From the NCBI GenBank assembly GCA_052327205.1, contig CM126228.1:30318001-30382000 (forward strand): a stretch of DNA of 64,000 nt, written 5' to 3'. The notes under the pieces are model-generated. The model was not told the DNA's origin, made no database searches, and was given only the letters and a program-made list of their open reading frames with translations. The translations under genes were made by a program, and so were the position numbers. Below are positions 1 to 64,000 of this stretch, piece by piece. Within the stretch, counting starts at the first letter, position 1. Each line of letters begins with the position of its first letter. This DNA is from Somniosus microcephalus. Taxonomy: Eukaryota.

Positions 1-278
1 TAGGTCAAGGAGCACAAGGTCGATGGACGAATGGGACTTGTTGTGGGTTAGGTGAGCAGCAGAGTGTTCGATGAGCTGAAGATTATGGAGGATGCAAGGT
101 GAGAAGACAGCCATGAGAGCATTGGAATAGTCGTGTCTAGAGGTAACAAAGACGTGGATGAGCATTTCAGCAGCAGGATGGAGACGGGCGATGTTATGGA
201 GATGGAGGTGGAAGTAGGCAGTCTTGGTGATGGAGAGGATATGGGGTCAGAAGCTCAGCTCAGGGTCAAATAGAATAC
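1..278 (-). mobile_element. L2-clade LINE fragment (C-terminal part of ORF2)
   Basis: Minus strand reads ...ITKTAYFHL..NIARL...LIHVFVTSRHDYSNAL..., the typical L2 'IHAFVTSRLDYCNAL' region; contains stops. Confidence 0.75.
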
Positions 279-1331
279 AGTTCTATACCAGGTCTAAAGT
301 TGCAGTATAACTGACATCTAAAACACAGCAATTCTAAACCCTTATTAAAAGTTTATTTTTATCCACTTTTAGTTCTTCAACCCAGTCCCTGCTTCTAACA
401 AGCTGACAGGGATCAAAATTTCAGCAGGTGGGAAATCCTAGACACAAACCCCATAACATACTTATTCTCTGTGGAACAGTGTGTTAGCTTACAGTGTCAC
501 CAAGTTATCCTGAGGACTTAACACTTTGAAACTAACCGAGGAGTCTGCCTGTGACACTTGGGACCTAGAGTAGATATCAAGAAATTAATATTCCCCATTC
601 TCCTTAACAGATAAAACAAACTAATTCAAACCCCTTTTAAAAAAAAGCGATTGAATTTCCTGTGGCATCTGAAGCTACGTTGCGATGCTTAGCTGTTAAT
701 CTGCTCTCTGCATTTAAGGCCGCTGCTCTTAATAGGCAAATCCAAGTGATTGCAGCTACTTATTGAGGTCATTCAGAGCGTAGCTTCAACTGTTTGGAAA
801 TTTCAGGGCTTTGCGTCAATGATTGGCCTTCCTTTTTTTTTAACTATTTTGTGTCTGTAACAAAGTGTGACACATGGTGACGTAAGAAAACTACTAGGCA
901 CTTGGTCTAAGCATTAAACAAAGCTTTAATCAACTGTTTTACAACATGGAGGTCTAGTTGTGTCCTTCACTAGTTCCTGTTAAGAATGTCCTGCACAAGC
1001 TGGGCCCGTGCCCGAGTATTTATACTCTCCCTGGACAGCGCCACCCGTAGGCCGCTCAGTATTATTTCATAAAGTCTTTCTTTCATGAATGACTGATTCA
1101 TGTCACATGGAACTGTGACACCCGTGTATGATGGGTGTGCACTAGATGCAATATAAGAGGGGCTGGAGCCACAAGGAGAGGGATTAATATGGCCCAAAGG
1201 TAACTTGTAATTAGTACTTAAAATAAATAATGAACTGTTATATATTCTGGATATCCAGAGGCTGGGTTAAACCAAGGTCCTGTCTGGTTTCTCAGGTGGA
1301 CAGAAAAGATCCTATGTACTATTCAAAGAAG

Positions 1332-1754
1332 CCTATATTCTCTGGAGTTTAGAAGAATGAGAGGTGATCTCTTGGAAACATACACAATTCTTACAGGGCT
1401 TGACAGGGTAGATGCAGGGAGGATGTTTCCCCTGGCTGGGGAGTCTAGAACCAGGGGTCATAGTCTCAGAATAAGGGGTCGGCCATTTAGGACTGAGATG
1501 AGGAGAAATTTCTTCACTCCAAGGGTGGTGAATCTTTGGAATTCTCTACCCCAGAGGGCTGTGGAGGCTCAGTCGTTGAGTATATTCAAAACAGAGATCG
1601 ATAGATTTTTGGATGTTAAGGGAATCAAGGGATGTGGCGATAGTACAGGAAAGTGGAGTTGAGGTAGAAGGTCAGCCATGATCTTATTGAATGGCGGAGC
1701 AGGCTCAAGGGGCCAAATGGCCTACTCCTGCTCTTATTTCTTCTGTTCTTATGT
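1332..1754 (+). mobile_element. 5'-truncated CR1 LINE
   Basis: ORF 1357-1662 matches the C-terminus of ORF2 at 26541-29492; 3' stem-loop and ttcttatg tail. Confidence 0.92.
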
Positions 1755-1773
1755 AAGAGCAGGGAAGTTCTCC

Positions 1774-2070
1774 TTACCATCTCCTTTTGCTTTGTACTAT
1801 CATACCATTCATCATTTAATCTCTCCTGCCTTCCACCCTATCACAGACCGTCCCTTTTGTTCTTTCCTCCCCTCCTCCTTTCCCTGCCCCTGCACTTGCT
1901 TAAAATCTGTTACCTCTCTAACTTTTTCCAGTTCTAACAAAACGTCACAGACCTGAAACGTTAACTCTGTTTCTCTCTCCACAGATGCTGCCTGACCTGC
2001 TGAGTATTTCCAACATTCTCTGTTTTTATTTCAGATTTCCAGCATCTGCAGTATTTTGCTTTTGTATTAG
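1774..2070 (+). mobile_element. Penelope-type short repeat, copy 1 (degenerate hammerhead core)
   Basis: Homologous to 4825-5138; flanked by 8-bp direct repeat agttctcc (1766-1773, 2071-2078). Confidence 0.7.
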
Positions 2071-2489
2071 AGTTCTCCTGGTGTCCTCGCCAATATTATC
2101 CCTCAACCTACTTCACTTTAAAAAAAAACTGGATTACCCAGTCAGTTATCTCATTGGTATTTGTGGGAGCTTTTTGAGTGTAAATTGGCTGCCACATTTG
2201 ACTACATTACAGCAGTGATCACACTTCAAAAGTATTGGATGTGAAGTGCTTTAGAACATCCAGAGGTCATGAAAGGGACTATATAAATGCCAGCTTTTGC
2301 TTGAATTGAAAAATTTGTTCCATGCCCTCTTTTTAATGATGTTCTGAATTTAATCAATGAACTAATGCAATCTTCATGGAACTTAGTTTTTGTTTGTTTT
2401 GAAAAGCAAATAATAATGAATTTTCATTAAATTTAAATGCCTGTGGTTAACACAACTGATTTTTGTTGAGTTAAGCAAAAAATCTTTTC

Positions 2490-3575
2490 AACTCCTCACC
2501 CCAAACTCTCCATTCCTCTGAATTCAGCACCTTGTGCATGCCTTTCTCCTTTCGCCCCACCATTGTCGGCCATGTCTTCAGCTACCTAGGTCCCACACTC
2601 TACAATCCCCCTCCACACCTTGCTCTCCTCTATTAAGATCCCCCTTAAAGCCAACCTCTTTGGCCAAGCTTTTAGTCGCCCCTCTTAATATCTCCTTTTT
2701 TGGCTCAGGATCCATTTTTGCTCATAGAATCAAACTGCACTGAAGGAGGCCATTTGGCCCACCGTACCTGTGCCGGCTCTTTGAAAGAGCTGTCCAATTA
2801 GTCCCACTTCCCTGATCTTTTCCCGTGGCCTTGCAATTTTTTCCTATTCAAGTTATATTTCCAATTCCATTTTGAAAGTTACTATTGAATCTGCTTCCAA
2901 CCCCCTTTCAGGCAGGGCATTCCGGATCAGACCAGCTCGGTGTGAAAAATAACATTCTTCTCATCTCCCCTCTAGTTCTTTTGCCAATTACCTTAAATCT
3001 GTGTCCTCTGGTTACCGACCATCCTGCCAGTGGAAATGGTTTATTTTTATTTACTCTATCTAAACCTTTCAAAATGTTGAACGCCTCTATTAAATCTCCC
3101 CTTAACCTTCCCTGCTCGAAGGAGAACAATCCCAGCTTCTCCAGTCTCTCCACATAACTGAAGTCCCTCATCCCTGGTACCATTCTAATAAATCGCCTCA
3201 GCACCCTCTTCATGACCTGAATAGCCTTCCTAAAGTGTAGTGCCCAGAATTGGACACCATACTCCAACTGAGGCCCAACCAGTGACTTATAAAGATTTGG
3301 CATAATTTCCTTGCTTTTGTAATCTTTGCCTCTATTTATAAAGCCCAGGATCCTGTACTTTTTTGTAACAGCCTTTTCAACTTGTCCTGTCACCTTCAAA
3401 GACTTGTGTATGTGAACCCCCAGGTCTCTCTATTCCTGCACCCACCATAAAATCATATCATTTAGCTTATATTGTCTCTCCTCAGTCTGCCAAAAAGCTT
3501 CACTTCATAATCTTCGCTGAAGCACCTTGGGAGGGTATTCTACGTTAAAAGTGCTATATAATACAAGGTGTTGTT
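2490..3575 (+). mobile_element. L2-clade LINE 3' end split by a CR1 insertion
   Basis: 2490-2722 resembles the L2 ORF2 end (cattgtcggccatgtcttcagctacctaggtccc...); L2-type tail resumes at about 3518-3575 (gtgctatataatacaaggtgttgtt). Confidence 0.55.
2724..3500 (-). mobile_element. CR1 LINE 3' fragment
   Basis: ORF 2908-3399 (LYKSLVGPQLEYGVQFW...RLRGDLIE) homologous to CR1 ORF2. Confidence 0.9.
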
Positions 3576-4824
3576 ACTTAGATGGATTCTTAAAATAGAG
3601 TGCTTTAGAATTCACTTTTAATTTTATTTTTACTTTTAAATTACTTCTTTGTATTGCTGAACAGCTGTAGAACAGGATTGAAAAGGTTTCATACCATAAC
3701 AATTTGAGTCATCACGACCAGTAATTGACGATTAGTCACATACTAAATGTCTTACTGCTTTTTTCTGTGATCTGATCTTACGCTGTCAGGTATTTACGTC
3801 TTCTCATTTCTATCACAAGTTACAGTAATTAGCTTATTATAAAGCACCGAAAAGAGCAGGCGGTACAAGGTAAGGAAATAATAACATCGACTTAAAATAA
3901 CACCCACTTGTTAATCAGCTACTAATTGATACATTTTGTAATGCTACCAGTTTGTAATTAAGAAGGATTGGGAGAATTTAGTTAAATTGTTATAAATAGT
4001 GCTGCAGGCTGAGTGGTGACATAGCATATTGCTAATTCCCACAATCTGTGCTACAGAATGCTAAATCATGGGTTAAAAATATAAACAGAATGAGCAACGG
4101 TGCTTAAAAACCTCAAAGGGTTTGTTTTCCCATTAACTTTCCCATATACTTTGTAATTTAAGAGGAAATCGCAAACTTTTAAGTTACTGAGTAGGCAGCT
4201 CGCTTTCTGTTCATTATATTCAGCCAAATGCCTTATATGGGAATCTTTAAACGTGTGAGAAAAAAGGCCCAGGAATATCGGGTTACAGGAAATAGCTGCT
4301 CGTGTTCATTGCAACTGACTCTTAAAAAGAGCTGTGGCTGGGAGTTTAGGCTCGGTACAAGATGAATTCCTCTCAGTTCTAATAGAACAGTTGACTTGAT
4401 TGGTACCTGCTCGGCACACAAAGACAGGCCAAGCACTGGTCAGCGCTGATGGTTCCTTGGGGGGGATATAAGCTTGCAGCAGTCTGAGGCTCTGAGAGCC
4501 AGATTGTTTCACAAGAAGAACCTGGGGACAGATTGAGAGGAACGGTTCACACTCGCTGTAGCTGCACGCAGCCATAACAATGATCGTCTCGGGGGCTGGC
4601 ATCCCAAGTTAATCCCTCTGAATCACGCCAGGTTACTCAGGTGACACATACCTCCACGCTCTTCATATGAGTTCCCCTTTTCAGCAGGAAGGAAATGAAA
4701 AAAGGAGAATAACTGAGGGGTCAGTTAATGTGGTCCCACATTTTATTTAGCCACTATATTAAAGAAAGAAGGAACTTGCATTTATATAGCACCTTTCATG
4801 ACCTCAATACTAGGAAATACTTTT

Positions 4825-5138
4825 CTTAACTTGTCCCATTACCATTTCCTTTTGCCTTGCACCATCTCTTAATCTCTCTTAAATACCTCTTAATCTCTCC
4901 TGCCTTCCACCCAATCACAGACCTTCCCTTTTGATCTTTCCTCCCCTCCCCCCTTTCCCTGCCCCTGCACTTGCTTAAAACCTGTTCGATCTCCAACTTT
5001 GTCCAGTTCTGACGAAGGGTCATCGACCTGAAACGTTAACTCTGTTTCTCTCTCCACGGATGCTGCCTGACCTGCTGAGTATTTCCAGCATTTTCTGTTT
5101 TTATTTCAGATTTCCAGCATCCGCAGTATTTTGCTTTT
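4825..5138 (+). mobile_element. Penelope-type short repeat, copy 2
   Basis: 11-bp target-site duplication gaaatactttt (4814-4824, 5139-5149); contains hammerhead core. Confidence 0.75.
5005..5041 (+). ncRNA. Minimal type I hammerhead ribozyme motif
   Basis: agtt-CTGACGA-a-gggtc(atc)gacct-GAAACGTT-aact: CUGAnGA and GAAA cores, stem II, palindromic ACGU helix III, stem I agtt/aact. Confidence 0.7.
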
Positions 5139-5942
5139 GAAATACTTTTGAAGTTAGTCGCTGTTGTTATACAGCAGCCAATTTGCGCACAGCAAGCTCC
5201 CACGTACAGCAATGAGATGATGACCAGATAGTCTGTTTTAGTGAAGTTGGTTGAAGGATAAATATTAGCCAGGACACCGGAGAGAACTCACCTGCTCATA
5301 TTTTAGCAAAATATGCTTTATGAAACCTATTAAGTTCTCATTTAAAAAAAAAGACATAAGTAATATTAAAATGTCTCCAAACCAATATAAAATATATTTT
5401 TTCTATTATTTAATTGCAATGAAACTTTAAACTGACATCTTTTGCATCCATTAGGGTATTTAATTTATAATTAAAATTTTACCCATATTGAAAGTGCAGC
5501 TCTTGAAGTGCTGAACTTTTAATTTTCAAATGATGTGCACCTCTTTGTAAAATAATATCTGCAAACCATTCTTTTTTTTACATTTTATGGAATCATAAAA
5601 AAAGGCAGAGAATCAAACATTTTTCAATTCACGAACTTGCATTTGTAATCATACTTTTACGTAGAAAAATGTCCCCAAAGCAATTCACAGAGAAGAAAAT
5701 GGATGCTGAGCAGCAATGGGAAAGAGTTGTTAATGTTTTAAAAAGAATTTTAAAGACAGAGAGGTAGCAGAATGGAGGTTTTACAATGGGAGTGCCAGAA
5801 AGTAGGGCCAGTTGGCCACTTATAATGGTACACAGAGAGGATGGGATGCACAGGAGGCCATTCTATAAACTTTTACGATTTTTGACATATACCAGAATAT
5901 GTTCCTCTGAAGGTGATGTGGAGTGCTTCAAATAAGGAAGTA

Positions 5943-6587
5943 AGGCCTTTATTGCAAAGGGGTTGGAGTATAAGAGTAAGGAAGTCTTGCTACAATTGTG
6001 CAGGGCCTTGGTGAGACCACACCTGGAGTACGGTGCACAGTTTTGGTCTCCTTATCTAAGGAAGGATATACTTGCCTTGGAGGCGGTGCAACAAAGGTTC
6101 ACTAGATTGGTTCCTGGGATGAGAGGGCTGTCCTATGATGAGAGATTGTGTAGAATGGGCCGATACTCTCTGGAGTTTAGAAGAATGAGAGGTGATCTCA
6201 TTTAAATATACAAAATTCTGAAGGGGATTGACAGGGTAGATGCTGAGAGGTTGTTTCCCTTGGCTGGAGTGTCTAGAACTAGGGGGCATAGTCTCAGGAT
6301 AAGGGGTAGGCCATTTAAGACCAAGATGAGGAAGAATTCCTTCACTCAGAGGGTTGTGAATCTTTGGAATTCTCTGCCCCAGAGGGCTGTGCATGCTGAG
6401 TCTTTGAGTATATTCAAGGCTGAGATCGATAGATTTTTGGACTCATGGGGAATCAAGGGATATGGAGATCGGGCGAGAAAGTGGAGTTGAGGTCGATGAT
6501 CAGCCATGATCTTATTGAATGGTGGAGCAAGCTCGAGGAGCCGTATGATCTACTCCTGCTCCTATTTCTTATGTTCTTATGTTCTTA
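5943..6587 (+). mobile_element. 5'-truncated CR1 LINE
   Basis: ORFs 5963-6205 and 6251-6490 are CR1 ORF2 C-terminus with a premature stop; (ttcttatg)n tail. Confidence 0.92.
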
Positions 6588-7245
6588 AATCTTAGCCTTG
6601 GCTGTTATACCTACATGAGCTGCAGAATTGAATTCTAAATCTTGCCAAGGTAGTTGTGTTCCTGCATGCAGGAAGTACCAAGTTTCATCTTGTGCAACAC
6701 TATTCATTCATCCTCTTGGCCAGAGTCTGAGGTGCTTGGACAATGAAGTCACAAAGGGTCGAAGTGGGGAGCAGAATTCAATAGGACGAGTCCTTTGATG
6801 ATCGAGTGGTTACAGGCTTGTAATACAGAGCCGAATTGACAAGGAAGATTCTTTATTCTCTGATTAGTGCTGAGTTAGCCAAGCTCAGCAGGGAAATTAT
6901 GGGCTGATATAATTGGCCTCAGCGCTCTGCCCTAGAAAAAGGAAAAATCAGCTAGTGGGTGAAGACAGGATCATGCTTGGCTGTTAAGACACCCACAATT
7001 GAGTGACCCACTCAGTGTCCAGACTCACACATGACCAATGGTCACTTGGGTAAGGTATAGAATACGGACAGTATTCCTAGAACCAGCCTGAGTTCCCATC
7101 TCCAGAGAAGGGAGTGTGAGACGTAGAGACAATTGAAAGGATAGCATGAATAAGACATTGTAAATTGAACCTGTTGGGGAACGTAGCTACAACTTTAAAT
7201 TTAAAGTTTTCTGACTTGCGGATAAAATTCTTCCTAAAACTCTAT

Positions 7246-8520
7246 GGGGGAGAAATTCGGTTGGTTGCACCACCAATTAACGCCTAAAGAGGCCGAGAAG
7301 TGGGGCGCTAGCCAATTTCCGGGTGGGCGCAGGGCGCCTAGCGCCTCACCCCATATTGAGCATGCATTTAGCGCCGACGCTAAATCTTAGCGCCCGCTCA
7401 CGGGCGCAGGCTGATTATGACGTAATTTGAGTGTGCAACGCCTTTTGGGCGCCCCGGACCGGAAATTCAGTGGCGCCCCCCTCCGTAGCGCCTGGCGCTA
7501 ATAGTGACAGCTTACCTGCAACCTTACCAAGTCGCTCTCGGGCTGGAGGAGCGTTATTTAAAGGGGACTGGTGTGCCTTAAAAGCGGCAGCCATTTTTGG
7601 AGCACAACTTCCTCGAGAGCTACAAAGAGTTGCTGAGCTGCACATTGAGAGCCATTTGACCACTGAGCCAGCGCAGGTAGATGATCTTCAGCCTTCTGAC
7701 CATCACCTTGCTGTCGGTGAGCCTTGACAACGGGGAACCTTCCTGTGGGCACTTATTATGGGGGCTGCATTGGAGGGGAACACCCTGCTGCTGAATCATC
7801 TGGAAAGGGCACTGAGACGCTGGGAGAGGGGGGCGGGCATGGCCAGATGGAGGAGGGCCAACAGACATCGCCACAGCAGACCTTACGCTGGTAGGGTTTT
7901 CCGACAGCAGTTTTCCTACATGAACATGCCAGAGGAGCAGTGTGTCAGAAGGCTGCGATTTAGAAAGGAGGTGGTGACTGAGCTGTGCCAGCTGCTTCAA
8001 CCAGATCTGCAGCCTCAGATAAGGTGCAGGACATCTCTGTCGGTGGCTGAGAAGAAACCTGCTGGCCTGAACTTCTACGCGAGCGGCTCTTCTCAGGCTG
8101 CGCGTCAGAGGCTGATCAGAAGTAGCTTCTAGGCCCCTCTCATGGAATGCTTGCTGCCATTCCAAGAACAGGAATGGAACCGGTCTGATACCCCCAAGCC
8201 TGTGAAGGGCAAGATGCATGTAAATAGCAGGCATGGCCATTGTAAATGAAGAAAGTGTTTCATTACACAAAATGTGGTTCCTTCAAACATGAGAAAGCTA
8301 TGGCAACAGAAAGCAAAACTAATACACTGACACATAACTGCCTCTCACACCCGGGAGACTGTCCAAAACATAAATCACATTCCGACCATCTTCCTTGGCC
8401 TTGATTCCACTGCGCCAACCAAAGCATCCAATGCCCCATTAGTGAGGTGTTCCACCCTCTGCCTCACCCTTTCCATTTCTTGCTAGGCTGGTGCGCCACA
8501 GGTAGGTTCCCACCGCTTTG
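7246..8520 (+). mobile_element. Internally deleted PIF/Harbinger transposon (one terminus seen; right boundary uncertain)
   Basis: Starts gggggagaaattcggttggttgc, similar to the transposase-side ends at 14869 and 37637; TGACGTAA lies 172 bp in, as TGACGTCA does in both full elements. Confidence 0.8.
7758..8132 (+). CDS. Truncated Harbinger transposase: N-terminus fused in frame to the last 11 residues, DDE core deleted
   Basis: 124 aa; aligns with the 13237-14361 protein to NFYASGS, then jumps to AARQRLIRSSF* (cf. AARRRLIERQF*). Confidence 0.75.
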   Translation: MGAALEGNTLLLNHLERALRRWERGAGMARWRRANRHRHSRPYAGRVFRQQFSYMNMPEEQCVRRLRFRKEVVTELCQLLQPDLQPQIRCRTSLSVAEKKPAGLNFYASGSSQAARQRLIRSSF

Positions 8521-8963
8521 AAGGCCTACATAGGCTCTGTACTCATTTATAACCAGTACCTACTGTATCTGTATTGCACCGCATATCTGGGGATGGATTT
8601 TCAGAGACCAAATACAGGCCTTTTAAACCTTGCAGTCTGACACCTACCAGCAAAACATACAGGACCGTTGCCGAGGCGTTAGCCCCTGGAGTTTAGATGC
8701 ATGGGGGCAGTAAGGATGGCAGAAAATAAGTCCACTTTTTTGAACAATTTTGGGGTACAAGCAGCGAGCTATAGAAAAAAAATGGAAATACAATGATATT
8801 CTTTTTCCATATATGGTGCTGAAATGTTACTGCAGGCCTCAAAGAGCTTAGGCATAGAATTACATAGAATTTACAGCACAGAAACAGGCCATTCAGCCCA
8901 CATTCGGTCTATGCCGGTGATTTTGCGCCACACGAGCCACATCCCACTCTGTTTACTTCATCT

Positions 8964-10312
8964 CATAAGAACATAAGAAATAGGAGCAGGGGGCGGCCAT
9001 TCGGCCCCTCGAGTCTGCTCCACCATTCAATAAGATCATGGCTGGTCTTTTACCTCATCTCCACTTTCCTGCACTATCCCCATATCCCTTGATTCCCTTA
9101 ATATTCAAAAATCTATCGATCTCTGTCTTAAATATACTCAACGACTGAGCCTCCACAGCCCACTGGGGTAGAGAATTCCAAAGATTCACCACCCTCTGAG
9201 TGAAGAAATTTCTCCTCATCTCAGTCCTAAATGGCCGACCCCTTATTCTGAGACTGTGACCCCTGGTTCTAGACTCCCCAGTCAGGGGAAACATCCTCCC
9301 TGCATCTACCCTGTCAAGCCCTGTAAGAATTTTGTATGTTTCAATGAGATCACCTCTCATTCTTCTAAACTCCAGAGAATATCGGCCTAGTCTACTCAAT
9401 CTCTCCTCATAGGACAATCCCCCCATCCCAGGAACCAGTCTGGTGAACCTTCGTTGCACTCCCTCTGTGGCAAGTATATCCTTCCTTAGGTAAGGAGACC
9501 AAAACTGTACACAATGGCCCAGAAATTCGGGTCGGAGGCTTCCCGCGGGTGCAAGCCTCCGACCTGCACTTACCTAGCACGCCGGACGTTGAGCTGTGGG
9601 CCCGCGTGGGATTCCGATCCTGGGCCTCCTCCAACTGCCGGCGCGCAGTGCTTGCGTATCCCAGGGGCGCAGTTAGTTCGATGCGTCCCCTGGGATCACG
9701 TGGGCCATGGAGAGCCAATGGTAGCAGGGAAATGCCCATTCATAAAATTGACAGGAAGAGTTGTCAAAACTATAAATACTATAAGCCCCAAAACATCACT
9801 AAAACTTCAAATAAATTTTAAAAAAACATCACATTTTTAAAATAACTATAAATGACATAAAATAACTATTTTAAACAATAATTTAAATTTTTTAAAAAAT
9901 TAATTACATTTTCTAACGGGGCTAAAAATAAACTTACAAGTATTTAAAAATAATAAACCTGTGGAAAAAATGTTTTAATTTTAATTATTTCACCACTTAC
10001 CTTGTTAAAGGCAGGCCTTGCACCTGCTTTTTACATGTGTAACTTCTGGAGGCTTACCCTCCCGGAGAACCCTTCAAAAAAAACGTAAGTTCCAGGCGTA
10101 CGCGCTGCCTCTCCGGCGCACACGTTCGACCTCTGAACCCCTTCCTTTAAGGGAACGGAAGTTCCGGTTTTCCATGCATGCGCAGTGCATGCACGAAACT
10201 GGCACTTCCGTTGGGCCTACGGGTAAGTACCCCGTGCGTACTCACCCGTGGAGACCCGAATTTCTGGGCCAATACTCCAGGTGTGGTCTCAGCAGGGCCC
10301 TATATAATTGCA
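8964..10312 (-). mobile_element. CR1 LINE 3' fragment split by a MITE
   Basis: ORF 9055-9459; coding sequence (RPHLEY|CVQFWSP) continues across 9515/10271. Confidence 0.9.
9516..10270. mobile_element. Harbinger-type MITE, family A copy 1
   Basis: Perfect 18-bp TIR ggcccagaaattcgggtc; AAT target duplication; AT-rich core. Confidence 0.92.
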
Positions 10313-11027
10313 GTCTCACCCTGTCAACACAGTTAAAGGTGAAGAAAATAAAACTTTTAAAGGCTAAGGTGGAAAAGCAAAAGAGAGTTCTACGAGTGAA
10401 ATAAGGGGACCATTACTATGAACATTATTATTGAAAATAATTGAATATTAATCACTGTGCAAAGGTCACACTTCTTCCCAAACTACTGTTTTTGTTGTCA
10501 CGTGTGAGTGATGTAAAGAATGAAAGAACTCACATTTATATAATGCCTTTTATGGCCTCCGGCTGCCCCAAAACACTTCATAGCCAATAAAATAATTTTG
10601 AAGTGTAGTCACTGTTATTATGTAGGAAACGCGGCACACAGCTAAGCCCCACAAGCTGCAGATAATGGCCTAGAAATTCAGTATAGCCACTTTTGGGGTG
10701 CTAAAGTCGGGCGGCCGCTAAAGTTTGCGCCCGGCGCAAAGTCGCGCCCCCTTCGCCGATATTCAGTCGCATCGCCCCAAGAGGTTGCTGCTGCGCTAAA
10801 ACAGGCGATGCACGACTATCTTTAGGCACTAAGCCGGCGGTGCTGAGCGATACCCCCGAGGCCGGGCGCAGCGCCGGTGCAGCGAATTCTTGATTGACGG
10901 CAGACACTCTGGCGCCGGTCAGCTCTTAAAGGGGGAGGGTCGATTTGTTTGCCTGCCACGCCCTGCACACTGCAGCCCTCAACCTAGGCCTGACCACTTC
11001 AGCTTCACCTGCACAACGCCCAGGGCT

Positions 11028-12814
11028 ATGGAGAAGGCCAGGGAGAGAGCGCAGCGCTTCAGCGACGGTGACCTGAGGCTGCTGGTTGGCGGAGTGGAGC
11101 GCAGGCGCCATGTTCTGTTCCCAGAAGGTGGCAAGAGGCCGCTGCCCAGCACCTACCGGAAAGCCTGAAGGGAGGTCTCCAACAGGGTGTCTTCCAACAG
11201 CGTGGTTGCCAGGACTCCTGTGCAATGCCGGAAGAAGTTCAACGACCTCACTCGGGTTGTCAGGGTGAGTACCCTTTCCAGTGTCCTCCTCATCCTTGCA
11301 TGTGCACCTCACTTTATGGGCAAAGGGACCTGAAAGCCCTAATGGCCAGCCCTCATCCAGCAGCTATGGGACTGGCATGAAAATCACTTGCACATTCAGC
11401 ACTTTACACACTGTACAAGCTCTTCGACCATGGGAGGCATTGTAGACAAGATCAGGGCTACACACTGTACAAGCTATTCGACCATGGGAGGCAGTGCAGA
11501 CAAGATCAGGGCTTCACACTGTACTTAGAGGCCGTCCTTTCTCTTGCAGGCCAAGGTGGCGCACAACCGGCGCAACCGAACTGAGACCGGGGGAGGCTGT
11601 CCTGACCTCAAAGAGCTCTCCGACCTCGACCAGCGTGTGGAGCGCATTATGGCAGGCCGCTGATTGGCCCCGTCGCCAGTGGAGATGCCGACCCTGTTCT
11701 GGGCACCAATGGTAAGGGCATCACCTTTTGGACCTCTCTCGTTCCACTTGCGCATGAGATCAGCATCCTTTGCCACTGTCCGACCAATGCGGTGAATGGC
11801 AGCACTCATGCCTCCCTCGCTGCCGCCCTGTCCTCACTCTAAAGCTACTCTTGTGCCTTCCTGCTTTCAGATGGTGAATCGCCAGGTGAGGAGGCGGGCC
11901 CTCAAGCTGCCACTGTCAGCGCTTCGGAATACGAGGAGGAGGAAGAGGAAGCCGGTCCATCAGTGCCACCCTCAGCCGCGCCAGCCCATGGCGATGTAGG
12001 GGACACGTCTTCCCTGGAGGGGAGCCGGGGGGAAGGGTCGGAGGAGAGTGAAGCTCCGGGGCCCAGCGGCCTGCAGCAACGCGGGAGGGGTGGGGAAGCT
12101 CGGCGGACTTCTCCCCAGAGGGTGAGTGCGGCCTCCAGTCCTGCGACGGTGAGCGCAGAGGAGGTGCGCCTCCTAGAGGAAATGGCCGTCCAGGCTGAGC
12201 GCAGGCACACTGAGCTCATGGCTGCAGTGGCAAGGATGCCTGACTCCATAGAGTCTCTGTCAAGGAGTGTGCAGCAATTCGGAGCAGCACAGGCCAGGAG
12301 TCTGCAACAATTCAGTGCAGCACAGGCCAGGAGTCTGGAACAATTCAGTGCAGCACAGGCCAGGAGTCTGCAGGACTTCGCGGCAGCACAATCGGCTTCT
12401 AGCCAAGTGCTCAGTCGTGCCGTCCATTCACTGGCTGGTGTCATGCGGACACAGACCAGGGCCACACGGGCACTAACTGCTGCCACCCTCACTGGATCAG
12501 CCAGGCATCGCCAGGGCACTCGCCGCGCAGCAGCAGCCCAGCAGTCTGTTCTTCAGCTGTTTGCTGCGCATGCTGCAGTGCTGGCCCGTGCGAGTGCCAA
12601 TGTCTCAGGCGACCAGCGAGCACCTGCGATCTGCCAGGTTGCCACCATTCCTGCAGCCGACACTGCCACTCCGCCATTACAGCTGCCACGAGCCGCTGGA
12701 CAGACTGCTGCCGCCCAGCCAGAGTTGGAGCAGTCAGCAGCCGGCCACTCCAAGGCCAGAGCTGGTGCTGGCCGACCCCCAAGGGCATCTGCCGTCTCGC
12801 CATCTGCCCCTTAG
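11028..12814 (+). pseudogene. Harbinger Myb/SANT-like DNA-binding protein, 3 exons (11028-11264, 11550-11711, 11871-12814), disrupted
   Basis: GT-AG junctions match element 2; TGA at 11166 replaces the conserved Trp; exon 2 is 162 nt versus 163 nt (frameshift). Confidence 0.88.
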
Positions 12815-13236
12815 CAGCCTTCCCCCAGCCTTGCTGCAGCCACTGGGCTCCCATTGAGGAGGAGCTGCAGGGCGGGCAGGGGCCAGGCAAGGATGCGCAA
12901 GGCATTGCCCTCGCAGGGCAAAAAGTAGAGGTATGCACAAATGCCTGGTGCTTTTTGTAAGGCCGAGACTGGTGCAGTTGTGTTTGTGTAAGGCCGAGAC
13001 TGGTGTCTTTCTTTCTTTTTGTAAGGCCGAGACTGGTAGTTTTGTGTTTTTGGAGGGGGCTTCTCCACATGAGGATGTAATGTGGGAAGGGCAGAGGTTT
13101 GCAATAAATTATGGTTGTTAAATTGCAGTGTGCATGGTTTTTTTGTTAAGTCCTGGTTGCCCTGCTCGGCTGAGGGCTTGTGGAGCGGCTACATTCATCT
13201 GCTGACATTGGCACAAACCATTCCCTGACAGGGGGC

Positions 13237-14361
13237 CTAGAACTGACGTTCAATAAGCCGGCGACGGGCGGCCCTTGCACTTTGTGCCTCCCTCCTGTGC
13301 TGGTCCTCCTCCTCCTCCTCCTCCTCCTGAGGTGGTCCTCCAATCTCTGGTGGCAGTGCCTGAGTCCTGCGGATAGCCAGGTTGTGCAGCATGCAGCAAA
13401 CGACCACGAAATGGGAGACTCGCTCTGGCGAATACTGTAGGGCTCCACCGGAACGATCCAGACAGCGGAACCGTTGCTTCAGGACGCCGATTGTTTGTTC
13501 GATGATGTTCCTGGTCGCTTGATGGCTCTCGTTGTATCCCTCTTCAGCAGGGGTGCTGGGCGCACGGAGCGGGGTCATCAGCCAGGTACACAAAGGATAG
13601 CCTTTGTCCCCGATAAGCCATCCTCGTGGGTGAGGCTGTGCCTGGAACATGTCTGCCACAGAAGTCTGTCGCAGGATGAAGGCATCGTGGCTGCTGCCTG
13701 GAAAGCGGGCATTGACAGCTAGGATGAGCTGCCTGTGGTCACACACCAGCTGGACGTTCAGCGAACGGTAGCCCTTCCGGTTGCGGTAATCCTCGGCATT
13801 CTCCAGAGGTGCCCGCAAAGCCACATGCGTGCAGTCAACGGCGCCCTGCACCATGGGGAAGCACGCGAATGCTGCAAAGCCCATTGCACGCTGTTGCTGC
13901 TTGGCAAGGGCCATGGAGAAGGAGATGAACTGACGTCTCCTTTTGAAAAGGGCATTGGTCACCTGGCGGATGCAGCAATGCACGGCGAACTGGGAGATGT
14001 TGGCAATGTCCCCAGTAGCGGATTGGAAGGAGCCGGTGGCATAGAAGTTGAGAGCCACCGTCACCTTCACTTCCACTGACAGAGACGTCCTGCTCCTCAG
14101 CTGTGGCTGCAGATCACCGCCAAGCAGGTGGCAGATCTCTGTGACCATGTCCCTTCTGAATCGCAGCCTCCGAACACACTGCTCGTCAGACATGTTGAGA
14201 TAGGAGAACTGCTGGCGGTATACCCTGGGTGGGTAAGGCCTCCTTTCCCGACGCCTGTTGCCCCCTCTCCGTCTAGCCAGGGCTGCCACTCTCTCACGGC
14301 GTCTGTGAGCCCTTTGGATGTAATTGAGAAAGCCAGCGTTGACACCCATTGCAGCCCCCAT
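13237..14361 (-). CDS. Harbinger DDE transposase (HARBI1-like), 374 aa
   Basis: GAVDCTH, GSSHD, IGDKGYP, RNIIEQTIGVLKQRFRCL motifs; uninterrupted ORF. Confidence 0.95.
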   Translation of the reverse strand: MGAAMGVNAGFLNYIQRAHRRRERVAALARRRGGNRRRERRPYPPRVYRQQFSYLNMSDEQCVRRLRFRRDMVTEICHLLGGDLQPQLRSRTSLSVEVKVTVALNFYATGSFQSATGDIANISQFAVHCCIRQVTNALFKRRRQFISFSMALAKQQQRAMGFAAFACFPMVQGAVDCTHVALRAPLENAEDYRNRKGYRSLNVQLVCDHRQLILAVNARFPGSSHDAFILRQTSVADMFQAQPHPRGWLIGDKGYPLCTWLMTPLRAPSTPAEEGYNESHQATRNIIEQTIGVLKQRFRCLDRSGGALQYSPERVSHFVVVCCMLHNLAIRRTQALPPEIGGPPQEEEEEEEDQHRREAQSARAARRRLIERQF

Positions 14362-17296
14362 AATATGCTGGCAAACAATGAGATGTCAATGAAGGCAAAG
14401 ACTAGTGGAAAGCTGTGGCCTGAAGCCAGAAGTATCTGTCCGAGTGTTGGGCCAAAGCAGAAAGCTATCTACCTTGGTCTCTCTCCAAAGATCCGTTTCT
14501 CAAGAAGGAGTGCTGCGAAATGGCAGCCTTTTATAGTGCAGGAGGAGTGCCCTTTAATTTGCGCCCCCCGCGCCCCGCATCGGCTGAGCACCGTTCCACT
14601 CTAACAGTCGCTAGGGGCGCCAGGCACACAATGGGGCGTCGCCACTGAAGTTCCGGTTGGGGGCGTACAATGGGCGTTGCACGAGGAAATGACGTCATGA
14701 TCTGCGCGCGCAGCTGAGCACGCGCAAAGACTTTGCGCCGCCGCTAAATCTCTAATGAAGTTGGGGCGAGGCGCAGATCGTGCTGCGCCCGGGCGCTAGC
14801 CGCCTAGCGCCCGACATCTACTCCTCCTAAGGCGCTAATGGCTGGCGCAACCAACTGAATTTCTAGGCCAATCTGTTTCAGTGATGTCAGTTGAGGGGTA
14901 AATATAGGCCAGGACACCGGGGAGAAATCCACGGCTCGTCTTCGAAATAGCCCTACATTACAACAGTGACTACACTTCAAAAAAATACTTCATTGGCTGT
15001 AAAGCGCTTTGGGACATCAGGTGGTCATGAAAGGTGCTACAGAAATGCAAGTCGTTCTTTTTTTTCTTTATTGTGCCATGGGATCATTTATGTCCATCTT
15101 GGGTAGACGGGGCCTTGGTTTAAAATTTCACCTGAAAGACGGCACCTCTGACATTGCAGCATTCCCTCAGCGCTGCACTGGAGTGTCAGCCTAGATTTTG
15201 TTCTCAAGTCTCTGGAGTGGGACTTGAACCCACAACCTGCTGACTTAGAGGCGAGTGTGCTACCCACTGTGCCATGCCTGCTACCTGCAGGTGTTGTAAC
15301 ATGTGGGTTACATGTTCTTCAGGTGATTAACTAAAAAGACACTGCGGTTTTTATCTTTTATCATACTCACAGCTGAATAAAGTACACCAGACTTCTTATT
15401 GCTGAGTTTTATGTGCCAATAAAGCTTGGTAAATACATGGTTAAATAGCTCACTATGTGTTACCTTTGCCATTGATCTCATAAACAAGACTAGACTTTAC
15501 AATATTAGTTGCAGTTCAGAGTATGTTAACTTTTGAGTGCATGTCAGTGGAATGGCTTTGATCTCATGCACTTTACAATACATTTCAGAAGTGGTGCTCC
15601 CATACTATAGAAAAAAAATCAGTCTGTAGTTTTATAAGGATTTGAAGTATCGAATGGTTTCAAGTCTGGAAAACAGATTTGCGCCAGTTTGCTTTTAAGT
15701 AGCAAAAAATAAAGAAATAGCATTGCACCTAATGTGTTAAAGGGACACTTTCAACAATGATTTCAGGCTATGGCTGGGAAATTACATTGCATGGTCAGGA
15801 CTAGTTTGGTAGCCCAGCATTGCTGCTAAGTTGTCGAACACCTCACAGAGTAACCTCTTTACATTGTCAACTGGACCGTCAGTTCATGCTAATCCACCTT
15901 ATTAGTGTAACACAAACTCTGACTTCACTGTTCTCGATTGTGATAAAGTAACCTCAACTCAGGTGGATTTTACATCAGGATCATTTCGAAGACAGTACAA
16001 CATAAACTGTCAGTAGATTGCAATCCCATTCTGTATCCCAGCAGCCTCTCCCCTTTACATTCGTTCTGTAGGAATATACTGATGTAGTCAGCATCTGTGC
16101 ATGGGCTCGGGTCACGGAGGGCATGTGTTTGTGAAGGATGCATGGAGCCCAGCAGTGGAGGATCCCACTGAGAGCCTATCAATCTAAATGGAACCAGCTC
16201 TACTGACACTGCATTCAGGAATGTGTTTTTGACACCAGACTGGGAATTAGGGCTTGGTGCTTTGTACACGATTTCAGACCAAAACAGTGCAGACTGAATT
16301 CTATTCCATTTACATTGCCATTAAATAGAAATGGTTCAGCTGTGTGAGTCACATTTGAGACATGCATGTTTTGCTGTTTTGTTTTGGGTGCATTGTGTTG
16401 GTACACATGCGACCGTCAACTGGGTAGGACGTGTAAATGGAGCACACATGAGATTGCAATGTATGCCAGTAACATATGTAATACAATAATGGGGTGAAGC
16501 CTGCTATGCGAGCTCTGAACCACAGCACGATGTCACTGGTAATGCTAATGGCAGGAGAAGGAGTATTGCCTCCTTTAATGATTGCAATTTATTTTTATAT
16601 TATAAATGCAAGACAAAGTTGTTGTTGTCGTTGTTGCCATCATCAACCACTGGTCACCTCTTCTGTAAACATACCATTGATTGAATCTAGAGTTCTCAAG
16701 ATTAAATTATGTCGATGTGGCTAGGGAGTCTGGCATTCCATATTCCTGACGCTAGGTACTATTTGTCTACCACCTGCCATGCATACTCTCAGCAATTGTG
16801 TTGAGATCTGCAGGAGAATTTGAGCACCCCAGACGCAATTGGAAAGAAACAAGGGCAAAGGATGCCTTTTTTTGTTGTTGATGCTGTATGAATGTTCGAA
16901 GCTTCTCTGGTGAAGCATTCGTAAGAACAAAGCAAGGTGGCTTGAGGAATAACAATAGACATTGCTGACCTGTGCCCACAGTTGTTCCAATGGGAATCTG
17001 CAAAATGCCTGTCAACTAGAAGTTAATTTATCATCTATTTACTTATTGCATCTAAACTTCCTGAAACCATCACAACACCTACCCATCCCTCCTTTCCACA
17101 ACATGCCCATACTGGCACCATTGCTACCCATTACATTTTGTAAAATCAGTGACATGAACGACCAATGGCAGCTATTTATACACTGCACCATTATTCAAGC
17201 TGCTTCAGAATATTAACATTTTAAGCCATGTTTATTCCAAATGCAGAATAGTATTTTCGATTGCCATGTGGCAAAGTGATTTCTTTACAGGTTTAG

Positions 17297-17590
17297 TGAT
17301 GTAGTGGTGATGGTACTGGACTAGCAACCCAGAGGTCATGGGTTCAAATCCAACCATATCAAATTGTGCGATTGAATTCAATCAATCTGGCAATTTCTGG
17401 ACTGATGTACAAAATAATGATAATTAAAGCTGCCATATTGTCATAAAAACCCAACTGGCTCATTAATGTCCTTCAGGGAAGGGACAGGGACCTGCCACCC
17501 TTACCCGGTGACAACACGTGACTCCAGTCCCACACTACATGGCACTTAATGCCATTCTAACATCACTCATATCCCAAGAACAAAAAGAAA
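17297..17590 (+). mobile_element. tRNA-derived SINE (HE1-like)
   Basis: A-box-like tgtagtggt and B-box ggttcaaatcc; body gtcataaaaacccaactgg shared with 61961-62490. Confidence 0.6.
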
Positions 17591-18869
17591 ATACAGCTAC
17601 AATGTGACTATATGAACAGCGTATATGGTGGCAGTATCAAATATGGTACATGCCAATCAAATGTGGCACAAGCCAAAAACGAACGCAATTGGCATAAGGC
17701 ACAGCACAGCTCATAAAATGTGCCCGTGCACAGTGGAGTAGAATTTATCTCCGTTTTTAATTGTGTGAAGGGTGTTTTGTGAATTGAATTACCTGGTTCA
17801 TGCACTGCTGTAAAGACTGAAGTGCATTCCAGTTATGTATAAATAGAACATATAATGAGCAGAAACAACTAACACATCTGTCATTAATATGCAATCATAG
17901 TGCCACAAGTCCTGGCAAGCAAGCCTCCACTATAATATTATCCATAATTATTTACTCCACATCAACCCAGTGCAGCTCAGGCTTTCTTGCATGTATTTGT
18001 GCAAAACTCGAGAATGATTAAATAAACCGTTCTCGAGGCATGACTTAATTCAATCATGCCATTACATTTTCCTGTTGTATTGTCACAAAGGTGTTCTGTT
18101 TCAAATGAAGTCTGATCAAATCTATTAAAGCAACATTTTTTTTTTTACATTTACTTTATTCAAATACTGCTATCGCTCCTTGCGTATTACCTGAAGGTAC
18201 ATTCTACATGGAGAGTTTGTGGAAACCTGACGGAGAACACAAGGGAAAGAGGAGAGAAAAAAAACCCTGTTTCCCAGTGCACCTTTGGACAGGACTGGGC
18301 ATCCATTTGTAATGTTTAAAGACTCTTTGATGCCCTATGTTATCCAATCAATCAGCCTTCTCTGAGCTGGGATAATACACCGTGCCACATGTTTTTGTAA
18401 CAAATTACATTTAGACACTTTAAGACACTTTCATTATTTTAAAGCAGGTTATAATTAGTCATTGTCAAGACATGGGCACAGGTTGTGCAAATCAGAATAA
18501 ATTTGGCTTGCTCTATCAGCAGTCACAAATGAAGCAATAAATTAGGAATAGTGGCTCACGAGGTCTCTGATCAAAAGCCTTACCTGAAATCCTGAGACTT
18601 TGTTTTTTTCAAATGAGAAAAACAAACAGAAACCAAAAGTATGAAAAAAAAATGATAACAACTGCAGGGTATTATGTGCAATAATGAGTATGAAGGGGAA
18701 ACACTGTTTAATAAAATTAACACACTTGTGCTTTCAGTGGGTAAAACTGCAGTCAGATTTTGTGTCGATCTCTTTGTGTTTGCTGAGCTAACTTTCCTTT
18801 CTGGACAAGCATTACCCTTCGAGCTTGGTGAGAGCTGATGGGAGATATACTTGTTGGGGGGGATGTTGA

Positions 18870-19002
18870 AACATAGGAACAGGAGGAGGCCATTCAGCCC
18901 CTCAAGCCTGATCCGCCATTCAGTTAGATCATGGCTGATCTGTACCTCAACCCCATTTACCCGCCTTAGCTCCATATCCCTTAATACCCTTATCCAACAA
19001 AA
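18870..19002 (-). mobile_element. CR1 3' tail fragment
   Basis: aggaggaggccattcagcccctcaagcctg...agatcatggctgatc is the reverse complement of the CR1 3' stem-loop. Confidence 0.8.
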
Positions 19003-21140
19003 ATGAGAGTGTTCCCTGCCCCTCCACCTTGCCCAGCCTGGGGCCACAATTTACAAATACTCTTGCATTTAACACAGCAGACAAGAACTGACTCAACAGA
19101 TTCTGGTTAATTGCTTAGGGTGTATAACCCTGTCTATATAAACTAGGGTCACATTCGCATGTGGTGTCAAACTGAGGTTCTGACTATTCTGCTACTTTGG
19201 GTCGGTGTTACAGATCCTATGATACTAGTTGAAGAAGAACTAGGAGTTCTCCTGGTGTCTTGGCCAATGTTCAAACATCACCAAAGATGGATTAACTAGT
19301 CATTCACCTTATTGCTGTTTGTGGGAGTTTGATGTGCAACTTAACTGTTACATTTGCCTTCGTAACAGTCAGGGTACTTGAAAGTACGGTACTTTTATGA
19401 GTGACATAATAAGACACTAGATCAACATGGTAGTATAGTGGCTCAAGTTGCCCTTGAGAAGGTGGTGGTGGGCCTTCTTCTAAAACCGCTGAAGTGCGTG
19501 TGGCGAAGGTGCTCTCACAATGCTGTTAGGTCAGGGGATCCAAGAGTGCTTCGACATTGGACTTTACTGCCAAAGGCAACAGTGCTGTCAGCAGAAATCT
19601 CCTAATGTAAATGATGTATTAAATACTGTATAATTCTAGTTCCAGGGGTTCTCTTTGTGGTCTGTGGTTTTAACCCTTTGAATAACCAAGTCAGCTTCAC
19701 TGAAGCAGGCACAGCCAGGATCTGGAGTTCCTGACCACACTGGTTTCACACTTAAAAGGTGTCAAAAATTGAATTGGTCACATCTATGATGCAGCTATGT
19801 CAATCGTTCAAGTCCCTTGTGTGAGCTGAAAGCTTAAAGAAAAAGTCAGCCCAGGGAGGCAGCAATTTCCTCATTTTTCCAGCAGACAGTACTAATACCG
19901 TGTGATAATAAATTTAGGCTTGTCTCTGTGACGAGTTCTGAATCATTTTACTTCTTCTTTTCATCAAGCGATCTCTTTAATGTGGGATCAGTTATTTTAA
20001 AAGATTCATACTTTTTACAACTGCCGGATTCTGGCTGCATTTTTCCACATACATAAAATATTTTCCACTTCAGGGAGAAAGTTTAAACTATGACAAAAAG
20101 AATCCAGTGGCGATGTAGCCATTTCATGCATCTGCTGGAAATAATTTCCCCGATATTTTAGGAATACTAAGGGGTTTAATTTGCTCGGAGTATTTGACTT
20201 GGAGTGCACAGCTGTGCGCCTGGGTGCAGTGAATTTGTTAATTAGTGTTAACAGAATGGGTGCTAACTCTTGTCCACACTTCTAAATTATTCCTGGGAGA
20301 AACAGGTCTAACCTGGCATTAATATATTTTTAGTTTGTTAAGCATAACTCATAGAATCAAACAATTTTGCAGCGCAGAAGGAAGCCATTGCACTTATCCC
20401 AGCTCTCCCAAACAACTATCCACTTAATCCTATTGCCCTGCCCTCACCCCACCCTCCTTTAACTTTTTCTTTTTCAGCAATCTTTCTACTTCGGTTTTAA
20501 AATATATCACGCATGTTGCTTCTACTACTGTTTCTGGTCCTAATAGCCATCTCTCTTAAAAAAGCAATGTTTCCTAATTTCCCACTTTGTTCTTTTGGTG
20601 GCAATCCCAGATTAGTTACCAAGTCACTGATTAGTGGAATAATTTATCCCATTTTACCGTATCTGGGAATGTGCAAATGTACTCGGGATTTATTTGATTC
20701 AAACACTTGACGCTGGCATGAAAGTAACAGTGGGAAGTAACAAGAGTGTGAGGGGTGAACGGAGGAAGAGATAACATGGAACAGGTCAAAGAGGAGTCTT
20801 GCTGAACTCTGGGTGTTACCTCAACTTTTTTCTTTGCTAGGCACTGTCTACCCCAGAACATACAGGACAGAAACTGGCCGTTTGGCCCAAATGCTCTATG
20901 CCATTGTTTATACTCTACATGAGTCTCCTCCCACTCTAGTTAAATCTTCCCACCCTGCCCCTGTATCTCTCTATTCCTTTCTCCCTCGTGTATATATCAA
21001 GCTGCCCCTTAAATGTATCAATGCGTGATGGATAGGTGGAGCTGGTGCAGGAACACTGGGGCTGAGCAAAATGTCAGACAGGGTTTTGTCCCTATTTTTC
21101 ACCACCCTCCTCTATTTAGAGGAGTTTTCTTTCACACATT

Positions 21141-21926
21141 GGGTGCCATCTTGCCAGCCCTGGGGAGGTGGGTTTGGAGGCGGGACTGCCAGGAAAATGG
21201 CAGAATTTGGGGGCGGGTGCCTCCATGCCATCTTGCCAGGAGGCGGGAAGCCGTCCCGTGCCGGGTCCAGTCTCCTTGGAGGCAGGAAGGGATTACAGCC
21301 ACTTAACTGCCTGTTAACAGGTAGTTAACAGGCAGAAAATAGGATTATCTCCTTTTTGCCCACACAAGTGCGGGCTTCCCGAAGGCTCCGAAACCCGCCA
21401 GGGTCACCGAGGCGAGTAGTGGTTCTGCGGGGGTCGGAGGGGTCCAAAGGTGTGCTGTGGAGGTGATTGATGGGTGCAAGTGTGGAGTGGTGAATATCTG
21501 AGGTAAGTGCAAAGTGTTAGAAGAAGTGTACTTACCTTTGTTTCTTCCTGCAGGCTTCAGTCGGTGGGTATGCGGAGAGTCTCGCACCTCCGCGGTAGAG
21601 ATGACAGATGGCCATTGCATTCTCCAATTCCTGCAAAAGAAAGAGATTTGATGAGTTTTTGTATTCAAGAACTCAGCAAACTACAGAGAATGTCACTGTT
21701 TGACAGCTTCACAGAGCTGTCAAACGATGACAATTCACCTGTCAAAAATTTTGACATTCTCTGTAACCGGCTTTCCCTTAATTGGCCTGCTAAGTCCGCT
21801 GGGCGGGTTTAACAAGGTTAATCAAGGGAAAATAGCGTGGGTTGGCCAGAAGTTGATGGAGGCGGGACTGAAACCCGACAAGTGGGAGTCCCGCCTCCAA
21901 AAGCTCCCCATTGACAAAATCACCCC
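21141..21926. mobile_element. Harbinger-type MITE, family B copy 1
   Basis: Collinear with 51070-51905; degenerate ggg...attttg termini; internal palindromes. Confidence 0.75.
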
Positions 21927-22629
21927 TTGTGTTTCCCTACCTGTGTAGTATTTACATTAAGTTACTTTACCCCATAGTGTTCTGGAAAGTCATGTTTCCC
22001 TGGGGAAAAAGTTTTCTATGGGAGCAAAACTCAAAGGCAGAGTGATCTGCTGAAGTCTGCTAACTGAAGTGGAATTATTTAGGTTGTGGTCAGGGGCAGG
22101 AAGTCCTTCACACCCTTTCTAGTGACTTGAACTCTTACTATGTTAAGTGGTGTCACGCACTCCAAGAGGTTCAATTGCATTTACTTTTGTCATATTATTT
22201 AGCTGCACTTGCACTTAATTTAGTAATCTGCAGAAAATGCTGTACTTGTACCAGTCAGCCTGTGTGTGCTCTTGGGAAACAGTTTTGTGTTGTCTTTTTA
22301 TTGTGGGAAAGGAGAGAATTGCTTTCAAGCAATTCTAAAGTGACGGTATGGCAGTTATTTTTCACATGCAAGTGTTCCCGCCAGTAGTGTACATCAGAAA
22401 ATCTCGGCCTAACTTCCCATGATTTTCCATACATTTACATCAGTAGTGCTCCTCCACAATTATCTGATCTGGCCAAGGTTCTTTGCTGCCTTAACGTAGT
22501 CAGAAAATTATCTTCTATAATTCCAGACCTGACTCCAGAGAGAAGCAATATGAAGCTCTCTGGACAAGGCAGTGTCTTATAGTTTGGGTTTGACAACACT
22601 TGCAGTATAACTCCTGTAAGTTTTTAAAA

Positions 22630-23075
22630 ATTTCATTCTTGGGATATGGGTGTTGCTGGCATTTATTGCCCAATCCTAGTTACCCTTGAGAAGGTGGTGG
22701 TGAGCCCCGGCTTCTTGAACCGCTGCAGTCCAAGTGGTGAAGGTACTCCCACAGTGCTGTTAGGGAGGGAGTTCCAGGATTTTGACCCAGCGACGATGAA
22801 GGAACAGCGATATATGTCCAAGTCAGGATGGCATGTGGTTTGGAGGGGAACTTGGAGGTGAAGGTGTTCCCATGCAGCTACTGCCCTTGTCCATTTTAGC
22901 TGATAGAAATTTGTGAGGTGCTGTCGAAGAAGCCTTGGGGAGTTGTTGCGGTGCATCCTGTAGACAGTACACACTGCAGCCACGGTGCACCGGTGGTGGA
23001 GGGAATGGATGTTTAAAGTGGTGGATGGGCTACTGATCAAGTGAACTGCTTTGTCCTGGATGGTGTCAAACATTG
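22630..23075 (-). mobile_element. LINE 3' fragment of a second family (HER1-like tail shared with the HE1-like SINE)
   Basis: ORF 22663-23073 (IHSLHHRCTVAA...SKSWNSLP); tail caccaccttctcaaggg...gggcaataaatgc also at 62418-62465. Confidence 0.7.
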
Positions 23076-23437
23076 GACCTCATGAATACTTTCTGAGCTT
23101 ACCTGGAGTTTATTTGAATGCTTAAAGAGTGCAAACACTCTTCCTGATGATGCCTACTCATTTAGATTTAAACCATAGGCAAGGAAGTTCTGCACATGGC
23201 TGTAAGTAGACATGTGTTTAGCTCCCTCCAGAGCAGGAGAAAACCAAGAACAACAACTTGCATTTATATAGCACCTTTAACCTAGTAAAATGTCCCAAGG
23301 TGCTTCACAGGAGTGTATTCAGACAAAAGTTGATATTGAGCCAAAGAAGGAGACATTAGGACAGGTGACCAAAAGCTTGGTCAAAAAGGTAGGTTTTAAG
23401 GAGCATCGTAAAGGAGGAGAGGGAAGGCACACACTTT

Positions 23438-25231
23438 GGGCTGAATTTTGCCGTCGCTCAGAGGACAGGTTCAGAGGCGGGTCCGCTGTCAAAATAGTAG
23501 TGATTGACAGCGGATAATCCGCTCTGAACCCACCTCATTGTTAATTTCCTAAGTGTTGGCTCTGCCTGCAGTTTGCAGACCTGGCACTAAGCAGCGGGTC
23601 AGACAATTGAGATACTTAAGAAGCTGCTTAAAGGTATTTAAGCAGCATTTTACCAGGTCCTAATGATTTTTCCATGTTATTTATGAGGTTCCCGGTGCTC
23701 GGGGATCACGTCAGTTAAGTGTGTCGGGTTCTCAATGACTCTGCATTGCTGTGAATGGTTGACAGCTGCAAAACTGGTATAAAAGCAACCATTTCACAGC
23801 TGTTCACTTTCCAATCTTAGAGGCTGGAGCCTTCAGGATTTGGAATACACTTTTCAGCTTTATAGAGGTTTGAAGGGTTTGGAGCAAACTCTCTATCCAG
23901 TGTCACCTCCTTGGAGCAACCTCTCTCACCATTGACAGATCGCTTCTGTCATCTCAACTTCAGCTGCCATCTATTCCATCAGCATTGGTGCCCTTGAAAA
24001 AATCTCACCTTGGTCCTCAGAATCCCACCACGATCAGCCCCAGCACCAGCATCACCAGGCACACCAGCATCACCAGGCACACCAGCAGCACCAACCTTCT
24101 CCACAATCACCTGCTGCTGCACAGGACACAGAGCATCAGCACCTGAGCACATTGCTGCCCAGGAGGCCAGGGATGGCCTTAGCATGGCCAGATTTACTTC
24201 AGTTGACACTGTGCACCCTGGCTGCCATATGATGCGCCAGGTTGGCACCAGGCCAGACCAACACCATCAAGCATCCCTACAATGCCCAAACCATTCCTTT
24301 CACACTCATCACCATTGTGGGGTGGGGGGTGGGGGTGGTACCATTATGTCTCACCATTCATTGCAACTCACTAAGTCACTTCCAAAGGTGCACACAGATC
24401 TGTCCAAGAAGGCAAAGTGTTGAAAATAAAGATTTCAATGTTTGACAGCACATTAACAGAAACTTTACATGAACATTGGCAAAAACACCCAGCTGCCTAC
24501 CCTTGTGTGTTGTTAGTTGGTATGATTGAACTAGGCTGAGGGTGACTGTGAGGGGTGGCTAGTGAGATGGGGAAGTGATAATGTAGATAGAGAGGGATGA
24601 GTGGAGGTGCAAGGTAAGTTGGTGTGAATAAGGATGTGCAGGAGTAGGGTAGGGAAGGCAGAGTGATGAGTGGCACAGCAGGGTGAGGTTGAGTGTGGCT
24701 TTGCAGTAACGTTTTGAAATCTACTGAGATCATTGAAAGATTTGCACCAGTGCAGCCTGGTCCTCCTGATGACATCCCTGCTTGTGTCCTCCTGTGCAAT
24801 GTGCAACCAGGCTGCATTGGTCTCCTGGGGAGGTCTCTTCCACCCACTGGAAGGGAAGAGAACCTCCCTGCATGTTGTGACTCCCTCCATAAGCATATGG
24901 AGGGAGTAATGGGACAGACTGGGTGCAGCAGTGCACCTTTGTGCAGTGCTTGTCAGTGTTTGCAGCACCTCAATGCTGCAGAACACTGACAGCACAACTG
25001 TCAAAATGATTGTGGACATGGTCCCTTTAAGGAAACCAGTTGATGATGTGTTATCAAATGATGTCATCAGACCTGCTTCCTATTATTTGGCTGGGAACCT
25101 TTCAGGGTGGCTTTAACAAGCCCCATCAATGGAAAATCTTGTTGGAGGCCGGGTTCGAGAAAGATGCGGGATCCCCACACACCATGGACGTCGCCCGCCC
25201 CGGACCCACCGAGATTGGAAAAATCCAGCCC
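23438..25231. mobile_element. Decayed Harbinger derivative with a Myb-like remnant on the minus strand (about 24720-24960)
   Basis: Termini gggctgaatttt / aaaatccagccc; peptide VLFPSSGWKRP...AWLHIAQ...WCKSFNDL matches Myb exon 1. Confidence 0.75.
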
Positions 25232-25548
25232 ACTGTGTGGGACTGATGGGCACCCCAACCTCCCAGAAACAGCGAGTGTAGCAGGCATGGGAGGAAGTGG
25301 CAAAAGAATGAAAGTAGTGTCCAGAACCTGCAGGAGTTGGCAAGGCATCAGAGAAGTCAGCCAAACAGGCTCCACAGACAGTATTCAAGGAGGAGGTTGG
25401 TGATCAGCTGGTTGGTTGGTTTTCTTCCTTCTCTTCTCTTTCATACCTTTAAGTTGGTAAGTCCTATTGAATAGTGGTGTGATATTATCATATATATCCG
25501 GGCAGGGTCTTCATAACTAATAATAAGAAATTTAATTAATTATATAGA

Positions 25549-26502
25549 ATGGAGCAGGTGATGTGTTACTGTTGCGAGATGTGGGAGCCAGTGAACCCCA
25601 TTGAGGCTAACGGTGATTACATCTGCGACAAGTGTTTGCTGCTAGAGGAACTCAAGTTCCATGTTATGGAGCTTGAGACCGAGCTTCGGACACTGCGACA
25701 CATCAGGGAGGGGGAGAAGTTCCTGGACTCTATGTTTCAGGAGATGGTCACACCTATGAAGTTAATTACTGCAGATGTAGTCCGTGGTCAGGGACAGGAC
25801 GGTGTGACTACGAGTGAGGAAGGTACAGGGATCCAGGATGTAGTGTTGAAGGAGACGCAGCCCTTGCTCTTGTCCAGCAGGATCGAGGTTCTTACTCCCT
25901 GTGAGGGCGGGAGCGGGGACTGCAGGGAGGATGAGCAACCTGGCCACAGCACCGTGGTACAGGGGGCCATTCAAGTGGAGGGAGTAAAAAGAAATGTTGT
26001 AGTGGTAGGGGATAGTATCATTAGGGGGATAGATAGGGTTCTCTGCAGTCAAGAGCGGGAGTCCCGAAGGCTGTGTTGCCTGCCTGGTGCCAGGGTTAAG
26101 GACATCTCTTCTGGGCTGGAAAGAAACTTGCAGTGGGAGGGGGAGGATCCAGTTGTCGTGGTCCATGTTGGTACAAACGACGTAGATAGGACAAGGAAGA
26201 CGGTTCTGTTAAAGGAGTATGAGCAGCTAGGGGTCAAATTAAAAAACAGAACCTCAAGGGTAATAATCTCTGGGTTATTACCTGAGCCACGAGCGAATTT
26301 GGCTAGGATAAATAAAATTAAAGAGTTAAATGCGTGGCTCAAAGACTGGTGTGGGAGAAATGGGTTTTGCTTCTTGGGACACTGGCACCAGTACTGGGAC
26401 AGGAGGGAGCTGTTCTGTTGGGATGGACTCCACTTGGCCAGTGCTGGGACTAGAGTCCTGGCGAATCATATAACTAGGGCTGTAGAGAGGGCTTTAAACT
26501 AA
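25549..26502 (+). CDS. CR1 ORF1p: Zn-finger/leucine zipper plus SGNH esterase
   Basis: CxxC..CxxC, heptad LEELKFHVMELETEL, VGDSIIR / HVGTND / DGLH blocks. Confidence 0.93.
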   Translation: MEQVMCYCCEMWEPVNPIEANGDYICDKCLLLEELKFHVMELETELRTLRHIREGEKFLDSMFQEMVTPMKLITADVVRGQGQDGVTTSEEGTGIQDVVLKETQPLLLSSRIEVLTPCEGGSGDCREDEQPGHSTVVQGAIQVEGVKRNVVVVGDSIIRGIDRVLCSQERESRRLCCLPGARVKDISSGLERNLQWEGEDPVVVVHVGTNDVDRTRKTVLLKEYEQLGVKLKNRTSRVIISGLLPEPRANLARINKIKELNAWLKDWCGRNGFCFLGHWHQYWDRRELFCWDGLHLASAGTRVLANHITRAVERALN

Positions 26503-26540
26503 TTAGTGGGGGGGAGGTTTCTAGAGAGCAAATCATAGAA

Positions 26541-29492
26541 ATGACAACAGAGAAGGTCATAGACTTAGGTAGCAGTGGGGGAATTAAAAAACAGAATGTG
26601 TCAGGAAGGGACAGAAGGTATGGAGTAAAAAGTAAAGTACTAAAAAGGGAAAAAACAGGAACTAAGTGTTACAAAACATATTTGAAAGTTCTTTATCTGA
26701 ATGCACGTAGCATTCGTAACAAAATGAATGAGTTAACGGCACAAATAATGACATATGGGTATGATCTTGTGGCCATTACAGAAACATGGCTGCAGGGTGA
26801 CCATGACTGGGAATTAAACATACCAGGTTATTTAACAATCAGGAAGGACAGGCAGGAAGGGAGAGGAGGTGGGGTGGCTATGTTAATAAAGGAAGGAATC
26901 ACTATAATACAGAGAAATGATATTGGGTCAAAGGAGCACGATAGTGAAACAGTTTGGGTGGAGGTAAGGAATAATAAGGGGAAAAAAACACTAGTGGGTG
27001 TAGTCTATAGGCCTCCGAACAGTTGCAACTCTGTTGGACGGAGTATTAATCAGGAAATAGTTGAGGCTTGTAATAAGGGAACAGCTATAATTATGGGGGA
27101 TTTTAATTATCATATTAACTGGACAAATCAAATTGGGCAGAGCAGCCTTGAGGAAGAGTTCATTGAGTGTATTAGGGATGGGTTTCTTGAGCAGTATGTA
27201 ACTGAACCGACCAGGGGGCAAGCAACCTTAGATTTGGTCCTGTGTAATGAGACAGGATTAATTAAAAATGTCCTAGTAAAGGATCCCCTTGGAATGAGTG
27301 ACCATAACATGGTTGAGTTCCATATTCAATTAGAGGGTGAGAAGGTTGGATCTCAAACAAGCGTGCTGAGCTTGAATAAAGGAGACTATGAAGGTATGAG
27401 AGCGGGATTAATGAGAGTGGACTGGGAAAATAGATTAAAGGGTAAGACGGTACATGACCAGTGGTGTACATTTAAGGAGTTATTTTACAACTTCCAAAAA
27501 AAATATATTCCACTGAGGAAAAAAGGGTGTAAAAGAAAAGATAGCCATCCGTGGCTAAGTAAAGTAATTAAGGATAGTATCCGACTAAAAACAAGGGCAT
27601 ATAAGGTAGCCAAATCTAGTGGGAGGATGGAAGATTGGGAAGTCTTTAAAAGACAGCAAAAAATAACAAAAAGATTGATTAAGAAAGGGAAGATAGATTA
27701 TGAAAGTAAATTAGCAAAAAATATAAAAACAGACAGTAAAAGTTTCTATAGTTATATAAAAAGAAAAAGGGTGGCTAAAGTAAATGTTGGTCCCTTAGAG
27801 GATGAGACCGGGAAATTAATGGTGGGAAACATGGAGATGGCAAAAACACTGAACAATTATTTTGTATCAGTCTTTACAGTAGAGGACACTAAGAATATCC
27901 CAACACTGGACAAACAGGGGGCTCTAGGGGGGGAGGAACTAAATACAATTAAAATCACTAAGGAAGTGGTACTTGGTAAAATAATGGGACTCAAGGCGGA
28001 TAAATCCCCTGGACCTGATGGCTTGCATCCCAGGGTCTTGAGGGAAGTAGCGGTAGGGATTGTGGATGCATTGGTAATAATTTTCCAAAACTCACTGGAC
28101 TCAGCAAAGGTCCCGGCAGATTGGAAAACTGCTAATGTAACACCATTATTTAAAAAGGGTAGTAGGCAGAAGGCTGGAAACTATAGACCTGTTAGCCTAA
28201 CATCTGTGGTTGGTAAAATGTTAGAGTCCATTATTAAGGAGACAGTAACGGGACATTTGGATAAACACAATTTAATAGGGCAAACTCAGCATGGTTTCAT
28301 GAAGGGGAAGTCATGTTTAACAAATTTGCTTGAGTTTTTTGAGGAAGTAACATACAGGGTGGATAAAGGGGAACCAGTGGACGTAGTGTATTTAGACTTC
28401 CAAAAGGCATTTGACAAGGTGCCACACAAAAGATTATTGCTCAAGATAAAAAATCACGGGATTGGGGGTAATATTCTGGCATGGGTGGAGGATTGGCTCT
28501 CTAACAGAAAGCAGAGAGTTGGGATAAATGGTTCGTTCTCAGATTGGCAACCAGTAACTAGTGGTGTTCCGCAGGGGTCAGTGCTGGGTCCCCAACTCTT
28601 TACAATCTATATTAACGATTTGGAGGAGGGGACCGAGTGTAACATATCAAAGTTTGCAGATGATACAAAGATGGGACGGAAAGTAGTGAGTGAGGAGGAC
28701 ATAAAAAACCTGCAAAGGGACATAGACAGGCTAAGTAAGTGGGCAAAGATTTGGCAGATGGAATACAATACTGGAAAGTGTGAAGTTATGCACTTTGGCA
28801 GGAAAAATCATAGAGCAAGTTATTATCTTAATGGCAAGAAACTGGAAAGTACTGTAGTACAAAGGGATCTGGGGGTCCTGGTGCACGAAACTCAAAAAGT
28901 TAGTATGCAGGTGCAGCAAGTGATCAAGAAGGCCAATGGAATGTTGGCTTTTATTGCTAGGGGGTTGGAATATAAAAACAGGGAGGTATTGCTGCAGTTG
29001 TACAAGGTATTGGTGAGGCCGCACCTGGAATACTGCATACAGTTTTGGTGTCCATACTTAAGAAAAGACATACTTGCTCTCGAGTCAGTACAAAGAAGGT
29101 TCACTCGGTTAATCCCGGGGATGAGGGGGTGGTCATATGAGGAGAGGTTGAGTAGATTGGGACTCTACTCATTGGAGTTCAGAAGAATGAGAGGCGATCT
29201 TATTGAAACATATAAGATTGTGAAGGGGCTTGATCGGGTGGATGCGGTGAGGATGTTCCCAATGATGGGTGAAACTAGAACTAGTGGGCATAACCTTAAA
29301 ATAAGGGGCTGCTCATTCAAAACTGAGATGAGGAGAAACTTCTTCACTCAGAGGGTGGTAGGTTTGTGGAATTTGCTGCCCCAGAAAGCTGTGGAAGCTA
29401 CATCATTAAATAAATTTAAAACAGAAATAGATAGTTTCCTAGAAGTAAAGGGAATAAAGGGTTACGGGGAGCGGGCAGGAAATTGGACATGA
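26541..29492 (+). CDS. CR1 ORF2p: APE endonuclease plus reverse transcriptase (frame open from 26478)
   Basis: NARS, ITETW, GDFN, SDH endonuclease motifs; QHGF, DFQKAFDKV, GVPQGSVLGP, FADD RT motifs. Confidence 0.97.
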   Translation: MTTEKVIDLGSSGGIKKQNVSGRDRRYGVKSKVLKREKTGTKCYKTYLKVLYLNARSIRNKMNELTAQIMTYGYDLVAITETWLQGDHDWELNIPGYLTIRKDRQEGRGGGVAMLIKEGITIIQRNDIGSKEHDSETVWVEVRNNKGKKTLVGVVYRPPNSCNSVGRSINQEIVEACNKGTAIIMGDFNYHINWTNQIGQSSLEEEFIECIRDGFLEQYVTEPTRGQATLDLVLCNETGLIKNVLVKDPLGMSDHNMVEFHIQLEGEKVGSQTSVLSLNKGDYEGMRAGLMRVDWENRLKGKTVHDQWCTFKELFYNFQKKYIPLRKKGCKRKDSHPWLSKVIKDSIRLKTRAYKVAKSSGRMEDWEVFKRQQKITKRLIKKGKIDYESKLAKNIKTDSKSFYSYIKRKRVAKVNVGPLEDETGKLMVGNMEMAKTLNNYFVSVFTVEDTKNIPTLDKQGALGGEELNTIKITKEVVLGKIMGLKADKSPGPDGLHPRVLREVAVGIVDALVIIFQNSLDSAKVPADWKTANVTPLFKKGSRQKAGNYRPVSLTSVVGKMLESIIKETVTGHLDKHNLIGQTQHGFMKGKSCLTNLLEFFEEVTYRVDKGEPVDVVYLDFQKAFDKVPHKRLLLKIKNHGIGGNILAWVEDWLSNRKQRVGINGSFSDWQPVTSGVPQGSVLGPQLFTIYINDLEEGTECNISKFADDTKMGRKVVSEEDIKNLQRDIDRLSKWAKIWQMEYNTGKCEVMHFGRKNHRASYYLNGKKLESTVVQRDLGVLVHETQKVSMQVQQVIKKANGMLAFIARGLEYKNREVLLQLYKVLVRPHLEYCIQFWCPYLRKDILALESVQRRFTRLIPGMRGWSYEERLSRLGLYSLEFRRMRGDLIETYKIVKGLDRVDAVRMFPMMGETRTSGHNLKIRGCSFKTEMRRNFFTQRVVGLWNLLPQKAVEATSLNKFKTEIDSFLEVKGIKGYGERAGNWT

Positions 29493-30306
29493 GTCTGGGT
29501 TCGGAATGGTCATGGCCCTGTGGGTAGTGGAGCGCGCCCAGGGGCCGTGTAGCCTTGTTCTGCTCCTACTGTGTTCTAATTCTGTTAGATTTCAGGAGAT
29601 GGTTTTATCCCTGTTCCTGGCTGGGGTGGAGATCGCCTTTACAGAAGGTAAGTACTGTAGAAAATATAGGGACAGGGTGATCTCCTGGAAGAATTTCGAT
29701 CGCCTAGATGGGTCGGAGAGGAATTTCCCAGATTTTTTTCTCCCAAATTGGCCATTGGGTCTTTATCTGGTTTTTCGCCTCTCCCGGGAGATCACATGGG
29801 TTCGGGTGGATGCAGAGTGATAGAAGATTTGAGGCTAGGATCAGATCAGCCATGATCTTATTGAATGGTGGAGCAGGCTCGAGGGGCCGATTGGCCTACT
29901 CCTGCTCCTATTTCTTATGTTCTTATGTTCTTATGTTCTTAAAAGATGTCAACTCTTAATAAATTTGCTAAACTAAATCGACTTACTGTTGTGAATGAGA
30001 GCGCCTACCCCAAGTACATATGCAGGAATTTTTTTTCTCTGCTAACAGTTTATGCTGGAAGTTACTAAATAGTAAGAGGAGGTTTCCTGGATTCAGAGTT
30101 ACCATGGCAAACAATGCTTTGTTTCAATGGCGACACTTAAGATGTATACTACAGTTACAATTAGGACGTGCCTATGGATTCACCCAACTACTGTACTATG
30201 CATCCGCAATATGTTGCATGCCTCCAAAGCTGTGCAGTTGCTTGATATTGTTCGTGCACTATATACTTTCAGTACCTCTCCACTATTCTTCTGCTGGAAA
30301 GACAAG

Positions 30307-31070
30307 GGCCCAGAAATTCGTGTCGGGGGCTTCCCGCGGGTGCAAGTCCCCGACCTACACTTACCTAGCGCGCCGACAGTTGAGGCCTGGGCCTGCATGG
30401 ATTTCCTTTCTGTGGCCCGTTCCAGCTCCCGGCGCGCTGTTCTTGCGTGACCCAGCGGCGTACTTAGTGCGATGCGTCGGCTGGGATCACGTGAGCACTG
30501 GGCAACCAATCGGAGGAGGGAGAAGTCCATTCATGAGTTTGACATAAGACCTGTCAAACTCATGAAAACTCCGGGCGCCCAAAACAGTACATAACCTTAA
30601 AATAATTTTTTTTTAAATCACACTATTTAAATCAACTATAAATAACATAAAATAACCATTTTAAACAATAATTTAAATTTTTGAAAAAAATAATTTTATA
30701 AAAAATCGGAGCTAAAAATACACTTACCTTACTGTAAAGTATTTAAAAATAATAAACCTGTGGAAAAAATGTTCTAATTTTAATTAATTGACCACTTACC
30801 TTTTAAAATGAAGTCCTTACGTCTGCTTTTTTAATGTGTAAAAAGTGGTGGCCTTCACGCACGAGCCAACCTGTCAAAAAAAAGAAAGTTCAACGCGCAC
30901 GCGCAGACTCATACGTCGCACGCGTTTCACCTCTTAACCCCTGCTTTCAGGGGACCGGAAGTGCCGTTTTCCCGCGCATGCGCTGTGTATGCAAGAAACC
31001 GGCACTTCCATCGGGTCCACGCGTGGGTACCCCGTGCGTACTCACGCGTTGGGACCCGAATTACTGGGCC
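30307..31070. mobile_element. Harbinger-type MITE, family A copy 2
   Basis: Collinear with 9516-10270; TIR ggcccagaaattcg / cgaattactgggcc; TSD not preserved. Confidence 0.88.
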
Positions 31071-32559
31071 ATTATGTCCTGTAATCACAGCAAACTGCAT
31101 GTAGTATGTGGCCTAAAGCACTTGGCTGTTGGAGGAGTGAGGGAATGGGTGATGGTGAAGTTTGAAGCTTCCTCCAGGGTCAAAGCCTAATGCTTATGTC
31201 ATATAATGTTGTCCGACTGAGAATCACAAATGCACTCACCTGGACTGGCGTCACAGAGACTCATGCAATGTGAGTAGTGCTTAAAGGTGATTTGTTTTTG
31301 ACACCGCAGTTTGACACCACCTTCTCTTCTGCGCTCTCAGGAATGGGAGAACAGACTTCTGCCACAGCTGCTATCTCCATGCAAGCCGGCACCTTGCACC
31401 ACCTTCTCCACCTCTGTTAAGCACCAGCACAGCTGCATAAACTCCAAAGTATGTAGATAGGAAAGAACAACTTGCATTTTATTTAGAGCTTTTCATGACC
31501 TCAGGACGTCCCAAAATGCTTTATAGCCAATCAAGTACTTTTGAAGGGTAGGCAAATGCATAAGGAGGTTTGATGTAGGGTAAGGTTAGTCACTGTGCAT
31601 GGCTGAGGAGAAGCAAGTGATCTTTGCTGAAGGTTACTGTCTTTGCTATAGTGCCCAGAGATTCAGACCAGAGACTGATGTCTGAGCAGGATCATCCATA
31701 ACAGGCACTTTCTATGTGGAAATTACATGGCAACATCTGAGGGAGTATGGGGCGGGGAGGGTGGAGTCTAGCATCCAGATCCATGCTGTCATGGATGAAC
31801 TGCTATCTGCTTTGCAGGCTGCCATACAGCAGTGGCAACTGCTACGGCTCTGAAGCTGAACCCTCAGTGGCACAGGTCATCGGCACAAGAGAGCATCCTT
31901 CGCCAACGCCACAAGGGAATCCCTTAGAAGAAGTGACTGAGTCGGTGTCGCATGCCTGCAACAAAGCACGGGCTCTGTGGCAAACCGCGCTAACATAGAA
32001 CTAAAGAATCATAAGAGCCATTCACACCCCACACAATGGATGAAATAAATGCACCTCACACAATTTGAACATTGCCCTGTGTATTTATGTGTCGTTGGTT
32101 AGAATAAAGCAGGAGTCCAGCAAAAGATGGGACTAGATGAAGTTTAAGCAACTGCTCGCAAAAGTGTAGGAGAAACAGGAATGGGGACAGTTACTTTGAG
32201 AATGTGGATTGCAGTTTTTAGATCTAGCATAGAGTTGGCACTGAAAGGTAAGCTGAATTAATACCTGGATAACCTGTCTTCCTAACTTAGTTGCTAATTT
32301 TTTGTTTGTCGTTTAACCTTTCTCTAACAGGTTCACCATCAAATTCTTCGGCCTCTCTGATGAGACCTCTTTGCAAGACAAGGATATGGAGCATCTACCA
32401 GATGAATTCCTGGTTTGTTTGATTATCGTTCCGGTTATAGCATCAGCTTCAACTGTGGTCCGTGCTTGGCACAAGGATGACATGAGATATAGCTGCAGAG
32501 AGTAGCTGTAGCTTTCCAAGAGCCATCCTTGCATTCTTCCTTTTCATTTAAGTAAGGGT

Positions 32560-33020
32560 GGCACAGCTGATTTGCCTTAAAATAAAGGCATCATGAGATT
32601 CCTCAAGGAAGCAGGCATTAACCTCTATGTTTGTGTAGCCACGCACTTGTTGAACCCTTTGGTTCATGTTGGGCACAGCCTTGTGCACAGGGGCTCAATA
32701 TGGCGACATGGGTGTAATCAGTGGCCCCCTTTTGGACTCTGGAAAAGCCAGCAGACCTGTAGGACTCTGTTGCCATGCCACATTTCCCCTGTTGATCAAT
32801 GGCAAAAGTATTGAAGTCATTGACCCTCGTGAATAATGCATCTATGACTTCCTTGATACATCTGTTGACAATAACTGGTTGATAGTGCTGATGTCCTCAG
32901 TACTAGCCTGGAAGAAGCTGAATGCATAAAAATTGAGGGCATGGTGACTTTGACGGCCACTGGTAATAATGTATGGATGTTAGACCTGGTCTGCAAAAGG
33001 AAGTGGCACAATTTTGTCAC
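32560..33020 (-). pseudogene. Highly decayed Harbinger transposase
   Basis: TKLCHFL...LLPVAVKVT / ALNFYA / AGFSRV..ATDYTHVAI recognisable across frameshifts. Confidence 0.7.
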
Positions 33021-33064
33021 AGTTTTCCATTAACATGTAGCTATAGCATACCTGTATATAGCAA

Positions 33065-33281
33065 GAGATGGGGCGTTCTCCCTGGTGTCCTGAACAATAG
33101 TTATCCCTCAATCAATATCACTAAATCTGGTTATTATCAGATCACTGCTGTGTGCAAATAGGCTGCCGCATTTCCTAGATTATAACAGAGAAAGCACTTC
33201 AAAAGTACTTCATTGGCTGTAAAGTGCTTTGAAACGTCCTGAGGTCATGAAAGGTGCTATATAAATGCAAGTCTTTCTTTT
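33065..33281 (+). mobile_element. Deu-domain SINE 3' half
   Basis: gttctccctggtgtcctg...cttcaaaagtacttcattggctgtaaagtgc...aaggtgctatataaatgcaagtc. Confidence 0.75.
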
Positions 33282-33627
33282 CTATTATGTTTTGTGTTGG
33301 TAGGACATAATGGTATGGCTTGCATGCCATCTGGCATCATGGCAGTTCTTTCGTGCTCTTACTGGTCCTTGCCTGTCAGTTGCAGAGCTAGTGGAGTACG
33401 GAATGCAATCACCATAGGATCCCAAAAGTTCCTGGTTTCAGCTCCCGTATGCAGCAGCTCACTTTCCATTCAACAGTCAGGTAAACAGACTACAGTCTTC
33501 GCTGCAATGCACTGCTGTTAGCAATGTGTTAGCAATAGAATATGGTGCACTTTCTACTTAGTACTGCATCGGAAACAACAGGATTGATTATCCTAATGCC
33601 GCCTTCAACATTGTACTGCACAGAGCC

Positions 33628-33880
33628 TGTAATGATATCAGCAAATAGTGATGGTATTTGCCTGTTTGATTATGATGCCTTACCAGCATATTTGCCTATT
33701 TGATTATTTATGCCTTACCAGCAGAGGGCATGTGAGACAGACAGTTTTAGTTTCGTTTTTAGATGGATCTCTAAGATGGTGTCTCCTGTAATGCTGTTAA
33801 CTTAGTTAAACAAACTTTAGATAAAAAGACATTCTCTTTCATCAATGTGTCGTCATTGAACCCACAAAGAAATCAATACA
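33628..33880 (+). repeat. 5' LTR (253 bp)
   Basis: Direct repeat of 42512-42764 with one mismatch seen; internal ~35-bp tandem duplication. Confidence 0.96.
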
Positions 33881-33894
33881 TTGTATCAGAAGTG
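33881..33894 (+). promoter_or_regulatory. Degenerate primer-binding site (tRNA-Leu type)
   Basis: ttgtatcagaagtg directly after the LTR versus tggtgtcagaagtg, the complement of a tRNA-Leu 3' end. Confidence 0.55.
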
Positions 33895-34005
33895 ATTGAA
33901 AGAGATTAAGAGGAAAAATCTGAAGTGAAATCAGCTCTCCACATATTAGCAAGCCAAAAGAGAACACCGTTACTTACCTTTGGAGAATAGCTAACGAAGT
34001 AAAAA

Positions 34006-35277
34006 ATGGAAGGTTTACACCCACCGGCGAAGCTTCAGTTGACATGTAATGTGGCTGAAAATTGGAGGAGGTTCAAACAACGTTTGGAGTTGTATATAGC
34101 GGCAATCGGAGCTGACGAGAAAAGTGATAAAATGAAAGCGTCAGTGTTCTTACATGTTGTGGGTGATGAAGCGCTGGAGGTATACAATAACTTCACATTC
34201 GCTGCTGATGGAGACAAAATGAAGCTGGATAAAATAATGGAACAGTTTGAGGCCTACTGCATACCTAAACGTAATGTGACGTTTGAGAGGCACAGATTTT
34301 TCACATGTGTACAGAAAACGGGAGAGACTATTGATCAGTATGTGACTGAACTGAGAAACAGAAGCAAAACGTGTGAATTTGGGGGACTTACAGACTCGCT
34401 GATAAAAGACAGACTGGTGTGTGGTATTCCAGATAATGGTCTAAGGGAAAGACTGCTAAGAGAGCAAAATCTAGACCTGGGAAAAGCCATAGCACTGTGT
34501 AGGGCTACAGAGACTGTGAAGTCGCAGGCAAAGGAGCTGTTCAGTGACAGTAGCTGCAACGTGGATGCAGTGAGAAAGAACGGGCACAAACCGTTTAACA
34601 AAAAGAGCGCCAATGTGAAAAAAGAGGCGTGGCCAGCGAACAAAAATGAAAGGGGCAATCGAAAGTCATGTAGTCGATGCGGTACACAGCATCCACCAAA
34701 AAAGTGTCCAGCATATGGTAAAACATGCAATAGTTGCAACAAAAACAACCATTATGCCCGTTGCTGTAAGAACCAAGCGCAACAAAGCAAGGTCCATGCA
34801 GTAGATGAAAGCGAGAAAGAGGAGTTCAATGTGGATGTTGTGTCTGAAAACAAAAAACAAAAAAGAGACTGGATGTTGACACTAAAAGTGAATGACATAC
34901 ACATTCCATTTAAATTGGACACTGGAGCACAAGTTAATGTGATATCAGAGACTGATTTTAAGAAAATTAGACCCAGACCAAAGATACATGGAGCAAAAGT
35001 GAAAGTGACAGGATACTCAGGTACTGATATACCAGTGAAAGGAAGATGCATTGTCAAAGTGACACACAAGGACAGAGAGCACACGCTAGCATTAATCGTG
35101 GTGCCAAAGGATGTGCAGGCCATACTAGGTTTAAAAGCCTGTGAGAGACTGAACCTGGTAAAGAGAGTCCTCGTTGTGGAAAGCGAAGGAGAGACAGTCT
35201 ATGATGAACTCATGAAAGAGTACAATAACCTATTTCAGGGTCTAGGCTGCCTTCAGGAGAACACACGATCAGAGTAG
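34006..35277 (+). pseudogene. Gypsy Gag plus protease (originally one ORF with pol; 1-bp deletion near 35253)
   Basis: Two Cys/His knuckles, FKLDTGA protease site; adding one base restores GLGCLPGEHTIRVDKSMPT into the 35286 frame. Confidence 0.9.
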
Positions 35278-35285
35278 ATAAAAGT

Positions 35286-37636
35286 ATGCCAACGGTCCTA
35301 CATCCATGCAGAAAAGTTCCATTTGCTCTTCAAAAGCAACTGAAGGCAGAGTTGGACAGGATGGAAAGCCTGAACGTGATTCAGAAGATAGATGAGCCAA
35401 CTGAGTGGGTGAGTTCCCTCGTCGTTGTGGACAAAAAGAATGGAAAGCTCAGAATTTGCCTGGATCCAAGAGATCTAAACAGAGCAATAAAGAGAGAGCA
35501 CTTCAAGCTTCCTACACGTGAGGAAATCATGTCACAGTTTGCAAATGCAAAGTATTTCAGCAAGTTAGATGCATCATCAGGATTTTGGCAGATGAAACTG
35601 GACGAAGCAAGTTCAAGACTGTGCACGTTCAACAGTCCATTTGGCAGATACAGATTCCTAAGGTTACCATTTGGCATTGCCTCAGCTCCTGAAGTGTATC
35701 ACAAAACTATCCATATGATCTATGAGCACCTGGAGGGAGTTGATACCTCAATGGATGACATCATAGTATGGGGAACCACGAGAACTGAGCATGACGAGAG
35801 ACTGAAAAAAGTGCTGGAAGCAACAAGGAAAACAAACCTGAAGCTGAATAGAGAGAAATGCCAGCTCGGGGTGACAGAACTGACATTCGTGGGAGATATC
35901 CTTAGCAGTGAGGGCATCAGACCAGATCCCAGAAAGGTGTCCGCCATTGAGAATATGCCAAAGCCACAATGCAAAAAGGACGTGCAGAGGTTTAATGGAA
36001 TGATCAATTACATGGGTAAATTCATATCCAACCTCTCAGAAAAGATGGCGCCACTGAGACGACTAACTGAAAAGAACATAGAATGGGAATGGAATCATGA
36101 GCATGAGAAGTCATGGAGCGATCTAAAGAAACTGCTCACAGAGGAACCAGTTCTGAGGTTTTATGACCCAGCGAGACCCATCAAGATATCATCAGATGCA
36201 TCACAGAGTGGGCTCGGTGCCGTTCTTCTGCAAAAATATGACTACTGGCAACCTATTGCATATGCATCGCACTCAATGACAGACGCGGAGACGCGATATG
36301 CTCAAATAGAAAAGGATCTGCTCAGCATCACATACGCCTGTGAAAGATTTCACCAGTTTGTGTCAGGACAAGCAATCAGTGTAGAGACTGACCATAAGCC
36401 CTTGATTGCATTGTTCCAAAAGCCGCTAAATGGGTGTCCGCTTAGAATACAAAGAATGATGATCAGGCTGCAACGCTATACACTGAATGTTGCGTACACA
36501 CCGGGTAAGCTGATGTATACAGCAGACACGTTGTCCAGAGCTGTTGACCCAAGTGAGCCCGCAAACACCAAAATGGATGAAAAAGTGAACGCCTACGTGG
36601 ACATGATCACAAGTGCACTGCCCATAGCAGATGCAAAAATGGAGCTCATAAAGATGGAGACAAACAAAGATGAAACAATGAGACGACTGAGGAAAAGCAT
36701 CTTGGATGGATGGCCCAACATGAAGCAAGACTGCTCACCTGACATGGCAGAGTACTGGAACTGCAGGGCGGAACTACCAGTGGTCGAAGACATCATCTAC
36801 AAAGGAAGTAAAATAGTTATCCCAAAGAGTCTGAGAAAAGAGATGCTAAAAAGGATCCATGGAGAACATCTGGGAATCGAAAAGTGTAAGAAAAGAGCAC
36901 GAGAGGTGATGTACTGGCCACAAATCAACCAAGATGTGACAAATGAGGTGTCAAACTGCACAATATGCCTGAAATATCGAGCAAGCAATCCGGTAGAACC
37001 ACTAAAGCCACACCCAGCGCCAGACAGACCTTACCAGAAGGTAGGCGCTGACCTATTCGTATGTCAAGGGAAGGACTATCTTGTAGTCACAGACTATTAC
37101 TCCCTGTATCCAGAGGTTTGTAGACTGTACACAACCACTGCAGATGCTGTGATAACATGTATGAAAGCCATATTCTCCAGACATGGCGTGGCAAGCGAGG
37201 TCTTCACAGACAACGGACCCCAGTTTTACAATGCAAGTTTCCGACACTTTGCCAAAGAGTGGGACTTTGTCCACACAACGTCAAGTCCTCACTTTCCACA
37301 GTCCAATGGACTAGTGGAAAAATCGGTCCAGACAGTGAAAAGACTGATGTACAAGGCAAAAGACAGTGGAACTGACTTCTACCAGAGCATGCTTGTATAC
37401 TGCACAACGCCGCTCGAGTGTGGTATGTCACCAGCCCAACTCCTTATGGGACGTCTGCTAAGGTCAAACCTACCCATCCCGGAGAACCTCCTGAAAACAA
37501 AAGAGGGGGAGAAAGTGAGGAAGTTCAAAGAACAACAGAAAGAAAAGCAAAAGTACTACTATGACAGAGGAACACAAAACCTATCTGAACTCCACACTGG
37601 TGACCAAGTAATGTTCAAAGACAAAACAAACATATG
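35286..37636 (+). pseudogene. Gypsy Pol (RT, RNase H, integrase), cut by the Harbinger insertion
   Basis: LDPRDLN, LDASSGFWQ, LPFG, SMDD, DAS, TDHKPL, HHCC, TDNGPQF, SNGLVE motifs. Confidence 0.93.
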
Positions 37637-37808
37637 GGCCTAGAAATTCAGTTGTGCGCGCCAGCCGTTAGCGCCATAGGGGGAGTAGATCTCGAGCGCT
37701 AGGCGCTTATCGCACGGGCGCAGCGCGATCTGCGCCTCTCCCCAACTTCAGGACACATTTAGCGCCGGCGCAAAGTCTTAGCGCGCGCCCTGCTGCGCGC
37801 GCAGATCA

Positions 37809-37988
37809 TGACGTCATTTAATAGCGCAACGCCCTTTGTGCGCCCCAAACCGGAACTTCACTCGCGCCGGCCCATTGTGCGCCGGGCGTCCCGAGCGACT
37901 GTGAAGTGGAACGGTACACAGGCCATCCGGGCCGGGGGGAGCGCAAATTAAAGGGCACTTACCCAGCAGTATAAAGGCCAGCCATTTT
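37809..37988 (+). promoter_or_regulatory. Putative transposase promoter
   Basis: TGACGTCA 37809, CCGGAA about 37850, TATAAA 37970, GCCATTTT 37981; equivalents at matching positions in elements 1 and 7246. Confidence 0.5.
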
Positions 37989-38142
37989 GCAGCATTCACT
38001 CTTGTGCAACGGTTTTTTGGACAGAGACCAAGGAGGAGAGTTTACTGGTTTGGACCAACACTTGGACAGGTATTTTTGGCTCAGGTCAGAGCTTACCAAT
38101 TATCTTAGCCTTCACTCAGAGCTCAGTGTTTGCCAGCATATA

Positions 38143-39288
38143 ATGGGGGCTGCATTGGGTGGCAACGCTGAATTTCAGCCTTATGCCAGAAGGGCTTACA
38201 GACGCCGTGAGAGAGTGGCAGCCCTGGCTAGACGCAGAGGGAGCAACAGGCGTCGCCAACTGAGGCCTTACCCACGCAGGGTATACCGCCAGCAGACCTC
38301 CTATCTGACCATGTCTGCCGCGACGTGTGTTAGGAGGCTGCGATTCCGAAGGGAGGTGGTTGCAGACATCTGCCGGCTGCTTCAGAGAGATCTGCAGCCA
38401 CAGCTGATGCGCAGGACGTCTCTGTCGGTGGCAGTGAAGGTGACGGTGGCTCTCAACTTCTATGCCTCCGGCTCCTTCCAATCCGCTACTGGGGACATCG
38501 CTAACATCTCCCAGTTCGCCGTGCATTGCTGCATCCGCCAGGTGACCGAAGCCCTTTTCAGAAGGAGACATCAATTCATCTCCTTCCCCGTGACCCTGGA
38601 CAAGCAGCAGCAGCGTGCAGTGGGGTTTGCAAGAATAGCGGGCTTCCCCATGGTGCAGGGTGCCATTGACTGCACGCATGTGGCTTTGCAGGCACCTCTT
38701 GAGCATGCCGAGGATTACCGCAACCGGAAGGGCTACCATTCCCTCAATGTACAGCTGGTGTGTGACCACAGGCAGCGCATCCTAGCTGTCAATGCCCGCT
38801 TTCCAGGCAGCAGCCATGATGCCTTTATCCTGCGACAGACAACTGTGGCTGACATGTTCCAGGCACAGCCTCCCCCAAGAGGATGGCTTATCGGGGACAA
38901 AGGCTATCCTTTGTGTACCTGGCTCATGACCCCGCTCCGCGCGCCCACGACCCCTGCTGAAGAGGCATACAACGAGAGCCATCAAGCGATGAGGAACCTG
39001 ATAGAACAAACAATCGGCGTGCTCAAGCAATGGTTCCGCTGTCTCGATCGCTCCGGGGGAGCCCTCCAGTATTCGCAGGATCGAGTCTCCCAATTCGTCG
39101 TCGTTTGCTGCATGCTGCACAACCTGGCTATCCGCAGGACTCAGGCACTGCCACCTCACGTTGGACTACCACCTCAGGAGGAGGAGCAGGAGGAGCATGA
39201 GAACGACGAGGACGAGGAGTACCAGCCCAGGAGGGACGCACAAGGTCCAAGGGCCGCCCGTCGTCGGCTTATTGAACGTCACTTCTAG
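38143..39288 (+). CDS. Harbinger DDE transposase, 381 aa
   Basis: GAIDCTH, IGDKGYP, RNLIEQTIGVLK; ATG chosen by homology to element 1. Confidence 0.95.
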   Translation: MGAALGGNAEFQPYARRAYRRRERVAALARRRGSNRRRQLRPYPRRVYRQQTSYLTMSAATCVRRLRFRREVVADICRLLQRDLQPQLMRRTSLSVAVKVTVALNFYASGSFQSATGDIANISQFAVHCCIRQVTEALFRRRHQFISFPVTLDKQQQRAVGFARIAGFPMVQGAIDCTHVALQAPLEHAEDYRNRKGYHSLNVQLVCDHRQRILAVNARFPGSSHDAFILRQTTVADMFQAQPPPRGWLIGDKGYPLCTWLMTPLRAPTTPAEEAYNESHQAMRNLIEQTIGVLKQWFRCLDRSGGALQYSQDRVSQFVVVCCMLHNLAIRRTQALPPHVGLPPQEEEQEEHENDEDEEYQPRRDAQGPRAARRRLIERHF

Positions 39289-39664
39289 GCCCCCTGTCAG
39301 GGAATGGCTTGTGCCAATGATAGAACATGATTGCAGCCGCTCCGCAAGCCCTCAGCCGGTTAAGGCAACAAACACTTCAAAGATCAAACATGGACAATGT
39401 GAAGAAATAAAATGCTTTATTGTACAAACTCTGGGCCCTTCCCACATGAAAACCAAAAACAGAGGAAACCCCCAAAAAACACTCCAACACATTACTCGCT
39501 CCCACAACCTGGGGAGGATTAACAAAATAGGGCAACTAAAATGGCCGTCATTGTCGGCCTTCGTCCAAAACAAACATCACATCATCGGCCTTCAAAAAAC
39601 TAACATCCAATTCTCGGCCTCAAGAAACAAACACAAATGGCCACACATTCGAATATTTGGCCCG

Positions 39665-41626
39665 CTAGGGCGATGCCTTGGCCATCTTTGGGTGGCCCCT
39701 GCCCGCCCTGCTGCTCCACCTCAAAGTAAGGCCATTGGCTGCTGCAAGGCTGGGGGCAGGCTCCTGAGGGGCACATGTCGTGACGGCAGATGCCCTTGGG
39801 GGTCGGCCTAGTCGAGATCTGGTCGTCGAGCGGCCGGCTGTTGATTGCTGCAGCTGTGGCTGGCCAGCATCAGTCGCTGCAGCAGCTCCTGGCAGCTCCA
39901 CTGGGGGAGTGGCAGTGGCTGCTGGAGGAATGGCGGCAAGCTGGCGGATGGCAGGCGCTCGCTGGTTGCCTGAGACACTGGCACTCGCCCGGGCCAGCAC
40001 TGCAGCATGCGCACCAATCTGCCGAGGGACAGACCGATGTGCTGCTGCAGCGCGCCGTGTGCCCTGGCGATGCCTGGCTGACACAGCGAGTGTGGCAGCA
40101 GTGAGTGCCCGTGTTGACCTGTTCACTGCCCGCAGCAGAGCAGCCAGTGACTGGACGGCACCACTAATCACCTGGCCAGTCGCTGCAAGATCTGCCCGGT
40201 ATTCCGCCCGACTGGTGGCCTCTAAGGGCCCGAACTCGGCCACACTCCGAGAGAGGGAATCGATGGACTCAGGCAACCGTGACACTGCCGCCATGAGCTC
40301 CGTGTGCCGGCGCTCCGAGTCCACGGACAAGTCTTCGAGGCCTTCCATCTCCTCGGCGAACAGCATCTCCTGACTGGAGGCCGGACTCTCCCTCTGGGGA
40401 GAAGGCCGCCGAGCTGGCCGACCCTTCCTGCGTTGCTGGAGGCCGCTGGGCCCAGCAATTGGACTCCCCTCCGATGCACCCCCGCTCTGTGGAGAAGGCC
40501 GCCGAGCTTCCACCCCTCTCCCGCCTTTCTGCAGCACACAGGTCCCAGGAGCTCCCCTCCCCTTCGACACTTCCGCCACGCTGCCCTCCAGGGAAGACGT
40601 GTCCCCTACATTGGCCTGGGTGGCCGTGGCTGAGGGTTCCCCTGATGGGCCGCCTTCCTCTTGCTCCTCCTCCTGCTCCTCCTCGGAGGGTCTGTCACTA
40701 GCAAGTTGAGGGACCTCCTCTTGACCATCTGAAAGCAGGAAGGCACAAGAGTAGCTTTAGAGTGAGGAGAGGGCGTCAGTGCGGGATGCATGAGTGGTGG
40801 CATTCAGCGCATTGGTCGGACAGTGGCAAGGGATGTAGATCTGATGCGCAAGTGGGACGAGAGAGGTGCAAAAGGTGATGTCCTTACCATTGCTTCCCAG
40901 AACAGGGTTGGCATCTCCACATGCCACGGGCCCAATCACCCGGCGACCCGTGAGGCGCTCCACGCGATGTTGCAGGTTGGTGAGTGGCTGGATATGGGGT
41001 CGTCCTCCCCCGGTCGCAGTCCGGCTCCTGCAATTATTCGCCAGCTTGGCCTGCAAGAGAAAGGACGGCCTCTAAGTACAGTGTGTCGCCGTGATCTTGT
41101 GTGCACTGCCTCCCATGGTGGAATAGCCTGGCCAGTGTGTCGCCATGATCTGGTGTGCACTGCCTCCCATGGTGGAATAGCCTGGCCAGTGTGTCGCCAT
41201 GATCTGGTGTGCACTGCCTCCCATGGTGGAATAGCTTGGCCAGTGTGTTCAGTGCAGAATGTGCAATTGATGCTCATGCCTGTGCCATAGCTGCTGGATG
41301 AAGGCTGGCCATTAGAGCTTTCAGGTCCCTTTGCCCATAATGTGAGGTGCACATGCAAGGATGAGGAGGTCATTGGAAAGGGTACTCACCCTGACAATGC
41401 GTGTGAGGTCATTTATCTTTTTGCGGCATTGGGCACCGGTCCTGGGGACGTCGCTGTTGGCTGACAGCTTGCTGGCGACATGCCTCCAGGCTCTCCTGTA
41501 GACGCGGACCGTCGCCTTCTTGCCATTGTCCGGGTACAAAACATGGCGCCTCTTCTCCACAGCAGCAAGCAGCACACTCAGATCACGCTCTGAGAAGCGC
41601 TGCGCACGTTCACGGGCCTTCTCCAT
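39665..41626 (-). CDS. Harbinger Myb/SANT-like protein, 3 exons (41626-41390, 41050-40888, 40728-39665), 487 aa
   Basis: GT-AG introns, 237+163+1064=1464 nt in frame; RFS..L....VE.RR..L / AW..VA / RT..QCRKK.NDL / TGGG motifs. Confidence 0.88.
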
Positions 41627-41990
41627 GTCTTCAGGCGCTATTTGGGTCCAGCAGCAGTGTTAAGGCCTAGCTGGAGGGCTCCACTATCCAGGGCGTGGCA
41701 GCAGACACAGTCGACCCTTCCCCCTTAAGAGCTGGCCGGCGCCAGGGTGTCTGCTGTCAGTCACGAGATGGCCGCACCTGCGCTGCGCCTGGCCTCGGCG
41801 CTATCGATCACCACCTCCGGCTTAGCGCCCAAAGAGAGGCGTCCAACAGCAGTTTTAGCGCTCGCCCGAACTAGTAGGGCGAAGCTAATGAATATCGGAG
41901 AAGTGGCCTATATTTGGCGGCGGCCGCTAACTTTAGCGGACGCCCCACTTTAGCGCCCCAAAAGTGGCGTCAATGAATTTCTAGGCCATG

Positions 41991-42294
41991 GACTCAGAAG
42001 GGAACTGTCCTGAGTGAAGTTCAACCAAGATCATACACCATTCAGACAGATGAGGGTGCTGTTCTGAGAAGAAATCGTCGGGATCTTCTCATGGGACCAG
42101 CCACAGCAGGTCAAAAGACTGATACTGTTGAACAACCTGATCACACAGCAGGTCAAAAGACTGACACTGTTGAACAACCTGATCACACAGCTGAAAAACC
42201 ATCATCTGAGGCAACAACTCAGATTCAAGGACAATCAATCAGAAAATCCTCAAGACACGTGAAGCCTCCTGAGAGACTCATTGAGCAAATTTAA
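41991..42294 (+). pseudogene. Displaced C-terminus of the Gypsy integrase
   Basis: Removing the Harbinger and one ATG gives ...KTNIWTQKGTVLSEVQPRSYTIQTDEGAVLRRNRRDLL...ERLIEQI*; contains a 42-bp tandem duplication. Confidence 0.9.
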
Positions 42295-42499
42295 GGACTC
42301 TTGTTATAGAAGGAAGTAATGTTATCTTATTCTCTCTTCAAGTTCTAGTGTATTTACATATTTCATGTGAACACACAAAACAAGGTTAAAAAACCTTGAT
42401 AATGATAATGATAATGTAAGTTCATTAAGTGTTAAAGTTAAAATGCAGAGTAATACAAAGAAAACATGTTGTTAGATAAAAGTAAAATACTTTTGTTTT

Positions 42500-42511
42500 A
42501 AGAAAGGGAGA
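42500..42511 (+). promoter_or_regulatory. Polypurine tract
   Basis: aagaaagggaga directly before the 3' LTR. Confidence 0.85.
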
Positions 42512-42764
42512 TGTAATGATATCAGCAAATAGTGATGGTATTTGCCTGTTTGATTATGATGCCTTACCAGCATATTTGCCCATTTGATTATTTATGCCTT
42601 ACCAGCAGAGGGCATGTGAGACAGACAGTTTTAGTTTCGTTTTTAGATGGATCTCTAAGATGGTGTCTCCTGTAATGCTGTTAACTTAGTTAAACAAACT
42701 TTAGATAAAAAGACATTCTCTTTCATCAATGTGTCGTCATTGAACCCACAAAGAAATCAATACA
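42512..42764 (+). repeat. 3' LTR (253 bp)
   Basis: Direct repeat of 33628-33880. Confidence 0.96.
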
Positions 42765-45700
42765 GAGTCTACTTCTGAAATATGGCAAGCATGCGAGAAA
42801 CGAGAAGGAAATGTACTCTGCACACGAGACTACAACTCAGTAATCTTCCGATAGTGCAGGCTTTAGGGTTCCCATTGATTTGTAATTCTCAGGCTTGTTT
42901 GTGCTCTTGTAGCACATTTATTTGTGTTGGATCTAACCTTAGTCCCCAGTTCATTATTCAAGGTTGAAACAAGACACTGGGAGGAGCTTCTGAAATGCAC
43001 TGTAGTCTTGTCAAACCACAGGTGTATATGGATATAAAGCATAAAATGAAAATGTGCATTCCACAGTGCAAGTTGCATTGATTCTTTGCGAGGTCACAAT
43101 AACAGCTGTGATGCTATTATGGCTTCCTTCTCACACGATATACAATGGGTAACAGTGGAATACGCCACTTATCTCATTGTGACTGGGACTTTCATGACAC
43201 ACTCATGGCTGCACCATTCGTGGAAGGATCTGCGTCATCCTGTTCTCTATTGTGTGGCCTCTTTTATTTCCACCAAGGCTCTTGGAGTTTACAGTCTTTT
43301 GATAAGCATGTACACTGATTATAGGTAATTATGCAAATTCAATCCATATGTGGGCCAATAGAAGTGACAATTAAACCATTTTATCCCTTTTTTTTTAAAC
43401 CAAGCACTTTAAATTCTCACTTTAGTTTTTATTAACAGATGTTTAAGTGACTGTTTGAGGAAACAAGCTGTTCTGAGGGATTTTTTTAAACTCCCTGTCA
43501 CATGTCAAAAATAATTTGAGGGAGTTGGACAATAGTCTAACCGTGACAAACTTTGTCATAATATCATGGCTGTGTGCGTCCTTCAACTGATAATACTTCA
43601 TATCAACTGATAGTCACACAGTTTGATGTTACTTGTGAACCAGGGATGAAATTCTCACTTTTGCGCAATGCACAGAGCAATGTTCTCCACGTTGCAAGGT
43701 CAGGAAATAATGGAAACCTACTTAAAGTGAAAAAAGCAAAGTACAACGTGCAGCTGTCGTAGGATGTGCTGGAAACGCATTAAGGTATTGTTCAGAATTT
43801 GCTTAACCTTGGAGGATGAGCGGCACCTTTTTTTTCCCGTGAGGCTCACAATCTTCTGGGAGCAGGTGGTCTCTGTCCTCTCAAATAACAACTTTTACTG
43901 TGTGGCTGTCGCCTAGTCCTGAGCCCTAGACCTACGCTAGCCTATCCATTGAGTTACATCAAGTTACATTGGCCTATCCAGGTTTATCATTTAATCTTGA
44001 ATCGGGTCCAGTAATTAAATTAAAGGAACAATAAGGAAATTATATTTTATTGTAAGCTGTGTTGTATATAATTTAACAGGTCAGTTCTTCCCACCTTCAT
44101 GCACCTCCTTGCGAACAGGTCGAGAAAGGCATTGTCAGAGGCCCAGCAGTAGATTGCTTCTCAACACGCTGAGCCAGAAAGCATAGCCTTGCCACCTATG
44201 AATAATAGGCTTTTCTCATGCAATAATGCACCAGTACTGGTGTAATATTTTGTATTAAATTGCTGTTTCCTGCCTGTCAGATTAAAGACTGTCACCCCAG
44301 TGTTCCATCTGGCTTAATAATGTATTAATGTCGCTGATACAGTATAATGGACAGTAACCTGACTGAACTTTACTTCCACTGATAGTCAAGGCATTGGGAC
44401 TCATGATATACAGCAATATTTCAGCATTCTGCCCAAACATTGGGGGCAAAATATACGACCAGGATAAGCCACGTTAGAAGCTCAAATTATCACAACAATA
44501 AGGAAAAACAAATTAACGAGCTACTGTCGATGCAAAGTCAGGAACCCGGCAAAGCTCAAGCACAGCTTTAGTGAGAAAACAAAACCCACAGAGAAAGCAC
44601 AAAAAAAAAATATTAAAGTGTCTATCTCTGGAGCACACCAACTGCACACAAAAATCCCAAGTTGACCACAGAGGTGGGCAGAGCCCACTGGAGGATGTTG
44701 ATGAGATATTAATATTTAGGCAGATGCAGTGCCAGCAGGAGAAAGTCGCACTTTTACCTCCTCGCAGAAGTTACTGTCAGATTTACCTGCGGAATCTGCA
44801 TTAGCACCAGTGGAGAGGAAAATTGGGGTTTACCCCGACACACAGTTTGACATGTTTATAGCTTAAAGTTTCTTCAGGAAGCAATAGGTTGACTTCGTGA
44901 TGCTCTGTTGGATTAATAATTTAATTCCTTTCTGTGACTCGGGTTCAGCACTGGAGCACTACCTTCTTAGTCTTCTTGCACAATTAATCTGAGTTGTGGC
45001 ATGTTCCGACATGGCATCTACATGGACAATATAACTTCAAATAACATAGCTGCAGTTAGGTCATAAAGTGTGATCATTTTATTATCCTACAGACAAACAT
45101 CAGTGTTTTATTTTTGCTATCAAACTCCTTAAAAATATTTCATTAAAAAAACGCTTTCAGAGCTCCATTTCAATCTTTTTTAAATGTCTTTATGTGTTTT
45201 TTTTCCCTCTTTAATCAGTCCTGGAAGATCCATTCAGACATGCACCATTACTGGGTCTTAGTAGTCAGTAATTTTAATCAGTGGATGTTATTCAGTGGCT
45301 TAATGGCCACTCTTGCGCTATAAAGCATCATGCACACACTTCAAGAAATAGCTGTTGAATCTTATCAAGGTCTATTTAGTCTGTAGTGCAAAATTGTGTC
45401 AGGTTCAGCTGAAAAGACACTGGCGAGATGATAGATCTGCAAACTGCTGGGCTTTAACTTCCCTCATCTTAAATTTATGAATGTGAGTCCTGACCCTAGG
45501 TTCTTAGATTTTTATTTTTTTAACTCCTTACTATCACTTGATGTTCTGGGCTGGTGTTGTTGGTCCAGTTGCATGGAGCTCACTATGTTAATCTGTGAGC
45601 TTGTCCACAGCCTGTTCCAGGTCATTACTGTCTCCGCCCAGCAGCACTTCATAACTTCCAGTCTGTCTGTTGTTGCTTACCTATGTGCTTTACCTTTTGC

Positions 45701-46439
45701 TTCATCCTCAACAGCGCACTGGTTCAGCCATAGCCACTGCAGTTAGCCTCAGTGCCCTTGGTTTAGGGGAAGGAGGCACTGGCCAGGATTCCCGTGTGTG
45801 GATGTCGAGCGAGGATCAGGTCAGGACCCGCTGTGATGCACCGCATAGTCGAATGTCTTGTCTACAATCACGGCTGAGGCTCACATCCGTGAAACTATAC
45901 TCCAGCATGGAGTACATACTATCAGGAGGGGAGGCACAAGAAAATTGCCAAAAATAACCAAAGATTGGACAGATGACTAAAAATACTTCCTAAGCAAAAT
46001 ACTACACAGTATGAAAATGGGACTCCAATCCACCATAGTCACATATATAAACACGTCTGTCTGATTTCCATTGCTAGCCTTAATACCGAGATATTGTTCA
46101 ACTATGAAGCCCAAAGGTCACATGAAGGTTCTCTTGTCAATCAGAGAAGGAAACCATATAAAAAGCTATTCAATTATTTCTTATTGCTTATTTCTTTTGG
46201 CATTCCTACATACAATCTTCCCGTCACTGGATCCCCACTTTGCGTTCCAGCAACTCCATGGTTTAAGATTTATTGAATGAATAATGTATCAGCAGAAGTT
46301 CACATGGCTGGAGTGATAGTGAATGAGTATTAATGGTACCTGAGGGATAGAGCAAGGCCGTCTTAAAGGTACAAGCTTATGTGCATAGTATTACCTCTTT
46401 TGAATTTTGTTTCTGGATGTTGCCTTGGCTGTGGATGTC

Positions 46440-46845
46440 ATAGAGTCATAGAAGGAGGCCATTTGGCCCATTGAGTCCATGCCAGCTCTCTGTAGAGCAA
46501 TCCAGTCAGTCCCATTGCCTCGCTCTATCCCCGTAGCCCTGCAAGTTTATTTCCCTCAAGTGCCTATCCAATTTCCTTTTGAAATCATTGATAGTCACCG
46601 CTTCCAGCACCCTTGTCGGCAGCAAGTTCCAGGTCATCACCACTCGCTGCGTAAAAAAGTTCTTCCCCACATCCCCCCTGTATCTCTTGCCCAGAACCTT
46701 AAATCTGTGTCCCCTAGTCCTTGTACCATCAGCTAATGGGAACAGACTTTCACGGTCTACCTTATCCAAACCCGTCATAATCTTGTACACCTCTATCAAA
46801 TCTCCGCTCAACCTCCTTTGCTCCAAGGTGAACAACCCTAGCTTT
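46440..46845 (-). mobile_element. CR1 LINE 3' fragment
   Basis: ORF 46506-46835 (LEQRRLSGDLIEVYKIM...). Confidence 0.9.
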
Positions 46846-47179
46846 GTCTGACATTTTTATCCTTCAACCTGAGGAAGTGATTTGTGAATTCATAAAATGA
46901 CAACAACAACTTACATTGATATAGTGCCTGTAACGTCCATAAGACACCATTAAGTTCGAAATATGGCACCAGGTAAGCAATTTTTCTGCCTCTCTTGTGT
47001 GGTTTCCCTCAAACGTATGGTCTGTCAGCGTGGTGTTTTTCTGTCTATCAAGCTGATTGGGAGGCACGGTGATATCCCATATTATTTCTGGTGCAAATGG
47101 GAATGGTATAAGGTTAGATTGTTCACTCTGCAGAGCACTATGCCAGATATTTCACGTATCAGATCAACTTTCTACGTTA

Positions 47180-47535
47180 AGGGACTTGAGCACAAAATCT
47201 AGGCTGACACTCCAGTGCAGTACTGAGGGAGTGCTTCACTGTCGGAGGTGCTGTCTTTCGGATGAGACGTTAAACCGAGGCCCCGTCTGCCTTCTCAGGT
47301 GGATGTAAAAGATCCCATGGCACTATTTCGAAGAAGAGCAAGGGAGTTCTCCCAGTGTCCAGGCCAATATTACATTATCACATTTCTGTTTATGGGACCT
47401 TGCTGTGTGCAAATTGACTGCTGCATTTCCTATATTGCAACAGTGACTACACTTCAAAAAAGTACTTAATTGGCTGTAAAGTGCTTTGGGATGTCCTGAG
47501 GTCATGAAAGGTGCTATATAAATGCAAGTCTTTCT
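47180..47535 (+). mobile_element. Deu-domain SINE (SacSINE1-like)
   Basis: ggaggtgctgtctttcggatgagacgttaaaccgaggcccc...aaagatcccatggcactatttcgaagaagagc plus L2-like tail. Confidence 0.75.
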
Positions 47536-47539
47536 GTTT

Positions 47540-49480
47540 GAAGGCTGACTTATGTGGTGAACGCAAGTAAAAAGTATTGGGAAGTAGGTGGAATTGTAAC
47601 CTGACCAAAAGACTGCCAGGGGAACTAAATCTTGACCTTAAGAAAGCTGTAGATGTGATAAGAGCAGCTGAAGCTGCACAGTGCCCCATGGAAGGAGTGA
47701 GATACTATGGCCCGGAATCTGCAGTTGTAATGACAGCGAAACTGTCAGCATTTGCCATCATTACTCTGTGAAACTGACAGCAACTTCTGGCGTCTGCACA
47801 TGCATAGTTAAACGCAGAAATCTAGAAGTTGCGGTCAGTGATTCCCCGCTTCTCCACAGGGTGCGCTGTTGAATTCCTTGTAGATGGAAATCTTAACTCA
47901 CTCGAATTGACACAAACTTTTTACAGTCTAATCTCGCTGTAAAAACCCTCAAAAAAGCTAAGCCTTTTTGAATGAGGTGTAACTGGGGTTTTAACAGCAT
48001 ACTAAGTCATAATTAAGTCATAATTACTGCTGAACAACCTCTCCAGTATGATATAAATTCCCATAGATGTTTAAAATATATATATATTTTTTTTAAAGTT
48101 TGTTTGATATTTCAACTTATACCTTAATCCCATGCGTGTGTCCCAATTTTTATTTTGCTCATTGTAAAATGATTAAAAAGTGAAGGATAACTAGTGTTTT
48201 TTACTTCCTGGTTTGCTGTCTGTGAGAATTCTTCAATATGATTGGCTGTTCAGTCTGCTTGCTGACATCACTGTTGCTGGATGCCGGAGACCCCCTATAC
48301 ATGGCACCAGAATGAAATTAACATCAGGAAAGGTGAAAGCGATGCCACAGAGATCATTAAATCTTTGTGGGCAGCTTTCTTTGAGGTCACCGGCGGGGGC
48401 TGTCACTTCATCGCTGACCGCAAAATCTGGGCCAATGTTGAGTTCCAAATTGTAGACGGGGCATTGTGGACTGGGAAAATGTGTCAAAAATGAAACTTCC
48501 TGAAGATGCTGGCAGCACATCATTATATAAATACTGTTAATAATAAGATAGTTGACTATTTGAAGCAAATTAAGAATGTGCATGGCGATGTGTTTGAAGC
48601 CCTTGGTTGCTTACAATGAATGTCCTACATCAAAGTAGACTGAGGTGTCTGGGTTGCCTACAAGGAACATCTTACATCAGAGTAGACAGAGATGGGAAAC
48701 AAGTAGTGCACCCTCCTTGCAAAGTTCTTGTGTTAAAGGAGCCTGTGAAGGAAGCAGTTAATGAACTAATTGCAATTAGAGGTGCTCAGTTCTGTGAGTC
48801 AACCATATACTGGGTATTAAATAATGGTACGTGTTGTAAAGCTGAACATGCTGAGAATCGGCTTTGATTCCATGGATTTAAATTGAGCAATTAAGAGGTC
48901 TCATTATCCAATCAAAACAATTGAAGATTGCCAGAAAAACTCAACAAAGCCAAGATTTTCTTTGTAACAGATGCCAAAAAATGGGTTCTGGCAAGTTAAC
49001 TTGGGCAGACATTCAAGGGGGATGATTTCCTCTGTTTTGTGTAACACATACTTTATAAACAGTTTATGATTTAGTTACAGATAACACACAGTCACCTTAC
49101 CCCCAAGTCTGTTCATGGACTTCCATACACCTTTTGGAAGGTAACTCTGATTGCACGTGCTATTTGTCATTGCCTCAGCTCCAGAGAGAGATGGATCATG
49201 AAACCCTTGAGAGATTTTTAGGAGCAGCATCACTGCAGACCTCAACAAGAATCTCCAAAGCCTACTTAAAAGAGCATGCGAGAGAAGTTTAAACAGGAAC
49301 ATACTTAATTTGTGACTTACAAAAGTGCCGTATGTAAATCATTTGTTAATTGCTGATGGGTTGTAACCAGATCCAAAGAACATTGATGGTGGCCTGCAGA
49401 TGTCTAAACCAAATAATACCCATTCGCTCAAGCGTTTCTTGGGTATGGCAAACTATTTTTTCAATGTGTCTGTCACGTTG
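47540..49480 (+). pseudogene. Old decayed Gypsy internal region
   Basis: Scattered peptides in order: NLDLKKAVDVIRAAE, VEFQI, LGCLQG..IRVD...VHPPCKV, DAK/GFWQV, TPFGR, ASAPE, RFLGMANY. Confidence 0.75.
47709..48433. mobile_element. Harbinger-type MITE, family D
   Basis: Degenerate TIR ggcccggaatctgcag / ccgcaaaatctgggcc; flanks tat/aat; AT-rich core. Confidence 0.65.
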
Positions 49481-49704
49481 TCAAGTTCAGAAGGAACTTG
49501 CATTTACATAGCACCTTACCACATCCTCAGGACATCCCAGAGCGCTTCACAGTTAACATATTACTTCTGAAATGCAGTCACTGTTGATAATGCAAGATGA
49601 ACCAGTGAGAGGTCTAGACGGTAAAGGTATGGACAAGCATTGAGACTCATAGCCAAACTGTGATTGAAGTTTAAAAACTCATCTCAGAAAATCTAGTTCT
49701 TGGG

Positions 49705-50125
49705 TAGGAATATGGGAGCAAGAGTAGGCCATTCAGCCCCTCGTGCCTGTTCTGCCATTCAATTAGATCATGGCTGATCTGTATCTTAACTCCATTTACT
49801 CGCCTTTGTTCCATATTCCATAATACCGTTGAATACCAAAAATCTATCCCTCTCAGTTTTGAAATTTTCAATTGTCCTAGCCTCAACTACTCTTTGGGGG
49901 AGAGAGGTCCAGATTTCCACTACCCTACATGTGAAGAACCGCTTCCTGAAATCACCCCTGAACTGCCTAGCTCTCATTTTAAGGTTACGCCCCCTTGTTC
50001 TGCATTCACCCACCAGAAGAAATAGTTTCTCTCTATCTCCCCTATCAAATCCTTTATTCATCTTAAACACTTCAATTAGGTTACCCCTTAATCTTCTATA
50101 CTAAAGGGAACACAAGCCTAGTCTA
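49705..50125 (-). mobile_element. CR1 LINE 3' fragment
   Basis: ORF 49786-50070 and 3' stem-loop. Confidence 0.88.
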
Positions 50126-51069
50126 TAGTGTACTATAGTGCAATGGGGTAACAATGAATCAGCCTCTTTAAATAGTAGCTGCTACGTTTAGGAGCTGCAG
50201 GTGAATGGTATTTGCCTATCCCACTGACAGTGAACTCTGACTGGAAGGTGCAGGCACTTCAGTGCCAGGAACAGAAAATCAGATTTAAACTCCAGAGACT
50301 GCATCAACATCGAAGTGATCCAAAAAAATAAATGTCACATCATATAACCATTCCTTATTTCTTCCATTCGCCGTGCCTCTATATGGGAAGTTGATGGTTA
50401 GAGATCCATAGGGAAGCTTATGTCCATACCACCAGAGGCTGTATCTTTCTAAGAGTTTGATGAGAGAAACTGTAAAGACTATGGACTCACTAAAATCATT
50501 CAACCTACTTTGTATGTAGAGTGAGTGTGAATAGTGAACTGTATAATGGCTGTCTCTGTTGCTTCTGTGTATCATTTTATCTGTAAATAAATCTGGAGAG
50601 TAGTTTTAGTAGTGGTTAACAACATGATATTGCCCTTCATCTGAGGTGACAAGAGAATGTGGTGGGCATTCTATATATTGTCATAAACCATTTACCATGA
50701 TGTGGGGGTTAATTATTAGACCTGGTGTATAAATCCATACTTGACAGGGAATAAAGATTTAAGTTTCAGTTCAAAGGAAAGTCTGCTTATGGAAATTACT
50801 GTGACCAACCTGACGTCCTTGGAGCACACTGTTAAGAAACCTCTCCTATCTACACCTGAACAATTCCAAGGAATGAGGTTACACCTGAGGAAGTAAATGA
50901 AAATGAACTCCAAGAAAGGACATACTCCTTGCTGACACTTTGAATAGATCTTACTTGCCAAGGAAACTCAGTTTTTATGATTGGGAAACATCAACATACT
51001 GGGAGAATTTTAACTTAACCTTCCTGGTAGGAATGGGGAAAGCATTTAAAATAGCTGTCCAAAGATATG

Positions 51070-51905
51070 GGGTGCGATCTTGCCAGCCCTGTGGAGGCGG
51101 GCTTGGAGGCGGGACTGCTGGGAAAATGGCAGAATCTGGGGGCGGGTGCCCATAACGCCCCCAACCAGCCTCCGTGCCATCTTGCCAGGAGGCGGCTAGC
51201 CGACCCACGCCGGGTCCCATCTCCTGGAGGCGGGAAGGGGATTACAGCCACTTAACTGCCTGTTAACAGGTAGTTAACAGGCAGATAAGAGGATTATCCC
51301 CATTTTACCCACACAAGTGCGGGCTTCCCGAAGGCTCCGAAACCCGCCGGGGTCACCGAGGCGAGCAGTGGGTCTGTGGGGGTCGGAGAGGTGCAAAAGG
51401 GCACTGTGAAGGTAAGTGATGGGTGCAAGTGTGGAGAGGTGAGTATGTGAGGCAAGTGGAAAGTGTTAGAAAAAGTTTACTTACCTTTGTTTCTTCCTGC
51501 AGGCTTCAATCGTTTGGGGATGCGGAGAGTCTCGCATCTCTGTGGCAGAGATGACAGATGACTGCTGCATTCTCCAATGCAACAACCATCTAATTTCTGC
51601 TAAAGAAAGAGGTTTGATGAGTCTTGAATTCAAGAACTCATCAAACTACAGAGAATGTCAGTGTTTGACAGCTTCACAGAGCTGTCAAATGATGACAATT
51701 CAGCTGTCAAAAATGAAATGTTATACGCTGACATTCTCTGCAACCGGCTTCCCCTTAATTGGCCTGCTAAGCCCGCTGGGCAGGCTTAACAAGGTCAATC
51801 AAGGGAAAATAGCGTGGGCTGGCCAGAAGTTGATGGAGGCTGGACTAAAACCCTTACAAGTGGGAATTCCACCTACAAAAGCTCCCCATTGGCAAAATCC
51901 AGCCC
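51070..51905. mobile_element. Harbinger-type MITE, family B copy 2
   Basis: Termini gggtgcgatcttgcc / ggcaaaatccagccc; collinear with 21141-21926. Confidence 0.78.
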
Positions 51906-52089
51906 TTACTGTCCCTTTCCCGCTCGATTCCCGCCTACCGCTATCATAACTGGGATTTTCTTTTAGGCGGCAAGAGCCTCATTAATGGGATGAAAGGACT
52001 CTCCTATGAGGAGAGATGGAGGAGAATGGGCCTATATTCCCTGGAGTTTAAAATAACATGAGGTGATTTCTATGAACCAGATACACCAT

Positions 52090-52770
52090 TTGGGGCACTA
52101 ACTTCGCCGGGTTTAGCGCCCCGGAAACATTTGTGCCCCACGTGCCGGAAATTGAGTGGTTGTGCCCCAAGAGGGAAGCAGGGCGCTACTGGAAGCACCC
52201 CGCATCCCTCTTGGGGTGCTGCGAGTCAATATCGCAACGCTACGTGCCGCAGCACCATGCGGTATTGCAGGCCTTCCTCCCCTTCTTAAAGGGGAGGGGC
52301 CTTGCGCAACACAACCCGGGGCCCAGCTGAGCCCCCGCGGATCGGGACTGCCGGCAAAAGAGCCCGGCACTCAAGAGAAATGCTGAGCTTTTGGAGTCCT
52401 GCTGGCACTCCGGGAGGGGGGGGGGGGGCGTTCAGGAGGCTGGGGACGGGAGCGCAGGAAGGTGCTGACAGGCGGTCAGCAACAGAAATGGCCGACCCAC
52501 ACCTCGCCTTTAAATTGCGCCTCCCCGGCCGCAGGTAGGCCCCCCTGACCCCGTCGGACATAGCGTCCGGTGGTAAGTGAGGGGGCGCTCCTGAAGCTCA
52601 TGGCCGGGACGCTGCGCACGGTGATGACATCATCGCCCACGGCGCAGCGCCGCGGGGCACTACCGGTTAGCGCCACCGCTAACCTCCCGCTGAATTTTGC
52701 GGTAGGCGTGGGTGGCGTCGCGCCCGGGCGCTAGTTGCTTTGCGCCCCGTTAACGCCCTCTTAGGGATAC
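52090..52770. mobile_element. Harbinger-type MITE, family C copy 1 (ends eroded)
   Basis: Inverted homologue of 58859-59540; GC-rich with tagcgcc motifs. Confidence 0.72.
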
Positions 52771-53597
52771 CCATGGCAGATGCCCTGCTCAACATAACCT
52801 GACGGAGAAGAAAAGGAAGCCCTCTAAGTATTCCTTTAGTGGGTCCAGGAGTAGCAGGAGTGCTGTCCCGGTCTCCCCTTCCCGTTTTCCAAGAAGGGTG
52901 TCCTCGGGGCTCCCCGATTTTGGCCTGCCCAAAGGCCGGCTAAGTGCTTCTTTCCACCCAGTAGGCAGCTGGCTTGGGAGATGCAGATGAGGCTCGGCAA
53001 TTAAAATAGTCTGGGCCTCAGACTGAAGACTTTGGGTGGGTTTAGCACCCTCCCAACCCCCTCATTCCGCCCCCCACCGCTCAGCCAAAATCCACTCTCA
53101 AACTGTCAAATGTCACAACAGAGTTTAGTTGAAATCATGTTGAAAACACTGAAAAATCAAGCCCGACAAAAGTTGAAAGTCACTGTTCTGAGTGGATGAA
53201 CATAATGCAAAAATGATGCCCCTCCTCAAATTAAAAAGTAATATCGTTATCAAGATGACCTGCTCAAATGAAACAGGCTCATCATCCCCAGAGAGACGAG
53301 GGCAGAGAGTCACAGAGGGAACAATGATTTAAGTCTTGAATTTGAGAAAATGTCAGCCGCAAAGCTTAAACACCGTATCCCATAGGACAGAGGTAGACCA
53401 ATCCATCCTCCACTAAAGTTGAAGTGGTATATTTTGTAGAATCAGATTTACAGTAAATTAATCATTACTGAAAAAGTCTAAATGGGCAATTATTTCAAAG
53501 AAAAGGTTTCAATTAAAAAAAAACTGAGTAGTTTAAAACAGAATGTTAACTTTTTTTCATTTTATTTGGAAAGGAAAGGGAATATATAACAAAATTG

Positions 53598-54800
53598 GAT
53601 ATACTTAGAGGGGGTGCAATGAAGGTTCACTAGATTGATTCCTGGGATGAAAGGGCTGTCCTATGAGGAGAGATTGTGTAGAATGGGCCGATACTCTCTG
53701 GAGTTTAAAAGAATATGTGGGGTGATCTCTATGAAACATATAAAATTCTTAGCGGGCTTGACAGGGCAGATGCAGGGAGGATGTTTCCCCTGGCTGGGGA
53801 GTTTAGAACCAGGGGTCATAGGCCTAGAAATTGAGTTTTGGCGCAGCCAGGGCTTTAGCGCCAGAAGTTAGTGCCGGTGCTAAGTCCCCCTGCGCGCGCC
53901 AAAAATTCAGTAGCGCCGCGCCCAAACGGCTGCCGGCGCTACTGGAGGGTTTCAGCGCCTCCCAATGGGCGCTAACTGCCCCATTGCGGCGCTGTTCCGG
54001 CGCTGCGGCACCCGATGCGGTGCGGCAGGCTGGGGACGTGCAGGCCTCCTCCTCCCGTTAAGGAGGAGCTGCCTGCACCCGGCCGCGGCCCGCGCAAATC
54101 AGCTTAAAAATGAGCCCGGCACCTCGGACAAGTGCCGGGCTTGCATCTGTTCCGGGGGGGGGGCGGGGAGAAGTCCGGGGAGGGAGCTGCGGGCAGGCGG
54201 CCGGCGGGAAAGTGGCCGGCCGCCGCGGGGCCTTTAATGCGCCGGCGCAAACTGGAGAAAGGCACCTCTGACAGAACGTTGCTTGCGGCTGCCACGGGCG
54301 AGGCGGCCGCAACTCAATTTCGGAGTTCGGGCGGGTTACCACGGCAACCGGGACGCTGCGCACACCGATGACGTCATCGGTGCCGGCGCAGCGCTACCGG
54401 TGCAACGCCGATTTAGGGCCCCAGGGAATTTTTTAACTGGCCATAACTCTGGCGCTAGTCCCTCTAGCGCCTCAAAAGCGGCGCTAAGGCAACTGAATTT
54501 CTAGGCCAGAGTCTCAGAATAAGGGGTCGGCCATTTAGGACTGAGAGTAGGAGAAATTTCTTCACCCTGACAGTGGTGAATCTTTGGAATTCTCTACCCC
54601 AGATGGCTGTGGATGCTCAATCGTTAAGTATATTCAAGGCTGCGATCCATAGATTCTTGGGCACTCAGGTAATCAAGGGATATGGGGACAGGGCGGGAAA
54701 GTGGAGTTGATGTATAAGTTCAGCCCTGATCTTATTGAATGGCGGAGCAGGCTCCAGGGGCTGTATGGCCAACTCCTGCTCATATTTCCTATGTTCTTAA
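53598..54800 (+). mobile_element. CR1 3' fragment split by a MITE
   Basis: CR1 sequence aggggtcata|gtctcagaataagggg interrupted at 53820. Confidence 0.9.
53821..54507. mobile_element. Harbinger MITE, family C copy 2, same TIR as the full-length elements
   Basis: ggcctagaaatt...aatttctaggcc; TSD ata/aga (CR1 empty site is ata). Confidence 0.92.
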
Positions 54801-54947
54801 AATGTATATATTTAGAGGTAGACCTGACGCTCACCTGGGGGACATTAGGTCCTCTTGTAGCTGCTGGTGTTAAGCAGCTGGAATGTAAGGAAGTTAGCTA
54901 AACACTGTTTAATTACATTGTTGGATAGAAGCACTTCTACAGACAAA

Positions 54948-55788
54948 GGGCTGGATTTTCATTCAGAAGTCGGCAAGGAGGCGGGGCTACAACTTTCGGG
55001 TTGTAGTCCCACCTCCATCGAGATGCAGCCAATCCACACGATTTTCACTTGATTGACCTTGTTCAGCCTGCCCAGCGGGCTCAGCAGGCTAATTAAGGGC
55101 CACCCGGCAACAGGTGACGTCACAGACTGAAATTTCATCTGTCAAGACGTGTTGACAGATGAAATATCAGCGTTTCACAGCTGTTTGAAGCTGTCAAACA
55201 CTGACAGTCTTACTTCTAACCTGAGTCCTTCTACGCAGACTCAGTTAGAAATCTCGCCGGCACTGAAAGCTGCAGGCTGTCACTTTTGACAGCTCGCGGC
55301 CATTCTGCTTTCTGTGCCGGCTGAATGATGGACTCCCGGGACCTGGAGGAAGGAAGGCTGTAAAGGTAAGTACAGGTAATTTAAACTTCTTTACACACTT
55401 TACACACACCAAACACACTTACCTTTGCACTCATGCACCCATCACTCACCTGAACACCGACATCTCGACCCCTCCAAGTCCTTCAACCCGACGGCCCATT
55501 CCTCTAACTTGGCGTGGTTTGGAGCCGTCGGGAATCCCACATGACAACCTTCAAAATGTGGGTTTGGCCTAAAAACTGCCTGTTAACTACCTGTTAACAG
55601 GCAGTTAATTGGCACTAATCCCTTCCCGCCTCGGGTGGGCGGGTTCCAGTGCGGGGCGGGTACCCGCCTCCTTTGAAACTTACGTGGAGGCGGGTTGGGG
55701 GCGGGATGGTGTCAGGACCCCCGAATTCGGGATTTTAGCCCCCCGCACGCCTAAAAGCCCGCCTTACGGCACACTGAAAATCGACCCC
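54948..55788. mobile_element. Harbinger-type MITE, family B copy 3 (inverted, diverged)
   Basis: Termini gggctggattttc / gaaaatcgacccc; AAA TSD; shares the ctgcctgttaac..gttaacaggcag palindrome. Confidence 0.78.
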
Positions 55789-57204
55789 AAAGTGTCCTGG
55801 GTTTGCATTTTGCAAAGCTTCATTCAGAAATAAAGAAGCACCAAGCAGCACAGGGCCCACTGGATATGCTGCCAATAAGTGACTTCATTGCAAATGCTAA
55901 TTTGAGAATGCAACCTGGCACAAGAAGCTCTCCAGAATTATCTGTCTCACGTATCTAAGTGGTTCTATTATTATTTACATATTAGTTGAGAATATCATTT
56001 GGACTGTCCTACGTCAAACACAAATATAAATTATTTCTGATGACTATTTTCAAGATTGCATTTTGCAAAGTTTTATTAACATGCGATAAGGTGGCACAAT
56101 TGTACTGGCTGGGTTTATGTCATAAAATTGTAGGACTCAGCAATGTATGCAATGGTCAAATAAATATAGGTACAAATATGGATTGGTTGAAATTTGTCCA
56201 AAACCCAGTTTTAAGCCAACTTCCTCACTGGTGGAAAATGGGTGAGAATTTTTTCAACACTTGGGAGATCCCTGTGGATCATCTGATACTGGACCATATG
56301 CTATTAAATCGCTGATACAATTAGGCAGGAGGAGGTTGAAGCGTTTGGGGATTTTTCATTTTTTTTTAATAATATAAATATATTTTCTCTTAAGAGGTCA
56401 GAACAAAGCTCAGGTTTCCTCTTCCTACCAACCGTACAAAAAATTATCTTTAATATCTAGGCTAGGTACATGAAATGAAATACTTTGTGTTGCTGGTAAT
56501 TATAAATTCTACACATGTCCGCACAAAATAAACACCATTCCTTAAAAGAAAGGGATATCTTTGTAAGCGATATATTTTTGTAAGCTAAATTGGCCTGTAC
56601 CTTTTAAGATGCTACATATTGCACTGAACACATTCAGTCAATGATAATTAGATTTGTGCGTAAGATAAAGGTTCGTCACTGTTAAATGTATTTTTATGGA
56701 ACAAGTGTTTATTGGAGATTATGTTACGAAGCATTAGACAAATTAATGTGATTACTTTATGGAAACCTGGTGATTTCTCCTGTGTTGTCGAGGGTTCTTA
56801 GAGCATAAATCTCCATAGGCTGTTTTCACAAAGAGCATTCACAATGGACTGATAGGCATCAAGTCTGGTCTGGCAGACATTAAGCAATTTTTTGTGGTCT
56901 CCATATATAGTTTGAAATAGATAATATTCAACAAAAGGGTGGACTATAATTATAGATTCATGAACTGATAACACAAACATTGGTAGACCAACAGCTCTTT
57001 AATTCAAGCCTTTAACAGGGTTCAGATTCAAAACTATGCAAGCATTTATGGTCTAATCTAATTAAATATGTCTTTCTCCATTATTTTATACTTAAGTTAT
57101 AATATGGATGACAGTTATGGACATTCCTGTGTTCTTCTGATATTTCATAATATATTTTTGTATGTTTGCAATCATGCATGCATGGGATGGGGATAATTAA
57201 GATA

Positions 57205-58795
57205 CCATAGAATCATAGAAGTTTATGGCACAGAAGGAGGCCGTTTGGCCATTGTGTCTGTGCCAGCCAAAAAATGTTATCCAGCCTAATCCCACTTTCC
57301 AGCTCTTGGTCCGTAGCCTTGTAGGTTACTGTACTTCAAGTGCATATCCAAGTACTTTTTAAATGCAGTGAGGGTTTCTGCCTCTACTACCCTTTTAGGT
57401 AGTTCCAGAGCCCCACCACCTTCTGGGTGAAAAAAAATTCTCCTCAACTCCCCTCTAATCCTTCTACCAATTACTTTAAATCTATGCCCCCTGGTTATTG
57501 ACCTCTCTGCGAAGAAAAATAGGTCCTTCCTATCCACTCTATCTAGGCCCCTCATAATTTTATACATCTCAATTAAATCTCCCCCCAGCCTCTTCTATTC
57601 CAAAGAAAACAACCCCAGCCTATTTAATCTTTCCTTATAGCTAAACTTCTCCAGTCCTGGCAACATTCTCGTAAATCTCCTCTGTACTCTCTCTAGAGCA
57701 ATCACATCTTTCCTGTAAAGTGGTGACCAGAACTCTACCCAGCACTCTAACTGTGGCCTAACTAGTGTTTTATACAGTTCTAGCATAACCTCCCTGCTCT
57801 TATACTCTATGCCTCGGCTAATAAAGGAAAGTATCCCGTATGCCTTCTTAACCACCTTATCTATCTGACCTGCTACCTTCAGGGATCTGTGGACATGCAC
57901 TCCAAGGTCCCTCTGTTCCTCTACACTTCTCAGTATCCTACCACTTATTGTGTATTTCATTGTCTTGTTAGTCCTCCCAAAATGAATTACCTCACACTTC
58001 TCTGGATTGAATTCCATTTGCCACTTTTCTGTCCACCTGACCAGTCCATTGATCTCTTCCTGCAGTCTACAGCTTTCTTCCTCACTATCAACCACATGGT
58101 CAATTTCTGTATCATCTGCAAACGTCTTAATCATGCCCCCTACATTGAAGTCTAAATCATTGATAGATACCATGAAAAACAAGGGACCTAGTACTGAGCC
58201 TTGCGGAACCCCACAAAAACACCCGTTGACCATTACCCTTTGCTTCCTGCCACTGAGCCGATTTTGGATCCAACTTGACACTTTTCCTTTGATCCCATGG
58301 GCTTTTACTTTTCTGATCAGTCTGCCATGTGGGACTTTGTCAAAAGCCTTGCCAAATCTATGCAGACTACATCAAGCACGCTACCCTCATCGACTCTCCT
58401 TGTTACCACCTCAAAAAATGCTATCAAGTTAGTGAGACATGACCTTCCCTTAACAAATCCATGCTGACTTGCCATGCTGACTTGCCTTGATTAATCCGTG
58501 CCTTTCTAAATGACGATTAATAAGGTCCCTCAGAATTTTTTCCAATAATGTGCCCACCACCGAGGTTAGGCTGACTGGCTTGTGATTACTCGGTCTATCC
58601 CTTTCTCCCTTCTTAAGCAACAGTACAACTTTAGCAGTCCTCCGGCACCACACCTGTAGCCAGAGAGGATTGGAAAATGATGGTCAGAGCCTCCGCTATT
58701 TGCTCCCTTACTACTCTTAACTGTGATATCTTTCATCTAGGCCTGGTGATTTATCTATTTTCAAAGACGCTAAACCCCTTAATATTTACTCTCTC
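57205..58795 (-). mobile_element. CR1 LINE RT fragment
   Basis: ORFs 57286-57567, 57595-58281 (GVPQGSVLGP, FADD) and 58450-58653. Confidence 0.92.
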
Positions 58796-58858
58796 ACAAT
58801 AGAAACAGATGAACATTCAAAGTTAGTCACCTCGGAAATGGGGAGGAACAAATATCAA

Positions 58859-59540
58859 GGGGGAAAATTTTGGTTGCTTTGCGCCTCCTGTTAGCACCCT
58901 AAGAGGGCGCTAATGGGGCACAAAGCAATTAGCACCGGGGCGCGGCGCCGTCAACACCTCCCGTGAAATTCAGCGGGAGGTTAGTGGAGGTGGTAACCAG
59001 TAGCGCCCCGCGGCACTGCGCCACCGGCGATGATGGCATCAGCGTGCGCAGTGCCCCGCTCGCGCCCCGGCCTCGATCTTCAGGATCGCTCCCTGACTTA
59101 CCGCCGGACGCTATTTTAAAGGTGAGATCCAGGGCGGCCATTTTTGTTGCTGGCCGCCAGTCAGCACCTGCCTCCGCTGCCGTCCCCAGCCTCCTTACCT
59201 GCCCCCCCACGGAGTGCCGGATGCGCTTCTTGAGCCCGGCACTTCTTGAGTGCCGTGCTCTTTTGCCGGCACTCCCGATCCCCAGGGGGCCCAGATAGGC
59301 CCCGGGTCGCGCTGCGCAAGGCCCCTTCCCTTTAAGAAGGGGAGGAAGGCCTGCAATACCGTGGCGCAACGTGCCGCAGTGCGTGGTGCTGCAGCACGTA
59401 GCGCCGCGATATTCCCTCACAGCGCCCCAAGAGGGAGGCGGGGTGCTTCCAGTAGCGCCCTGCTTCCCTCTTGGGGCGCTACCACTCAATTTCCATCGTG
59501 GGGGCATTGTTTTTCCGGGGCGCTACTCAATTTTTAGCCC
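58859..59540. mobile_element. Harbinger-type MITE, family C copy 3
   Basis: Termini gggggaaaattt / aatttttagccc; inverted homologue of 52090-52770. Confidence 0.78.
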
Positions 59541-61165
59541 ATAATGTTTTGGCCACTAAGAATGAACAAATAAAGAAACATGATTGTCACATTTCAGAAT
59601 TTCAAATTCTGCCACTACGGGACAACCTTGGTGTAGTATATGTTGAAAATTCTACTATTGAGTCAAATTTATCTCTCAGGGAATTAAGTTCACAGGATCA
59701 CATGGCTGGTAGATATATATAAGATTTCAGGTGGGGCAGCCAAATCAGCATCCTTCAGACAATGAACGATAACCTGACAGTCCAACAATCATTCACATTC
59801 ACTGGCATTACGGCGATCCTATTCATTTGAACTGAGCAGGAATCATTGCTGAGTTGGGATGGTGGATTTTGCTCTTGGAAGTGAGAAGTCAGTTTTAACT
59901 AAAAGCTGGCATTTGAGTCCGGCTTTTAAAAATAAGATAGTGAGAGAAAGGCTTTTGGACAGTGAGGTAGGCTGTGAGGGCATTGGTTTGTTAGATGGAA
60001 AGCTGTGAGGGCCTTAGCTGAAGTGCAGAGTTAAGAATGTGCAATTTAGGAAAACCTTACTTGACTTGTTTAAGTCAAGTAAGACAACGGACTGAATTGG
60101 AAAATTGTGTCTAGTTCTTAATTTTGTATCATTACACGGCGATAAGTTGTACTGATTGAACTCAATGATTCTAAGCATAACTATTGCTCTGTACATTCCT
60201 ACTGTGGAATAAAGCAGCTTAATAATTCAAACCAAGCCTCAATTACCCAGTGTTAACTGGGTCCATATCAGAGAGCCTGAAGATACACATGTGAAAGACA
60301 TGAGTGCCTGGTCCAGATCACAATGGGATGTTATTGTTACATCCCTGGGTTATGCCATCATAAAATTAGGAAAAAGGCAATATGAGTCAAGTTCCATAAA
60401 AGTAAAGTGCCCAGAATGATTAAGGGAGCGACTGCTGCCACTGAACTCGAGACGGCATATACAGCAGACCCAAATTCATAACAATGGGTATGTTGACTAG
60501 TACTATGTTAATGTTGGTCCCATTTCTGCCCACTTCAGATTTGTTATACAGATAGGTGGTATGCTGTCAAATGACATAATTTAAAAGATGACAAATGCTT
60601 TCAAACAGCTTTTCCATCTTAACTGCTTAAAGCACAACAAAGCATACTGTGGAGCTGAATAAACAACCTTGTTGAGTGTGTATTCCATTACTTGGGAAGA
60701 TCCATTTGTCTGAGTCAGTTCAAGGACATCCTGTTACTTAGTTGACCTATCCAAAGTATGTTGTTATCACCGTGTAATATGTAATCTTGTGCCCAAACAC
60801 TTACTTGGCCGTACAATACATAAAAGAAAATGGAGAAAGAAGTTGAAAGGGAAATTAAGAAATCAACCTTGAGCAGAATATTGTGCAAAATTGAAATGGT
60901 TTTGAGGATGCAGCAGAAAGATTACAAATGAGATGGATACCACATAAAGATAGGAAGAAAGTTTCAAAAACTGGACCAAGCATAGAGCTTAGAGAATGCA
61001 AAAGAAAACATAAGAAGAAAGGTTAACAAATTAATTCCTGACTAACTCAGTAAAGTTAGGATGCTGTCTTTCACTTCTAGGTCCCAGATTTAAATTCAGT
61101 ACATGGGAGGAAAGTTTTTCTCTGTTGGCTGTTAAGAGTCTTTGGTCAGTTGGGTTTTAGCCGTC

Positions 61166-61217
61166 ATGTGTGAGCGTGTGTGAGCGTGTTTGTGCATGTG
61201 TGTGAATGCGTGTGTGT
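61166..61217. repeat. Degenerate (TG)n microsatellite
   Basis: tgtgtgagcgtgtgtgagcgtgtttgtgcatgtgtgtg... Confidence 0.7.
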
Positions 61218-61960
61218 CAACAGCACAAATCTGCTAATAATTTGGAACACACTAGCACTAAAGTGTCTTCAGAAGGGTCATAAGGATAGCTGGCATGAAA
61301 AGTGAAAAGATTAACCTTTTGTGTAGTAGATGTTCTTTTGGAATCAGGTTTTCGGCACATTGTTAAAGCAGATTAGAGGGCATGTTACTCTGCAGTTGGT
61401 CTGCACTATACTTGGTGCATCGATACTTGATTCTAATGCTCTGTGCCAAAGTCTCAATTCGCCAGTACTGATATCCCTCACCACAAAGGCGCACATAAAT
61501 TCATCCCAAAACACTCCATCTTCTATTAGGTTAATGACTCTCACGTAGTCTTTCTCTCCTACCTTCAGGGAACAAAAACAAAATTCCATCTTACTGCATA
61601 AAGTGACTGGAACTCTGCAATGTCTTGTGTGTTTATTGAGTGTGAATTTGGAATGGCACGTGGCTTACTGGACTGACTGCTAAACTCAAGGCCGTGTCTC
61701 AGTAAACTTTAACTAGACCCATTGTTATATCCAAGCTTGGTAGCAGGGTGATCACCGTGTTGTATGAGAGCCAGTGTGTAATGCTAAAGGATCCTCATTA
61801 CTTGTGGTCCATGTAAGAAAAGAATTCTGTGCAGCTATAATAATTAGGTAAAATAATGGTTGCAAAGGACTGTAATGTCAGTACACACAATGTGTAGGAG
61901 AGAAGAAAATCAATGTCAATTATGCATGTAAACGCAGAGCAACAATTGCAATAATTTATA

Positions 61961-62490
61961 GGGCACGGCAGTGTAGTGGTTATAGTACTGAACTAGCAAC
62001 TCAGAGATTAAGGGCATCATTTTCAACTTCGATTCCTGGGCAGTGGAGAGGATTTCCTGCCCATTATAGAACTTGCCTGATGTTCATTCCAATTACTTCA
62101 GTGGAACAAAAATCGAGCTGGTTCTACAAGGAGGTGGGCCATCTGCTTTGCCAGGCTACCACCCAGGTAACAAGCTTGAAAATTGCCCCCCCGTGAGTTC
62201 AGATCCCAATTGGATACAGCAAGTTGGGAAACTGAATTCAATAAATCTGGCTGTTTGTGGGCTAGCGTCAGAAACAAAACGACCAAGAAGGCTGCTACAG
62301 ATGGTCATAAAAACCCAACTGGTTCACTAATGTCCACGCTATGTGGTTGACTCTTGGTACTCACTCAAGTTGCTTAGTAAGCCACTCAATTGCAGAAACA
62401 ACAATCCCTAAAAAGGTCCACCAACACCTTCTCAGGGCATCTAGGGGTGGGCAATAAATGCTGCCTAGCCCATGTCTCGAGAACAACTAA
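61961..62490 (+). mobile_element. tRNA-derived SINE (HE1-like) with a hairpin MITE inserted between its A and B boxes
   Basis: Head at 61961-62010 resumes at gtgagttcagatccc (62193); tail gggcaataaatgc. Confidence 0.62.
62011..62191. mobile_element. ~180-bp fold-back MITE
   Basis: Nested inverted pairs ttttcaa/ttgaaaa, cctggg/cccagg, gccca/tgggc, tagaac/gttcta, ttcca/tggaa. Confidence 0.6.
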
Positions 62491-63044
62491 ATAAATACAG
62501 AATTGGTGAGTCGCTTGCCCACCTGAGAAACATTTTTTCAAGTAGATGAGGAATGGGCAGAATGACTGCCTAGTTACTGCCGCAACAAGCAACTCCCCGC
62601 AAAGGATACCCATAAGCCTGTGATTTTCTATGAATGCCCCCAAGCGGGAGCTAGTAAAAGGTGGGAGTTCCCAGTGGCTGCCCAATTTTCTGCTGTCATT
62701 ACCAGCGTATTTAAATGAGGTGGTAGTGGTGCGCTGCTGTCATGTGTTTCATTTTCTATCATCGCCGCTTTGCTTACACCCAACACCTATCACGTCCTCA
62801 CTCTCCGTCTTCCTCCTGAGCTCCTTTGGCCAACCTGTGCACTAGTCACCCTGTGCACTCCCCTCTGGCTCATTATCAAATACCCGACAGGTGGATGCTT
62901 CTTAGCTGGTGCTTGGGAGGGAAGGAGTGGTTTCCAGGGCACGTGATTAAGAAGCAGAGGAAATGATTCCCCGATGCCTACGGGTGTGTACGCGCTGTGT
63001 ACATCGGAAATGCCGGTTTCAGGCATGCAAAGTGCACTTGGGGG

Positions 63045-64000
63045 AGTGTTTGCTAGTGCTGTGGGGGAGGGTTTAAACTAAAATGGCAGGAGGCTGGGAA
63101 CCTGAGCAGGGAGACAAAGGAAAGGGAAACAAGGATAGAAGCAAAAGACAGGAAGGAGAAAAACAAAGGTGGCAATCAGGGAAATCAAGGGTTTAAAACA
63201 AACATGGCCACAGTAAATAATAATTCTAAAAGGTCTAAGAGCGTTAAAAAAACAAGCCTGAAGGCTTTGTGTCTTAATGCAAGGAGCATTCGTAATAAGC
63301 TGGATGAATTTGCAGCACAAATAGAGGTAAATGAATATGATATGATTGGAATAACGGAAACATGGCTCCAGGGGGACCAAGGCTGGGAACTCAACATCCA
63401 GGGGTATTCAATATTCAGGAAAGATAGGCAAAAAGGAAAGGGAGGTGGGGTAGCATTGCTGGTTAAAGAGGGGATTAACACAATTGTAAGGAAAGATATT
63501 GGCTCTGATGATGTGGAATCTGTATGGGTAGAACTAAGAAATACCAAAGGGCAGAAAACATTAATGGGAGTGGTGTATAGACCCCCAAACAGTAATGCAG
63601 AGGTTGGGGATGGCATTAAAAGGGAAATTAGAGAAGCGTGCAATAAGGGCACAGCAGTCATCATGGGTGACTTTAATCTACATATAGATTGAGCTAACCA
63701 AATTAGTAACAATACTGTGGAGGAGGAATTCCTGGAGTGTATACGGGATGGTTTCCTGGACCAATATGTTGAGGAACCAACTAGGGATCAGGCCATCTTA
63801 GACTGGGTATTATGCAATGAGAAAGGATTAATTAGCAATCTTGTTGTGCGAGGCCCCTTGGGTCGGAGCGATCATAATATGATAGAATTCTTCATTGAGA
63901 TGGAGAATGAAGTAGTTGACTCAGAGACTAAGGTCCTAAATTTAAATAAAGGGAACTATGAGGGTATGAGATGCGAGTTGGGTAGGATTGATTGGGGAAT
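63045..64000 (+). mobile_element. CR1 LINE: ORF1 end plus ORF2 endonuclease, runs off the window
   Basis: ...FASAVGEGLN* ends at 63081; ORF2 with NARS/ITETW/GDFN; TGA at 63690 replaces Trp. Confidence 0.92.

Follow-up and report, generated by a model that had tools for sequence, protein, structure and literature searches.

The CR1 LINE copy in the 64,000-nucleotide stretch of Somniosus microcephalus DNA analyzed here (hereafter, the window) likely reaches its second reading frame by programmed −1 ribosomal frameshifting at a U_UUA_AAC heptamer that directly precedes the ORF1 stop codon, with a 1314-aa ORF1-ORF2 fusion as the predicted product. This reading, which rests on comparative sequence analysis, had been put forward in a first-pass annotation of the window and was supported by all of the comparative checks proposed there that we ran (heptamer, phase, open frame, and ATG).

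The host element is a young copy at 25355–29940 (all features given here lie on the forward strand), with a slightly truncated 5′ UTR and a 3′ end made of short tandem repeats, (TTCTTATG)n at 29912–29940, with no poly(A). Other copies align from 25355 at >99%, which sets the 5′ limit of the copy, and RNA reads extend 5′ beyond it, sharing another sequence. The same genome contains 1194 candidate copies, dispersed over many contigs with varied 5′ ends (i.e., 5′-truncated), and all 40 that were scored are ~100% identical over 501 nt. ORF1 (25549–26502; 317 aa) encodes a Cys-rich N-terminus, an SGNH/GDSL esterase domain (PF13472, residues 153–302, E 4.6e-10; match to the ORF1 esterase of PDB 4c1b, E 7.5e-29), and the C-terminus R-A-L-N-stop. 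The ORF2 frame, −1 to ORF1, is open over 1004 codons (26478–29492) and includes an APE endonuclease (about 26700–27305; PF03372/PF14529) and a reverse transcriptase (RT; about 28158–28805; PF00078). Based on its ORF1 relatives and 3′ tail, the element is classified as a CR1-group LINE of the esterase-ORF1 type. A second CR1 in the window, 5′-truncated and of another lineage, carries the same heptamer and stop at 63072–63081.

The ORF1 end reads GCT TTA AAC TAA (26491–26502), so that, as had been annotated, the heptamer T TTA AAC (26493–26499) lies in the ORF1 register just before the TAA stop (26500–26502) and obeys the X_XXY_YYZ rule that is standard for −1 slip sites, as given in the accessible part of PMC3542737. 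The −1 frame indeed runs open through the heptamer from 26478 to 29492. A purine-rich linker that is stop-free in this frame leads from the slip site to the endonuclease (26499–26675; 176 nt from the ORF1 stop), and the first in-frame ATG of the window family, not conserved across lineages, lies at 26541–26543, 39 nt after the stop. Recomputing the predicted esterase-endonuclease-RT fusion gave 317 + 997 = 1314 aa, the length first proposed. The chance of such a heptamer in a single element is 0.035 (the product of the probabilities of GCT for Ala, TTA for Leu, and AAC for Asn, with codon usage taken from the element itself), and the same element contains six further canonical heptamers in register; therefore, one slip site alone is not beyond chance.

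Conservation of the heptamer across lineages, judged from the aligned sequences, is beyond chance. TTTAAAC with its stop was intact in 179 of 190 de-duplicated junctions from the same genome, in 10/11 ORF1 ends from a blind 800-kb sample searched with ORF1 queries lacking the last 14 residues, and in 13 of the 18 complete amniote-type metagenome junctions. All three synonymous heptamer positions were fixed in the 22 lineage representatives (the sets of 22 and 15 representatives were chosen after the junctions had been viewed and share common ancestry, so that P values are nominal): the terminal Leu is TTA and the terminal Asn is AAC in 22/22, and the preceding codon ends in T in 22/22, under six different amino acids. 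Free variation of the Leu/Asn codons, which the first-pass annotation had set against its own proposal, is not what these sites show. Third-base agreement over 69 ORF1 columns of the same representatives has a median of 0.55, another invariant Asn splits 16/6, another invariant Leu occurs in five codons, and neither TTA (0.24) nor AAC (0.39) is rare in the element. The stop after the heptamer is TAA in 13 representatives, TAG in eight, and TGA in one, and it always abuts the heptamer in vertebrate-type junctions. At the protein level, LN forms the C-terminus of 54 of 83 homologues (rays, sharks, bony fish, frogs, turtles, and a lizard). In a de-duplicated set of 23 proteins, none has E, K, Q, M, or W just ahead of the L (background 0.19, P 0.008).

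The frame offset, for which randomness would likewise have spoken against frameshifting, came out as −1 for all lineages and for 154 of 166 copies. Linkers from the stop to the endonuclease come in ten lengths (86–254 nt in relatives), each leaving a remainder of 2 on division by 3. When the open −1 frame was weighed against the ATG, as the first-pass annotation had suggested, no stops were found ahead of the first in-frame ATG in 441 codons of the −1 frame, compared to 73/852 in the other frames and 15 or more in shuffled linkers, whereas the ATG wanders or is absent. The −1 frame closes upstream 1–37 codons before the heptamer (median 5). The first in-frame Met is at codon 4, 7, 16, 18, 19, 22, 23, 38, 43, 44, or 52, none precedes the endonuclease start in 25/42 copies of one group and 20/56 of another, and a close relative lacks the window-family ATG. 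An ATG-less subfamily with a 125-nt linker is numerous, with 2984 candidates and 97–100% identity in the 40 that were scored, and differs from its sister in ORF2 by 41 synonymous and 33 non-synonymous changes in 374 codons; polarised changes on the ATG-less branch number six synonymous and two non-synonymous (small counts). No fixed ORF2 difference separates ATG from GTG copies in 343 codons of the 173-nt group, and linker substitutions between subfamilies show no preference for third codon positions in the −1 frame (24/74, P 0.61). Each of the six full-length copies with an intact ORF2 (the window copy, L207, L242, L257, L258, and L259) contains an ATG in frame upstream of the endonuclease; in L242 it can be matched to an ACG-to-ATG change, the source being an ATG-less family. 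Without an ATG, the longest ORF2 frame reaches 799 codons. Linkers of ATG-less lineages contain the near-cognate codons GTG, ACG, and ATA.

Downstream of the slip site lies a candidate 3′ stimulator, a G7 tract (26508–26514) that spans nt 11–15 after the heptamer and is followed by a second short G-tract. The first-pass annotation had noticed this run in one copy; the run stands, and we correct its scope to a feature that is position-locked in all lineages, with GGG at nt 12–14 in 20/22 representatives and at least four G within nt 11–15 in 21/22. The impression that no strong pseudoknot follows was borne out in the window copy (z = 0.21, −0.19, −0.59), and neither a local pseudoknot nor a stem-loop was found 5–9 nt downstream in the 22 representatives (z-scores −1.3 to +1.7), so that a hallmark of classical −1 frameshifting is missing, although a long-range pseudoknot may still form. 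None of the 11 own-genome lineages that were folded has a CCC run within 200 nt, G-quadruplexes are predicted in 7/22 80-nt windows (none in the window family or 15/22 representatives), and an Rfam scan of 25300–27000 returned one sub-threshold match, located elsewhere. Duplex scans for a long-range partner of the G-tract repeatedly picked out a C-rich patch that lies ~650 nt upstream, but its register varies between lineages, it ranks 1–24 among windows, and it probably reflects proline-codon richness.

In the proposed mechanism, a minority of ribosomes would slip back one base at the heptamer, while most would stop and release ORF1p. The slip would involve tandem movement of tRNA-Leu and tRNA-Asn from UUA AAC to UUU AAA, giving a predicted junction ...RALN-LISGG... 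with ALNLISGGEVSR as the tryptic peptide across it. The unpaired G-tract, 10 nt downstream, may stimulate slippage, most likely via a bound protein like the arterivirus C-rich motif, and a pause at the adjacent stop may help. Such a fusion would set a low ORF2:ORF1 ratio, and its shared N-terminus would carry RT into ORF1p assemblies, as Gag-Pol does; families with an in-frame ATG may additionally make some free ORF2p. Splicing and transcriptional slippage at the junction were rejected: RNA runs X18 and X19 contain no splice joint at the slip site and, among the variants listed, no heptamer indel at 3%. An extra G in the G-run occurs in about 4–6% of RNA reads and also in DNA contigs. These reads cover both strands and hence do not demonstrate a bicistronic mRNA.

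Distant ORF1 proteins carry xGN or xKN at the equivalent spot, and G, K, or L precedes Asn in 21 of 32 (background 0.17, nominal P 1.5e-9). These ends would match the slippery sequences G_GGA_AAC and A_AAA_AAC, as a protein-only pattern; teleost, frog, and invertebrate-type junctions are known from protein alone. The xKN group has a variable tail beyond the motif, which can stand as far as 14 codons ahead of the stop, and esterase ORF1 homologues of the DGLHP type have a C-terminus without LN. DNA of xGN/xKN families was not found in the viral or genome contigs searched, an L2-type ORF1 query drew no match from G000 (E 1e-30), and only LN-type families came back for an xKN query.

Separate production of an ORF2 protein through termination-reinitiation is unlikely, whether in the SART1 manner or independently of AUG like L1; the heptamer, stop, and G-tract would then act as a termination or 40S-retention signal. 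This route is established in L1 and SART1 according to the accessible parts of PMC5009743 and PMC2699510, and the window-family ATG 39 nt past the stop, UGGGA (TURBS) motifs 55 and 81 nt upstream of that stop, the GTG/ACG/ATA codons of ATG-less families, and the lack of an RNA-structure stimulator would all suit it. A point against the fusion reading itself is that ORF1-less CR1s are reported (accessible part of PMC13343379), so that ORF2p can function without fusion. Against reinitiation, the −1 codon overlapping the stop is ATG in 1/22 representatives and UGGGA occurs in 7/22, the xKN motif can lie 14 codons ahead of the stop, and reinitiation needs neither a fixed −1 phase with a frame open from the heptamer nor the exact X_XXY_YYZ register.

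Two further accounts differ in what the junction does. Another frameshift route, in which a single tRNA in the P site slips or the ribosome realigns by −1 while waiting at the stop, is very unlikely; here the stop would be the main stimulator and the G-tract would act in the mRNA entry channel or as a G-quadruplex, in keeping with the constant abutment of stop and heptamer, the nearby stop required by an umbravirus (accessible part of PMC5009743), and the seven predicted quadruplexes, but the heptamer is invariant at all seven bases, among them the first T that is needed by tandem slippage only, most representatives and the window family have no predicted quadruplex, and xKN relatives lack an adjacent stop. 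Conservation for reasons other than decoding (Leu-Asn for the ORF1 fold, or the motif for splicing, packaging, or reverse transcription) is likewise very unlikely: Leu at −2 does fall in step with the hydrophobic residues of the terminal segment (−10, −6, −2) and the codons are not rare, yet the fixed synonymous sites, the DGLHP-type ends, the interchange of unrelated L, G, and K before Asn, and the lack of a splice joint in both RNA runs stand against it, and it leaves the −1 phase unexplained.

A wider form of the frameshifting reading is a tentative proposal with less than even chances: the whole esterase-ORF1 CR1 lineage may make RT as a Gag-Pol-like −1 fusion, from invertebrate-type (G_GGA_AAC, A_AAA_AAC) to vertebrate (U_UUA_AAC) slip sites, with the vertebrate slip switched on by a protein on the unpaired G-tract. 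If true, this would parallel the PCBP mechanism of arteriviruses with a G-rich motif, and the host or ORF1p could use it for feedback control of the most common retrotransposon of vertebrates; in most vertebrates, the dominant group of retrotransposons is said to be CR1 (accessible part of PMC13343379). The vertebrate textbook view of LINE ORF2 translation (reinitiation, from L1) leaves no place for fusions. If CR1 frameshifts, customary ORF2 annotations have a misplaced start, CR1 vectors have to be engineered with the native junction, and an ancient −1 signal without structure exists. Our literature search found no report of CR1 frameshifting, earlier translation papers on CR1, PsCR1, L1, and SART1 being outside its reach.

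The heptamer U_UUA_AAC is that of the coronavirus ORF1a/1b frameshift, which also shares with CR1 the register and a large enzyme ORF entered in −1; in contrast, CR1 is a non-LTR retrotransposon with a directly adjacent stop and no pseudoknot 5–9 nt downstream. For the Dictyostelium elements TRE5-A and TRE3-A, APE-type non-LTR elements like CR1, a −1 frameshift is stated to be necessary for ORF2 (accessible part of PMC5911963), a precedent among non-LTR elements that the first-pass annotation did not mention; these elements differ in host kingdom and ORF1, and the statement, in that part of the source, gives no shift site or experiment. L1 and SART1 share with CR1 a bicistronic LINE RNA and low ORF2 output, whereas their ORF2 is reached via a spacer or a UAAUG stop-start (as far as the sources cited above describe them), and in CR1 the heptamer is conserved and the −1 frame open, with no conserved start and a stop-start ATG in 1/22. 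In the arterivirus PRRSV, nsp1beta and PCBP activate frameshifting through a motif that begins 11 nt downstream of the shift site (accessible part of PMC5009743); CR1 has a similarly short, unstructured, low-complexity motif, GGGGG-NN-GGG from nt 11, G-rich in place of C-rich, and the resemblance is positional only. Finally, unlike retroviral and LTR gag-pol, CR1 combines an esterase-type ORF1 with an APE-RT ORF2, has no stem-loop stimulator, and has no protease seen to free the enzyme, and it shares with them an abundant structural ORF1 product and a predicted minor ORF1-RT fusion.

The window carries a young CR1 LINE (about 25355–29940, + strand) whose ORF1 (25549–26502, +; 317 aa, SGNH esterase domain) ends GCT TTA AAC TAA, and whose ORF2, open at 26478–29492 (+) in the -1 frame relative to ORF1, encodes an APE endonuclease and a reverse transcriptase (EN-RT). 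The first-pass annotation had proposed a -1 ribosomal slip on T TTA AAC (U_UUA_AAC, 26493–26499) that fuses the two products; on re-reading, the heptamer, its register, the ATG at 26541, the G7 run at 26508–26514 and the 1314-aa sum all agreed with it. The genome is 6.45 Gb; among named sequences, the ORF1s closest to this one come from rays, sharks, and a chimaera. Considered on its own, one element would show these codons with a chance of 0.035, and ORF1 and ORF2 hold six more in-register heptamers; therefore, the case depends on cross-lineage comparison. A second, 5'-truncated CR1 of another lineage (63028–64000) has the same heptamer and stop (63072–63081) and a mutated G-tract. Because the flank upstream of the first CR1 (25050–25354) is repeated (copy L015 aligns to 23938–25134; one contig matches 25189–25355), another repeat appears to have been the insertion target of this element. 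About 260 nt of its 3' UTR (29571–29829), unaligned by the related families L250, L251, L203, and L205, is a family-specific or inserted segment.

Own-genome junctions were gathered by ORF1 protein or DNA similarity (21 re-fetched places removed), and metagenome junctions from contigs with amniote-type CR1 (46 loci; the end of ORF1 is reached in 21, of which 3 are cut before the site). The heptamer plus stop was found in 179 of 190 own-genome junctions (heptamer only: 2; other: 9) and in 13 of 18 metagenome junctions (heptamer only: 2; other: 3). As a guard against selection, four arbitrary 200-kb blocks were searched with ORF1 queries lacking their last 14 residues: 10 of 11 matches, new lineages among them, had the exact heptamer, stop, and G-run, and the eleventh, 14 residues long, runs into unrelated DNA. 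Codon statistics rest on one natural copy from each of 22 lineages, picked after the junctions were viewed; metagenome copies that were decayed or cut (L036, L037, L041, L051, L056, L060, and L074) were excluded. The heptamer Leu is TTA and the Asn AAC in 22/22, and the codon preceding Leu, spread over Ala, Gly, Asp, Ser, Cys, and Thr, is T-ending in 22/22, compared with a median third-base agreement of 0.55 over 69 ORF1 columns, where codon use is free at other invariant columns of Asn and Leu. Each of the three stop codons occurs directly after the heptamer. The LN C-terminus is present in 54 of 83 ORF1 homologues (named ones: rays, sharks, bony fish, frogs, turtles, and a lizard). The residue before Leu is never one without T-ending codons in 23 de-duplicated proteins (background 0.19, P 0.008); prior to de-duplication, it was Glu in 2 of 77. 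The heptamer junction is a real, deeply conserved feature, and a non-decoding cause of its conservation is the least credible of the readings considered.

The -1 offset and the open -1 frame of the first-pass annotation also recur across copies. Depending on the lineage, the ORF1 stop and the endonuclease start are 86, 125, 128, 146, 149, 173, 176, 179, 182, or 254 nt apart; each of these lengths is 2 mod 3, with the phase kept in 154 of 166 copies. Before the first in-frame ATG, the -1 frame contains no stops in 441 codons (other frames: 73 in 852; 15 representatives with intact frames; shuffled sequences: at least 15), and 5' of the heptamer it is closed within 1–37 codons. Production of ORF2 by reinitiation has to accommodate a start codon that wanders or is missing: the first in-frame Met occupies eleven different codon positions, and 25 of 42 and 20 of 56 copies of two groups have none before the endonuclease start, their first Met lying at codon 67 or 139, past the first conserved endonuclease motif, which presumably holds an active-site Asn, as in L1. 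The ATG-less subfamily with a 125-nt linker has thousands of candidate copies; the frame break often found in it is a G-run whose length varies, with no common lesion, and its ORF2 divergence from the sister (41 synonymous and 33 non-synonymous differences) is mostly under purifying selection. Counting against frameshifting, GTG, ACG, or ATA is present in the linkers of ATG-less lineages, every full-length intact ORF2 found has some upstream ATG (in one, apparently from ACG decay), and linker changes lack third-position bias in the -1 frame (24/74). On balance, we regard reinitiation as unlikely.

Two RNA runs, labelled with the same species as the best-matching DNA dataset, covered the junction 1100–2200-fold. 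They showed neither a splice joint at the site nor, at a 3% threshold, an indel within the heptamer; because reads mix many copies and both strands, these data argue only against splicing or polymerase slippage. A slip by another mode is very improbable, if slightly less so than a non-decoding role. Programmed -1 frameshifting is the likely reading of these sequence patterns: most ribosomes would terminate after ...RALN, and a minority would slip -1 with the Leu and Asn tRNAs on UUA AAC, translating a neutral, basic linker and then EN-RT.

ORF1 and ORF2 are placed in one frame by an extra base in the G-run just 5' of the heptamer in the natural copies L275–L280, L282, L284–L286, L294, L117, and L157, with 1295 unbroken codons in L275 (G000:C6:74486000-74491500); these are probably recurrent homopolymer slips. 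In L287 (G000:C12:72522000-72531900), an apparent open frame of 9952 codons results from a CR1 fragment inserted in frame within a 9-bp satellite (CAGTCTCTC-like). The near-identical composites L288 and L289 (contigs G000:C50 and C80), with two opposed CR1 fragments and an internally deleted segment immediately past the end of ORF1, look like an amplified rearranged unit. A 173-nt linker follows two ORF1 lineages, and GGLN-type ORF1s have both 125- and 173-nt linkers (L078 vs L120, L107 vs L120); this uncoupling suggests recombination close to the junction.

Distant ORF1 esterases end in QGN, AGN, or SGN with an unchanged spacing to the DG-x-HL motif, or carry xKN followed by 0–14 unconserved residues. 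In a set of 55 de-duplicated proteins, G, K, or L stands before the Asn in 21 of 32 cases, against a background of 0.17; these are the residues that G_GGA_AAC, A_AAA_AAC, and U_UUA_AAC, respectively, encode. Since these relatives are known from protein alone, we infer that xGN and xKN ends may correspond to the first two heptamers. DGLHP-type ORF1s and the solved zebrafish-type structure are without this end motif.

Folding of this element and of the representatives gave no stable RNA structure 3' of the heptamer, as the first-pass annotation had anticipated in seeing no strong pseudoknot, and own-genome lineages lack a CCC run over the 200 nt that follow. G is found at nt 11–15 after the heptamer in 20–22 of 22 representatives at each position, third codon positions of the -1 frame among them, and without indels; a second G-tract lies at nt 18–20, and nt 4–10 are variable. 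Duplex scans repeatedly paired the G-tract with a C-rich patch lying 650 nt upstream, in no fixed register, and a G-quadruplex is predicted in 7 of 22. A lineage-specific hairpin (CCAGGC...GCCTGG, ~25 nt after the stop) in the amniote-type metagenome copies L031, L042, and L046 was rejected as a stimulator, being too far from the site and absent from own-genome lineages.

Our literature search, with older CR1 papers beyond its reach, found no report of CR1 frameshifting; the first 300,000 characters of a 2016 frameshifting review (PMC5009743) have no match for CR1, nor does the main text of a 2026 survey of CR1-group elements (PMC13343379) for 'frameshift'. The pattern would represent a variant of programmed -1 frameshifting in a clade of LINEs for which no report of it was found, with a structure-free 3' signal. 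Among other elements, TRE5-A and TRE3-A are said in a review legend to need a -1 frameshift (PMC5911963), SART1 uses UAAUG (PMC2699510), and L1 ORF2 has an unusual AUG-independent initiation, according to the 2016 review (PMC5009743). In PRRSV, the CCCANCUCC motif sits 11 nt 3' of the slippage site; it is bound by nsp1beta/PCBP (PMC5009743). The CR1 G-tract resembles this motif in its equal spacing from the shift site; by this analogy, the likeliest stimulator would be a protein-bound G-tract helped by the adjacent stop, the least supported step of the proposal.

Follow-up and report, generated by a model that had tools for sequence, protein, structure and literature searches.

CR1 LINEs with an esterase ORF1 probably produce ORF2p (probability of roughly 0.8) by -1 ribosomal frameshifting, as an ORF1p-ORF2p fusion. 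The slip of one base back would take place at the ORF1 end, on the heptamer U_UUA_AAC (on A_AAA_AAC in one invertebrate-type lineage), in a minority of ribosomes, which would then translate a stop-free linker, unconstrained in its amino acids, and enter the endonuclease-reverse transcriptase, giving the predicted fusion; most ribosomes would terminate and release ORF1p, and the efficiency of the event is presumably low. The junction appears to be a real, ancient and clade-wide feature resembling a viral -1 frameshift site: of the three sequence hallmarks of such sites, the heptamer in register and the open -1 frame were both found, and a downstream RNA structure was not. CR1 is the dominant retrotransposon of most chordates.

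Two CR1 copies in the window

The window (the whole stretch of 64,000 nucleotides analyzed, positions 30,318,001 to 30,382,000 of contig CM126228.1 from Somniosus microcephalus) contained two CR1 copies, copy 1 and a copy at 63037-64000 to which an earlier note on this DNA had drawn attention (referred to as the flagged copy), with the following features.

25540..26502, plus strand: copy 1 ORF1, SGNH esterase, C-terminus ...ERALN and stop (PF13472, E 5e-10; PDB 4C1B, E 8e-29)
26493..26499, plus strand: copy 1 heptamer T_TTA_AAC, present in 30/30 closest copies
26478..29492, plus strand: copy 1 ORF2, endonuclease and reverse transcriptase, -1 frame, 1004 open codons (ORF list, Pfam)
63037..63081, plus strand: 5' truncation and CR1 ORF1 remnant (approximately the last 14 codons, ...FASAVGEGLN, and TAA), by family homology
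63072..63078, plus strand: slippery heptamer T_TTA_AAC (X XXY YYZ in the ORF1 frame), from the sequence and family copies
63079..63081, plus strand: ORF1 stop TAA adjoining the heptamer, from the sequence
63083..63196, plus strand: +1-frame ATG in strong context with a 37-codon ORF, from the sequence
63087..63104, plus strand: letters of a cagg/cctg 4-bp hairpin, present, the structure unsupported by folding
63089..63093, plus strand: conserved G-run site (GGAGG in the flagged copy), candidate stimulator, from the family alignment
63072..63257, plus strand: open -1-frame linker FKLKWQ...KKTS from shift site to endonuclease, frame kept, amino acids unconstrained
63204..63206, plus strand: first in-frame ORF2 ATG, not conserved, judged by the codons of relatives
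63258..63692, plus strand: N-terminal part of the ORF2 APE endonuclease (PF03372, E 7e-11), ended by TGA 63690-63692

By its anatomy, an esterase ORF1 followed by an endonuclease-reverse transcriptase ORF2, the element is a CR1 LINE. The SGNH esterase typical of ORF1 in the CR1 clade was recognized in copy 1 by both PF13472 and PDB 4C1B, and the APE endonuclease and reverse transcriptase typical of ORF2 by a Pfam search, in which PF03372 matched both copies and PF00078 matched copy 1. ORF1 in the family of the flagged copy ended in DGLHL...LN and stop, the same type as copy 1. The lineages of the two copies were 52% identical at the C-terminus of ORF1 and 67% identical in the endonuclease, and these are divergent lineages that hold the site by common descent rather than by separate origins; the second copy was therefore not the "independent" case for which it had been taken in the earlier note.

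Family homology in the flagged copy began only at 63037-63039 in comparison with 29 other family loci, leaving about 14 codons of ORF1, and the 0 frame was set by 29 other family copies, with ORF1 ending in ...GEGLN and stop. GGT TTA AAC TAA was located at 63070-63081, and the -1 frame was stop-free from 63057 to the premature TGA; the heptamer, the -1 frame of ORF2 and the 42 stop-free intervening codons were thus as the earlier note had read them. Its further remark that the ATG (63204) lies three times further downstream than in copy 1 also agreed with our count (42 versus 14 codons, with the copy 1 ATG at 26541). This ATG, which the note had called the first, was the first in the ORF2 frame only: an out-of-frame ATG at 63083 (AAAATGG) came earlier, and would pull scanning or reinitiating ribosomes off ORF2. 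The flagged copy is dead and 5'-truncated, and is unable to frameshift itself because it lacks ORF1 and has a premature stop. It was also weak evidence when taken alone, since its 42-codon stretch contained no stop in 24% of dinucleotide shuffles and since TTTAAAC occurred 27 times in the window (11.3 expected). The informative elements are subfamilies S193 and S167 and the contig L311.

Elsewhere in the window, two intact ORFs (13237-14385, minus strand; 37975-39288, plus strand), which we take to be Harbinger-type transposase-like, each faced a second long ORF on the opposite strand (11843-12814 and 39665-40756, respectively). An LTR-retrotransposon-like gag-pol was found in two ORFs at 34003-37643 (plus strand), overlapping at 35229-35277.

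Conservation of the heptamer within the shark genome

Among the best 30 copies of the flagged copy's family (its own included), which as best matches were biased toward similar ones, the heptamer was present in 29, the -1 frame was open through the position of 63204 in 28, and an ATG stood at this position in 27. In the subfamily of copy 1, the heptamer and open frame were both found in 30/30 of the best copies. An unselected sample was taken as 140 stretches of 10 kb at round coordinates (1.4 Mb in all), using ORF1 queries without the last 6 residues and after removal of one duplicate row. T_TTA_AAC stood where ORF1 ends in 16 of the 19 distinct junctions, and the remaining three were off by one letter. 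Of the 18 with an endonuclease match, mostly old copies, only 10 still had the endonuclease in the -1 frame, and 6 had it in +1 and 2 in 0; several copies of the latter two classes read a homologous FKL.. peptide in -1, and then contained a copy-specific indel.

As in programmed -1 frameshifting (PRF), the X XXY YYZ heptamer was in the 0-frame register in both of its forms, T_TTA_AAC and A_AAA_AAC. Among the representatives, the codon before the Leu varied (Ala, Gly, His, and Tyr), yet ended in T every time. The Leu itself was TTA in 11/11 shark-genome representatives, and a single codon was used in none of the seven other invariant Leu columns. On the other hand, one-codon use was found in 17 of the 55 invariant ORF1 columns, indicating that synonymous sites among the lineages were not saturated, and the invariance of the heptamer within the genome was modest evidence for this reason.

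The linker between the shift site and endonuclease

Selection on the linker was analyzed in four subfamily groups (40, 19, 72, and 14 distinct copies). The column-majority codons contained no stop in the -1 frame in any of the four groups, and 1-8 stops in each other frame; no stop variant common to at least three copies fell in -1, and 7 fell in the other frames. The sole shared indel was 15 nt, and the length was a multiple of 3 in one of ten singleton indels. Neither a stop nor a frame break, which the earlier note had named as contrary evidence, was found in any group. The probability of a stop-free linker by shuffling was 0.31 for S1, 0.24 for S2, 0.065 for S167, and 0.012 for S193. Leaving subfamily S182 aside, the -1 frame ran without a stop past the shift site and on into the protein that follows, as in PRF.

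The same note had predicted a dN/dS of less than 1 in the linker, and this was not borne out: the ratio of nonsynonymous to synonymous variants was 37:8 for shared and 78:22 for singleton variants (ratio of 1.3, p=0.66), and no amino-acid selection was found by this comparison in the four groups. The corresponding values for the endonuclease were 35:72 and 306:127 (ratio of 0.2, p=9e-13). The linker appears to behave as a spacer that is obliged to stay open. An open linker alone would not tell frameshifting apart from reinitiation close to the stop, which predicts it too and needs no frameshift-type 3' structure; the heptamer does appear to tell them apart.

Start codons of ORF2 and termination-reinitiation

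In termination-reinitiation of the L1/SART1 type, ribosomes would restart near the ORF1 stop in the -1 frame, at AUG or any other codon, and ORF2p would be a separate protein; we regard this as unlikely for CR1. The mechanism is established for SART1 and L1 according to the accessible text of PMC2881922, PMC3708506, and PMC1965478.

No in-frame ATG was conserved. The pattern matched 14,430 times, and in the first 100 matches listed the codon at 63204 was ATG in 53, GTG in 33, AGG in 12, and another in 2, i.e., a non-ATG codon in 47 (hand count). S193 gave 1,588 exact pattern matches, and of the 30 copies listed, TTTAAAC TAG was found in 29, and the first in-frame Met was residue 256 in 26. This Met came after NARS, TETW, YRP, GDFN, and SDH, which we take to be endonuclease motifs; a PDB search with the N-terminus of S193 ORF2 gave 0 matches, and the endonuclease residues were therefore placed by these motifs and Pfam only. 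For S167, a DNA search with L167 had given nothing, and a pattern search gave 2,523 matches; among the 30 copies listed, the exact heptamer was present in 25 (two are truncated), no Met stood ahead of the endonuclease start in 27, and the first Met was residue 178-179, adjoining GDFN, in 21. Since S193 and S167 spread without an early start codon, ORF2 cannot need AUG. Against reinitiation, the nearest AUG after the ORF1 stop was out of frame in S2 and S193, and UAAUG was absent in the flagged copy and in 9/10 representatives of the T_TTA_AAC lineages. Missing ATGs alone do not exclude it, because the AUG of L1 ORF2 is dispensable and non-AUG codons are tolerated, as described in the accessible part of PMC1965478. 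An ATG at the same offset as 63083, two bases past the ORF1 stop, recurred in S193 (+1 frame) and S108.

The exception was S182, in which TAATG was directly 3' of the heptamer in 14/20 copies with the ATG in the -1 frame, and this fits reinitiation. The -1 spacing was found in only 6/17 copies of S182, still the modal class, because the length of the G-run varies; in S097, it was kept in 13/15 heptamer-bearing copies. S182 may use both frameshifting and reinitiation. The argument of the earlier note, that conservation of the heptamer and frame but not of the ATG favors frameshifting over AUG reinitiation, appears to be supported, and far more strongly by the family as a whole than by the two copies.

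Distant elements and ORF1 protein ends

In the distant element L313, the junction was TAT TTA AAC TAG, and the -1 frame (FKLVGQGG) contained 510 open codons with the first Met after NARS. It was about 30% identical in ORF1 and 35-39% identical in the endonuclease; the endonuclease tree, which covers our own rows only and in which three of six inner branches were open and the invertebrate branches long, was used for identities. The sister element L312 had a 1-nt frame break. Although the contigs of L312 and L313 are labelled as bacterial MAGs, they carry animal-type CR1, and are likely contamination by host DNA.

In L311, with a Lys-Asn-type ORF1, the heptamer was replaced: CCA AAA AAC gave A_AAA_AAC, ORF2 was again in -1, the first Met was residue 240, and the ORF1 stop was located 10 codons beyond the heptamer. 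This form had been predicted from Lys-Asn protein ends before the DNA of L311 was seen, and L311 is the one contig in which it was found. Reinitiation leaves unexplained both this swap, with the stop 10 codons on, and the retention of the heptamer and the invariant T before the Leu at approximately 30% identity.

Of 159 homologous proteins, 130 had a DGLHL-like motif, and these esterase ORF1 proteins ended exactly in LN (99), in LN followed by a run-on (4), in KN (7; six true cases and a chimeric model), or otherwise (20). The names of the LN-ending entries covered shark, ray, coelacanth, teleost, frog, turtle, and lizard, at the protein level only. In the tortoise gene model P0134, esterase, FKL, linker, and endonuclease were joined in one frame, which is consistent with the same junction DNA. 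P0151 and P0153, also esterase ORF1 proteins, ended in Gln-Gly-Asn at the LN position, and these ends could correspond to a third heptamer type, G_GGA_AAC. The plant-named protein P0097 shared 71% identity with the ORF1 of a turtle CR1 across the match, and is likely contamination. No relative was found in viral contigs.

Search for a downstream stimulator

The stem-loop or pseudoknot that PRF sites contain 5-9 nt downstream was not found in folds computed without explicit pseudoknots: 13 folds after the heptamer were no better than shuffles (z of -1.22 to +0.76). The hairpin pointed out in the earlier note exists as letters, with cagg (63087-63090) and cctg (63101-63104) starting 8 nt after the heptamer, but a role as a stimulator was rejected; it was not the minimum-energy fold (z of +0.76 for 27 nt and +0.43 for 80 nt), and was absent from the other lineages. 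No long-range pairing partner stood out clearly from the shuffled controls, and only 4/8 were predicted to form a G-quadruplex.

A run of at least 5 G within +9..+16 was found in 10/10 representatives of the T_TTA_AAC lineages, and the corresponding region of L311 was C-rich. At the site of 63089-63093, 24 of the 30 best family copies had GGGGG. As the stimulator, one may speculatively propose either this G-run, which lies approximately 10 nt past the heptamer, or the stop codon next to the heptamer. The missing RNA structure is the main gap in the frameshifting model, and suggests an event of low efficiency or one stimulated by a protein.

A broader model may be drawn for the whole esterase-ORF1 CR1 clade, to which we give slightly better than even odds: a retrovirus-style esterase-endonuclease-reverse transcriptase fusion from a site pre-dating the vertebrate-invertebrate split, with heptamers that can replace one another (U_UUA_AAC, A_AAA_AAC, and perhaps G_GGA_AAC) and with non-canonical stimulation, in which a protein-bound G-run or the stop codon next to the heptamer takes the place of an RNA structure.

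Other explanations of the junction

It is quite improbable that Leu-Asn is kept for the function of the ORF1 protein with the heptamer as a by-product, and that ORF2 is translated from a near-cognate CTG or TTG at the start of the endonuclease, or else from an mRNA that is spliced or has a separate start. The LN end of 99/130 ORF1 proteins agrees with this explanation, as do the CTG or TTG Leu 4 codons before xNARS in all 9 shark-genome representatives examined and the CAG/G dinucleotide context after the stop in several lineages. A near-cognate start needs no open upstream -1 codons, yet 23-64 of these remain open, and the need for an open linker argues against an ORF2 start at the endonuclease; furthermore, LN was replaced by KN together with a different heptamer, and there was no pyrimidine tract ahead of the CAG. 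Four putative-RNA contig runs from other organisms spanned the junction, and among the variants listed contained neither a heptamer variant nor a joint ending at CAG, which was too weak in either direction.

Polymerase slippage, by which an extra G in the run before the heptamer would fuse the ORF1 and ORF2 frames in some transcripts, is scarcely credible. Of 12 long-frame copies, 11 were in-frame ORF1-ORF2 fusions, nearly all by an extra G, which agrees with this explanation. These fusions were nevertheless scattered over several sub-lineages and resemble mutations of single copies or homopolymer errors of the assembly, and S1, S193, S182, and both invertebrate-type elements have no long upstream G-run.

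A Pfam search revealed CR1 copies with open frames of up to 1,436 codons. A naturally fused ORF1-ORF2 subfamily was considered and rejected, because the long frames were copy-level changes of the G-run and one (L235) was a chimera. In L231-L234 and L236-L242, an extra G upstream of the heptamer gave in-frame fusions with frames of up to approximately 1,290 codons. The frame of L235 (683+ codons) joined an LTR-retrotransposon-like stretch, presumably RNase H/integrase from its motifs, to a CR1 esterase domain.

Comparison with known systems

U_UUA_AAC is the heptamer of coronavirus 1a/1b and A_AAA_AAC that of MMTV and astrovirus, and retroviral gag-pol is also expressed by -1 PRF. The CR1 junction shares with these viral systems the X XXY YYZ heptamers and their register, and the position, where an abundant structural ORF ends and the polymerase ORF is entered. 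It differs in that a purine-rich linker and G-run were found in place of a pseudoknot or stem-loop 5-9 nt downstream, and in that the CR1 element has no protease to cut the fusion. Frameshifting in arterivirus nsp2TF and cardiovirus is stimulated by a protein, with a short unstructured motif approximately 10-11 nt past the slippery site. The position of this motif, in place of a pseudoknot, resembles that of the CR1 G-run, whereas the CR1 motif is G-rich (C-rich in L311) and a trans-acting protein is only hypothetical.

The inter-ORF spacer of L1 contains stops, whereas in CR1 the two reading frames overlap at a slippery heptamer and their offset is fixed at -1. SART1 needs UAAUG, which was present in 1/10 CR1 lineages. 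SART1 and mammalian L1 are similar to CR1 as LINEs with a bicistronic mRNA, in which ORF2 is dependent on the translation of ORF1 (accessible text of PMC2881922 and PMC3708506). Among non-LTR elements of the L1 clade, Dictyostelium TRE5-A and TRE3-A are described in a review legend as requiring a -1 frameshift for ORF2 (PMC5911963, in part). These are also two-ORF APE-type LINEs, but belong to another clade and host and have a non-esterase ORF1; conservation of the CR1 site extends from jawed vertebrates to invertebrate-type CR1.

A literature search gave no report of CR1 frameshifting; the founding CR1 papers (Kapitonov and Jurka 2003, Haas 1997, and Kajikawa 1997), Repbase, and supplements were outside its scope, and could mention an overlap or frameshift. 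In their accessible parts, a frameshifting review treats HeT-A, TART, and L1 with no CR1 found (PMC5009743), +1 frameshifting or reinitiation is suggested for Paramecium LINEs (PMC5405496), and a 2026 CR1 survey (10.64898/2026.01.13.699120) nowhere uses frameshift, overlap, or translat-. A ribosome-profiling study of chicken testis (PMC5383398) describes polysome-associated RNA of CR1-B and CR1-F. Nothing on frameshifting of CR1 ORF2 was found in the accessible text of PMC2734521, PMC4120745, PMC9004415, and PMC4255032. For ORF2 translation in two-ORF LINEs, the portions available of PMC2881922 and PMC3708506 call the mechanism unclear or name reinitiation.

Implications for CR1 biology

If -1 frameshifting operates at this junction, the most widespread LINE clade of vertebrates would rely on it rather than on reinitiation. 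The N-terminal part of ORF2p would be ORF1p, the membrane-binding esterase, and slippage would fix the ratio of ORF1p to ORF2p. Annotations of ORF2 based on ATG, as well as engineered CR1 constructs, would then begin at the wrong place, and the junction would represent a -1 signal without an RNA structure that works in vertebrate cells.
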